Positions 1-64,000 of a stretch of 64,000 bases of DNA are shown here, piece after piece. Source of the DNA: Lophium mytilinum (taxonomy: Eukaryota); the NCBI GenBank assembly GCA_010093605.1, contig MU004187.1, forward strand, positions 868,001 to 932,000. The letters run 5' to 3'. Position numbers and translations under genes: made by a program. The first letter of the stretch is position 1. Every line of letters starts with the position of its first letter. The notes beneath the pieces are model-generated. The model saw nothing but the letters and a program-made list of their open reading frames with translations. It was not told where the DNA came from and did not search any database.

Positions 1-271
1 CGGTCGGGGAAAAGCTGGTCCAACTCTACTATGCCGTCCTCCACATCTTGTTCTTTAGTTCCGCACGCTCGATAGCTGTGTAAGAGGTAGCCCAGCTAGC
101 GACGAGCGATTTAGCCCCAAGGTAGTCTAATCTCCACAGCTGTAACATTGACACTGTACCGTCCTTAAAGAGGTTGCAGGTGCCAACAAGCTGGACACTA
201 CCATGAGTGATGGCATTATTGTCAGGTAGCTGGTTGGCCAAAATGTAGGCCGATTTCCGGGCTCTGTGATA

Positions 272-3200
272 TTACTCTAACCAAGCCTGTGCCCATCCAA
301 CTGCCAGCGCAGCTAAAGTCATCATCCACCCAGCGACTCCGAAGGCCCCTTGTACGTCATTGTCCTTCTTGCAAACCCACACGACCGCGAAGACTACGCT
401 CCCAAGCATGAAGAACGTCATGACCAGCGTCCAGACGCGGTCTGCGTGGAAACCCTCGACGAGGTTGATGCCCCAGCCAACGCCAAAGTCAAGGCGAGCG
501 CGGCGCTTAGGCGAGCGGAGGTACGTTATCAGTTCGCCATCGTAGTCTTCGGGGTGCTTGAACAGATGCAATAGGTATTTACTGCCGACCGGCGGCACGA
601 GGTCAACGGGCTCGAAGTCATAGTCGGACTTTTGGGATGGCATATCAGGACATTTACGGATGTCTGCAAAGCGGTTTCGGTGTACTTCGAACTGAACGAG
701 GGGGTGTTAGCAACGGCCCAGCCAGAGGGTCATGCAGTCTTGGGAAGCTATAACCACTTGCCTGTACGAAGTCAATTGTGGTCAATCCCCGCAATTTCAG
801 AACTCTGAACAGTTTCCTATTCAAGTTCCCATAATGCTCTCTGAGAGCTAGGGCTAGGTCTTTGTCTGATTTGATCCGAGCAGGGTTGACGTCGAGATGT
901 ACAACCTTCGGCGTATATCTGCCTTCATTGGCACACGTCAGAAGCCATTGGGGGTCAGGATAAGATGCAATTCGAACGCTGAAGGGGTTGTTGCTCCGCA
1001 GCATCGTGGGGCTGTATCTTGACGAGTCTCCTTGACCCCAGGATTGGGAGCCGCCATAAGTAGACTGAGGAGTCGCCAGTGTGGATGCCGTACTTGATGT
1101 GCTTGTTGGAGTATATAACGTCGCTTATTTTCCGGTCCCCCTAATCTTAGGCGGGGCGTGCTTTTTCATCCAACAGGTTATGAGCCCGGTTGCCCCCGGA
1201 TGGTCCACTTGGTTAGCACACCAGACTACACCCATGACTAGCCAGCGCGAACACCAACTTACGGGTTCGACACGCACACAATGGCATCTTGGGAGTCTTT
1301 TACCAGGACTAATTTCCAATTTTCCGCAACTGCATGGAAAACTCGTCCCGCCTACACAAAAATCAATATTCCAAAGGGAAAAAATTACTCCCTACCCTCC
1401 TAGGAGGAATAAGCATAACTCTATGCATAAATATTATAATATTATACATCTCTCGGTGCGCTTTTGCATCTTTCTACTAATCAATCAACCCCAATTATTA
1501 AGCTACAACGCTTTTTGCCACCTGAAACCTTCTCACAGCTCTATTACGGGGCGTGTTGGAGTATATAACGTCGCTTATTTTCCGGTCCCCCTAATCTTAG
1601 GCGGGGCGTGCTTTTTCATCCAACAGTGCTGAAGACGCTAGACATAGTGGAGCCGGTGCTGCTCCTTCCTGGAGTACCCGGAGTGTGTGTTCGTGGCCGG
1701 TTGAGAAAGGCTTCTAGCAATCGTGCAGCGCCTCTGCGTTTCTCGATGAAATCGTCATACAACTGCTCTCCACAAGACTGAAACCCAAGTTAGTTCGAGG
1801 ATTCAAGATTGGAAGCAAAACTGCAACTTACGCAAGTCCATCTTACACGTACATGATCCCGTGGAACGGGACGCTCACTGCCGTACGTATCTTGCAGGAA
1901 ATTTATGCCCTCAAACAACTTGGAAGACAATGCGGAAGAGGCAAGAGAAACAAAAGTCATGACTGGACTCCGGGACTGGTTTGGTGGCTGTCGGACCTCG
2001 AGATCCGGTGGAAGAGCTATCTCTCCCACGCCATCGTCGATCCCTGGTGGTTGTACATTCAATTGAATGCCAGGGTTCTCCACAGCATTGTCATCGGAAT
2101 CGTTGTCTTGCAACACTTTCTCGAGTGCCGCCCGCAGCTCTTGTGCGTCGTCCACATGAGGGTGGACAGGGGAGACCGTCCTTGGTGTGCGAGCTTGCTC
2201 GCGTCCTCTTAGTGAACCTTTTTCACTCTGTGCAGAGCGCGGAGTACGTTTGTTCGACAGAGTAGTCGGCGACGCATTTGCGGAGTGATGTCGCGGGACG
2301 TCCGAGGTTTGTAATCTTAAGCGTTTCTTGTCCTTTCGATTTGAAGAGGGTATTTCCAACGAGGGATGGCGAATGATGGTGCCTTTGGGGCTCCTATGAG
2401 AGGCCTGAATGGGGTGGTGCCATGTGCTGATGTCTGCCGGTGGCTCATCAAACGATTGGTCGCCGAAGGCATGCTGGCTATCGAGATCTTTGCTCTTTGC
2501 CTCACCTCGCAGTTGCTCAGCCCGCATAGGTGTAGTTGATGCCCAGCTCAGATTCCTTGGAGACCGGCGTTTCACAGACTTCTTGGCATGTGATCGATTT
2601 AGGGGACCGGCAGTGATTTTACTGCGTTCACTATGTTTGACTCGTGTGACCGGGCCAACGACAGATAGTCCTCTAGTTGGAGTGGGAACTACACTTGATA
2701 TTGAAGCGGAGCGTGTAGGCAGTCTCGATGCTACTGATGAAAACGGTTCTGTGTCGGTTGCGTCGTCGTCAACTTCCTCCCAAGAGCTGCTAGCCCGTCT
2801 GGCATCAGAGATCAATGTTTCGGCATCGCTGAAGGAGTCGTCCCCAATTGACAGCCGGCTTGAATTCACACTACGGGTCTGGGTAAGCCAACGGGGTACC
2901 GCAGAAAAAGCCTGAGGCGCGAGCTGAGGCATTGGTTGCGGACGGGCTCGGCCAGGTTTTCGAATGCCCATTTCGCCAGAGGAGCCAATCTCGAATACTT
3001 CTGTTTGCCCTGCAGGCATTGCGCCTATGTTCATTTGTGAGGCTTGCTGGTCTGATTCGACGTCGATAGCGTTTCCATGGAGCTCTACTTTAGGCGTGCT
3101 ATCGAGTTCAGGTATATCCACGCCTTGATGCGCCAGATGCACTTCAGCCACCTCGTTACTCTCAGAGCTCACGCCTTTCAAGAGCCGAATGACGAAGCCC

Positions 3201-3815
3201 TTCCCACTCTTCTTGATCCTAGCTTTGATATCCGAAAGTCGCTTCGGCTGGTTCGAGGACGTCGAGGCATTCCTATCCAGAGACACTCCCCAGTCAGGCA
3301 CAACCTTATTCAAGAAGTCGGAGGGTATAGCATCGAGATCAGACCAGCCCTGGCGCTCCTGAGGACTCGTGGGTGGGCTCGACTTCTGTGTCCGATAGAG
3401 CGATGATACATCGTAACCGAGCCCAGGCAGAGCTTGCGGGTTCAAGTATAGTTTCCGAGGTGGGGTGTTCCCAGTATTGCCTCCTACGACCGTATCCGAC
3501 CCATTGTTGCTTGCATTGATATTGACAACGAGCCTGAACTGGCCTGGGTTGCTCTTCTCTTCCTGAAGCGTGAGCGTGAACGGGACGCCGTCTTCCTTCT
3601 CGTTCGAAAGAGGCGCAGGATAAGATGCAGGGTCTTTCTCGAGGAAAGATCTAACAGCCTGGTGCGCAATGTCTACTTGCTCGTTCGCGGTGGAGGAAGG
3701 GCTCAAGGGGGACGTAAGAGTGGCCTGCAAACATCGAAGTCAGCAGTGTATACGAGGGCGTCTGAATGGGCTATAGAGGGGCGCATGCAAAGCTTCAAGG
3801 CTCAACACCTACCAT
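272..3815 (-). pseudogene. Fungal hypothetical protein with long low-complexity N-terminus and C-terminal TM hairpin; interrupted by a TRIM insertion in exon 3
   Basis: Inferred exons 3815-3813 (ATG), 3724-1832, 1777-762 (split by TRIM 1104-1625) and 691-272. Introns 3725-3812 (GTAGGT..CAG), 1778-1831 (GTAAGT..CTAAC..CAG) and 692-761 (GCAAGT..CTAAC..CAG). Splicing joins RVRWTC|SCGEQLYDDF and IDFVQ|FEVHRNRF. Removing the TRIM plus one TSD restores ...SSVFSTSSTAS in frame. With the insert, a TGA follows within 3 codons. The start exon is uncertain. Confidence 0.75.
1104..1625 (+). mobile_element. TRIM / non-autonomous copia-type LTR retroelement (522 bp)
   Basis: Identical 72-bp LTRs at 1104-1175 and 1554-1625 with TGTTGGA...TCCAACA inverted ends. 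5-bp TSD GTGCT (1099-1103, 1626-1630). PBS GGTTATGAGCCC directly after the 5' LTR. Short purine-rich tract (ACGGGGCG) before the 3' LTR. Confidence 0.95.
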
Positions 3816-4459
3816 AATGGCATAGCTAGAGCCCAAAGCATGAGGCACACCTGCAGATATCGCGATGTCGAACAGCAAAGGGCCAGCACTCCAGCCTCGT
3901 GGCGTGGTGCAGCCATTGCGTACTTATCGAATCTCCAGGCTGCAGTGTGCTACTAGGTCGAGTCTCTACTCAGCCACATGCGGGGACGAGCATTCGAAGC
4001 TTGGGGGCGGAGCAGCTGCATGATGACAGACAGGCATTGCTTTTTGGTGATAGCGCGGTGGTGTTTTGGCCGAGATCACGCTTCAGCATCATCAAACATC
4101 ATCAAGAACAATATTTGTTGAAAGAGAGCATTGAGCAAAATTGTGGCACGGAATGAAGGAATAAAGTAATGGGTGCCGCTTAGAGCTCTCTCATTGAAGA
4201 TTGATTCCATCACGTGACTGGTCGAGATCTTTCCATACGATAGCACAGCTCTCTTTCCACGCTCTTGATCCTATTACATCACTGTCTTGAGGTTCCTCGC
4301 TCTGCTTTTTGATAGTCTCAGGGAAGCCTCCCATACATCTACCTATCCGCAGCCACATCAGAAAAACGTTGAAAATCATGATTCACTCAACTCTAGCATA
4401 TTATCCAACCTGTGTGCTGAATCAATGATCCGCCTCTGCCCCTAAAAACCAGACAGACA

Positions 4460-5979
4460 TCAGCAATCCCAGCTAATGACCTTATTAACGTTCAAAAGCC
4501 CCTTTGGGTCCAACGCCTTCTTGATCGTTCTCATCACATGAATTCCACTCTCTCCTACCTCTTCCACTAGCAAATCTCTCAATTCCAGTCCCACTCCGTG
4601 CTCCCCAGTAATCGTCCCCTCCAGCCTTAGCGCTCTTCTCCTAACCTTGTTGAGTAATATCTCTGCTTCGTCTCTTTCTTTCTCAGCACATACAACCGCC
4701 GTATGCACATTTCCGTCCCCAATATGCCCCATCTGTCCACAGAAGAATCCAGCTCCTCTCATCTCCGTCTCCGTCTCCTCAATAAATTGCGCAAACTTAC
4801 TCACCGGAACAGCTGCATCTGCTGAGAGAAACAAGTCCGTCGGATCATTCTTCATACTCAGTAGGCTCCGCCCCAAAGCCTTCCTGGCCGCCCACAACGC
4901 CTCGACCTCTTCCACGTCCCCTGAAACCCTAAATTCCTTACACCCATTCTGGTAACAGTACTGCCTCGCTATCTCCGCCTCTTGCATCGGAACATCCCCT
5001 TTCCCTGCGAACTTAAGAAACAACGTGGGCTTCTCCTCCCAAACCACCCCAGGCATCGCCCGATTCGTCGCCTTCAACCCGTTCGCATCTACAAACTCCA
5101 CCGCCTCCCCAATCCCTTCATGCACGACTCCCAGCGCTGCCTTAACCGCGTCCCCGATATTCTCAAACACCGCAATCGCCACATGCACATTCTCGGGCAC
5201 CTTCGCCAGCTTCAACACCGCCTCCGTAACCAACCCCAGCGTACCCTCGGACCCAATAACCAACGACTTAAGATCATACCCCGCCACCGCCTTCCTCGGC
5301 CTGCCTCCAGTCTTCACAACCGTCCCATCCGCCAGCACAACCGTGAGCGACAGCACCCACGCCCGCATCGTGCCGTAGCGGTACGCGTTCGTGCCAGAGC
5401 AGGACATCGCAATCTGTAACCCCGAATCAGTCAGCATTCCCACAGTTTTTCAACCCCTTACCCCCTAACCCACCCCTTGTCCCGACCCCCAACCCCAAGA
5501 AACGCATCACTCACCATCCCCCCCACCCTCGCCCCGGGCGCCGGATCCACCGGAAAAAACAACCCCCTCCCCTCCCCCTGCTCCCTTGCTTTCAGAAACT
5601 CATTCAACTCCACCCACCCCACCCCCGGCTGCACCACGACATCCATATCCGCCGCATGCACCTCGATCACGCGGTCCATGCGCGAAAAATCCACACACAC
5701 GCCGCGCTGGCAGGCCGCGAGCGCGCCGACGAGGGAAGTCCCGCCCGCGAAGCCGGTCACGGGGACGGCGTGGGCGTCGCAGATGCGCAGGATGGCGCTG
5801 ACGTCGGCGGTGGAGCGGGGGTAGAGGATGGCCCAGGGGGTCGCGGAGGGGGGCGCGGGGGACCAGGGGGTGTGGGAGTGGGCGCGGAGGGTGGAGGGGG
5901 AGGTGGAGATGCCGGAGGGGGGGAGGAGGGAGTGGAAGGCTTGGAGGGCGAGGGGGTGGGGGGAGGGGGTTGTGGACAT
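4460..5979 (-). CDS. FAD-linked oxidase, D-lactate dehydrogenase (cytochrome)-like
   Basis: FAD-binding motifs (GGTSLVG, VQPGVGW, FFPVDPAPGARVGGM, SGTNAYRYGTMR, GYDL..L.IGSEGTLG) and C-terminal GHIGDGNVH and GTITGEHGVG. Intron 5414-5514. Confidence 0.92.
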
Positions 5980-6443
5980 GGTTGGGGAGGGTGTTAAGGG
6001 TGTTAGGGGTGGGGATTCAGGAACGAGGGAGGTTAGAGGTTGGTGTCTTGACGGTTTGTGGTGGGTGTATATGTATTAGTATTTGGAGGTACAAGGAGCT
6101 GCGTTTGGTATGGCGAGTGTGGTGTGGGGTAATATGCAGTGTGAGCTAGACGTGTGCTGTGATCGGCGGTCAGCATATTGTTGTAAGGTCTAATGCAGCT
6201 AGCTATCTAGCCAATGGCAAACCTGGTAGAGAAGGCTGATGAGGTCGACTTGATATCGTTTGAATTCCTTCAACACCGTTTCAACAATTCGGAGTGTAGT
6301 GTGAATGAATATATCAGCAGATCCGAGCCATGGCATCGGAAAGCTACAAATTACAGGAATTTGCTGTTCAAGAAGAGATAGATGAAACTCAAGCTCACGT
6401 ATTGCCTCTACGCTTTCGTCTATCGTCTACTTACGCCCCACCT

Positions 6444-8183
6444 CTATCCCTCACTCCACCTCACGAGCGTAATAGAAGTCGTATATACCATCGCACCCAG
6501 CCCGACCACCATCAAAAGCAGATCCCCACCCTTCTCAATCCTCGTCTCCGCCACACCCTTGTAATGCAAGAACGCCGGATAGATATAAACCAGCGGCACA
6601 CATGCAAACGACCCGATCAATGCCACGAACTTGTCCAGATCGTTCGCACCAGCCCCGGCAATGACACCGCAGAGCAACACGATAAGAGTCCGTAGCGCGT
6701 TCTTCTTCCACTTTGTCCAGCTATCGCGCTTGCCAGAGAGCCGACCGAAGAGCTTCCCCTCGATGATGCGCAACGCCGGGAAGAGTTGCACCGGCGTACC
6801 GACGAGGACGGCGAGAGCGTAGAGGAATTGGACCGCGTTGACGAGTTTGCTGGATTGCGGGAAGTTGGAGATGATTTCGGTGGAGGTGCGCTCGCCGAAG
6901 GTGCCGTAGCAGAGGAAGCCGACTGAGGTAAAGATTACGGTTATGATGGCCATGACGAGATAGAGTAGGCGGTCGAATTTCTCCGGCTGTCTCATGGAAG
7001 ACTGGATGGGGAGGATGAGGCCGATGCCTTCGAAGGTGAAGATCGCAGAGCCGACGGTGAGAGTGAAGTCTCGGGGGTTGAAGAGCTCGATGGTGCTGTT
7101 GAGCCCGCCTTCTGAGGCGATGGAGGAGATGTCGTACCAGTAGATGTAGGTCAAACCGATTAGAATGAAAACATCTGCCAGTAGAGCCGCCGGTCCCAGT
7201 TTTGAGATGTTCCGGATAAGCGATAACGGGATCAAAGTAACCAGTTGGAGTGCTATCAAAGCCGTGGTTGAAAGTGGAGTGGTGTCTTTTGGAGTGACAG
7301 CGTTTAGGAAGGAAAAGAGGTTCTCGGCCACAAAGATGATACCAGCGCAGACGAAACCAATTTGAGAGATGGCAATAGAAACGAGGACAAGCTTCCTGAA
7401 CTTCTTTCCCGCAATTGCTTCGCCGATATCTCCATATCCACCTCCGTAGCGTTTGCGACACTGAAGGAGGAGGTGGAAGCAGAGGCAAGACAGCAACGAT
7501 ACCGTCAACAGGACAATAGATGAGAACAGAATGCCACCGTTCTTGAAGGCTTTTGGCAGGAACATGATACCAGTTCCAACGAAAGCTTTCAGCAGCGTGA
7601 AGAAAGACTTGACAATCGAAGCATCTCCCTTCGGCTTGACCCGCGAGCTCTTGCGGTGTCCAAGAAGCGGGCGTCTCTCATCAGGCCGGCCCCCAGCTTC
7701 CTCCTCATCAGTTTCAAGCGCAGATTCATCTTCAGACTCCGCAAGATCTTCTCCAGCGAAACTTCCGTAAAGATCCAGAAACTCGACAAAGTTACTCGTC
7801 ACAGGCATAGTGACGCTGTTGAACCGACTGTGCTGCCGCTGCAGAAACTGCCGCCTGAATCCGCCAGGAGCTCGCTGTTCCTCGACCGGAGCTTGAACCG
7901 GGTTCGACTCATCAGTTCTCGGCGCAAACGCAAATGTTGCAGCGCGCTGGTGCAATCGAGCTCTTTTCGATCTGGCCTCAATCCTATACAGATCCCGATG
8001 GACATCTCCGCCCTGCAGTCTCAAAGAGGATTCTTGAGCAGATTGGGTCTTAGCATCGGCCTCACTTCCGGGAGAAGCTGGGGCACCGTCGAATTCGCCA
8101 TGGTAAGCTGGATCGAGATGTCTGGCGAGGATTTCGGCATCCCTCGCCTCTTGTTCCGCGTCCCGGGTTGGAGTGTCGGCCAT
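6444..8183 (-). CDS. Vacuolar amino-acid transporter AVT3/AVT4 family (Aa_trans)
   Basis: LRLQGGDVHRDLY, PGGFRRQFL, FLDLYGSFAGEDL, LLKAFVGTGIMFLPKAFKNGG, FTFEGIGLILPI and ~11 TM segments. First ATG at 8183 (MADTP). Confidence 0.93.
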   Translation of the reverse strand: MADTPTRDAEQEARDAEILARHLDPAYHGEFDGAPASPGSEADAKTQSAQESSLRLQGGDVHRDLYRIEARSKRARLHQRAATFAFAPRTDESNPVQAPVEEQRAPGGFRRQFLQRQHSRFNSVTMPVTSNFVEFLDLYGSFAGEDLAESEDESALETDEEEAGGRPDERRPLLGHRKSSRVKPKGDASIVKSFFTLLKAFVGTGIMFLPKAFKNGGILFSSIVLLTVSLLSCLCFHLLLQCRKRYGGGYGDIGEAIAGKKFRKLVLVSIAISQIGFVCAGIIFVAENLFSFLNAVTPKDTTPLSTTALIALQLVTLIPLSLIRNISKLGPAALLADVFILIGLTYIYWYDISSIASEGGLNSTIELFNPRDFTLTVGSAIFTFEGIGLILPIQSSMRQPEKFDRLLYLVMAIITVIFTSVGFLCYGTFGERTSTEIISNFPQSSKLVNAVQFLYALAVLVGTPVQLFPALRIIEGKLFGRLSGKRDSWTKWKKNALRTLIVLLCGVIAGAGANDLDKFVALIGSFACVPLVYIYPAFLHYKGVAETRIEKGGDLLLMVVGLGAMVYTTSITLVRWSEG

Positions 8184-9150
8184 AACGGGCTGTGGAGGTC
8201 GAGGGGTGTCTATTACGAGCAATTGTTATGAGAAGGAGTGTTCGAGGACTGTCCACGCTTCACCAGCATGCATAATGGAGCGGTGTTGTTGGAGAGTGAG
8301 CTTTCAACGATCTGCGGAAGGACGTTGAAAATCGTAATGCCAAGACATTGAAAACATGGGGTAACGTCACGTGGGTAATGATGTCAGTTTCCAAAATTCT
8401 GTCTTTTAATTATGCGTTTCAATATTCACTTGAGTAGGCCTTATGATGCTAGTGATAGTTTCCATTCATCTGAATCTATGTTTGCTTCATTGAGGGCGTT
8501 ACGAATCGGAAGACCTCGGTAGTTCACGAGGGGTGTTTGAACCTGTTGTGAACCCACGCATTAGAGCGATTCGTTGAGAGACAAACAGACATCTACAATA
8601 AATGCACATCCATATTACTCTCTAGTACGCAGACTCGCTAAAAGTATCTAACTCCTCCATCCAAACCCCACAGCCCATTAAACCACCCAACCCCACTATA
8701 CCGCATCCGGCAATTCAATCGATTGGTCCAAAGCCCATCACCATACCGCCATTCCTCTGCCCCAGCATCATGAACCACCCACAACCGTCACCAACTTCCC
8801 TATTTCTAAGCATCGCTCCCTAAAACACTCCTTTCATTGGTCGCGCATTACCGCATGCTCCCGTTTGAAAGCATTGGAAATATAGCAACAGCGAAACGCG
8901 AAGGTATTAGAAATGCAAAGACGATTCAGATCACAGTAACAGGTGCTACGAAAGCCCCAACCGCGGAACATCATCAGACTAGCGAGGTTACACTGATAAG
9001 GCGAAAGTATAAGAAGAGGGATGGGAGTACAAAACGGTTGCTCGACCATCACACAGATCGACTTCAGCACCTCGAACCCCACTCCTCTGTACCTGCATCT
9101 CTCAATCTGCCCCTCTATCCTCTTTCCACCAATCTTAACACACCGCAATA

Positions 9151-10350
9151 ATGGTCGACCAAACCCCCGACCCCGATACCATGTCCCGCCCCTTCCAGCT
9201 GACGGCCAGCATGCAACGCAGCGTGTATCCAGCCATCGACCCCACGAATCCCGCCCTCAGCGCAGCGGGGAAGGTTGTCGTGATTGTTGGTGCGGGCGGC
9301 GGGATTGGATATGTATGCTCCTGTCTTCTTCCCCTAGGCTTAGTTCTCGCAAACCACCCCTCTTCCCCTTCCCTAGCCATGCCCATTACAAGAGCCCTAA
9401 ATAGTGTACTCGTGACTGACAGTACCACACCAGGCCACCGCCCAATCCTGGTCCACCGCCGGCGCAGCCGGCATCGTCCTCGTCGGCCGCACCGCCGCAC
9501 GCCTCGAAGAGACAGCCGCGGAATTGAAGACGCCATCCCTCGTCGTCGCGGCTGATGTCTCCGACCCCGCCGGAGCTGGGTCCGTCTTCGAGAAAGCGGT
9601 TGCGAAGTTCGGGAAAGTAGATGCGTTGGTGTATGCAGCCGGCTACGCGGATTTCAACATGGTGACCGGGACGGTCGAGCCGGACGCATGGTGGGGGGAA
9701 GTTGTAAGTAGACCTCCTTTCCGCACTTATCCACGCAGTGAATTGATCAGAGCTATCATCGGTTGGCGTGAATGGATCAAATTGTAGCCGTACTAACGCC
9801 CTCGTAGACTAACAATCTTCGCGGCCGCTTCAACATGATCCACCACTTCATCAAGGCCACCAACGGCGCCGGCACGATCGTGAACCTCGTCAGCTTTGGT
9901 GCCATGTTTGTAGTGCCGGGCATGTCAGCGTACTCGACTGCGACGCTGGCGGCTATCAAGTTGGGGGAGTATTTGGATGTTGGTAAGTCTGCCGCCGCGA
10001 TAACCTCGCCTATCGTTGTTACTAGCCCCGCTGACGCGTTGATCAACACAGAACATCCCAACCTCCGCGTCTTCTCGGTCCATCCCGGTATCGTCGCAGC
10101 TGAAGGAGGGCGCGGGGCTGTCGCGGACCACTTCACGCCGTTTGCGAAGGACAAGCCGGCGCTGACGGGGGGACTGACGCTGTATTTGCAGACGCCGGCG
10201 GCGGAGCATTTGAAAGGCGGGTTTGTGAGTGCGAATTGGGATGTTACGGAGATGGAGAAGCATAAGGAGGAGATTGTAGAGGGGAAGTTGTTGAGATTGG
10301 GGTTTATCAATGCGAAATTGGGGCCTGGTGGGGTTGAATGGGCCAAGTAA
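9151..10350 (+). CDS. Short-chain dehydrogenase/reductase (spliced)
   Basis: VVIVGAGGGIG Rossmann motif, later MSAYSTATLA and FSVHPGIV. Introns start at 9313 (GTATGC), ~9704 (GTAAGT) and ~9983 (GTAAGT). The catalytic YxxxK reads YSTAT (K absent). Confidence 0.88.
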
Positions 10351-12856
10351 GGCATGGTTGGAAATAAGTCGTTGTTTTGAAGATGCGAAGAAGAGGGAGG
10401 TTCGTAGCGCTTTTATGTAGACGATAGGAATTGAGAAGAGTACTTAGCTATAACAACGTTACCTCCTGAGGAGTATTTTAAAGTCTGCGCAGTTTATAAT
10501 TTACTACTCATTGGGGAAATTAAGGATGGGGACGCTGAATTTGAAGGGTGTACAAGTCTCGAGGTCTACAATTCTCCAGTATTCTCGTCTACGATGCTTA
10601 CGTTGGAAAATGTGACCGCCTACCTGTACGAAGGTCTCTAACACCGACCCGAGTATTTAGGCTGTGTATGTCTGCTCGAGTCTCCAAGGTACCAAGAAGT
10701 CGTAGAACGTGGTATCTAGCCCGGATTGTGATATCGTCAACCAAGCGGGCGGACTCGAGCTACAGCAACCATCCCCGGCTACGCATCCACGGCATCCTGC
10801 AGGAACGCCATCGCGGGACTAGCACACGGAGTCTAGCATTCTAGCGGAAATCGCGCAATGAGTGCCCGTATCGCTAAAATCTTGGTAGAGGGATCTGAAG
10901 CTTGTTTCGTTGTCGTCAACGGCGGCGCGGCGGAATTCGGCACTTCCCCACTTCTCAGAATAGACTTGGACCATGAATCAAATCCTCGGTTTTGAAGAGA
11001 CAGGCCACCTCACGCTTCCAATTCCTGCAGTAGTTGACGTATGCAATGTGCAAGGGGAGGGTTGGGAGAAGGAGCGGGGGCCCGGTATGCATAAGAATTG
11101 TCGTTGATGCCATGACGGATCAACAACGACGCGTGTTTCCGGTCGGCTTTCCAGAACGAATCTAAACCTACAGACGCCGCAGAAGTACACATCAACGTCA
11201 TTACCGTCTCGACTGCGCGTCTGACATGTGCATCGAGGGCTCTAGGACAATGGAACACGACGATCCTGGTTGCGGTGGGTGCGATTGCGAGAGAGTGGTT
11301 CCTGGAGTGTTGCAGAAATGTGGAGATCGGGATGTGCACCGAAAAGCTTGTAGGGGCCAATTGGCTGCCTGTCAATAGTACATATGTAGTCCTGTGGACC
11401 ATCGCAGCTTGCTCCCACATTCCGATGCCGAAGGTTGGCCCGATATCGGTTCGGATGCTTGAGCGGACTGGTCGTGGAGTCGTTCCGTGGAGTGACTTCC
11501 ATGACGCCAAAAGACAGACGGAGGGGACAGCCGGCGTAGAGGTTCGCGCAAGAAGCGGGCAGTATGGCATGCCCTGTGTGGCGCACAAAAACCAATAGCA
11601 CGAGGTTCGGGCGGATAAAGCAACGCGCTAATGGGCTGCACGCTGCTGCAGGTGGGGGCAGGGAAGAAGCTCTGGACAGCTAGCGGAGAACCGCCGGCGC
11701 GCTGTACCGAGTCGAGGAGGTCGACGACGAAGGAGGCAGCCAGTGACAGCAGAGGGTGGCCAGTCGTCAGCTGGGATCCCCACGGCCACGGACGTTGGCG
11801 ATGCAGAAGAAGAGAACAAAACTGAGGGAGTTGGAAAGGAAGCGTGGAAAGGAGATGTGGCACAGATCACAGAGCCAGGGGGCCATGGGCTGCACGCAGT
11901 TCGGTTGGATGCCGGTGCCCGCAGGTCAGTGGGAGTTGCCACAGGAAAATCGTGAGTGGTGCGCGCCCGCTGCGGCCTCGAGCTGCAGCCTCCGGTCAGT
12001 GACTACACACGACTATCCAGAGTCTACTGCTGCGTGGTTTGTAACACGCAGCCCACGCTATTGCAGAGCACGAAGACCGCGTGCTCTCGGCGTGGCCAAT
12101 TTTAGTGTGGAAAGAGGTGCTATGCCCGGGCGTCACCGTCGCTGACCCGAGCGTCAGTCGCCGCTGCCCTCCCGCGATATGGACCTGTGGACCCTTGAAG
12201 CCGAGCGGGAGATAGATGAGACGGTGCGGCTAGAGGCATTCGCAGTGCTCTGAGGCCGCCGGCTTAGATGCTGAGCATATGGCTGCACAGTGACGGCCGG
12301 CATTGGATAAAAAAAAACAGACACTGACCAGGCATATCTATGTAGTCTCTCCTCGGAATGCAGACAATGACGAGACCTTCAGCACTATGCCTCCGCCTCG
12401 GTAGCGGCATCATCGGACCCTGGACGAGGTTTAGTTCACGGGCTCGCCCATCTGGCCTCCTGCTGGGCATCGTCGGCCCCCCTAGCCAGCAGCGCCCCCA
12501 GCACATCGGACCAGGGCTTTCTTCTGCATGCCCGGGGAGCTGTTGTGCTGCCCCGATAAGATGCCGTGGTGCGTTGCCAGGACCCCCAGCCTCGTGCTCT
12601 GCCTGCTACAACTGCTCGACTGCAGCTGTCCTCGCACCCCCCAGGCTCCACTATTCACTCCTGAAAGTCCCTCCTGACGGCCCTTCTGACGGCCCTCTCG
12701 TGCTGTCCGGGCGTGCAATTCACTGCTGCTCTCGTCGCCCGTGTCTGGGAGGCGTCGCGTCCTAGCCAATAATCGCCCGCTGCTGTCACCCTGCATCCCC
12801 TAAACTTTTGCTGCTTGGACCCTCTCCGCTGGTTGGTTGGTTGGTTCATTCATATT

Positions 12857-12887
12857 GCGGTTGTAAGGCGCCGAAGGCGCATGCCGC
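12857..12887 (-). promoter_or_regulatory. LINE 3'-terminal stem-loop next to the (AACC)n tail
   Basis: GCGG(12857)...GCGCC-GAA-GGCGC(12868-12880)...CCGC(12884-12887) forms an interrupted hairpin ~10 nt from the tail. The RT-recognition role is inferred from other stringent LINEs. Confidence 0.6.
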
Positions 12888-14229
12888 GTGGACTTTCAGC
12901 CGGCGGGGGTGGGGTATTTAGGCACGTGAGCGCCCAAATTTTGGGCGCTCTAATGCCTAAATTCCTGCCCTTGCGCCGCTGCCCCGGGGTTCCAAGGCCC
13001 TGAGGAGTAAGTTCCACCTAAGTATATACATGAGAGCCCGTAGCCTAAGGGGGCCCGGGATAAGAGAGCCTAAAAAGAATGAAATCCGCCGCCTATCTGC
13101 CTGCTGGAGGCTATCGTCTTGCCTAGTGCATAGTCCTCTAGCCTATCCTCCCGTAGTTGCAAGTTTATAGCGATTCCTCTACCGCTATGTTTTAGTAGGT
13201 AATGCCGCCTTTCTACCTGCACCGGCAGCTGTTTACAGCAAGTAGTTAGTTAGTTACGGCCTTACTGTAGTTAGTTAGTTAGTTAGTTAGTCTATTTATG
13301 GGCGCTGGGTCGCTATCTAGGGGAGAAATGCAGCGGTTAGAAGCCGCTGCTTAGACGCTGGGTCGCCTTAGGGTGGTGGTTAAAAGCCGCTGCTTCGGGC
13401 GCTGGGTCACCTTAGGGGGTTATTCCACCTAGGGGGTGAATTTAATAATGCATGCCGGCTTAGGGTTTAGCGCCTGGCTTTATAGCCGGGTGTGACCTAT
13501 TAGGTCCTTTAAGCTGGCGCATAAATGAGGGGATAATAACCTTTTAGCAGTTATAACCTTAGTAAGATTGCTTTTAGGCGTAGTAAAAAAAGGACCTTTA
13601 TAGAGCGGGTGTCGCCCTCTAATACGTTATAATAGATATAGCTGTCTCTAAGTACCGCGTGGCGGTTTCCTGCCCCGGCAGGGCTTGTAAGGCCGTAGGG
13701 AAAACCGGGGGTTTTTACTGTGTGTGTAGCGTGGCGGCTTCAGCTGCTAAACTTTAACTAGTAGATTTAGCAGCTCCGGCTGCTAGGCCTTAACGGGGGC
13801 GCTTAGTTCTGCTGCGCGCCTCCTTAAATCTTTATAAATTAAACTGGAACTATTGCCCGGGTACTTATATGCCCGGGGCTTTCTCTAAATGTGGGCCTGT
13901 CTAAATAGAGGGTTGCTTGCAATAATGGGAAAATTCTTCTAAAGGGCTTTACGCCTTTAGCTAAAGGGGGGGGTTTTATTCTTCCGCCTCTATTAGTCTA
14001 AGATTTGGTCTCTAGTAAGAAAGAAAAGAAGTGCAACTACTAGTGCGCTTTACCGCCGCGTAGTGTAGCGGCGGTCCTTATAGGGGCTTCTTAGAATGCT
14101 AAGACTTCTTAAAGTAGGCTAAGTATTACATTTTAGGCCTTGCGCCTGGCGCTAAAGGGGGGCTGGTCCCTCTATTAGCTAAGCGTTATCTCGGCTAATG
14201 TATTAAATATCTGCTAACTATTTATATAG

Positions 14230-15381
14230 AAAAATAGAACCTAAATTAGCTAGTTCTATTATTGCGCCTGTAGGTAATAAAGAACTAGTAGAAGAGGTCT
14301 TGCTATATATTAGTGCCATGTCCTACTATATCGCCTGCTAATTGCTAGCAGGTTACGCTGTAATTAGGCGTATAAGAGTTTTATTAATTATGTAATGGCT
14401 ATAAGTCCCGGGTGGACTTAAGCCTAAGTTAAGCGGCTTATTTAGCGTTGGCTGGCGGTTAGTATAGTTATCTACTACTAACAGGTATTATATTCTATAT
14501 TAAAGGCAATGTATTAGCAGCCTATAGAGGGCGGCTAGAAGTATTAATATTTTTACTGCTTTAAGAGCACTAAGCAGCACCTAAAGTTATGTAACTTACA
14601 CGGCGTTATTTTAGCCTATTAATTCCGAATTCCGCCGGGACTAGTGTCAGTCCTAGAGGAGAGCTCCGCTGCTCTCCTGCCTATTAAGAAGACCGGCCGT
14701 TATATTTATGGTAAATTTGCTATGCGCTACTATGCGCTCTAGTACTATTACGCTAAGGTGCCCTACTACTCTAGCAAGTATAAGAATGAGAAGGCGGCGG
14801 CGGACGCCTTTCTGGCCGCAAATTAGGCCCTTTTTAACTTCCTGGGCGAGAAGTTGCGCCTTATAGACCCGTCTATGGCCGGGAAATTTTAAGGTGCGCT
14901 AAGGGAGCTGCCGGTTAGCGCGCGTGCGCTAAGTAGTCTCTAGATAGGCTGTGCAATTAATTAAGAATAGGATAATGTATTTACTAGTGGGTCTACCTAT
15001 TATAATAAGCATAATAAGCCTAAGGGGTTTAATACTATAGTGCCCTTTAGGTAGTATAAGGGGGTAGATTTACTGCTCTAGCCCCTAAAGGCCCGCGTGG
15101 AGATGCGCCGAGGTAATGCTATTTTCTTCCGCAGGTTATATATTGCGCATAATACTGTTACCGTTAAGTCTAGCGTGTAGAATTTATTAGACTATTTCTT
15201 CTACCGTGTAATATATGGCTGGGTAAAGAAGAAACGTTTAGGCATGCTTTCTTTAGACGACGTGGGTGGTTACTAGCATTATAGTTGGTCTAACAGGCGC
15301 CCTAAGGGCACCTAGGTTCCGCCGCGGAAGGTAGTAAAGCCTAGGCGTGGCGGGAAGGGAAAGGGGAAATCTTCCGGGTAG
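14230..15381 (+). pseudogene. RIP-mutated TET/JBP-like 2OG-Fe(II) dioxygenase gene carried antisense inside the LINE
   Basis: One frame without frameshifts, with stops only as TAA/TAG: ...GVILAY*FRIPPGL...GKFAMRYYAL*...L*IGCAIN*E*...GST-Y-Y-N-KHNKPKGFNTIVPFR*YKGVDLLL*PLKARVEMRRGNAIFFRRLYIAHNTVTVKSSV*NLLDYFFY... Reversing C>T/G>A changes gives H-x-D-x-x-D (from 14998), G.Y.G.DL.LW, RRGD..FFRG, an intact distal His (IAHN, 15148-15150) and a possible R-N-S at 15178. Basic tail RKVVKPRRGGKGKGK. The 5' start is undefined. Confidence 0.75.
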
Positions 15382-15719
15382 ATAGTTTGCTATTTCTTTA
15401 ATGTAGGCCTCTCTAGCCGTCTTATCTTATGCTTCTATATATCGCCGTAACTATATATAAATATAACTGTGTGCTAATATAACTATATGCTAAAGTAACT
15501 GCTAACTAACTAACTATTAACCGTGGGCGTGCCGGGCGTAACTAACCTACTACTTATAAGTGATTTTTACTAGGTTCTATACTAACTTTCTCCTTATTCT
15601 AGGTTCTTCTCTCTCTCTTATTATCTAACTTAGGTGTAGTGGCTTCTTAGTCTTTTTAACCTATTTAGAACTAGGCAAGCCCTTATAAGTATATTAGATT
15701 ATTAATAACTTTCCCCTAA

Positions 15720-18700
15720 TTAGCCCTCTCTAGTAGTAGCGCCCTGCCCCTAGTTAGGGATCCCCGGCTTACAGCGTCTCGCGTTTCTATTAATTCCGCT
15801 GCCTCCGCCTATTCTCTAGACTATCTAGTTATAGGCCCCCTATAGAGTGTCCTTTTAGGCCCTCCTTATAGCGTCTACCCTTTAAGAATGTCGGGTTATA
15901 GGTAGAGTATAGCTTTCTTAGCGTCCACGTTAATATACCGGAATTAATTAAGTACTAACAACTTAATAACTAGTAATGCTGCATGCTTTGCTGCGCTTAG
16001 GTTACTTAAGAGAACGTGTAACTGCGGGATTTTCTTTTCTATACTTACCTATATTGCCTCTCTTTTAGTAGTTAGCTTAGTGCATACATATAAAATATAG
16101 TGTAGCGTTTATCGTTCCTCTATATAGTAGAGCTAGCACTAGGGGGAATCTATAGAAGCGGCCTGGATAGATATTAGGTAACCTGCTATACCGTAGATAC
16201 CTATTAAAAGTTGCGCGATTGTTGCCTAGAGGGGTCTTAAAACTCCCTTTAGTTAGTCTAGATTATATTTACTAGGTACTAGAGTAATCTTCTTATATAG
16301 GCGGCCACGCCGGGTCTTATTCTATTTATTTATCTAGCGCTTAAGTGTAAAGTCTCTTATAAGTCGCTTAGGGTAGTTCTTTAACGGCCGGAGTCCCGGT
16401 AGTTTAAGTGCAAAAGTTGCAGTCTATTTTAATCCTTTAGGTAGCTATCTAATAGCCCTTTTAGCTGTGTTGTCCGCGTATTTATTACCTAGTATGCCTT
16501 TGTATCTAGGAATTTAGTATATCTAGATAGAGCCTATAACCTGCTTGTAGAGCTTGTAAATCTAGATAAGAAAGTACTATTCTTTCTTCGCTATGGCGTC
16601 TGCTAGAGCTTGCACGACGCCCTTATTATTAGTGTATATAACTATTAAGTGCCCCTAATTACTATTATCTTAGGCTAGAATGATTTCTTCTAGCGCTATA
16701 ATTAGGCCGAATGCCTCCGCTTTATACACGGAGTACTTTTCTAGCAGTCCTAGATAAGCTAATGTTCTTGTTGCCTTTTTAATATTAACCGCTGCTAAGC
16801 CGGTTTTATTCTCCTATTCTAAGCCATCTGTATACTAGTAGCTAGAGAAGTTAGCGTAGTTCTTATTATGTGCTGCTATAGCCTCTTCTACTAAGTTTAC
16901 TATAAAAGTTATAGGAAATAGCCCCTATGGGGCGTTAATAAAGGCTATCGCCGGGGCTATATTTAGCGCGCTTACTGTAAATTATTACTCTAGCTGCTGC
17001 TTATAGAGAGATAGAGGGCTCTTATATCTTGCCTCTAGGTTTACTTATTTAATTAAATGGCGGTAGTGGGCCTTAGTGGCCATATTAATAATTATTTGCG
17101 CTGCTACCTACTATAGTATCTGCTGCGCCGGGGAGAGGTGTGCTACTATGTTTAGTATATCGCCCGGTAAGTTTCTAAACATGCCGGTGATAACTGCTGC
17201 TGCCTGTCTCTATAGTATTACTATTATTATAATCGCTTTATTTATGTCTAAGTCTATGCCTTTATACTAGACCAATATTCTAAAGGTAAAGTAGGGCAGT
17301 ATAATTGCCTTATATGCGTGCTGGATAGATATAGTATCGGCGCCCTATATAGGCTTGCTAAGGCACTTAAGAAGGTTAATCTTATATATAGCTTTCTCCT
17401 TAATATGCGCGACGTGTGGTGCAAATATAAGTTGTAAGTTAAGAGTAACTTCTAAAATCTTAACTGTGTCTTCTGCTTTTATAACTATGTTGCCGAAAGC
17501 TAGCAGTCTCTTATTATTGCCTATTTCTCTTATACCTGGCGGAATGCAGTGCACTATATAGAACTTCTCCGGCGTAAACCTAGCTCTATAGGCTTTACTC
17601 TATGCGAGGTACTAGAGTATAATCTATGCTAGCATTGCGCAGGTCTATTTAGTTATCTTGCCTATAGCGACTATATTAGTGTTGTCTATCTAGCTAACTA
17701 TTATTAGCTTTTACCCTTGCTCGTCTTCCTCCTAGTTAAGCGTAATAAGTTCCGCGTTAAAGATAATAAATAGCACCGGCGATAGTAGTAATTCTTGCGG
17801 TATGCTAATATAAATATTCTTAAGCTCTATTATTATGTCTAGCAGGCGCAGCTGTATGCGTTATTTAGTAAGAAAGCTATGCACCTAGTTCCTCTATTGT
17901 CCTTCTAGCCCTATCCTTAATAGGTTGTGTAGTAGCTAGGGGTAGTAGATATAGTTAAACGCTTCTAATATATCTATTAATAGGATTATTACTACTTTCT
18001 TCTTATTCTACGCAGCGTATACCTCTTCTACGAGTTTATATAGCGCGTATTTGCATAACCTGCCTTTCCGTCCTCTAAAGTAAGTAATTAGAATGCTAGC
18101 TATTGTTTCTAGGTAGTATTGCATGCGTTCTACTATTACTGCTTCTAGCGTCTTACTAATAGTGCTAAGTAGCGCTATAGGCCGGTATAAGCTAACCTAG
18201 TTCTTTAGTTTTTCTAGTTTTAGTAGCGGGATTGTAATTAAGCTTTAGAAATATGTAGAGTAGTGTTCTAGTATTATGCTTGCGTTAAAGATTGCCTGCA
18301 TCTAGCGTAGTAGCTTTAACTTTAGGTTATAGGCGCTAGTATTATTACTGCCTATGCCCGCCTTTAGGGCCTTGTAGACAACTCTATCTATACCTGGCGA
18401 GCTATCTATTACTAATCTCTTTACTATTATTGTAATTTTGTGGAGAGTAATAAGCTCTATTCTTGCTAGTTTAGAGTAGTTCTATTACCCTAGGTCGGTG
18501 CCTCTTATAGGCCTTAGAAAGAACTTTTTACGTAGTAGGTTGGCCTTCTCTTTGCTGTCTTATACTTCCCTTATCTTAGTCTATAGCGGGGCTTCTGCTA
18601 TTATTAGCTCTACCGGTAGTGCAACATTAAATATTAGCATGCGCGGTTCTTATCTTTTTACCTCTAATTATCTCTTCTTCTACTTTAGAACGCGCTAGAG

Positions 18701-19830
18701 TTTACTTATATCTTTAGCTTTAGTTATGTCTTTGCGGAAGTAGTCGCGCTTCTAGTTGCGCACTATCTTCCTCTATTCTTTCTTCTGCTTCCGGTATAGA
18801 TAGGCTGCTAGTTCTAACCGGTCCTATCTATATTATTATCGCGTTGCTTATAGCTTTACCCGGGCGTCCTTTATATCCTTAGTAAAGCCTTTCTTTAAGT
18901 AGATTAGATGAATTTTACTTATAGGTGTCGCCTTGCGTGCTGCAGCCTTAACTGCGTTAACTAGAATGTTGGTAAATCTTTTAAGCGCTTCTACTGTGTC
19001 TAGTTTAGCCGGGTTAATATCCGGCAGTAAGTTATTAAGCGCTTTGCAGAGTTTATCTTTATCTATTTCCTTCTATTTTAGACGCTTTTTAACTTCCCTC
19101 CTAGCGGGAGGTGGCACGCTAAGTTAGGTGCCTATTAGTATATAGTCGCCGCTATAGTTATATTTATCTGCCGGGGCGCAGAACTATATATATGTTTCTA
19201 GCGTTATTAAGACTAAGATAAGGTTAATTGTTAATGGTCTGTTTGCCAGGTTATTAGGAAAGTGTGTAGATAGGTTCCTTTCTACGCATTATTATATATT
19301 ATGCTTTTATATTAGCTGGGCTACTACTTGTCCCCTTATATCTATAGGTTGTTTAGTATTCTATGCTAGGTAGTGGGCATTAAAGTCCCCTACTATAATG
19401 TATTTAGCTGTTGGGTATATAAACTAGTAGCGCGTTATAGCTTTATTAAGCTCTATAATAGCTTCTATCTAGTTTATATTACCTAGTATTTAATAGATAT
19501 TTAAGAATAGTATCTTCTAGTTATTTTTAAGTGTAAGTAGAATCGTGTTCCTAAAGTTGCCTATATAGTAGTTCTACTATACTTTACTATAAATCTTTTT
19601 ATTTATATATAGCGCTGTTTAAGTTAAGAGGTTACCTATAAATAGGCACTAGAATTTGCTGTATTAACTTATTATAATTAAGTTCTTTTAAAAGGTATTA
19701 AGGAACAGGTTCTATATTGCTATAATATTAAATTTAGCAATTAATTTATCTAAGAAGAGGGATTAGGTATTCGCGTAAGTATGCTGGATGTTCTATTATA
19801 GGATTTTTAGTCCGGCTTTAGTATCTATTA
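15720..19830 (-). pseudogene. LINE ORF2 (APE endonuclease, reverse transcriptase, RNase H, C-terminal zinc knuckle), RIP-degenerate
   Basis: Minus-strand motifs: IIVGDFNAH (~19380), YRPIALLSTISKTLEAVI (~18160), DI..AF (~17965), IPQ..LLSPVLFIIF (~17790), *IDNTNI (~17685), YTDG (~16830), SVYKAEAF (~16725), IPRYKGILGNKYAD from WIPGHKG (~16500) and C..C......HIL..C (~16110). Boundaries approximate. Confidence 0.9.
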
Positions 19831-19839
19831 TAGGTATTA

Positions 19840-21810
19840 ACCTGGTGTCGCCTTATTAAGTCTACTATAATATTACTGTTGCTATCCTCCTCTAAGGACC
19901 TGTTCTAGGAGGGGAATTAGTTGCCGTATAATTATAAGGGGGCAAGGCTATAGTCCTCTTCTTCGCCCGCGTTGCTATTAACCGGTCGGGGGGTCCACGC
20001 GTTATTTATTGTCTCGGGCGGTTATTTGCCCGATAATAGCTCCTGTGTTAGGTTATTCTAAAGCTTTAATTGCTTTAGCGTTTTATTCTTCTTGCCGGAA
20101 TCTGCGGCTAAGCTAGCGCGTTTCCTCTTTCTAGCCGTGCCTTCTAGCTGGGCCTATGCCGCCTTTGCCGTGGGTTTACGTTTCTATTTCCTACTCTTTT
20201 TCTTGTTAATAATGCTGGCTTATGGCGTTGCATTAGTAGAGCTTAACGCGTTCTAGCTAGAGGACTGCGTGTTTCCCTCTTAGTTAGTATTGTCTTTCCG
20301 GCCGGCTTATTTAGCCGCTATTGCTAGTTTACGTGCCTATGCTGTGACTTGTAGTCTTGCTTATACTACTTACTTCTTAGTATCTCTTAACTTAAGTTCT
20401 ATATTCCGGAGCTTTTATTAGTCTGGTGTCAGTTTGCTTAGCGGTATTTCTGGCCGTGTAAGGGGCGTTTTCTTCCGCCGCGTTAGCGTGGCAGCCTCTA
20501 GCGTTAGGGTTGCTATAATAGGGGTATCGCTACTAGATTTAATACTGCTCTATTCGCCTTACTTAGCTGGCATAGCCGAGTTAACTGCTGTTTGCGACGA
20601 GGGAATAATAGTAATCTCCGCGGTGTCTTCCCGGATCCTTAGTATCCGGGGCTGTGCTCCTGTATCTAATATTCCTGGTAATATTCCAAGTTCTAGTATT
20701 ATAGCTTCCAGCGACGCGTGCTCCTTGTGTTATTGTAGTCTATTCTTTTTAGGCCGTGGCGCTTCTATCTATGTATTTTTAGGGTTAAGGGCGCCGCCTA
20801 CATTTTATACATTTTAGTGCACCTAGCTGTTAGCTAAGAGTTAGGGATAGGGCACTGTATACCTGTAAGGGAGGCTCTATAGCCTCTCCTCTACCTCCTC
20901 CCTAGCCCGCTGGCGCATTTTGTACTTTGCGGAGTACGCTAGGTAAGGCTTACTATATAGCGGGCAGTGCGGAGGCAACTATTAATTAGGGTAGTTGGTT
21001 ATTAAGTGCGCCTCGGCGCAGTAAGCGCAGGACTGTAATGCGCGGCATTGGGTTTTAATATATCTATAGTGGTTGCATTTAAAGCATTATTAAAGCCTGC
21101 ATCCGCTGTTATACTATATAGTATTAAGTAGTTTACTATTCTATAGTATATACTAATCTAGTACTATGTTTATATTCTTGGGACTATTAAACTAGATAAT
21201 AAGAGAGCTGTAACTTTTTAAATTAACTTAATTACTTATTAGCTAGCTAATGTAGAGAATTTAGGCCTTAGGCATTGCTATAGCATTATAGTGCTGCAGT
21301 TTTCTAATAGCCGCCGCTTTACTGATTGCGTCTATAGTAATGCTGTTAACTGGAAAGTTATATACAATAACGCCGTACGAGTCTTGTAATACGCTGCTCC
21401 CTGGCCCTAGTACCTATGTCTACTTATCCTACTTAAGGAGCTAGACTTGGTCCTTATTAGTATAAGGGTGGACGTTAAGGTCGCTAGAGAGTAGCAGGTG
21501 TACTGCCCGCGCTGTCTTTCTATAGGGCATAAGCGCGGCGTTAATAAGCACCTTAAGCTGTCCTCCTTTCTTGTCTGCCGCCCGCAAAGCATTAATAGAC
21601 CCCAAGCCTTTAATCTTTACGCAGAGCGGCGGGGTGGGTTTTATTATTGTGGCAGCGCTGCCTATCGCGGTTAGGGTATCTTGTGCGGCGGCGGCGTTAA
21701 CCTTAGTGGCTAGTACCTTAGACAGGTTGTTAATGTTGGCGGCGGTTAGTCTAGCTGGTTGCTGGTTATAGGTCTTCTATTGGGACTAGTTTATTATTAT
21801 CTTTATTATG
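19840..21810 (-). pseudogene. LINE ORF1 (gag-like, three zinc knuckles), RIP-degenerate
   Basis: CFKCNHY(G)(H)IKTQC, CAYCAEAH....(C) and HCPL(C).KP(H)....K(C) at ~20920-21090, the triple CCHC typical of fungal Tad-like ORF1. Boundaries approximate. Confidence 0.8.
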
Positions 21811-22488
21811 AATTTAACGTTGTGGATGAGTTAGGCGCTGGTTTAATTGTGGGCTTTAATCTTGCGGGCGGCGGCGGCGGCTTTAACTATAAGTGCTAGA
21901 TAGGACTTGAGTATAGTGCGGACGGCGTTTTCTTCTACGCTCTTGACGGTCTTATATGTTTCCAGCGCGCGGAGGCAGGCTTCTTATGCTGTTTGGGCGT
22001 GGTCTTGCAATAGGGTGTGGTGGGTAACGGGCGTAAAATCCGCTGCCTTTTTTAATAATATTATGAATAACGTCTAAAACGCGTCCAGAGAACTTTGTTT
22101 GAGCGATGATTCTGATTAGTATGTTAAGGCGAGTTGATTGCGACCAATATTTGTGTCTATTGTGTTGTGGATTCCAATCGTTGGGGTTGCTGGGTGTGTG
22201 GTGTTTTCGACCCTCTCCGCCGCGCTCAATTCCTCCACCACCACCGCCCCTCAAGCAACCTTGGAACACCACCCTCGCCGCTCTCACACCTCCACAGCCT
22301 CGTTCACGGCACTGCCAGTCCTCGGACACTCCACTCGTTTCAAACCCGTTCCGCTCCTTGAATTAATAGTGGCGCCCCGAAACCGACGCGATAGTCGCGC
22401 TGTGCCGCACTTGAATCCGCAGAGCACCTCATCAGACATCGAACTGCCCAACAGTAATGCAGTAACCACACCATCACGACCGCCCCTC

Positions 22489-24701
22489 ATGAAGCGCTTC
22501 TCCATCCCCGACCCGCGCCAGCTGCTGAGCGTGCGGACGCGCTTCTCCTACGAAAAGCTGCCCGGCGGAGACAGCCAGAGCAACTCGCCGCTCTTCTCCT
22601 CTCTCCCGACCAAATGGCGACAGGATCCTCGCCAGTGGCGCTTTGGCTGGCCTCGCATGACCCTCACGCGCATTGTCGGGCTCCTCATTGTGTTGGTGAT
22701 GGTGGCCACTTCGACTGGTGTTGGTCTCTACAAGAGACATCTACGCCATGAAGAGGAGAGGAGGAGAGGACAGCGCACACCATACCATTGGGAGGCTTTC
22801 CCTCGGTAAGTTTTGTGTGCCTCGAGAAACATTAGAGACCTGCTTGCTAACTGTCGGGCAGACTCAATGGCTACTACAGCGGCATCTACAACCTCGTCCC
22901 AGCCTCCGACTGGGTCTCCGAACAGGCCGTCGTGAAAAATGCTACAGCCCACAAAGTTGCGGCACCAAAGTACACCCCGCCTGTCGTCAAAGAGCCTCCG
23001 ATGGACCCCGAGATCTTCAATCCCTACCCCGATTACAAATCTTTCAAGTACCTTGAGACGCATAACCCCGTGCAGCCGTGCTACTTGGACGAGGAGACCA
23101 AGGTTGAGATTCCCGATGTCTACGTCTACCCGGGAATACCCCAGAACATGACAGACCCTTCCTTTGGATCCTATAAAGAGCTCGGACTGAACAGCAAGGT
23201 CTGCTATGATCGATTCTCCCGATACGCAACCTACGGTTACGGCTTCTCGAAGGAGGAGGGTGGACTCGGCATGTCTGGCAAGTCCGAGGCTGTAGGCGCT
23301 GACAAGATCTGGCATCTGGAGAAGAAGGTGGATTACAGGAAGATCAAGTGGGCTACGGCGCAGCGAAAGTGTTATGAAAAGAACAAGATCCGATTCGACA
23401 AGACCGCTGTCAATGCGGAGGGTCAAAAGCCTGATCAGAGTAAGAAGACGCTTCCCCGACACGCCTACATTCTGCGGACGTGGACTGGCTACAAGTGGTC
23501 AGACTATCAAATGCTGGCTCTGCGTGCCATGATTAGCGAGCTTAGTCTCAAATCTGGCGGCGAGTACGACATTCACTTCCTCGTGCATGTCAAGGACGAC
23601 AGCATACCAATCTGGGCGTCCGACGAGGTATACCAGAAAACATTGCAGGACAATGTGCCTGAAGAATTCTGGGGCATGGCAACGCTGTGGTCTGAGCAGC
23701 AGATGAAGATGTTCTATCCAGAGCCATTCCCAGACAATGTTTTCAACCACGCCAAAGCTCCAATCCACTCCGTCTATCGAAGCGCTCATTTCGCACTCCA
23801 GTGGTTCTCTCAATTCCGCCCCGAGTACGACTTCTACTGGAACTGGGAAATGGATCTCCGATACACTGGTCACTACTACGAGTTCCACAACCAAATCGGC
23901 GAATGGGCCAAGCAACAACCTCGTAAGGGAATCTGGGAGCGTAGTTCTCGCTACTACATTCCGGAGCTCCATGGGTCTTGGCACAATTTTACTGAGCTGG
24001 TCGAAGAAGAAACCTTCCAGGGCGACGAAAAGCCTGTCTGGGGTCCACCAGAGTTCGAAAACCGGGGGATGATTGCGCCGCCCGAGGACAGCAAACCCCC
24101 CAGGTCCTACCTCCAGGACAAGTACGAATGGGGTGTTGGCGAGGATGCCGATCTGATCACCTTCAATCCCATCTTCGACCCTGCCAAGACGAACTGGGTT
24201 TTCCGAGAGGACGTCACAGGTTACGATCTCAAGATGCCAATTCCTCCCCGGCGGTGTGCAATCATTACTGTATCGCGTCTTTCCAAGCGTCTTCTTGATA
24301 TTATGCACAAAGAGACATACCACATGCGACACCACATGTTCCCTGAAATGTGGCCTCCGAGTGTCGCTTTCCACCACGGCCTCAAAGCTGTTTACGCACC
24401 GCATGCTATACATTTCGACCGCAATTGGCCACTGGAAACCCTCGACAAGACCTTCAACTACCCGCCTGTACCCGAAGAGAGTGTATTTGGCTGGGGAGAA
24501 CACAACCAGCTTGGCAGCAGCTTCTACTACAACTCGGGATTCTCTTCTGCCCTATGGAGACGCTGGCTAGGCTCGAAAGAGAACCAAGAGGGCGGTAATG
24601 CGGAAGAGATAGCCGATTCTGGACGCATGTGTCTTCGCCCGATCCTCTTCCATCCCATCAAGAAAGAGTTCGGCACTGAGGCTGACCAAGGACCGCCATG
24701 A
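22489..24701 (+). CDS. DUF3405-type type II membrane protein (putative glycosyltransferase-like)
   Basis: N-terminal TM anchor. Intron 22806-22861 joins FPR|LNGYYSG. Motifs LRAMISELSLKSGGEYDIHFLVHVKD, YDFYWNWEMDLRYTGHYY, WGVGEDADLITFNPIFDP and PILFHPIK. Family assigned from recall. Confidence 0.85.
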
Positions 24702-26421
24702 ACGCACGACTTTCATATTCCCCCTCTACGCCAAATGTCTCTGGCTGCATACCTCCTGCATGAGCATTTTCTTGACCGCACTCTAGCGTGCATAGACTTT
24801 TCTGTCCATAATTCTCCGTACAGCATGTTTTATCCCGGCGACTCAGCGCATCTTGTGTCGGCGCTTCTCATGGCACCTTCACTCATTGGGTGGCGTTTGC
24901 AAGGAGTTGCATCATATTTCCCAATGGCTGTGTTCACAGGACTGGTCCAACTCTTTTCCTGGCATCTTGTTGATTTCATCCACTGTCAATGAACTTTCAT
25001 ACCGCGCGACTAGGCAGGGGGCAAGTGTCAATATACTCCTGCTAGGCAATGTACATGCGCAGTCGTGCAAAAGCGCTATACGACGCGACGTACAAACAAC
25101 CTAATTGTCGACTTTGTGGTGGCATTATCTCGTCACCAACACTGCGACGCGTTTACCCCTAATATCCTACCGGAGGTCGTTCCACCATGATGCTTTCTTC
25201 TGCAAGCTATCCCGGACTCGGAACATCAGTATCCTAGGTGCTTGAAGGAGGACTCATTGGTGGAGCTTTTTGGTTTTGGTCTCTGTTGGCTTTTGTTCAA
25301 TTCCCTTTTCATTGATCGCGCTCGCGCCTCGGCCGGTGAAACGACATGATGGGGCTCAAGGCGTGTGACATGTGCATACTGGTGCTAGGTCGGGCTGGGA
25401 TGAAGGGAATGAGTACTATAGATCGAGCTGATGGAATGTCAGCACTGTTGATACAAGGTCGTTGACCATCCGTGTGAGGTGATTGTGATGTGATTACTTG
25501 CTGATACATAGGATGTTCAACCCCCACTGCAACGCAACATCAGACAACGGCAAAACGTTCTGCCATTGTGAGTCCCCTTTTCCACTGATAGCAGGGACTA
25601 CCTATCCTCGAGATGAGTTACAAGAAGCTTTCCGGAACACGACGGAAGCGCACGACTCATTGCTGCCAGAGGTTGTATGCGGGATTTACTCTATCCACGA
25701 CCGGGCAGTGCTGTTATCTACTGCCAACACACTCGGCAGCCTTGGTCTTACGCTCAAACGTCATCTCAGGGCGGATGCAACGACTTCATGATATCCCGAA
25801 ACCACGAGTCGGCCTTGGTTCGGTGTTTCAATTTAGCGGCGAGCGGCTCGCACTCTGCCCTGAGCACGGGGCGACCTATCTCGAGTCTGGCAACCCGCCT
25901 GAAGATCTACTCTGCGCATCAGCGTTCCAGAAGAAAACTTGCCCCGCAGTGAACCTTGGGGAAATAGTCGGCGAGGCTGGCCCTCCGCAGCTTTGAGGAA
26001 AGTTTCCCGTTCCCCCCATCCCCCCACATTCCACTCCACTCTACTCCCTCGTGATTCTGGGGTAGTGCGGGAAATATGCCACGACGTCAGCGGCACTGCG
26101 GCGTTGCGGCTCACGGCAGAGGCGCACTGCTATCCGGGACCCTGATTATAATCTCCTGTCTTACTCGCTAGAGGTGTAGCGTTTGTATATCCCACGGTGA
26201 CCTTAGTATAATAGGGTCGAATTCCCCCGTTGCTGCTCTTCATTCGGTCATTGAAATCGAACCTCTTTCTCTTCTTGAATATACATCGAAGGTGGATCCT
26301 TCTTGGCGAGCATCTTACTCAGCACCTTCTGAATATCTCTGCTTTTCTTCGTCCATCGATACCCAGCTTTATAGTCATATATTCGTTGCACCATCTCTAC
26401 CTCTCCCATTCAGCTCCCAAC

Positions 26422-28147
26422 ATGGAGAAACCACCCCCAGGCGAGGCTGGCAAAGCCATCGATGGCCAAAATGATCGCCCCTCCGCAGTATTCCAGGAAA
26501 GCCTCGAACCCATCCCCACCGCCGACCTCCCAACTCGCCTAGCCGAAGAGGTCTCGTACGGGCCTGGTGGCATGCGAGGCATCCTGTCCTCTCCCTACGT
26601 CTTCGGCGCCGCCTTCTTGGCCTCTCTCGGTGGCTTCTCCTTTGGCTACGACCAGGGCGTCATCTCCATCATCAACGTGATGCCACAGTTCCACGCCCAG
26701 TTCCCTGAAACTGCCGACGGTGGCTTCTACACGGGCTTCATGACGGCCATGCTGGAGTTCGGTGCCTTTATCGGCTGCTTCTTCATGCCATGGTTGGCGG
26801 ATCGTGTGAGTAGGAAGTGGGCGTTGAGCATAGTCGTTGTGATATTCAACATCGGCGGTGTGATCCAAACATCTGCACCCAACTACGCTGCTCTTGTCAT
26901 CGGACGAACAATCGGCGGGATAGGCGTTGGAACAATGGCGATGGTACATTTCCCTCCTCCCCCTTTACCCCAACTTCAACAAGACAAAAGTCACTAACAC
27001 TCCCCAGGGCGCCCCTCTCTACATCTCCGAAATCGCGCCCCCCCAACTCCGCGGCGCCCTCCTCGTCCTCGAATCCATCTCCATCGTCACCGGCGTCGTC
27101 ATCGCCTACTGGATCACCTACGCGACCAAAGACCTCTCGGGCGAAATCGCCTTCCGCCTCCCCTTCGGCCTGCAAATGGTCTCAGCCACCCTCCTCGGCA
27201 TCGCCATCCACATCTTCCCCTACTCCCCCCGCTGGCTCGCCATGGCCAACCGCTCGCCCGAAACCCTCACCTCGCTCTCGCAACTCCGCCGCCTGCCCGC
27301 CACCGACTCCCGCGTGCAAACCGAATACGAAGGCATCCTCGCCGAAGTCTCCTTCCAAACCCTCATCCTCGCGCGCAACCACCCGGGCGAATCCGGCTTC
27401 CGCCTCGAACTCTCCACCTGGCTGGACCTGTTCGCGCGCAAGAACTGGCGCCGCACCGCCGTCGGCGTCGGCGTCGCCTTCTTCCAGCAATTCTCGGGCA
27501 TCAACGGCTTCATCTACTACGCGCCCATCCTGTTCCGCTCGCTCGGCCAGTCCGACGCCCAGTCCCTCGTGCTCTCCGGCGTGCTCAACATCGCGCAGCT
27601 CGTCGCTGTGCTCGTCTGCTTCGTCGTCATCGATAAAGTCGGCCGCCGGCCACTGGCGCTCTACGGCGCGATTGGCATGGCGGTGCCCTATATCATCATG
27701 GCGATTCTCGTCGGGTTGTACGATAAAGATTGGCCCGGGCACGTCGCGGCGGGCTGGGCGACGACCGCGATGGCGTTCGTTTATATTTTAATATATGGAG
27801 TGAGTTATAGTCCGTTGGCGTGGGCGCTGCCGGCGGAGGTGTTTCCGAATGCGTTGAGGGCCAAGGGGGTGGCGTTGAGTACGGCGACGGTGTGGTTGAG
27901 TAATTTTGTGGTTGGCGTGATGGTGCCGCCGATGATTCAGAATGCGGGGTTTGGGACGTATGTGTTTTTTGCGGTGTTTTGTGTGTTGGCGGCGGTTTGG
28001 GCGTGGTTTTTGGTGCCCGAGACCATGGGGAGGACGTTGGAGCAGATGGATGAGGTGTTTGGGGATGGGGCGGCGGAGGAGGAGAAGGAGGTGCTTAGGG
28101 AGGCGGCGGCGAGGGTTAGGGTTAGCAGGCCAGTTGTGGAGGTTTGA
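26422..28147 (+). CDS. MFS sugar porter (hexose/polyol transporter family)
   Basis: SLGGFSFGYDQG, DRVSRK, APLYISEIAPPQLRG, PYSPRWL, QQFSGIN and VPETMGRTLEQMD. Intron 26944-27007. Confidence 0.95.
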
Positions 28148-28834
28148 GTCTGGGGGTAGATAGGGGGTGAGATTAGGGGAAAATTAGATGAGTTTGTGGA
28201 AGTAGAGGAGTGGGTGTGATGTGTGCGGCAAGCGATTTTGTGAGGGCATTGGAAGGGAGTTGTTGGGAGTTTGATGGAGATTGGTCTTATCATTGCTTCT
28301 TCTCGGATCTTCATATCCCCGATTTCTTTATTTACAGATACCTCTCTTTTATCAGGCGATAGAACGTCATTTCGTAGTTCAACCATCCACCATTCTCCTT
28401 GGCCGAAGATTCTAAAACACTACAATAGCACAGCCAGACCTCCGCAAAGAAAACAAACATTTTAAACTTTATCAAAGTTACAGACAACTATACACTCTAT
28501 CGCTCCCACATATCATCATAAAATTTGAAATACCTTCTCAAAAGATAAAATCAGTAGCGACCACAACAATCTCGCTAGCGCATCCCCCCGATGCTCCTGA
28601 TTGGCCGAGCGTATAAAGAATGCAACGACTCATGCAGGGCGTCCCACCTCAAGCCCTATCCAAATCGCAAATCTCAAATTCCAAGTCCACCCAGCGCGCC
28701 TCGCGGAATTTGCTGGGGTGAGGGGAAAGGGGAAATGTGTCTCCTCATCCCATTAAACCTTGCCATCTTCCCCTCACGCCCCAACTCTTTTCCCATCGTA
28801 AATTCGCATCACCATCTCCGCCTCGATTGAATCA

Positions 28835-29161
28835 ATGGAGAAACTACCCAGCACAAACGACTCCCGAATCCTCCGCATCCCCACGACGCGTATGCTGCGA
28901 AGCATCTCCCTAGCCATCCTCTTAATCTCCGCCGCTCTCGTGTTCTACTCCTACGCGGTCTTATTACCGCTACCGGCGTCGGATCTCCCGGCGGTTAGCG
29001 CGACGACCAACGCGACGTTGGTCTTGCCGCAGCTGGCTCCCGATTACGTCCCGCAGGCCAAAGAAACGCCCGCGATGAGTGGCGGCGAGAGCATGGCGAG
29101 GAGGCCGATGCCCTCGCTTGGGATGGTTGGCGTTGCGACGATGGGGGGAGAGGAGTTATAG
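28835..29161 (+). CDS. Small hypothetical single-TM protein
   Basis: ATG-initiated 108-aa ORF with one hydrophobic helix and the C-rich 5' to G-rich 3' skew seen in genuine genes here. No family recognised. Confidence 0.4.
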   Translation: MEKLPSTNDSRILRIPTTRMLRSISLAILLISAALVFYSYAVLLPLPASDLPAVSATTNATLVLPQLAPDYVPQAKETPAMSGGESMARRPMPSLGMVGVATMGGEEL

Positions 29162-29771
29162 GGCATGGATGGAGCTGGTGCTTGGCGGTGCGATAACGCT
29201 GATGGAACGGGGTGGTGGGAGGTGGTTTCTGTTTTGGGGGATTTGATGGGTGGGGAGGGGAGGTTAGGGAGAGGGATATTAGTAAACATACGATTCCAAC
29301 ACTTGGATAGGATGGGGGGATGTTAGAATAGTGGGATCTGGACCACGTTTTGAAGGGGAATAGCTGATAGTGGGGGTGACCTCATAGTGGTGCTTATTGC
29401 TTAACCAGCGATGGGTAGGTCGCGACTAATTTTGCTCTATATTCAACTTGCTTGACGCTACCATAATGAACAGCCTCGGTTTGCGCCTACTATTGCCCTT
29501 TTCTTCCTGCTCAATCCGTTATACAATACCAGCCTTAGTATCCACTTGTCAGTCCATCCAAAAGACGTCTAATCCCCCCAGCTTAGCATCCCCATCCCAT
29601 CTAGATATAAGAAGTAACCACACACGAAAAAACCGCCCGCAAGCAGACCTCCTAAGGGCCTACATACCCGTTTTCAGGACTCGTATCTTTTGTAAACTTA
29701 GGCTCGAAGAGCCAAACAAAAGTCACGGTGTCAGGCCAGGAGCCCTATAAGTAAAAGGCTCGGTGCCCGGC

Positions 29772-30089
29772 TCATGGTAAGTGAAAGGCGCCTCCCACTT
29801 GAAAATCGGACCCTTCTCGGGCTTCTGCCCGGGCGCGCGTGTGGTCGTCGGAGCGTGCCCCTTGCAGCGCTTCTCGAGGGCCAGCTGGGGTCATGGTGAC
29901 GAAGGTGGTGGGCGATGGGATGAGGAGGGGGACGAGCTGGCGTGCTTCGAGAGCGATGGTAGGGGAGGGGGTGGTCGTGTTTGCGGTGACCTTTGTGGCG
30001 GCCGTCGGGTTGGAGGATGGGAGGAGGTGGCCGGTGGCGATGTTGGAAAGGGCGGCTACGACGAGGCTGAGATATATGAGCTTGACCAT
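29772..30089 (-). CDS. Small secreted hypothetical protein
   Basis: Signal-peptide-like MVKLIYLSLVVAALSNIATG, Thr/Pro-rich body, LEARQ kexin-like site, upstream TATA-like CCTATAAA on the minus strand (~30150). Confidence 0.55.
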   Translation of the reverse strand: MVKLIYLSLVVAALSNIATGHLLPSSNPTAATKVTANTTTPSPTIALEARQLVPLLIPSPTTFVTMTPAGPREALQGARSDDHTRARAEAREGSDFQVGGAFHLP

Positions 30090-31154
30090 CTTGGTGGAGG
30101 GTTAAAGGATGTTGGGTGAGTAAGTGAGGTTTAAGATGAGATGGGAAGAACTTTATAGGTGGGCGGGCGCTAATTATGTGTGTTTCAACAAGAAAAGAAG
30201 TAGAAGACGTGGCCACAGATTTTTTTTTTCTTGGTAGCGAAGCAATAATAATGGTTAGATAGATATAGAGCCATGTGGGCGAGAGGCGTCTTCCATGGTT
30301 GACTCTAAGCAGATGACAGGAACCACGACTAAGAAGCGTAGATGGGTTATAGTGTTAAGGCTGACGCGGTAGAAAGTAGAAGAGCTCTTGACCAGCCATT
30401 TATTCTGCAGCGGAATCAGGCGAGCAAGAGCAATGGCCGGACCGTCTTGTGAATGCGTGGAAGAACGAAAATTTCTTTTGGTAATTGGTGTCTATCTCCT
30501 CCAAAGTTCTGTGATCTCTATCAAGGGTATTACGCCGCATACTTTTGACTAGCGCCATTATATTCCTATTTCTTTTCAGGCCTGATATCTGACTGGACTG
30601 AATAATGACTGGTTAAAGGGCTACTATTCCATCCTAAAGGCGCCCGGAACTACCTCGTGAAGAGAAGCTGTAGATCCAAACGCGTTTTCCGCGGTAAAAA
30701 TGGGGGAAATAGGGACTAGAAATTCAATAGCAGAAGCTAGAATAGGTTGCTCACCTGGACCGGTCCGATCCGCTCACGCAGCACTCTCAGTCTGGTGTGG
30801 TACCTGTGGCGCAGTGCGCCGCAGTGTGGCACAGTACCTAGGTAGGCACCTATCAGCATTGCCTATGTAGGTACCACGTGGGTGCCTACTCAGCACCCTA
30901 TTTCGCTTTCCGCTTACGCCCATTTGCCTATTTTGAAGAAGAACCACAGATTCTGCCCTACCATATACTGAGTACTGTCGCCTCTCTCGATCCGCCGTCA
31001 AATTCTCAACCCTCAATTCACACTCCGAACACAATAAACTCTGAAAGGCTTTCAAAAGACCTCCAAGAACAGTCAAGATTCCACAAAAGACAACTTACAC
31101 TCTCCTTTCGAGCCAATATCACGACCTGAATTGTACCTAAAGCCGCCCCACGAA

Positions 31155-31550
31155 ATGGACGCCTCGACTACCCCTAATTTCCTCGAATCTACTATCCGCG
31201 TTACCATCTCAACACTCCTGATAATGGTCTCCTTCATCCTCTCAGCCGCGACCCTCGTATTTGTGGCCTACTGGTGCATCAACAAGGTCGCCAACGCGCT
31301 AGGCCTCGACGAAGCCTCCAAGGAAAGCAGCCTGCCCGCGGCCTACATTGTGTCTCTCATGTGTGTGTTCGTTGCACACACCACTACGATCGTCATACTA
31401 GCGGACAACAACGGGCCGGGGGCGATAGCGTGGGCTGAGGGCGCGCTGCAGAACGCCTTTGCGCTGACTTTTGTCATGCTGGTGCTCTGCGACACAGCGG
31501 TGGTGGTGAGCAAGGGGTGGCGCGTATATGCTGGAAATAGAGAGTTTTAG
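31155..31550 (+). CDS. Small hypothetical membrane protein (3 TM)
   Basis: ATG at 31155 (MDASTTP), three hydrophobic segments, coding-like composition. Confidence 0.5.
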   Translation: MDASTTPNFLESTIRVTISTLLIMVSFILSAATLVFVAYWCINKVANALGLDEASKESSLPAAYIVSLMCVFVAHTTTIVILADNNGPGAIAWAEGALQNAFALTFVMLVLCDTAVVVSKGWRVYAGNREF

Positions 31551-32221
31551 AGGTATGGAGGAATAGGCACTACACCGAGTCAGAACAAATCCAAATCGTT
31601 ACAATCTTTCTTTCTTGACACCATCGAGAGGATTCGTCCAGCTAGTCTGTAGCCAGTGAGTCAAGGAGCAATCTGATATGCACTGTTTCAAACTTGACAT
31701 CGCGCCTAGACTTTCAAAAAGTTGGTATGCACGGACCCCGGCTGTACGCGCTGAACTCTCCACTGGCGAGCATCTCTATCGACAGCTTTCACGCATTGAC
31801 CCCAAGCCCATATGTTGGTGTTACGGTATGCGAGTTTCAGCCTGGTCGCAAGCCTTGTAAAATCGCGACTTCATTGGCATGTCGACCCTACTGTGCCTCT
31901 TCTCACGCCCGTTGGTAGAGCGCTAAACTCAAGCCGCAGAGACACCGCATCGGGTAACACTCCCAGGAATAGCAGCCTTCTGGCCAGTCAACCTCCAAGC
32001 CGCTCAGATCTCCGCCCGGAAGATTTGGCTCTGAAATCGACTTTATTTCCGTACTAGACCACCGCCCGTAGAGGGAGGCTGTACAGATGATGTGTGACGA
32101 TATGCAGCATCCTCGGCCCCGAGTCTTGACAGCCTGGCTCGCCGGCTACCTTAAGAACTAGACATATCTCCGGCTACCTTCTCCTTGCAAATTTCCCGGG
32201 AACAGATCGTCGACTGGCGCG

Positions 32222-35200
32222 ATGGTTTCGTCATCCCCATTGTCGAACAATACACCACCCGGGAATCTCGAGCAACCGATCCTTAGAGCCCCACCTATTC
32301 AATCAAGACGAGCCCACGCCGACGGCAGCCCGAAAAATGTTTCCAATGTGTCTGCTACTACGCTAGGAAGCATCGAGCTCCATGAGATTGAAGTGCTACC
32401 TATACTAGATGCTCCGTCCTCTCAAGGTGCTTACCCCAACAAAGTAAAGCCTTGGACACCAATTTTGTTACTACGAGTGTCGCTCTACGGATTTGCAGCG
32501 ATATATGTAGTCTTCATAACTGCACTGGCGCTCCTACAAGCCTTCGACAGAAAGAATGGGGGGCTGGTCACCACTAGCCAAAACCTGCATTATCTCTGGA
32601 CGTACGGCCCTACATTCGGTAAGCGCTTTCTATGGTCCCATGTTGCCAGTCTAACTTTGTTGTAGTTTTGACCTTGGTCGCCGCTGTTTGGGATCAGGTC
32701 GAATACCGCACCAAGCAAACCTTGCCCTGGGCGAAACTTCACCAAGGCAAAAGCCCCGCCTCGGAAACTCTTTTGATAGACTACATTTCGCAGGCACAAA
32801 CTGTTACACTGTGGAAGTCCTTGAAAGCTAGGCATTTTCCTGTGGTACTCGCCACCATAGGGGGCTTGCTCCTGAAGTTATTGATCGTTGTCTCAACCGG
32901 ATTGTTTTCTCTGCAGCAGGGATTCGAAGTCCACCAGGCTTCATTGTTAGCAGCGGACAAGTTCGACCCAAGCGCATGGAACAGGACTAGCGATGATCCC
33001 GTCCCAGCAATGTTCGCATATGCTGTCAACGGGTTGAATATGTCGTATCCACCAGGGACCACTGACCATTATGCAATACCTACCCTGCGTCTTGCAGATT
33101 CAGTCATAGGTAAGTTGAATCTGCTGCAGGTCTGCAGTTCAGTTCTTAGTCATCTCTTCCGCTTCTAGAAGACATACTCGAAACTGACGGGACGAAGGAT
33201 CTGCGGACAGGAACATCACGACAACAACGAAGGCTTTTCTGGGAGACCTTGATTGCGAACGCGGCAACCTTTCCTTTTTTTACCTCCCTCGCAATCTTTC
33301 CATTCACACTTTGGGGCCCGATATCATCGTTCAATCTCCCTCCTGCCAGGTTGACAGGACTTTCTGGCCGGACGATAATTTTTCGGTGACGGGTGGCGGA
33401 GGAGAAAATTTCTTTTTTGGCACAAACACTTTGGTCAATTGCTCAAACTCCTCGTCAGAGCTGGACAGGGCTCGCATGGTTGTCGCTGTGGGGAGTATAA
33501 AACTCCACTACGGGACCAGCAAGCTGCCATTAAGCGCCAACAATGTCACAGTCTACGTCTGCAAAGTCCATAACTATTTTCGAGACGCTAATGTCATCAT
33601 CGACACCGCCGGATCGGTGTTACACATGAATACCTCAGTACCAAGCAATTCCTCTGGAGTATACACGGTGCCGGTGTCCAGCCGGGAAATGGCTCAATAC
33701 TTCCAGTCGTCAATACATGTAGCCTTCACTCAAACTAAGGGTGTATGGCTACCGATGAAGGACGTGCTTACTGACATCATCCGGCCTCCTAGCCTCGACA
33801 ATCTTGAAGATGGCAATGTTACGATCGGCGGCGAGCAGTACAAAGTGCGTTTCGGTAGCCTCTTCCAACTTTACACGGACGTCTACAAACCGGAAAGCAC
33901 AGATAAAATACTGGATCCAGTTTCGCTACTTCCGAATCTACGAGGTCTTTACAGTTTGGTAACTGCCCAGATTGCCAAAGAAAATCTCATGATCCCGACT
34001 ACAGCCAGCTCCTCAGGAACAATTCGCACCGTACAACAGCGTCTCCGGGTCCGAGGACTACCACTTTACTGGATGTTTGCCATTCTTTCCATTCTCTTTG
34101 CAATCTCGGTATGTTTGGATGCGATTGTTTCCCGTGGTGCAGTCAGTCGCGACCCAGGATCTATCGGCGGTCTATCTACCATACTAGCGAGGAGCCGCGC
34201 ACTTGAAAACATTCTTTCGTATAAGGGCTTTGCATCGATTTCCAGCTTACGACGCTCACTGCTCGGTCGCAGCTGTCAGAGTACTATGGATCCTGCAAAG
34301 GTTCCTCATCGGTTTGAAATCAATCTCGCAGCTTCGGAACCAGCAGCAGCCGCTATCTCTCCGCAACCATTGTGGGAAGAAGATCGCGTAGAATGGTGGC
34401 ATCCGATGTCACTATCACCGGGGTTTAAAACAACAGTAATCGCTTTCCTGGGCACGCTTGTGTTGGCGCTGGAGGTACTCTATCAAAAGTCGGCAAAATC
34501 AAACGGACTTGCATACGTAGACGACAAAAGTGACTTGCGATATAGCTGGCTTTATCTCCCAGGCGCAACAATGCTCACTACATCCATACTCACAGGAATG
34601 GTCGATTCTACTTCTAAGATTTTCTTGCCATATCACAAGCTGCGCCAAGGGCCAGCAACGAGTCGAGCGTGTCTCTACACTAACGAGAATTCCCAAATGG
34701 CAATCTCTTCCCTGTTCAACTCGGTCTCACACCGCCACTGGAGCATATTCGCCACTACTCTAGCAACAATTTTTGCGTTTCCTTTGACTATCGTCTCAAG
34801 CGGTCTATACTCGACCAAGGTCGTCGCCACTACGAAGGATGCAATTTTCAGTGTGGACAGTACCATAAACTTCGCAACCGAGTCTATTCCATTCCTCACG
34901 GTCCAGAAGCGGCTCGACACGGCAAGTCTCGTCGTGGCAATGATACTGGAAAGGAACTTGAGTTCACCATTATGGACATACGGAGAGTTTGCATTCCCTG
35001 AAATGAGCTTCAAAACCCTTGACGGGTCCAATAATGCTAGCGAGATCACTTCACCTCTCGCCAATTCCAGTGTTGTCGTGAGTACGCCAGCATGGAATTC
35101 TTCCCTCGACTGCGAATTCATTCCAGAAGCCAAGCGCCATATTACGGTCTCGAACTCATCAACCCCCGGTAGCGAGATTGATGTCTATGTTCAGCTAACC

Positions 35201-36151
35201 GAATCCGCCGAGTGCAATAGCTCTAATGAAAACTTGTTGATCACAAACGGGGACGATGGAAATGTTATCTCCAGAGACTACCACGGCTCAAGCGGCTTTA
35301 AGTACACCTCTCCAGCCTGTCCATACCTAGTCTTCGCCCTCGGCGAATTAGCATTCTCCAACACGTCAAACGTAGGCCTCTCAGTCATTGCATGTCGCGC
35401 AGACATGACTCAAACTCAAGTCAACGCAACAATGGAGCTACCATCTCTCCGTATTCTCGCAGTCTCACCGGGCGCCCAACAACCAATATCACTATCCCAA
35501 CCGCAAACCGGCACAATCGCATTCGATACGAGCATAAACGTGCCTGCATTCGCCAACACCGGGCCCCTACTCTCTCTAGTCTACGCCTCCACCACCGACG
35601 CCTTCTTCTCCGCCATCTTCGCCCAAAATCCCAACCTCACCCTCTCCGACCTCACCGGCGCAGCCAACACCCCCCGATTCGCCGCCGCCCTGAACAAAAT
35701 CTGGAAAACCGTGTACCCGCAACTCGCCAACAATGTCGTCCGCACCGCGCGCTCAAGTCCGAACGCCACCACCCCGACGCCGGAGACGCTCACAGGGATA
35801 CTGATCCAGCATAACCGATCTCGGCTGCTGCAGAGCGCGATCTCGACGAGGATCCTCGAGGGCTTGCTTAGTCTTATTGCCTTGTGTATCGCTGTTTCGT
35901 TCTGGTCGATGCGCGTGCGCGAGGTGCTGCCGAAGAATCCGTGTAGTATTGCGGCGGCTGCGAGTCTGGTTGCGGGGTCGGATATGCTGAAGCGGATTCC
36001 AAGGGGTGCGGAGTGGTGTGATGACAAACAGTTGAGGGAAAATGGGGTGCTGGAGGGCGTGCTGTTGAGTATGGGCTGGTGGGATGATGCGAGGCAGCGG
36101 GGGAGACGACGGTTTGGGGTTGGGATTGGGAAGGCGGAGTGGGCGCGATGA
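32222..36151 (+). CDS. DUF3433-repeat fungal membrane protein
   Basis: Two repeats of W.P..L / YLWTYGPT..PW..L / LLIDYIS / IVVSTGLF-type units, many N-glycosylation sequons, C-terminal LPKNPCSIAAAASLVAGS and SMGWW. Introns ~32619-32666 and ~33109-33168. Confidence 0.85.
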
Positions 36152-36256
36152 GGGTGTGTAAGTAGCGGAAGAGGTGGATGTTCTTTGGACTAGGTGAATT
36201 GCTGTTAGTGAATTGCTACATGGGTGCTGGATAGTGGTGATGCTGTACCGATTCTC

Positions 36257-36665
36257 CTATCTCCTCATGAACCTCTGCACGGCTCGCAGAACAAAGCCCA
36301 CGACGAGGGGGGGAAGGCAGACAACGTGTAGCGCGGTCAGCAGTATAATAGTGCTTGTGTCGGTGGCTTGGCGCAACGCCTTGATGCTGGAGTAGCCCTC
36401 CGAGGCTTGCAGAAACCGCTGGAAGTGCCTGGTGACGAGGACGTGGGTGACGAAGAGGGCCAGGCCAAGCAGGAGATGTACATCCAAGTACACTTGGGCG
36501 CGAATATTGGCGGGAAGAGTGATGCGGAATACGATGATTAGGGTGGTAATGAGGATGTACGCCATTATGTAGAGCCAGATGAAGGTCGCGAAGAACTTGA
36601 AGAAGAGGCTGAAGAGGAGGAAGACGAGCAGCATGAGGGGGCTGAGGGCGGCTAGGTGCAGCATC
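36257..36665 (-). CDS. Small hypothetical multi-TM protein
   Basis: 135-aa ORF with ~4 hydrophobic helices and an ATG in CAAG-ATG context. Confidence 0.55.
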
Positions 36666-37399
36666 TTGGTGGTTATGATGGAAGTTTGAAGTGTTTTGAG
36701 GAAGTTTAAAGAGGAAATGAAGATTTTGAAGGAATTGAAGATCTTCGCGCTGTTGTATCAGGAAGAATTGTAGCTAGTAGAAGAAGATATAGGACTATTA
36801 TTAAGACAGTCTGCAATGGTGAAGTTGCACAGTGAAGGTGCATTAGACGAAAAAGCAGCCAATGGAAGTGATCTACCGACCCGCAACAGGGGCGGAGGGT
36901 GAAGGTGACACAGGCGGCCTCCGATCTCATAGTCGAGGAACTATTGCTACCTTGTCTCTTAGAAGAAGATGTTGTCTCCTTATTCTACAGTACTAGGTCG
37001 TAGAATTCGGTGCATGGATATCGCACAGCTCTGTTTCCAATCTTGCTCGCTCGACACCACTGTATGGAGTACCCTGACTAGCATCTCGTTAGTTCGTCAA
37101 AAGGAAGTCCATTTCCGTGTACCAAGTCCTATATTTTTACACACGGATATCTCAATGCTCGGGGTATTTCTTGCTCACTCAATACCACTGTATGGAGCTC
37201 CCCAGTCAGCATGTCTTTAGCTAGTCAAATAGAAGCTATGTTTCTATAATAAAGAGTCATGAGTGTGAGCATACAAGTTTCTTGCTGTTCGGGCTTCATT
37301 TTTGCTCCCTTAATACCACTGCATGGAGTGCCCCAGCAAGCATGTCTTCGGTCAGCCAAAGGGTAGGCCTACTCCCACTCTGTGCATATTCTCTAAGAT

Positions 37400-39170
37400 T
37401 CCTCCATCAATTCTTCACGCCACTCTATTTCTTCAAAGCGCTCAACGCGCACCTCCACCATTATTTATGAGGCATCATCGGGCTCCCTGCCCCTTGCTCC
37501 GAAGGAACTCGGTGAATTCAGGTGGCCTATATGAGAGGCTGAACTCCAATCTTTGCTCCATCACTTCTTCACTCCACTTTCTCTCCCCCACTTACAAACC
37601 CTTGAGAGCCCGTGGGGGCACATATGAGCATAATAGTGCTCCTGCTCCAAAGAATTCAATGCATGTGGCCTATATAATATGCCCAAACCGAAGTTTCCTT
37701 TGTCACTTCTGGAATACTGCACTCCACTTTTCCTCCATAGCGGCTCGCTCCGAAGGAATTCAATAAGCTGTGGTCTATATAAGGGGGCCAAACCGAAGCT
37801 TCCTCGGTCATTTCACACTCCACTTTCTCTCTATCACGGACAAAATGTGGTACAGTCCGAGACTACAAGTCTGGGCATACGAACTCGGCTCCAACTTGTC
37901 CCCTCAACACCATTGTTGGGGCTAGCCTGGCTGCCGAGCGGGCAATTAGTCAAGAGACAGTCTAATTTGCAATGCTTGAAGCTTAACATTGCCCTTGAGT
38001 CATCAAAAGCCTGTGGGTTTATTCCAAGCAGCGGTGTACCATTGTACCAATGTGCCCGGACTTGTAGCCTGTCACTGTATGTGAAGCCTCAGCATGGCTC
38101 GCTCCGAATAAATTCACTGATTGTGGCCTAAATAAGAGGCTCAGCTCGAAGCTTCCTTCGTCACGTCTACAGCCCACTTTCTCTCTATCATAGAGCAGCC
38201 TTAAGCGCCTCTGGTACAAAGACCGGCCATAAGACTGTGAACACCCGTTTTCCACTGCTTGGGGCGCTCCCATGAGTTTTGAAAGCACAGGCGCGACTTC
38301 AAACTCCAAGCTGGACATATTAGAGTGCTCTTTGACTCACTGGCTTCTAACTAGCTGGGCCACTCCTTTGAGTGGTGTCAAGCGAGCAAGACTGCAGCCG
38401 AGCAGTGATGAATTCGTGTTTCCAGACTCATGGTCTAGTACTCTATATGAAGCCTCAACGTAGCTCGCCCCGAAGGACACCAATAAATGTGGCCTACGTA
38501 AGAGGCCCAACTCGAAGCTTCCTCCATCACTTCTACACTCCACTTTCTTTCTATGATGGAGTAGCCTTGAGCACCTGTCAACGTAACTCGCTCCGAAGGA
38601 ATTAATGAATGTGGCTTACCACAAGAGGCTCAACCTGAAGCTTGCTCCGTCACTTCTACACCCCAATTTCTTTTGATTATGGATCAACCTTGGGCACCTA
38701 TGATGGCGCGTTGGGCTTATATGAAGCATCAACGTAGCCCGCTCCGAATGAAACCACTGATTGTGGCCAATATAAGAAGCTTAACTCGAAGCTTCCTTCG
38801 TCACTTCTACAGTACAATTTCTCTGTTGCTTATCATGCAGCAGCCTTGGCCACCTGTGGTATATGAATCTTCAACACGCCGCTCCGAATGATTCCACCTT
38901 TTGTAGCCTATATAAGAAGCTCAACTCGAATCTTCCTCTGTCACTTCTACACCCCGCGTTCTCTTGGTTATGGATCAACCTTGGGCACCTATGATGGCAC
39001 GTTGGGCTCTATGTAAAGCCTCAACGTAGCTCGCTCCGAATGAATTCGCTGGTTGTGGCTTATATAAGAGGCTCAACTCGGAGCTGCCTCCCTCACTTCT
39101 ACACTCCACTTTCTCTTGATCATGGATCAACCTTGGGCACCTATGGTGGCACGTTGGGCTTATAAAAAGG
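37400..39170. repeat. Degenerate tandem array, ~125-150-bp unit containing a TATA-like TATATAAGAGG motif
   Basis: Anchor (C)GCTCCGAA recurs at ~37495, 37746, 38100, 38466, 38590, 38740, 38881 and 39033, each followed by GTGGCCTATATAAGAGGCTCAACTCGAAGCTT..TCACTTCTACAC-like sequence. The last four units are the most similar. Confidence 0.85.
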
Positions 39171-39671
39171 TATGAGAATTTCTTCTGATCATCGTTTCCT
39201 CCTGTTCTCTGCTGCCCGGCAATGCTAATCAGGTGATTAGCTCGTCTTGCTCGAGTTTCGAGGCCGGGAACATGAAATCCATCATTGCGTCCTGCCGCAC
39301 TAGCCTGGGGACCCCATACTGCACTCGAGGGGTCCCCCAGGCGTGAGGTGAGGCGTTGAGGATGAGTAAGCAGGTGTCGCGTGGCGCGGTCCTGCCTATT
39401 TATTCCAGCCGACGACGTCAACACAACCTTTCCTCCTCCACTCCACCCCCAGCAGCCAACGTCTCTACTTCATCTGCACCGCGACGAGAGATCCTCCAGC
39501 TTCTTCATCAAACACTCGCTGTTCATCGTCGGCTACTGCGATTGAGCCTTTCCCTTCCACTCCTCTGCCAGCAGCCAACGTCTTTGCCTTGTCTGCACCG
39601 CGTCGAGACTTCCTCTAGTCTCTTCATCACCTGCTCACCACTCAACGTCGACTACTGCAACCTCTGTCGTA

Positions 39672-41051
39672 ATGTCTTACCAGAACCTCAGTAAGTACCC
39701 CTCCATTTGCCTCACACCGCCACCTCCGCCCGACAGCCTCCGCATCAGCGGTCTCTTGCTAACCTCTTGCCCAGACCCCGCCTTCTTTGCTGGCGATATG
39801 ACGAGCGACTACGCTATTCCTGGCGCCTCGAACGCTCACCCTGCTGCTGGCTCGTCGAACGCCGACCCTGCTGCTAGCTCGTCGACCGCTCACCGTGCTG
39901 CTGGCTCGTCGAACGCCTACCCTACTGGAGGCCTTGGCTTTGCGAACTACGCTTACCTCCCTGCTGGCTTCGCGAACGCTTACCCTGCTGCCGATACTGC
40001 GAAGAACGATCCCTTCGCTGACCGTCTCAACCCTGCCAAGACTCCGTCCAAGCGCGCTGACACCGGCGCTGAGCTCTCCAGGCTCCACAACCGCATCCAC
40101 AACCTTGTGTCGGACGTTGAAGACAAGAAGAAGAAGATCGAGCACTTGACCGAGTTTAACACCCGTCTCCGGAACCCTGCGCACCATCCAGATGCGGCAC
40201 TCATCGCTGTAAAGAATGCTGAAATCGAGCGCCTGGAGAAGCAGCTTGATCAGGTGAAGAAGAGTAACAAGTCGAAGGACAACAGGGTCCAAAGGCAGCT
40301 TGAGCACATCCACACCCTGGAACATAACGTGGCCTATTACAAGAACATGCCCATGCCCGGCGTCGAGGTCATGCACAGGGAGCTCAACCGTCAGAAGTCC
40401 TTTCACTTCCAGGAGGTGGAGACTTACAAGTTCGACACGAAGCGTGACAAAGACACGATAAAGGTCCAGAAAGAGCAGATAGAGGCCCAGAAAGAGCAGA
40501 TGAAGGCCCAGAAAGAACAGATGGAGGCCCAGGAAGAGCAGATAAAGCAACTGAAGTTGAAGGACGCAGAGGCCCAGCAGAAGTTCCAAGACGTGTCACA
40601 GATAATGGAACAGACGATCGCTGAAGCCGCCCAGCACTACCAGAGGTTCCAGCAAGAACTAGCGGCCCGCGAGGCAGATTCAGGCGCCCTGCAGAGACTC
40701 GCCGCCGCCCAGCTCGAGATCAAGTCCCTCACCGCCGCCAAAGACCGCGCGGAGCGGAATCAGGAGGAGAGGATGGTGGCTCGGGTCAGGGGCGCCGCTC
40801 GTCTGGCGGCCCCTGGCCCGGCCATCAAACTGCCAGCAGAGGTGCTGGCCTGCTACGAGTGCTGGGCTCGCAACGACCCGTGCGACCAAGGCGGCGTGTG
40901 CCGCCGCTGCCACGAGAACGGCCTGAAGTGCCGCCGCTGGCGGTGTGCGGTGTCCGTCGACACCAACAACTGCTGCCCAAATGTGCACAGCAAGCTAACC
41001 CACGACTTCAACGGCTGGCTGATGACGGAGATAAAGCGCCCTGTATGGTAG
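39672..41051 (+). CDS. Coiled-coil protein with C-terminal Zn(II)2Cys6-like cluster
   Basis: In-frame intron 39691-39774 (GTAAGT..CTAAC..CAG). 10-aa repeats (SNAHPAAGS), heptad repeats (QKEQMEA). C-x2-C-x6-C-x5-C-x2-C-x6-C (CYECWARNDPCDQGGVCRRCHENGLKC) followed by further Cys/His. Confidence 0.8.
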   Translation: MSYQNLSKYPSICLTPPPPPDSLRISGLLLTSCPDPAFFAGDMTSDYAIPGASNAHPAAGSSNADPAASSSTAHRAAGSSNAYPTGGLGFANYAYLPAGFANAYPAADTAKNDPFADRLNPAKTPSKRADTGAELSRLHNRIHNLVSDVEDKKKKIEHLTEFNTRLRNPAHHPDAALIAVKNAEIERLEKQLDQVKKSNKSKDNRVQRQLEHIHTLEHNVAYYKNMPMPGVEVMHRELNRQKSFHFQEVETYKFDTKRDKDTIKVQKEQIEAQKEQMKAQKEQMEAQEEQIKQLKLKDAEAQQKFQDVSQIMEQTIAEAAQHYQRFQQELAAREADSGALQRLAAAQLEIKSLTAAKDRAERNQEERMVARVRGAARLAAPGPAIKLPAEVLACYECWARNDPCDQGGVCRRCHENGLKCRRWRCAVSVDTNNCCPNVHSKLTHDFNGWLMTEIKRPVW

Positions 41052-41329
41052 ACCCCTCTTGATTGTTTTGGCACGGTGCTGATGGACTGTAGGAGGCTTC
41101 AAGGCGCCGTTAGGCCTGCCAAGGCGGTGCTGTGGTGGTGGTGATCTTCGGTGTTCGGGGGGTGGGTTCGGAAAATGGGGGTGATTTCGGGCTCGGGGGC
41201 GATTTCCTATACTGTTGATTGTAAAGTAGTTTCTTTTGTCTATACCTCTGCCTATCATGGGGGCACGCTGAATCAATTCTGGTTCCGCAAACATAATGGA
41301 AATTTGATGTGAAGGTGTGCGTGATATGT

Positions 41330-44300
41330 AATGTGTGGGTTGAGACATAGTGAAAATATGAAAATCTTGTGATAATTTTTAATGGTGTTGTGATTTTGGA
41401 ATATCATCCTGAATTGGGCCATCACACGTACGGTCTTGACAGTCATCCTACAATTAGATACTCCCCTGAACCTACTAGGATCTATTACACAGCGATGTTA
41501 AAAGCTATACGTCGCGTAATAGACGTGCGAAGAAGGATAGCAAAATCTGTAGATATTTTAGTATATGTTTCAAATTGAACTATAGCACGTATAAATTTAA
41601 CACCTATAATACCTCCAGAAACGCTCCTGGACCTACTGAGATCTGTAAACAACGATGTCATAAGCTCGAGGCTACTGATGAGGCCTGCGGAGAAAGGCCG
41701 TCTATTTTTAGCATATTTCAACGTCCATCATGAATTGCCTTATAGAACGTACTATCTTAACACATGTAACGCCTCCAAAGACGCTCCTGAGCCTACTGAA
41801 ATCTACACCAGGGCGATGTCAAAAGCGCTAGGCTACAGATTAGGCCTGCGGAGAAGAGTGGTCGATTCTGAGAAGCTTTTAGAATACTGTAAAAATTGAA
41901 GCATGGGACGTACCGGTTTGACACCTATGACGCCTCTAATAACGCCTCCGGACCTACTATAATCTAGACACGGCGATGTCACAAGCGCCACGCCATAGAA
42001 TAGGCCTCTAGAGATTAATTAACGATTTTTGAATATTTTGCCATATGTCGTGAATTGCCGTACCCAACGTAATTGCCTTGATAGTGGTGACACCTCCGAA
42101 AACGCTCCTGAACCTACTAAAAACTACACACAGCGATGTTAGAAGCGCCACGCGACGAATTAGGCCTACGGAGAACGTTGATGGATTCTTGAAGACTTCA
42201 ACATACGCTGTAAATTGCCCTACTCGACGTATAGCCTTTGACAATCGTGACACCTCTGAAAACGCTCCCGGGCCTATGAAAATTCGAGATTCGGGATGTC
42301 ATAGGCTCTACGTTGCAGAACGGGGGGCCTGTGGAGAACGACGGCCGATTCTTGAAGATTTTGGCATACGCTGTGAATTGCCCTACTCGACGTATGGCCT
42401 CTAACAATGGCGACACCGCTGAACGCCCCCCTGGGCCTACGAACAGCTGGAATTTGCGATGTCATAAGCTCCACGGTGCAGAACTGGCTTGTGGAGAAGG
42501 ATGTCCGAGTTCCAAAGATTTTGGCATACTCATGAGAGTTGGTCTATTCGAGGTACAGCCTTTGGCAGTCGTGATAGCTCCAAAAGCCCCCCAGGGCCTA
42601 TGAGATTTGGAAACTTTTGATGTTATAAGCTCCACGTTGAAGATCGGGCGCTCGGACAAGCATGACCAAGTTCTGTGCCATTTCGTCGACCATTTTGAAT
42701 TGATAGCTGTTAGGTACGGCTTTGACGGTATGGTTACGTCTCGAAGACCCTCCTGAGCCTACGAAGAATAGAGATTGATGATGTAATGCGTCCGAGTCTG
42801 TGGATTAGGGGTGCGGAACAAGATACGCTGCTGTAGGATTTTTGGTGTACCTTGTGAATTGAACCAGTGAATGTGCTATTTTAACAGCTACGCTACCATC
42901 TGAAGACCCTCCTGGGCCCACGAAGAATCGAAGTTGATAATGTAACACGCCAGAGGCTGTAAATTAGCGATGTGGACAACAAAGTTCGATGCTGTGGCAT
43001 TTTGACGTGCCTTCCGAGTTGAACCCCTGGACGTGCCCTTTTGACAGCTATGCTACCATCTGAAGACCCTCCTGAGCCTACGCAGAATCGAAACAAACGA
43101 TGTAACGCGCCGGAGGCTGTAAACTAAGCGTGCGGACAAGGACGACCAAGTCTCATAGTCTTCAGCGGACTTCCTAAATCGAACGCTCGAACGTACAGCC
43201 TTGACAGCTATGTTACCATCTGAAAACCCTCCTGGGCCTACGCAGAATTGAGACTAGTGATGTAACGTGTCAGAGGCTGTAGATCAAGCGTGCGGGAAAA
43301 AATGACCAAGTCTTCCAAGTTTTCAGTGTATCTTGTGAATTGATCGAGAAATCGCGGTGTTCTGACGACGTAGCTACCTTTCGATGGCCCTCCCGGGCCT
43401 ACAAAGAATTGATATTAACGATGTCATAAGCTGTATGTTGTAGGTTGGACCTACGGATAATAATGCCTGGTATTGTAAGATTCTAACATGCTCTGTAGAT
43501 TGATTGAGAAACAGTGGTATTTTAACAATATAGCTACCTCTCGATGGGCCCCTTGGGCCTACAAAGAATTGAAATTAACGATGTTATAAGCTGTACCTTG
43601 TAGATTGGAGCGGCGGTGAATACACCCGAATTGAAGGAGATTTTGGTGTACCTCATGAATTCAACGGGAAATTGCGGTGTTTTGACGACGATGCTACCTC
43701 TCGGTGGCGCCTCCGAGCCTATGAGGAGTTGAGATAGACGATGTCATGAACGCGGCAGTATGAATCGGGTCTGCGGAGACGATAGCCGAGTCCGAGGAGG
43801 TTTTTGGTGTACGTTGTACATTGATTGAAAGATTGAAGTGTTTTGATATCGTGGATTGCTGTTGATGACGCCCCCCGGCCTAAGATGAATTGGAATTGAC
43901 GATGTTGTAGGTGCGAAGGCGTACATCGGGCCTGCGGAGATGATAGCCGCGTCTGAGGAGGTTTTGGATGTACGCTGCGAATGGATTAGAGACTCACATC
44001 GGTTTGACGATACATCTATGCTATTATGACACCCCCGGGCCTATAGGGGAGGCGGATTTGACGATGTCATAGGTGTGAAGGCGTAGATCGGACCTGCGGA
44101 GATGATAGTTGAGTCTGAGGGGGTTTTTAGAGTGTGTCGTGAATGAAGTAGAGAGGTATACTGTTTTGGCGATACAGTTATGCTATAAAGACGCCCCCGG
44201 CTTGTAGGAGGGTTGAGTTTCACGATGTTATGGACCCGAAGGCGTATATTGGGCGTGTGAAGATGGTAGCCGAGTGCTGTAAGCTTTTAGTGTGCATCGT

Positions 44301-46500
44301 GAATGGCGCAGAGAGATGAATCGTTTTGGCAGCACAGCTACAACGGACAGATACCCCCGGCCCTGTAAGTGAATTGAAATCGACGATGTCATAAGCGTGA
44401 ATGCGGAGACTAGGCCTGCGGAGAAGATGACCGAATCTTACGAAAACTTAGCGCACGTCCTGAATAAAGCGGAGGAATAAACTGTTTTGTTAGCATAGCT
44501 GCAACACCAGGACACTCCGGAGGGAACCGGAATCGAAGGGGGATGGCGGGCGTTTGACACCAGGTCTACCTCTAAAAAACACCCCTGGGCATACGGGGCG
44601 TCGGAGTTGATGGTGTAACGCCTGTGAGGCTGTATATGAGACACTGGGAGTATAACAAGGTGATACAGCATTGCTGGGGATGGTATCGTGAATCGAGCGC
44701 AAGGACGTTGGGGTTTGACGATGCAGTTACCTGTTGCAGACACCCGTGGACTTACTAGGAATTGAAAACCAGGATGTCGAAGTCATGCCGCTGTGTATTA
44801 GAACTGGGGAAAGGAGATGAAGTGGACAGCAACGCGGAGGGCGATATTGTGAATTGAGCGTAAGGACGTAGGGGTTTGACAATGTAGCTACTATGTAAAG
44901 ATCCCCTTTGACCTACGGGGAATCGGAATTAGCGATGTAATAGACGCAACGATGTAAGTTAGACCCGTGAAATGGAGAAAGTTGAAACAGCACCGATGGA
45001 GGGTGTATCATGAATTGAATGTAATAGGGTGGGGATTTGACAACGAAGCTACCATTTGAAGATACTCCTAAGCCTACCAAGTTTTGAAATTGGCGATGTA
45101 ATAGTCGCGCCGGCGTAGAATAGATCTGGGAGATTACCAAAGTAGAACAGCATTGCTAGGGCCGGTACCTCAAACGTAGCGTGAGGGTGGAGAGGTTTGA
45201 CCTCGGTGCTACTACTTGAAGACACCCTTGAAGGTATTATGATTGAGAACTGAAGATGTAACGCGCACGAGGCTGTAGACTAGGCGTCCAGGAAGAATAA
45301 TGAGGAGTGGTATAACGATAGCAGCGGTCGCGATTTAGGTGCGTGGGGGCAAGAATTTGCGGGTATAGACATACCTTCGGGACTCCTCAAGCGGTATCGT
45401 GAATGAAATATTGCGATGTAAAGGTCGAGCGGCCGTGATATGGACATGAGGAGGAGAATATCGGAAGTGAATGTAAGCTGGAAATGGCTTAGGAAGTAAG
45501 CGCACGGATGGAGGAATTTGCGGGCATAGGCGCACCTTGGAAACGCCTCCGGCAGGAGCGTAAATAGAGAAACGCGATGTAAAGGTTGAGTAGTTGTGAT
45601 TTAGACCTACGAGAGATGCCTGCTCTCGGATGTCATAAACGTGCGCTCAGGAATTAGGAGAAGAGAAATAAACAAACGATGCTACAAAGGTAGTGAGAAT
45701 GACCACTTACAGTGAATTGGGTGCAGGTGTGACGACGGCTGCGGGGGTATATGCACTTTTCAAACACCCAAGACCCTACGAGCAGAGTATAAACGCCGAT
45801 GTCAAAAGCGACACGCCGTAGATCAAGGCTATAGAAAGAAGAACGTGGAAACCTGAGCCTAAGAAACAACATCCTGAATAGAGAGAAGACCGCACGACCG
45901 TGGCGCTTAGTGATACCATTCTAAGAAACCCCTAGCTCAATCAGACAATGCCAATTAAGGATGCCAAAGACAGGGCGTCGTAAATCAGGTTGATGGAGGA
46001 GGCAATCTGAATCGCGATGATGTTGTCGACACTGTCAAAGTTGAGACGAGGTTAGAAGACCGCTGCGTATGAAGATATACTCGTCGGTCACCCCAGGCCC
46101 TATTCCAATAATGACCATGGCGAAGTCATAAACGCGGCGTCGCGGATTGGGAGAGAAGGAAAAGGGACCTGAGTAGTTAATTGGACGCAGCGACGTCATG
46201 ATATGCATTCACTCACTGAATTGACTGCAGATAAGGGCAGCGCATTAAGACACCCCCAGCATAATCAGAGTACTGAATTGAGGATGTCATGAACATTGAG
46301 TCGTAAATGAGGAAAGAAGAGAGAGGATTCCGAAAAGCTGGGGCGGCGTCATGACGTCTTGAGTCGAGTATGGCTGAGAGCAAGGCTGCGGGTGTAGGTA
46401 TACCTTCAAGACACCACCGGCCTAACTACAACAGTGCGCTCACCAATGTCATAGACAGCACATCATCAACCAGGTGAATAGGAAGAAGGAAGATTGATAT
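41330..46500 (+). repeat. Long degenerate satellite, ~160-161-bp unit, ~31 copies
   Basis: GATGT anchor at 41494, 41654, 41815, 41975, 42135, 42295, 42458, 42619, 42780, ~42939, 43099, 43259, 43420, 43580, 43740, 43901, 44063, 44224, 44385 ... ~46445, with phase breaks near 44500 and 45700. No ORF. Confidence 0.9.
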
Positions 46501-46636
46501 GAGACGAGAATTGGATGTTATCTACCTACACACTGTATACCAGACCCTCTTATACTCACCATCACGAGATCATGCGCGCCAAAGCTGTAAATGGACAACG
46601 ATGAAGCACCTTTGTTGTGCCCCGGCACCTATCAAG

Positions 46637-49600
46637 CTACAACACGATCAAATTACCGATCCGGACACCCTGACTCAGGAAGTAGTACCGCCGCCGCACC
46701 CCCACCGCCTTCGCACGCCTCAGCAGCGCCAGTGTCTTCTCCCCACCTCCAACCATGATCATCGGGATGGGATTCGGGCGGAGGAGACCAGAGGGTGTGT
46801 ATTGCAGCTCTTCAAGAAGAGGCTGGACGAGCGGGTTTGTGCTTTGCTGCTCTTTGACGATCTTCCGTCTTTGCTGGCGCATGGTGGGCTCGGACTCATT
46901 GTCGTTCGGAGGTTCGTCGTGCTCGGGGTACGACACCACAATAACGAGCTGCAGCGCGTTGGTGTCAGGCGGGTAAGCAGGGATGTTCCGTAGCTTTGCG
47001 GAGAAAGAGCAGCCACCGCGCGGCACGACGAGGATCTGTGTGCTGCGGGCGACGTCGAAAGATAGGCGGTCGGTACACAGCGGGGTGGTGTGGACGTGGA
47101 TCTTGTGCCAAGCGAGCAGCGCATCTTCGGAGAAGGAGAGTTCGGCGTCGGGTCTGTCTGGCAAGGGAGCGGCGCCGGGGCCAGAAGGGATGGTGCCGGA
47201 GATGTGCTGCCGTTTCACAGGAGGTGGAGAGGGAGGCGGGAGAGGGGGACCCGAGGAGGAGAGGATGGACTGGATGCTCTGGAGGAGAGAGCGGACGTAG
47301 GAGGGATCGTCCGAGGCGGAGGCGGGGAGGTCGAGGTCGATGTCGAAGTCGGATAGAAGGTTGGCGGTGTTGAGGGAGGAGTTAGAGAGGGCGGAGGCGA
47401 TGCTCTCTTGGAGGAAATCGGAGTCGTAGTCGTCGAATTCTTCAGAGTCAAAGCTGAATGAAGATGAGGGAGTTGGAGACAGAGGGGCGTCGATGACAAG
47501 GTCGAGGGTTGCCGCGTCCCGTGTACGCGTGAAGAAAGGGTCGACGGGATTGAAGGTCTCGATGATGTCGCGGGACATGAAAACCTTTTCGTCGCGACCC
47601 AAGGCTACATTTGAGATGGCGTAGACACGGAACTTATCTTCAAATGACAAACCACTATCACTGAAGTAGGTCTCTGGTTCGCGAATCATGCCAAGACGTA
47701 GGCCGCTCATGGAGTTGACAAGAACGCCGTCATTGACTCGTTGCAGAGCGCCCGTATTGAGTACACTATTCGGGAGATTTGGAAAGGACAAATCGAAAGT
47801 GGTTCGGACAGCCATCTTCGAGCTTGTGCCATTCGACGGTACCAATTCAGGAGGCAGCGTCCAAGGATAGTATGTGTAATTTGACGGAGACTGGATATCC
47901 GATATGGAGATGCTAGGATGATCATGATTGAATTCGACGAGCGGGGACTCGAGGGTTTCGACAGTAGGCATAAGATGCAGTCTAGCAAGACTTGCAGCAT
48001 GGAACACATCTTTCCTAGCCGCGGTGGCAGAAATACTGAAAGGTACAGCTGGCGGAGGAAGGGGACAGGTCGGCTGTACGCGAGACTCTCGGTTCTTGAA
48101 CGAAGATGATTTCCTCCTGACAGATTGCGGCGGCCGTAAACGCTTTGGAATAATGAGAGGATGTCCCTCAGTTGTGAAGACAAAGGGCGCATCCAATGTA
48201 TTGAGTGGATGAGTCGGGTCGAAGAGTAAGAAGAGGTACTTGGCAGTTTCTCCGAGGAAGAAGCTCTCCATGCGATCACTCTGCTCGCCAGTGCGAACAT
48301 CCTGCAATCCGGCCCATCCGCATCGAGTCCAACACCTCCGCTTGATATCTCGAAGCGTCATCTCTCCAACGTGAAGGTACCATGGATCTTGAGTAGCACG
48401 ATAGAGGTACCACGTAGACTCGATAAACTCAGGTCGACCGCCCCACCAACGGAGCCCGTTCTCAATATTTCCAGAGGCAGTCGACCACCTCTCTGGCATT
48501 GCTGAGTATCTCGTCCATAATGCAGTATACAGCAGGTGCCCCTCAATAGCCTCGTCAAGTTCTCCAACAAGCGTGAGGAGACCTTGGTAGTACGCACTCA
48601 GGCTATCAATCCAGAATGCTCGCATGGCGCCCGTGTACAGGTCGACTTGTACATAGTGAGGATGTTGGTACATGGACCCGCGGTAGATGTGACGCTTGAT
48701 ACCCGCGTGTGCATCATTCCAGGCGTCAAGAAAAGCCTCGGGAGAATGAATATGAGTTTGGTCTGCATCGAAAGGAAGGCCGGAAAGGAGGATATAAGAT
48801 TTGACGGCATATTCGAAGAAGCTGTCGATACCAGCTCCGATCTAAACATGATAAATATAAATATCGAAGAGATTATGAAAAGCGGGAAACTTACGCCTGT
48901 ATATGGCGAGACCCAGTTCCCGGTCTCAGCGTCGATACCAGCACCGATCAGGCCCGCACTACTCCGCCTGTCCCAAACTGCCCAAAACGCTTCTTTGGCA
49001 GCTTTCTCAAAGCGACCGTCGCCAGTCAGACGACTCAAGGTTGTAAACTCCAGAACAAGACTTCCAGCGCCTGCACTGCATGTCTCTGTGACCTCGACGT
49101 TGCCATTGGGAGTCTTTTTACACTCCCCGTGCTCCGCATCGGTGTTGTAAGGAGAGTTGGCGTAGAAGGGTACCCCATGCCGTAGATTGACCCGTGGATA
49201 TGGCAAACCCGTAGGCGTGTAGAAAGCCGGAAGTAGACGCTCTCCAAGGTCTGCTGCAAGCCGCAGTAGTTGTCCATTATAAAGAAATCCGTTGCGCCAT
49301 AGAATGCCCCTTTCCCCTCGTTTTGTCACCTCCCTTGGCTCATACCCCTTAATGGGCAAATCTCCAACAGCAAATAGATGGGCACTCAAGAGGCCGCCGA
49401 CCCCTCTTATGACTGTTTCGAACACCTGCACCTTGCTATCCAGATCGAATCCTCGCGCCCGGCTACCCTGACCGGCGGGACCTTCAGTCCCATCTCCGTA
49501 ATTGTCCACCAGCAACGAAATGGCTCGCTGAAACTCTTCCAACGCTTTATTCTTGCCGCTTTTTGTAGGGGGCGACGATGCAAGAATCGCAAGAGTAGAT

Positions 49601-49973
49601 AGGCTGTCTATGAGGGTCAGAGAATAATTCCCTAAGACGTCGTTGACTTCAATATGGGCCGGATTCTCGCGATCGCGGGTGAGAGGAGCACAAGACAGGG
49701 GCCGCAGCTCGTCTTCGGGAAAGGCATGGCGCATATAGTTATCGTAGCCATGGTAGAAGATATCGCGAGTCTCTTGTCTGCATTTATCAGCACTTGCGCG
49801 CGTTGGAGTATTGCTTCAATCAGCGTCTACCTGAGATTACTGATGGCCTCATCTGTCATGCCAGATGCGACCGTCGCCCATACTGCCAGAAGCAACAGAG
49901 AGAGCCATATCATTCCTTCGGCAGGGTGTCCGCGAGTGCTCTTGAGCGTGCCCAGCCTCCCAATCGATGGCAT
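46637..49973 (-). CDS. MNL1: ER degradation-enhancing alpha-mannosidase-like protein (GH47 + PA domain), MNL1/EDEM
   Basis: HAFPEDELRPLSC, QVFETVIRGVGGLLSAH, ETCSAGAGSLVLEF, RPEFIESTWYLY, DRMESFFLGETAKYLFLLF, FTTEGHP and C-terminal PA-like RGGCSF. Introns 49778-49830 and 48842-48894. Confidence 0.92.
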
Positions 49974-50311
49974 AACCGGTGGTTGAAGCGTGCAGGAGGC
50001 ATGGGAGTTTCTGAGCAAAGGTTAACAACAGTGCAGCCTCGATCAGGAACACACAGCGAAACAATACGCAGAAGTCATTGTTTGCGGGCTTCTAATGCAG
50101 CTGAGGCCAGTCTGTCTTTCACATCGGCGCTCGGGGCGGAAAAACGTCAGCGATACGCTTGGACGTGCTTTCCCGCCATCGAAAGATCAAGACTCGCGCA
50201 GTGAACACCAACAAAACTTCTGCCGCGAGGGACCCCTCTTCGTGCTCGCCAATGTATTTTGCTACCCAGTAGTTTTCAATTGCACACTCCTTAACCCTAA
50301 CCTGACTCGCA

Positions 50312-52170
50312 ATGCTTGCCAGGGCCGCTGCTCGCGCCGTCAAGGCTCGGCCAGCGCCGCCATCCCCATTTCCCGCTGGAGCTGCATCGACGCAATGGAT
50401 ACGACGCTACGCAAGAGACGACAAGCCTCGCCCGCCCCCGAGGAAGCCATCACACGGCGAGTCTGGACGGAGGAATGCTGGTAACGACTATACCTGGAAG
50501 CCGGCGCAGCCCATAAACTTCGCGACCGCCAAGACCGCCGCAGAAAAGGCGGCTGCAGAGCGCACACAATCACCTCCACAAAGCCGAAACACATCGCAAG
50601 ATGGCCAGTTCTCGAGTCAGCAGCCAGAGTACGATGCGGGTGCGATTCCAGAGAGGAATACAGTGCAATATGGACGAGCCAAGGCGACGGAGCGCGTAAG
50701 AAGCCCGCAAGAAGAATTCAGTACAGCACAGGACGAGTTCAGTGGTCCCAAATCCTCGAAAGCAAACACCGCACCTACTACGGACGGAGTAGACGAGCCT
50801 GCAGCACCGAGTGGGCCATTGCCAGACCTGCGCCAAGGCATCCCCTCGACGTTTGCCGCCGAATTCGGTGCAGAGGACGCAAAGCCATCCCAAAAGGCCA
50901 GCGAGCAAGAGAGCAAAATCAATGAGTCCGTAGAAGAGCCAGAACCTGCGGCTGGAGGTCCCGGTGGTGGTCGTGGGAGTGGTGATTTGCCCAAGTCCGC
51001 ATTCGAGACATCCGTCGACCGGAGGAGAAACAAGGTCGCGAACTACTCCTACCTAATGGCCCTAGTATTTGGACTCACTGGAGCTGTGTTCCTGGGCCGG
51101 CCTTGGGAGAGCGAAGAAGAGGCAGCACAACATCCCGACATCTCTTCAAGCTGGAACGTCACGACAATGTACGAGCGCGCGAAGGCCCGCATGTCAGGCC
51201 AGATGAGCTACTACACCGAGCCAACGTTCCCCAAATTGCTGCCAGAAATGGACCCGCGACCCCCCTATACTCTAGTCCTGAGTTTGGAAGACATGCTTGT
51301 CCACAGTGAATGGACGAGCAAGAATGGGTGGCGGACGGCCAAGCGACCTGGCGTGGATTACTTCATCCGGTACTTGAGCCAATACTACGAACTGGTCATC
51401 TTCACCAGCCTTCCTATGCAAGTAGCGGAGCCCGTCATCAAGAAACTGGACCCTTTCCACATTGTGATGTGGCCCTTGTTCCGGGAAGCTACTCGCTATG
51501 AGAAGGGCGAATACATCAAGGTACAATTCCCCCTGCTACCCCTATAGTCCCAATCCAACTAACTCGTCCGTAGGATCTCTCCTACCTCAACCGCGACCTC
51601 TCCAAAACTCTCATCATCGACACTAAGGCCTCTCACACTAAATACCAGCCCTCCAACGCCATCATCCTGCCCCCGTGGGACGGCACACCTGGCGATCGCA
51701 AACTCGTCTCCCTCATCCCCTTCCTCGAACACATTGCCACCATGGGCATCCAAGACGTCCGGAAAGCCATCGAGTCCTTCGAAGGCGCCGATATCCCCAC
51801 CGAATTCGCGATTCGGGAGACACGCGCCCGTGAAAAGTTCAAGGCGGAGCTTGATGCGGAGCGGGCCAAGCGACCCAAGCACAGCGCCGCAGGCTGGCTG
51901 ATTGGTGCGTTAGGCATGAAGGGAGGCCACCAAGGTGGCATGGTGGTTGGCGAAAAGACGGTTTCCGAGGGGCTCGCGGAGGGCAAGATGCTGAGTGATC
52001 AGATCCGCGAGCAAGGAATTAAGGCGTACGAGGCCATGGAGAAGCAGATTCGGGAGAATGGAGAGGCGTGGCTGAAGGAGATGGCCGAGGAGGAGAAGAA
52101 GATGCAGGAGGAGCAGATCAAGAGTATGAAAAGTGGCATGACGGGGTGGTTTGGGGGGAAGAAGGAGTAG
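50312..52170 (+). CDS. TIM50: Mitochondrial import inner membrane translocase subunit Tim50
   Basis: Arg-rich presequence, single TM, NIF/FCP1-like domain (YTLVLSLEDMLVHSEW, GWRTAKRPGVDYF, LFREATRY..KDLSYLNRDLSK). Intron 51521-51573. Confidence 0.95.
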
Positions 52171-53207
52171 GGAAAAGGTCTAATTCAGTCTTGTCTCTTG
52201 AGATTCTCGAGAGAATAGCAGAAAACGGAGAGGAGGAGTGGTGGCTGTACTATTTTCCTGTAAGAGGTGAGTTGTCGTACGATGGCGGGGATGACATCAA
52301 ATCCACTCTTTGTTGCGGGTAGCATGGGCATCACCTGGCGTTGTTGTCGTTTGGGTCTGTAACATAACTCACGGATGATTCATGCCCCCGAACTTGGTGC
52401 AACTGGCGGCAGTAAACTGGGCCACTAGCCTTCAAGCACTGAACGTGACATCGCCAGAACTGGACGATGCATGCAGTTGATTAACCTGTGGAAATGAGAG
52501 CCGCTATGAAACAGTAATACTCCCAGAGTACTATTTTTAGTCGCCGCTTACTACCTTCACGAAGTACATAATGTCACGTGACCATAAACTCTCGAGCGAT
52601 TACGGAATATCGTTTAAGGCCACAGGGCGGTTTTTAGACTGTTCAAGGTTAATGGGATTGGAGGTATCAAGATCAGCGATGAGGATGCAGATGGATCAGA
52701 TTGAGTCATGCATGGCATAGAAGTATGAAAGCCTCAGTCGTGAGAACTGCCTGCCCCAAGAGTGCTTTCAAAGTAGCCAGTCAGTGCTCTCGATTTTGTT
52801 TCCTATCGACTGAGACAGTGTAACGCATAGGCGCCCGTACTCTCGGACCCCCGCCATGCCATCACGCCTCTTCAACCTTCAATTTCGAGCTGACTTCGTA
52901 CTTTCGTACCCTGGTACACGCTAGCAGCCCCGCTGCGTAGCTTGTACCTAGAACGTTAAGTATTATCTCCGAGCATCCTTATAAATCGACGTCACTCCCC
53001 ACCCCGTCTCGACATCGTGAGCTCTTTCAAACTCCTTCGTGCATTTCTCCGATGAGTGGCTACGGACTTCTCCGCTACTCCCGCAATCTCCAGTCTGTTC
53101 TGAACATCCAGAGCGGTAAAAATCGCGCTTCCCGCTGCCACCGTGACGCTTGCAAACCCCAACCTTTTCAAACCACTCGACGATTTCAAAGCCAAGCTGC
53201 TGCAAAC

Positions 53208-54469
53208 ATGGCGTTGAACATCAACTCCAGCTACAAGCTGAACTCGGGCTACGAGATACCCATTTTAGGATATGGCGTAAGTTGGAGTCTATTTCGCAGC
53301 GACTGCCGGGCGTTCCTCCAGCTCTAGACCTGATCTCCCCGCACCTCAACATCAATTATATCGATCTATCACATTTCCACCTCTCTTAGTCCTCTCCTTA
53401 TTCAAACCAAGATCTTCCAACCGCTCTCAATAGCTATCCCCTTCTCGAAGTTCTCAATCACATGACCGCTGCCCACCCCTCTCCAAAGCCCTACTAATAT
53501 CCCCTCCAGGTCTACCAAACGTAATTCCCCTCTCCCTCTCCCCCCATTCTCCCTACTAAACCCCCAGCCCCGCCGACATAACCGAATCCGTCGTCACCCA
53601 CGCCCTACAAACCGGCTACCGCCACATCGACTCCGCCGTCGCCTACCGCAACGAAAAGCCGTCGGCCGCCGCACTGCTCAAATCAAGCCTCCCCCGCAGC
53701 TCCGTCTTCTTCACCACCAAAGTCCCGCCAAAGGATCTTGGTTACGACAGCGCCAAGGCCCACATCGCCGAGAGCCTCTCCATCACGGGCCTCGACTACA
53801 TCGACCTCTACCTCCTACACGCGCCGTACGGCGGCAAAGAGGCGCGGCTCGGGGCGTGGAAGGCGCTAGTCGAGGGGGTGGCGGCCGGGAAGATCCGGAG
53901 CATTGGGGTGAGTAATTATGGGGTGCATCATCTGGAGGAGTTGGAGGCGTGGATTAAGGAGGTGGATGGGAGGGAGGGGGCGGGGAAGGGGGGTGTTTTG
54001 AGTGTGAATCAGGTGGAGCTGCATCCGTGGTTGCCGAGGGATGATATTGTGGGATGGTGTAAGGCGAGGAGGGTTGTTGTCGAGGTAAGTTGATGCGGAG
54101 ACGTGGTGCGATAGGGAGTGCTAATGTTTGGTGGGGGCAGGCGTATTGTCCGATTGTTCGTGCTACGAAGGCGGAAGACCCGCTGCTGCTGCCGCTGGCG
54201 AAGAAGTATAATAAATCTACTTCGCAGATTTTGCTGAGGTGGAGTTTGCAGAAGGTAGGTCTATCCAATCTATTGCTCTGCTAGCAACGGCTGATGAGTC
54301 ACACCTACTGCAGGGCTTCGTCCCCCTTCCCAAGTCCGTAACCCCCTCGCGGATCGAGGAAAATGCCGCTCTTTACGACTTCGAGCTCTCGGACGCTGAA
54401 ATGAAATCCCTGGATATAGACGGGGTATATGAGCCCTGTGCGTGGGACCCGACGGTTAGCAGTGATTAA
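53208..54469 (+). CDS. Aldo-keto reductase (multi-exon, with an 11-nt micro-exon)
   Basis: LNSGYEIPILGYG|VYQT, GYRHIDSA..YRNE, FFTTK, DYIDLYLLHAP, IRSIGVSNYG, NQVELHPW and LPKSVTPSRI. Micro-exon 53510-53520. In-frame upstream ATG at 53052. Confidence 0.93.
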
Positions 54470-54649
54470 ATTGTATATAGGACGTAGTAGCGTTGTTTCC
54501 AAAACATTACTACAATAATAAATTAAATTGACGAGATCTGCAAAGGTGTTAGCGTGCGGAATTAGGCCTTACCTCACCAAACTGCATCACCAAATTGCAT
54601 CACCAAATCGCACCACTAAATTGCATTACTATAGGAAATGCCTGAACCG

Positions 54650-55100
54650 TTTAATACCAGGGCAAGCGCAAGAGCTTTTGGAGGGCAGGGTAGCAATAGA
54701 AGACCCACCTCGATAGTAGAGGGTCTGAAAAAGGCTGTGACGTCGAAAATTAGACTTTAATCAAGTTTATTGCTAGACGGCACCCAATTTCTCACACGTG
54801 GAATACTAGGTCATCTGGATATGCGTTTGAAGGATTGAATACTGTTGAAGACGCCCCTGGATGGTGGAAGATTTGAAAAATGTGAATGTAAGGAGTGAGA
54901 TGTTGGAAATTAGATCTCAATTAACCATGATGCTGGACGACTACAATCTCTCCTACGTGCAATTTGGGTCCTTTGGGCATACGTCTCAAGGGCTAGATAC
55001 CAACAAAGATGTCCCTGAACGGTAAAAGATTTGAGAACGTGAATGTGAAGGTAGTAAGTTCGAGCATTAGACTTGCGTCTCTACACCAAACTAGCGAACC
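54650..55100 (+). repeat. Short array (~3 units) of the ~160-bp satellite family
   Basis: GAAGAC-like anchors at 54699, 54847 and 55005, each followed by ..GAATGT..AATTAGA. Reverse complement of the 56690-57570 units. Confidence 0.7.
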
Positions 55101-55498
55101 AATCACAACGCACCACTCCCCCGTCCCCCGTCCTCCTAAAAATCACGGCGAGGGTTTGTACCGTCGGCGCTTCGAAATGGAGGGTACTGGTGGCAAATTG
55201 GACGAGAACCGGCATTGGGAAACAATATTCTGCGAAATGTAGATGCCGCCGGGGCCATTCTGACCGCTTTCTGACACCTCGATGCATTCTGACAGCTTTC
55301 TGACACGGTGACCGAACTAGGAGGAATAGTCAGTCCGATACTTTAGTCAATGCAATTGAGAGGAACCTTTCGCACTTTCACATAAAACAGGAGTATCTCT
55401 GGAATATAGAAGTATCTGCATAGTCAACACGAAGCAATCTACCATCCAAAAATACCCAACTCCAAACCTTTCCCCAAAAGATCATCAATCCTATCACC

Positions 55499-56655
55499 AT
55501 GTCGAACCCCATCCGCATTGGCCTCGTCGGCCTCTCGAAGGGCAACTACATGGGCGGGTAAGAGCTCCATCTCCTCCGCCCTTGCTCCACTTGTCACTGA
55601 CACTCCCCAGCTCATGGGCCGCCACCGCCCACCACCCCTATCTCACCACCTCCCCCCACTACAAGATCACCGCTCTCCAAAACAGCTCTACCGCGTCCGC
55701 CAAAGCCGCAGCATCCACCTTCGGCCTCCCAGACGTCGCCTGCTACGGCGACCCCTCGTCCATCGCCAACGACCCGAACGTCGACCTCGTCGCCGTCTCC
55801 GTCAAAGTCCCCGAGCACTACAAGCTCATCGAGCCAGCGCTCCGCGCCGGGAAGGCCGTCTTCAGCGAATGGCCGCTCGCCGCGAACCTCGCCGACGCCG
55901 AGGCGCTGACGGCACTCGCGGCCGAGATGAAAGCGAAGACGATAGTCGGGCTGCAGGGGCGGCAGTCGCCCGCTGTACGCAAAGCGAAAGAGATGATTGA
56001 GGCGGGGGAGCTGGGCGAGATCCTGGGGAGCACCATGTCGGGAACGTGGATGCTGCAGGGCGCTATGATGCCCGAGTTCTTCGCGTACGGGATGGATATC
56101 GAGGCTGGGGTGAACATAGTCACGGTGTTGCTCGGGCACGCGATTGATGCGTTCTGCTACGTCTTGGGCGAGTTCGAGGGCGTGCAGGCAGCGCTGGTGA
56201 ACAATCGGCCGCAGGTGACGTTGGTGGACGGGAAGGGACAGGCGCTGAGGACGGTGGAGAAGACGATTCATGATCGGGTTTCTGTGCAGGGGAAGTTGAA
56301 GAATGGGGGCTTGGGGACGGTGGTGTATGAGGCGGAGAAGTCGAATACTGGGAAGGCGTTCTACTGGGAGATTGATGGGACGAAGGGGAGCTTGGTGTTG
56401 GAGGGTGGTGATGGGAGTATTCAGATGATGGCCCCGACTTTGAAGTTTGCGTCGAGGGAGCCGGGGGCGGAGTTGAAGAGTGTTGAGATCGAGGATGGGA
56501 GTGCCATCTCCTACAATGTGGGGAGGCAATACGATGTGTTTGCTGGCAAGGAGAATGGGTCTTTCACGACGTTCGAGGATGCTCTGGTGAGGCATCGCAT
56601 GATCGCAGCTATTTACAAAAGCGACCAGAACGGCACGAGGGAGTCCTATGTCTGA
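55499..56655 (+). CDS. Gfo/Idh/MocA family NAD(P)-binding oxidoreductase (Gal80-like fold)
   Basis: PIRIGLVGLS, SWAATAHHPYL, VDLVAVSVKVPEHY, GKAVFSEWPLA and IVGLQGR. Intron 55558-55610. Confidence 0.92.
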
Positions 56656-56689
56656 TATAGGACGCTACATCCTTTACATTCCTTTTTCC

Positions 56690-57570
56690 AAATTTCGTAC
56701 CTCTCAGGGGGGTCTTTCATTGGTATCCAACGTGTCAAACTGCTCATGCACATGTCTTAATCGTGGACGTCCAGGCGAAGAGGTACGCTGCATCTATCTG
56801 CGTGACTGATGTCAAATATACAACGTTACAATCTTTACATTCACAATAGTCAAATGCTACAACCCTCGGGGGAGTCTTCCATCGGTATCCAATGTTTCAA
56901 ATCGCTCGTACACATGCCTTAATCGTGGATGTGTAGGAAAGGAGGTGCGCTACAGCCATCTGCGTGACCAATGTCCAATTCACAATGTAACAACCTTTGC
57001 ATTGACCGTATTGGAAAGCTCCAACCCCCGGGGGCGTTTTTCATCGGTATTCAAACTCGCAAAGCGAATATATGCTTGACCTGATCTTAGAGGTGCAGGA
57101 AAAGAGAGGCGCTGCAGCATCATGTATAACCACTGTCCAGTTCACAGCGCTACGACCTTTACATTCACGGTACGTCAAAGCTCCAACGCCCAGGGGGGTC
57201 TTCCATCGGTATCTAACCCAGCAAACTGTATCCAAACTTGGTCTGATTTTGGAGGGACAGGAAAAAGGGGGCGCTGCAGCAATCCGCGTAACTAACGTCA
57301 AGTTTACAGTGTTGTAACCTTGACATTCAGGTTTCTTAACCCTCCAACACCCAGGGGGGTCTTCCATCGGTATCTACCCCCGCAAAACGTAGGTATAGCT
57401 GACCTAATATCAGAAGTGCAAGAGAAGAGGTGCGCTGTACCAATCCAATTAATATATGTCCAGTTCACGGCGTTATAGCCTTGACATTCACGTTCTCCAA
57501 TTATCTAACATCCAGGGGCGTCTTCCGTTGGTATACAGCCCCGGAAAACGTATGTATATATAGCCTAATA
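56690..57570 (-). repeat. Array of ~6 units (161-162 bp) of the same satellite family, inverted orientation
   Basis: GGGGTCTTCCATCGGTATC-type motif, with GGTAT at 56722, 56884, 57046, 57208, 57369 and 57530. Confidence 0.9.
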
Positions 57571-58002
57571 TATAGAAGAGAGAAATATAGGGGTCTACGC
57601 AGCGTAATAGTTACAAGAACGTGTGTTAGTTGCTATTTATACTAAAAGTAGCTAGCTTTAATAAATAGCATTACTTACAACTTACTTCCTAAGTAGTAGT
57701 TATAAGATCTAGTATTAGCTACAAGTTCTACCCTAAGGGTTAGTTATAATAGACCCGATTAGTTATATATTCTTCCCTAAGCGTTAGTTAGAAAATATAA
57801 TATTAGTGCAATAGTTATATCATCACAACATTTACTATAAGTTCCAAGTTAAACAACAAGTTACTACGTTCTGTAGCAAACAAGGGCCCATTGCGGCCAC
57901 GCTTAGTATCTATATCGTACAAAAACCACCCATAAACGGGCCTGAACCCCCCTCTCTCGCTCCACAAACCCCCCAATCCACCATTCATCCCCACCCCACA
58001 GC

Positions 58003-59352
58003 TCACCCCAGCGCCTCCACATTGTTCCTATACGCCGACCACGTCCGGGACCCCGCCATGCCCACCGGCCTCGCTATCACCACTCTTCCGCCCCTGTTTG
58101 TCACTAGGACGCGTTCCGCCGCCAACATCGCGCGTACACCAAGCAAGGGGATAAAGTAGCCACCTGGGCGGTACGCCTCCTGCGGTTCTAGCACTACTAC
58201 CTCCTCTAGCTGCAGATCGCTCCGCATTCCGTCCAGAACATTGCCTAACTGTTGGAAGATGCCGGACGCCAGGTGCAGGACACGCAGCGTGGCGGCGTGC
58301 TGGGCCAAGTAGGCCCTCAGCGGGGCGTCGTCTGTCGCAAACTGTGCCAGCTTGAGGGTCTTTAGGTACTGGAAGCAGATGTGGGAGATTGAGGGGAGCC
58401 AGCCACGCACGGTGGTGCTCACGGGTTGGCCGAAGCGGGGGCGCTCGGAGGGGAAGGTTAGGTCCAAAGTGGTGAGATTTGGGGCCAAAGCCAGGAAGCC
58501 TGGGAGGTGGGTGACGGGCGTACTTCCGGCCATAATGAGGGCTCTTTGCTTCTCGATGGTCAAGCTGAGGGTCTCGAGGCCGCGGAGGGCTGACCTGATG
58601 TACTCGTGGTTGCACCTGAAGGCTTCGAGGCCGAGGGGGGCGGCAGTGGTCTTCAGTTCCTTCAGATGAAGGCCCGATTCGGAGACGGCGGCGAGGATGT
58701 GTGCCAACAAGCTACGGTGGCGGTAGTAGTCGTACAGGTCCGGGATCTTGCTCTGCGCTTCGTCTAGGACCTTCTGCGCCGTAATGCCTGGCCACATGGG
58801 GTGCGGATCTCGTTTGAAGTTCTTGATGTCGCGGAAGTTCATGGGCGCGTGAATTCCGATCGACTCCACCTTGCTAAGCTTTTGAAGGCTATCAAGCAGA
58901 AGTTCGTACATAGATTCGTTGTTGAGGGCACGTTCCTGGTCCTTGAACATCTTCTTGTAGGCTTTCAAGGCAGCACGGCGGCGATCTTTCCCTCTCTTGG
59001 TGCGTGCTTCATCAACCCATTCCCTGAGAGCTGCAACTCCGTCCTCGTGCAGCCTCTCCGTGCCAAAAGTAAGGCTCCGGATGTTCTCGGCGGCAGCATT
59101 GTTCTCGGAAATGTCGTGGAGGCGTTCAAGACTACAACCCACGAGGCGAAAGGGACCGGGGGTGATGCGGAATCCGAAGGCACGCCAGGCGGCTGCTTCG
59201 AGGCTGCGGCAAACGAGGCGGACGTTTTGAATGTCGCGGAAGTCGTCGAGGTGGTCGTTGATGAGCTCTAGGATCTCGAGCGGCTGGTTGGGAAGCGTGG
59301 CCAGCGGATTCTCGGCGCTGTACACGATGACGCGACGTGAACGTGGTGCCAT
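58003..59352 (-). CDS. F-box protein with LRR/RNI-like C-terminus
   Basis: N-terminal LPNQPLEILELINDHL..DIQNVRLVCRSL F-box, then repeated L..L.L units (LETLSL, LTTLDL, LKTLKL, LRVLHL). Intronless. Confidence 0.82.
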   Translation of the reverse strand: MAPRSRRVIVYSAENPLATLPNQPLEILELINDHLDDFRDIQNVRLVCRSLEAAAWRAFGFRITPGPFRLVGCSLERLHDISENNAAAENIRSLTFGTERLHEDGVAALREWVDEARTKRGKDRRRAALKAYKKMFKDQERALNNESMYELLLDSLQKLSKVESIGIHAPMNFRDIKNFKRDPHPMWPGITAQKVLDEAQSKIPDLYDYYRHRSLLAHILAAVSESGLHLKELKTTAAPLGLEAFRCNHEYIRSALRGLETLSLTIEKQRALIMAGSTPVTHLPGFLALAPNLTTLDLTFPSERPRFGQPVSTTVRGWLPSISHICFQYLKTLKLAQFATDDAPLRAYLAQHAATLRVLHLASGIFQQLGNVLDGMRSDLQLEEVVVLEPQEAYRPGGYFIPLLGVRAMLAAERVLVTNRGGRVVIARPVGMAGSRTWSAYRNNVEALG

Positions 59353-60142
59353 TGCTGCTGTTAAGAGCGAGCGCTGCGATGAAAGGAGATGATTTGAGAG
59401 ATGTTGTGAAGTTGGTGCTGTGTTGTGTTTTGGAGCTGGTGACGTGTTGTGGAGTCTGTGATGAAGTGACGGTGAAGCACGACGCTCGTGACGGCGAAGC
59501 TCTCAACGAAAGACGGGCGGGTCATGTGAACAGAAAGCGGCAGTCCACGAGCCCGTCGCTCTATAGGAAACGAGCATGTACCTCAATAGGTTTACACTCA
59601 CTGTAGGCTGCGTACGCTTGTCTAGCACTGCCTGAGGTCCTCTGCTGCGTTATTGAAAACTGGAAAGCAACAGTCTTGACACGCCTGACAGCTCTCTGGG
59701 CCACCTCAGACGGCGTCAAAGCAGACTACCCCTTCAATTCAAGGAAGACACAAGCCGCACTGTCCACGAATGCGTACGGAATATTTTTCTGAGAACATCC
59801 CAACGTTCACAAATATACCTTGCCTGTGTACACTGACCTAGCACTGTTTGAGATCCTCCAGTACATCATCGGAGTTATGCTACAACAGTTCTGACGAGGC
59901 TGATAGCTCTCTGAGCCACTTCAGACGGCGGTATTGGACTGCCAGGAACATATGAATCCTCGCCACTGCACAAACTCAACACTTCTAGACCTCCCCTTTG
60001 CCCGCTCGATAGCATTGTCAGCAGCGGCCCACCTAGCAGGTAGCTGGTCGGCCAAGAAGTAATCTGAAACGGACGATGTATTCTTTGGATCTGTTAAGCT
60101 GACTGGAAAATACATTCCTTTCCATACAAACCACCGCACGCC

Positions 60143-61237
60143 CTATGTCTGACCAGAAAAGGACAGCTTTTCATTGCCCACAACCCCATTTAGGACATTC
60201 CCGATACCATCAACCTGACCATTGCCACCAGGCTGGATCACATTCGAGAACGCGGCAGCCATGACTTGGACCCCACTGACGAAGTCTTTCCCATCAAATT
60301 CGCAATGCCCGCCCTGCGGAGAGTTATCCACAGTCTGTAAGGCATTGATTTGATCAGTCGACAGACCCGCTGTAGTCGCGAGGCCCTCATACGCCACAAT
60401 TGCGCTCGGTATCGCCGGCTGTAGCAAAGCCAACTCATCCTGCGTACTCTGGAAATGGATTGTCGTACTCGATATCACAGCATCCGCATCCAAAAAGTTG
60501 ACCTGGGGCTCCAGCCCTCCGCAGTTCAACAGTATCCCCGTGCCCTGGAAACTCGTCATCTGTGCTGGTATGAAGAAGCCGCTGAGCAGCAGCGAGCCGC
60601 CCGAGACCCCGGTGAAGAAGACTCGCGATTTGTTGAATGCTACTACGCTCGGTAGTTCGTTCAGGATCAAGTCGTTCACGGCTTGAGAGTGGGCGACGCC
60701 GTCGGTTCGATTGAGCCCGCTGCCACCGCCCCAGAAGAGGTTGGGGTCCGGGGCGAGCATGACAACACCCATAAGATTTGCTTGGACCGCTTGATTTGGG
60801 AAGTCGAAGAAGGATTGGCCGCCGTCGCCGTGTAGGAGGACGTTGATGCCCATTGCTCCTACTGTACTGGGGTCTGCGGCACCGCCGTTCACGCCGGAGG
60901 TAGTCATGAATTGGTCTGCAGGGGCACTGACTTTGAAGCGCATGTCTAGGCCACTAGAAAGTCTTGTAAGCTCCTCATTCAAGGGTGCGACAAGGTCATC
61001 GCTGTGGGTTGGGGAATGTTACTTGACTGTCACGGTCTGATCGAGAATCGTGGACCCATCAGTCGCAGTTGACACGCCGCCTTTGATTTGGGCGGCTTGC
61101 TGCTGGGCCGTTGCCGCTTGAGTATCACCTCCGCCAGTGGTAGAGCTCGTCTTTTTCTGTCGTGGAGACGCTGCAGCCTGAGTATCCCAAAGACCCAGCA
61201 CGAGAAAGAGGATGGAGAAGCGATACTGAAATAACAT
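60143..61237 (-). CDS. Secreted alpha/beta-hydrolase-like protein
   Basis: Signal peptide, LLHGDGGQSF, GVSGG nucleophile elbow, C-terminal GGHC. Intron 60954-61022 joins TVN|GLDMRF. Confidence 0.78.
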
Positions 61238-62439
61238 ATTTACAAGTCAAAAAACGGACCGGCCGCTAGAGAGAAAGAGAAGAAGAAAATGAGGATCTGA
61301 ATGGTTTTGGATAGGTCTAGAAAGATGAAAATCATCAAGAGAGGGCATACTGCCTCTTCATAATGCGCGCCAAGACTCGTACCACGAAGCCCAAACCTGC
61401 CAAGCCAGCCAAGCAAACCCACCCCGCTGCCTCAAGGGCATTCTCACGAGAACCAAGACCTTCCGACGATGCACGGTAGTGCGGTCGGTTGGGGTGGTTT
61501 CAATATGAGGTTGGTGGAGCAGATGAGGTTTGAGGGAGTCTGTTCGGATGTTTCGGCGGCCCCCATGACCAGAAAGTGGCAGTCTAGGAATCTGGCATTT
61601 TATCATTTAAGTTCTTACTTAATAACGCTCTCACTCTAGATTTGTATAGCACTCTTTGAGCTCCTATAATACGCTATCTAAGTTATGAAATGACCCTTTC
61701 GACAATGCTGATAGCTTTCGAGCCACCTTCGACGATGTTGCATAAAAGTGCCACTTTACCTAGGTATGTGCAATTGAGCCTTGGCGGTGTACAACTTCAC
61801 GTCTGCCCACGACAAATCATCTTCGTTAATACTCTCTCTATCGAAAACCTGGCATGTTCATCTGTTACAAGATGGCGTCGTTTTAGAGAATGCTCCACGT
61901 CTCTGAACTCAAGGTCTCTCCTAGATGTTGGAGCTTCCGGCCTCGGGCCGCCGCCTAGGTAGCTAGGACCACAGTAGCATACTACTGATAAACCAGAACT
62001 TGCTTCTTTTAAAGCCATTTTCATTTCTGTTCTCATGGTTCTATGCCTCCTCATCCTTGACTTCATAACTAATCCAGCAAGTCCATCCGACACATCCAAC
62101 GCCTCCGCCGTCGTCTCCCTTGCACTGACCCTGCACAAAGCATCATGCAGCTTCCCCATCCTACCTAGTCTAGGAACCAGGGACGATCCCCCGGACGCCC
62201 CAACCGATCACCCGTCACCTTCACCAGATAACCGGCGGGGCCGCTAACGCTTATCAAGAGCTACCAGTCTTGCGGACCTTGGGATGACCTTCGCTTTGCA
62301 CAGAACGGGCAGTTACATGCGGCTGCGGGGGTCGGATGGGTAGCACAATGGATGTAGAGTGCGCGCTTTGTTTATTTGTACTTTCCGAGAATTCGAGGTA
62401 ACAGGGAAAGTACGGCTCTGCAGGATGCGGCTGTACTTA

Positions 62440-63017
62440 AAGGTTAGTAAAGGAACTGGACTAGACTAGAGTAGATTTCGCCTTAAATCCACTCCATCTA
62501 TAGCAATTTCTATAGAGCTCTAGAAGCTCTAGAAGCTCTATAATAGGGCTAAGGGTTACCTAAAATAGTTAGTAGCCTTCTAAATTAGTTTAGCGCTAAG
62601 ATATTCTAGAGTTAAGGTTTAGTAACTCTTTAATTTATATAGTTATTAATTAGCCTTTCTATTTTATATAGCTATTAATTAGCCTTTCTATTTTATATAG
62701 CTCTCTCTCTAGTTATTATTAGCTATTATAAATAAGTTATTTATTAAACTTAGTATTCTTAGCTACTCTATATACTATCTATAATAGCTATATTCTACTC
62801 TCTATATAGGTATATAGCTTATATACTATTATATAAGTAAGCTATTATATAACTACTATTAGTCTATATACTCTAGCTAAACTATAATCTTAAAGCTAGC
62901 GCCGCCCTAGCTTTTTATAGATTCTTTCTAGTTATAATTAATAATCTATTTTCTATAATACTTCTTTAGTTCTATAATACTAAAAATCTATCTTTCTTAC
63001 TTTAGAAAAGATAGAAG

Positions 63018-63055
<38 letters not shown>

Positions 63056-64000
63056 TCTATTAATATATAATATTACTACTATCTATTTAGAGTACTTATA
63101 CTACTACTAATAGCCTAGCCTTAATTTTTTCTTTTACTTAAACTCTTTTATTTTAGTAAAGGCGCGGCTCTACTACTATAGCTAGTACTCTATCTTTATA
63201 AGAAGAAGAAATAAAGAAAGTTATTAAGAAGAAAACCTTAGAAAACCTAATCTCTAGTATACTATTAATAGCGCGCTCTACCCCCCGCCCTAATATAGCT
63301 ATAATAGTAGCTTTATAAATAGAAATATAGAAGACTCTTAGTACTAAATCTTAAATATATTAGTGTAGTATATATATTAGTGCTAAACTTAATAAGCTCT
63401 TCTCTACTCTAAAAGCGCGCGTAGCCTAATAGAATAGAGGTAAACTTATTTATAAGAATAACTTAAATACTAATAAAGAGAATAATAATAAAAGTAAGGC
63501 CTCTACTAGAACTCTATTAGCTATCTATATAACGCGGAACGTTAATAAAGTTATAGAGGTAAAAGGTGTTGTATTAAGCTAGAGCTATAGCGCCGTCTTA
63601 AGAACGGCGCTAACTAAGGCCTACGCTTACGTAGGCAGCCTATATGTACTGTGCCTTACGTGCTGTCCTCTATAAGCCTGTTACTAACGTCCGTAACCGT
63701 AATAAGTGCCTATAATAAGGAAAGATGTTATTATCCTTAATAACCGCATGCCTAATATCTAAGTGCTAAGTGCATGTAAGAGACGGCGGCGTGGAATAAC
63801 GTAGCTATTATAGTTAATAATAGGCGCCTATAGAGCCTAAGACGGCCTTGCAACTAATGGCGGCCTTAAAAGAGTAATAGAGGGCTTGCAAATAATAAAG
63901 AGAGTATAGACGTAGTCTTGGGTAGTTAGGTCTTAGGTAATTAAGCCTGTAGTAATTAAGCTGTAGTAATTAATCTATAGCGATTAAGCTATTGGTAATA
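62440..64000. mobile_element. Heavily RIP-mutated AT-rich repeat/transposon relic, unclassified; continues beyond the window
   Basis: Abrupt shift to very high TpA and near absence of CpA/TpG, no ORFs, (TAC)n tract at ~63018-63054, ~33-bp tandem duplication at ~62620-62700. Confidence 0.75.

Follow-up and report, generated by a model that had tools for sequence, protein, structure and literature searches.

Organization of the locus

The window, by which we mean the whole 64-kb stretch of DNA that was analysed, holds a RIP-degraded LINE whose 3′ untranslated region (UTR) contains, on the opposite strand, the relic of a TET/JBP-family dioxygenase gene inside a module with inverted-repeat ends (Table 1). 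The unit of 9,379 bp is bracketed by an exact 12-bp target-site duplication (TSD), GACCCTCTCCGC, as the sequence-only reading of the locus had proposed. With one mismatch allowed, this word still occurs just twice in the window (0.35 expected), and its copies adjoin the (TGGT)4.2 tail on one side and the 5′ end of the element on the other. RIP indices are uniformly high from ~13080 to ~22080 and normal outside the unit; CA is depleted in the module to the degree seen in the LINE core (0.014 vs 0.013, with TG at 0.049 in both), in agreement with the earlier claim that the cargo was mutated as heavily as the LINE itself.

Table 1 Features of the LINE and its TET module, with positions in the window
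Feature	Position	Strand	Basis
TSD, 3′ side, GACCCTCTCCGC	12818..12829	.	Exact match
Whole retrotransposed unit, RIP-degraded LINE + TET module, 9,379 bp	12830..22208	-	TSD bracket, RIP indices, ends of second copy
(ACCA/AACC)n microsatellite tail of LINE	12830..12846	-	TRF: (TGGT)4.2 on plus strand
3′-terminal RNA hairpins	12868..12965	-	Main stem 12913-12938 / 12940-12965; small GC stem ~12868-12880
Left inverted-repeat arm of TET module, two (TTAG)n blocks	13240..13291	.	Inverted-repeat search and alignment
Presumed promoter / 5′ region, ~1.1 kb upstream of TET frame	13292..14394	+	No coding or RNA-family signal (Pfam, Rfam)
44-nt tandem repeat, 1.9 copies, inside module	13335..13417	.	Tandem-repeat search
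TET/JBP-family 2OG/Fe(II) dioxygenase relic	14395..15381	+	14395 is first intact in-frame ATG; frame traceable from 14230
HxD iron-binding motif, now Y-Y-N (TAT..AAT)	14998..15006	+	Each loss a single RIP-type transition
Distal iron-binding His (CAT), intact	15148..15150	+	Alignment to relatives
2OG-binding Arg column, now TAG	15178..15180	+	Arg codon plus C>T/G>A changes suffice; R in 11/11 relatives
Right inverted-repeat arm of TET module	15497..15555	.	Inverted-repeat search and alignment
LINE ORF2 relic	16082..19810	-	Pfam RVT_1; BLASTP to intact P0249
ORF2 RNase H	~16457-16846	-	Followed by C-terminal Cys motif
ORF2 RT	17549-18196	-	RVT_1
ORF2 endonuclease	~19253-19462	-	Exo_endo_phos_2
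LINE ORF1 relic	20700..22100	-	Translation; CX2CX4HX4C zinc knuckle at ~21045-21086
TSD, 5′ side, GACCCTCTCCGC	22209..22220	.	Exact match

ORF2, translated with X at its 86 stops, matches the Pfam family RVT_1 (37.8 bits, cut-off 29.6) and, under its cut-off, Exo_endo_phos_2 (E 0.0065). Residues 98–1340 align without frameshift to the intact 1292-aa protein P0249 (BLASTP, E 2e-79), an endonuclease/RT/RNase H protein in which Exo_endo_phos, RVT_1 and RNase_H all score above their Pfam cut-offs, and a Pfam search of the ORF1 relic gave no match. The main stem of the 3′ hairpins is an inverted repeat with 26-nt arms of 85% complementarity, and the predicted RNA fold of 12830–12990 (−66.3 kcal/mol, z −4.26) was equalled in stability by 0 of 200 shuffles. 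Hallmarks of target-primed reverse transcription are present in the LINE, namely a TSD of variable sequence (12 bp here, 11 bp in a second insertion), an (AACC)n 3′ tail and element ends free of LTRs and TIRs. From its domain order, the element is probably of the Tad1/I type. Fungal LINEs of this type resemble it in domain order, 11–12 bp TSDs, microsatellite tail and RIP degradation and differ from it in the 3′ UTR, which is roughly 0.75 kb in length in those elements and is extended here to ~3.1 kb by the antisense gene module of 2.3 kb.

The dioxygenase relic

The plus-strand frame from 14230 to 15390 contains no frameshift, and every one of its 26 stops is TAA or TAG. A frameshift-free, RIP-mutated frame (~14230–15381) with the motif order of a β-helix enzyme had been described here from the letters of the DNA, and both points hold, the latter by alignment to relatives. 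The relic has 117 relatives at E≤1e-3 (best E 4.2e-36); the closest intact one, P0119, is 41.6% identical to it over 279 aa (tblastn, E 4.7e-46), with homology spanning 14413–15243, and the gene shows no intron across the aligned region. Among 102 conserved columns, 67 are identical to the relatives and 35 differ, and C>T or G>A alone accounts for 22 of these 35 differences, with the reverse direction accounting for one. H237, D239, H287 and R297 are each at least 90% conserved in a set of 40 relatives. In the window's copy, the HxD residues and the Arg now read TAT, AAT and TAG and the distal His is still CAT, which matches the earlier expectation that the distal His alone is kept, and C>T/G>A changes explain the loss of His, Asp and Arg. 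By alignment, the inferred ancestor had the full HxD...H triad and the Arg, a set that is no longer complete in the window's copy. Since the catalytic losses are of RIP type and the frame lacks frameshifts, the composite probably spread with an intact gene.

Assignment to the TET/JBP family

Pfam gave no match for the relic and none for P0119. Among 24 relatives scanned, 19 match PF12851 (Tet_JBP) at E<0.01, and none reaches the gathering score of 34.9 (best 34.7). These sub-threshold scores, together with weak matches of single relatives in the same scan to 2OG-FeII_Oxy_3 or WelO5, would suit membership in a different 2OG/Fe(II) oxygenase family, whether AlkB-like, prolyl hydroxylase-like or metabolic. 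When a profile of 40 relatives was compared with PDB sequences, however, NgTet1 (E 7e-7) and CcTet (E 0.006) were found with other 2OG families at E ~1, and all four top sequences were Tet enzymes. The fold comparison was made on the intact relative P0119 rather than on the relic. With its AF2 model (pLDDT 92.2), Foldseek placed CcTet (2.1e-15, TMq 0.64), NgTET1 (1e-13), TET2 (3.5e-10) and CMD1 (1.7e-9) far ahead of AlkB and FTO, which reached only 1e-5 to 1e-6, four to ten orders of magnitude behind the TET group. The top structural and profile matches, CcTet from Coprinopsis cinerea (PDB 7vpn/7w5p/8jkk) and NgTET1 from Naegleria (4lt5/5cg8), align with the model in the HxD...H...R core, and sequence identity over the structural alignments is only 13–18%; the window's copy differs from both in being a dead relic. 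Additionally, 28 of 30 feature matches in a protein atlas fell in one set of Tet_JBP-bearing clusters. By profile and by modelled fold, the enzyme family is TET/JBP, and membership in another 2OG family is very improbable; the relatives thereby bear out the original choice of TET/JBP over AlkB.

A second copy and co-mobilization by the LINE

A contig search recovered a second copy, 80–87% identical, that tiles the whole unit, including the junction between TET and ORF2. A 2135-bp contig of this copy matches 12972–15040 and is 86.5% identical over 13823–15040 (164 differences and 14 gaps across 1218 nt). Another contig, of 4497 bp (depth 58.7 in X1 and 113 in X2), follows 15012–19499 collinearly; it covers all of bin 15076–15422 (168.1 = 109.4 + 58.7), its joints reach 19436, and it therefore links the C-terminal part of TET with ORF2. 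An 11,079-bp contig matches as far as 22208, beyond which its sequence is new flank. Breaks between contigs fall at shared words (~12857–12972, 15012–15040 and 19472–19499), the linking of the three relies on exactly two paths meeting at each node, and alignment pieces were given to one contig by equal depth and collinearity. They derive from the probable source sample of the window's own assembly, so the second copy is not independent of that assembly. Transitions make up 414 of the 514 differences between the copies (X1). Two full copies only are detectable at ≥80% likeness, depth in 14035–15075 equals exactly two contigs, and further fragments with the 3′ end only are also found among the contigs.

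The second insertion has an 11-bp TSD of its own: ATTATCGTGCA closes the loose end before 12828 and opens the one behind 22208. Two insertions with identical termini and different TSDs mean that target-primed reverse transcription copied the 9.4-kb composite as a single piece on at least two occasions. It had been claimed that the extra 3′ region belongs to a single retrotransposed unit, and a check for its co-occurrence with ORF2 between fresh TSDs had been proposed; in the second insertion the two are indeed joined. We consider it very likely that the TET cargo was co-mobilized by the LINE. A site-specific DNA element could in principle strike the same 3′ UTR site twice and so enter each LINE copy separately, though both copies show the module in collinear order, left arm and inner half of the right arm included, and its RIP load is equal to that of the LINE core. 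Copies made by segmental duplication are excluded by the different flanks and TSDs at identical element ends, and together these two routes have a minimal probability.

Inverted-repeat ends of the module

The module extends over ~2.3 kb (13240–15555) between imperfect arms of ~55–60 nt, with a 22-nt core at 86% and perfect microsatellite arms of 15 nt. In the 64-kb window, (TTAG)3 is confined to the two arms (8 matches vs 0.27 expected). No transposase is recognizable in the module, a Pfam search of the six frames of 12830–14397 yielded no family, and Rfam gave a lone chance-level match upstream of the TET frame (E 0.41, 21.7 bits vs a gathering score of 60). The flanks (...ACAGC / ATAAG...) show no clear repeat by eye, RIP blurring short repeats, and no solo module copy at ≥80% likeness was present in the contigs, where both copies lie in LINE context. 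The module's own inverted-repeat ends suggest a TIR-type arrival, and it probably came as a nested, non-autonomous DNA-transposon-like insert before the composite spread. The sequence-only reading had held that a segment with its own termini, lacking from other LINE copies, would speak against its proposal; the segment does have its own inverted-repeat termini, and the second LINE copy does carry it.

The arms could also be microsatellites resembling the LINE's own (AACC)n tail, with TET captured by LINE-mediated retrocopy insertion or template switching. Both arms are built of (TTAG)n/(CTAA)n, into which RIP at CpA would turn (AACC)n, a plus-strand (CTAA)3.8 block is positioned ~120 nt past the TET stop codon, and no intron interrupts the gene where it could be aligned. 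We regard such a capture as unlikely: the arms are inverted rather than direct and so are not a retrocopy's TSD, their likeness reaches past the microsatellite into non-repeat bases (the 22 nt at 86%), and a search for a direct repeat flanking a retrocopy found none.

The module's having inverted-repeat termini of its own fits a passenger insertion as well as a selected cargo.

Proposed history and function

The account we favor, with moderate confidence as a whole, is that a Tad/I-like LINE in a Dothideomycete fungus gained the 2.3-kb inverted-repeat-bounded module in its 3′ UTR. The module encoded an intronless TET/JBP-family dioxygenase antisense to the LINE, and the composite 9.4-kb unit spread by LINE retrotransposition, with RIP afterwards inactivating all of it. 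The TET gene is predicted to have been transcribed from a promoter of its own on the opposite strand, which would leave the LINE transcript undisturbed, and, with the gene at the 3′ end, 5′-truncated copies longer than ~2.8 kb would be expected to carry TET too. On the LINE copies, the enzyme may have oxidized 5-methylcytosine, thereby opposing silencing by methylation. We rate this putative anti-silencing function as less likely than not; the TET gene spared neither copy from RIP, both being dead, which counts against it. An intact LINE+TET unit was not found elsewhere, and a LINE ORF lies near the relatives' genes at 0 of 7 metagenome loci, so carriage by LINEs is not a general trait of the family.

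It is about as conceivable as the anti-silencing role that a non-autonomous DNA element, TIR-bounded and TET-bearing, happened to insert into the 3′ UTR of a single LINE master and was copied a few times since the 3′ UTR tolerates inserts, with no benefit to the LINE and no selection there. The inverted-repeat termini around the module, the presence of only two copies and the absence of adjoining LINE ORFs at the loci of relatives are consistent with such passive carriage, as is the standing of TET/JBP as a known cargo of many DNA-transposon lineages that moves between them, as described in the accessible portion of Kojima 2025 (PMC12730594). Against it, the module has neither a recognizable transposase nor a readable TSD, the contigs hold no solo copy at ≥80% likeness and show a depth of two contigs over the TET region, and the ORF is frameshift-free with conserved-site damage mostly of RIP type, which points to a gene probably intact during the composite's spread. 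Passive carriage departs from the favored history in the functional step alone.

Relation to known mobile TET/JBP genes

TET/JBP genes borne by transposons are the main candidate for epigenetic counter-defense by mobile DNA and have been reported so far in DNA transposons only. The most recent survey of fungal transposons, in the part of its text available, sought TET/JBP in retrotransposons without finding it and proposed reasons for this absence (Kojima 2025, PMC12730594), with which the earlier, unverified suggestion that such cargo would be new in a non-LTR retroelement agrees. The carriers named there for fungi and algae are KDZ (Kyakuja/Dileera/Zisupton), hAT, Harbinger, IS3EU, EnSpm, ESTA, Plavaka and Helitron elements (Iyer 2014, cited via Kojima 2025, PMC12730594), and the available portion of a Chlamydomonas study adds DNA-1_cRei and Helitrons (bioRxiv 10.1101/2022.06.16.496473). 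As in these elements, the gene described here stands alone and is unneeded for the chemistry of transposition, the proposed role being removal or alteration of 5mC on the element, and it shares with the TIR elements a position inside inverted repeats. The present carrier, in contrast, is a non-LTR retrotransposon that moves via RNA, with the gene antisense in its 3′ UTR. In the accessible text of Kojima 2025 (PMC12730594), the Pezizomycete PE type has an HxE hallmark, whereas the relic family has HxD, and the three lineages listed do not include the Dothideomycetes, to which the present host belongs.

A LINE having copied a TET/JBP gene along with itself means that the barrier to retrotransposon carriage is not absolute, and it provides a natural case of an antisense gene cassette in a LINE 3′ UTR passing through an RNA intermediate. 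The broader proposition, a fungal LINE lineage with a self-carried TET/JBP as counter-defense to cytosine-methylation silencing and 5′-truncated, otherwise dead insertions of at least ~2.8 kb seeding working TET genes, is speculative and rather unlikely. If true, it would be the first retrotransposon-borne TET and could account for part of the stand-alone TET-like paralogues that occur in multiple copies in Ascomycota, lichen-associated ones among them. Intact units open to testing are to be sought in Dothideomycetes and lichen-associated Ascomycota and, if they exist, would allow a direct test of whether a retroelement erases host methylation marks. Orchid Ty3/Gypsy elements with an ALKBH m6A-demethylase domain, as far as the accessible part of their description goes (PMC9289625), are likewise retrotransposons that gained a 2OG/Fe(II) dioxygenase acting on nucleic-acid methylation, but they are plant LTR elements with an AlkB-family domain, whereas in the LINE described here TET/JBP is a gene apart, antisense to its carrier.

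A full-length, RIP-inactivated LINE on the minus strand

The TSD 12-mer GACCCTCTCCGC has exact copies in the 64-kb window only at 12818–12829 and 22209–22220 (0.35 expected at ≤1 mismatch). One copy lies beside the tail repeat (see table) and the other adjoins the far end of an AT-rich block. LINE ORF2 was read as 1357 residues in a single minus-strand frame, with X placed at 86 stops. This relic scores above the Pfam threshold for RVT_1 (37.8 bits; threshold 29.6) and under threshold for Exo_endo_phos_2, and its residues 98–1340 match, with no frameshift and an E of 2e-79, an intact 1292-aa protein that contains endonuclease, RT and RNase H domains. The ORF1 relic is positioned upstream of ORF2 and shows a CX2CX4HX4C knuckle in translation, while the 3′ end of the LINE forms a strong hairpin (−66.3 kcal/mol, z −4.26; 0 of 200 shuffles equally stable). 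The TSD, tail, AT-rich RIP block, ORF1/ORF2 domains and hairpin together show that 12830–22208 is a full-length minus-strand LINE (9,379 bp) that RIP has killed, as had been proposed in an earlier, sequence-only reading.

GC content falls from ~0.6 outside to 0.34–0.48 within the block. RIP indices are raised over ~13080–22080 (TpA/ApT 1.4–3.3; (CpA+TpG)/(ApC+GpT) mostly 0.3–0.9) and normal outside, and the terminal 100–250 bp of each block end are less hit. Plus-strand depletion of CpA and TpG is alike in the TET module (0.014 and 0.049), the inverted-repeat-bounded stretch that holds the TET/JBP relic, and in the LINE core (0.013 and 0.049), consistent with the equal RIP load of cargo and core that had been claimed. 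RIP is strand-asymmetric over 13080–22080, with plus-strand CpA at 0.014 against TpG at 0.049; the flanks show 0.06–0.08 for both.

The RIP signatures fade ahead of the neighboring DUF3405 gene (22851–24701), which starts ~640 bp beyond the LINE 5′ end and encodes a protein 93% identical to its Mytilinidion resinicola counterpart, placing the host among the Dothideomycetes. A second, very strong RIP-like block is found at the window edge (62501–64000; GC 0.25–0.39, (CpA+TpG)/(ApC+GpT) down to 0.03). Within it, 62667–62836 is weakly similar to LINE positions 19436–19592 (64% over 172 nt), and tblastn of the LINE ORFs against this block gave no match. A short RIP-like patch (57501–58000; TpA/ApT 1.64, GC 0.38) also lies amid ordinary genes.

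The antisense relic belongs to the TET/JBP family

The plus-strand frame at 14230–15390 is free of frameshifts and carries 26 stop codons, each either TAA or TAG; its earliest intact in-frame ATG is at 14395. Used as a direct query, the relic returned 0 matches in Pfam, in PDB sequences and in a word-indexed protein search. The last was blank because RIP destroys exact words; phmmer, run in full over 1.84 billion representatives, succeeded, with 117 proteins at E≤1e-3 and 48 at E≤1e-10 (top 4.2e-36). Named relatives derive from Ascobolus and lichen-associated Ascomycota MAGs (Watsoniomyces, Sclerophora, Vezdaea), and the remainder are metagenomic. Among the 24 relatives scanned, 19 matched PF12851 (Tet_JBP) at E<0.01 and none reached the Pfam gathering score of 34.9, the top score being 34.7. 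A profile built from 40 intact relatives matched the Tet-like dioxygenase of Naegleria at E 7e-7 and 1e-6, followed by CcTet of Coprinopsis at E 0.006 and then, at E ~1, by other 2OG families.

The closest intact relative, P0119, matches the relic at 41.6% identity in a 279-aa alignment (E 4.7e-46). Foldseek with its AlphaFold model (pLDDT 92.2) placed CcTet (2.1e-15), NgTET1 (1e-13), human TET2 (3.5e-10) and CMD1 (1.7e-9) ahead of AlkB and FTO, which did no better than 1e-5 to 1e-6, and in the protein atlas one set of Tet_JBP-bearing clusters takes 28 of 30 feature hits. By profile and fold the family is TET/JBP, though slightly below the Pfam threshold, and the original assignment holds, since CcTet, NgTET1 and TET2 lead AlkB and FTO.

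RIP damage was assessed in an alignment with 11 relatives, in which 102 columns show ≥70% agreement among the relatives. The relic is identical at 67 of these columns and different at 35; judged from the codons of the consensus residues, C>T and G>A changes alone explain 22 of the 35, and the reverse changes 1. Losses of the iron-binding His (TAT, 14998) and Asp (AAT, 15004) and of the 2OG-binding Arg (TAG, 15178) all belong to the C>T/G>A-explainable class, and the CAT codon of the distal His (15148) is intact. These codons agree with the expectation that the HxD residues and the Arg, though not the distal His, need back-mutation. The C-terminus ends in a Lys/Arg-rich tail, a possible candidate for a nuclear-localization signal.

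A second copy carries the same composite unit

Copies were sought with 12300–22700 at ≥80% likeness in the contigs of two sequencing runs (X1 and X2) of one sample, perhaps the source of the window's assembly. Beside identical contigs, a second, diverged contig set tiles the entire unit. A 2135-bp contig matches 12972–15040 (86.5% identity over 13823–15040, with 164 differences and 14 gaps) and links the N-terminal two thirds of the TET relic to the LINE 3′ region. A 4497-bp contig is collinear with 15012–19499 at a depth of 58.7 (X1) and 113 (X2), and has a 4-nt deletion at 15486 and joints from 15521 to 19436. In the bin 15076–15422, the depths of the primary and 4497-bp contigs give an exact sum, 109.4 + 58.7 = 168.1 in X1 and 149.5 + 113 = 262.5 in X2. 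From this sum, the deletion and the joints, it follows that the second copy has ORF2 connected to the C-terminal third of the relic. In an 11,079-bp contig the match ends at 22208 and gives way to unrelated sequence. The loose end directly before 12828 reads ...ATTATCGTGCA and that directly behind 22208 reads ATTATCGTGCA..., indicating a second insertion that shares both termini with the first and is bracketed by a separate 11-bp TSD.

Alignment pieces were assigned to one contig by equal depth figures and collinearity; contigs break at words common to both copies, so that linkage over 15012–15040 and 19472–19499 assumes exactly two paths. Within these limits of contig linkage, and those of a single sample, it is highly likely that the composite LINE+TET unit retrotransposed as a single piece at least twice. 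The second copy, with the same termini and a different TSD, thereby supports the earlier claim that the whole unit inserted in one retrotransposition event. Differences between the copies are largely transitions (414 of 514 in X1), as expected of independent RIP.

The contigs contain further LINE 3′ ends: at least one whose flank, at 12831, is different, and a ~105-nt fragment. Depth over 12830–12993 is 428, against ~150–215 elsewhere, and the last 100–160 nt, comprising the hairpin and tail, occur in extra contigs. Among these are a contig with a different flank at 12831, a contig that diverges at 12934 and, at 12890, a diverged variant; they are probably 5′-truncated or related short elements with a common 3′ end.

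Boundaries and origin of the TET module

The TET module (13240–15555; 2.3 kb) has imperfect inverted repeats of ~55–60 nt at both ends, a point that the sequence-only reading missed. The arms combine a 22-nt core of 86% complementarity with perfect 15-nt (TTAG)n/(CTAA)n arms, and (TTAG)3 is confined to them in the whole window (8 matches; 0.27 expected). The second copy also aligns over the left arm and over the right arm's inner half. Independent nested insertion, which had been named as the outcome that would count against a composite element, is therefore borne out in one respect only: the module has its own inverted-repeat termini, but the second LINE copy still carries it.

Coordinates of repeat features in the window and of TET paralogues at metagenome loci
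Feature	Position	Reading	Adjoining feature
(TGGT)4.2 repeat	12830–12846	plus-strand reading; minus strand, (AACC)n-type tail	one TSD copy
Left inverted-repeat arm	13240–13291		
Right inverted-repeat arm	15497–15555		
Paralogue set 1	L002 540–1308; L003 7830–8598; L006 3524–3910		
Paralogue set 2	L004 1482–2213; L005 1–727; L007 1967–2307		

The simplest origin for the module is a TIR-type non-autonomous insert into a master LINE's 3′ UTR, preceding the final rounds of retrotransposition. Minus the module, this UTR would come to roughly 0.75 kb, as estimated from the end of ORF2 in the protein alignment. After RIP, any TSD belonging to the module itself is unreadable in its flanks; neither a transposase nor another domain (Pfam, 12830–14397) nor an RNA family (Rfam, 12830–14395) was found above chance, and the sample contigs contain no solo module copies at ≥80%. 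Alternatively, the arms could be RIP-converted (AACC)n tails and the TET gene could have been captured in a LINE-mediated event, which fits the microsatellite composition of the arms but not their inverted orientation. Retrocopying of the TET gene by the LINE, which would leave a (CCAA)n tail and direct TSDs, was dropped as the leading origin, the flanking repeats being inverted rather than direct.

TET relatives at other loci and in known elements

ORF listing and tblastn with ORF1 and ORF2 identified LINE ORFs at 0 of 7 metagenome loci encoding TET relatives (L001–L007); given their short flanks (1.7–9 kb), the result shows no more than the absence of this arrangement for those relatives. 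The search for ORF2 relatives gave a single protein, on a contig other than those of the TET relatives. The metagenome TET relatives are paralogues with 75–91% nucleotide identity, the likeness not reaching beyond the gene and a little sequence upstream of it, and no RT lies close by. Their two sets suggest, from sequence likeness, that multi-copy and possibly mobile units may exist in other fungi.

Transposon-borne TET/JBP genes are already known from KDZ elements (Iyer 2014), from eleven DNA-transposon lineages of rusts, mushrooms and Pezizomycetes (Kojima 2025, PMC12730594) and from Chlamydomonas DNA-1_cRei and Helitrons (bioRxiv 10.1101/2022.06.16.496473). The Pezizomycete PE type described by Kojima has HxE, whereas the present family keeps HxD. 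A search of literature on TET/JBP with retrotransposons or LINEs found no TET-bearing retrotransposon, and relative to the literature found this is the first case in a non-LTR retrotransposon. An orchid Ty3/Gypsy element with an ALKBH domain (PMC9289625) offers a conceptual parallel. The value of the LINE+TET relic is that it indicates where intact units may be sought.

Proposed mechanism and function

LINE RNA whose 3′ UTR held the TET module in antisense gave rise, by reverse transcription, to insertions at two or more new sites. The TET gene would have been transcribed from its own promoter, in the ~1.1-kb stretch that separates its ATG from the left arm, and, lying antisense, would not have exposed the LINE transcript to truncation by its signals. 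Given its 3′ location, 5′-truncated insertions of at least ~2.8 kb would be predicted to bring the TET gene as well. The putative enzyme may have oxidized 5mC on methylated LINE copies.

The observation made in the sequence-only reading is confirmed, and its interpretation stands in part: the TET/JBP gene is very probably co-mobilized cargo, while the anti-silencing component stays conjectural. We offer a putative anti-silencing function of the LINE-borne TET gene only tentatively, its main rival being that the gene was a neutral passenger with no role for the LINE. Both copies were RIP-killed in this genome, so the TET gene, whatever its action, gave no protection from RIP.
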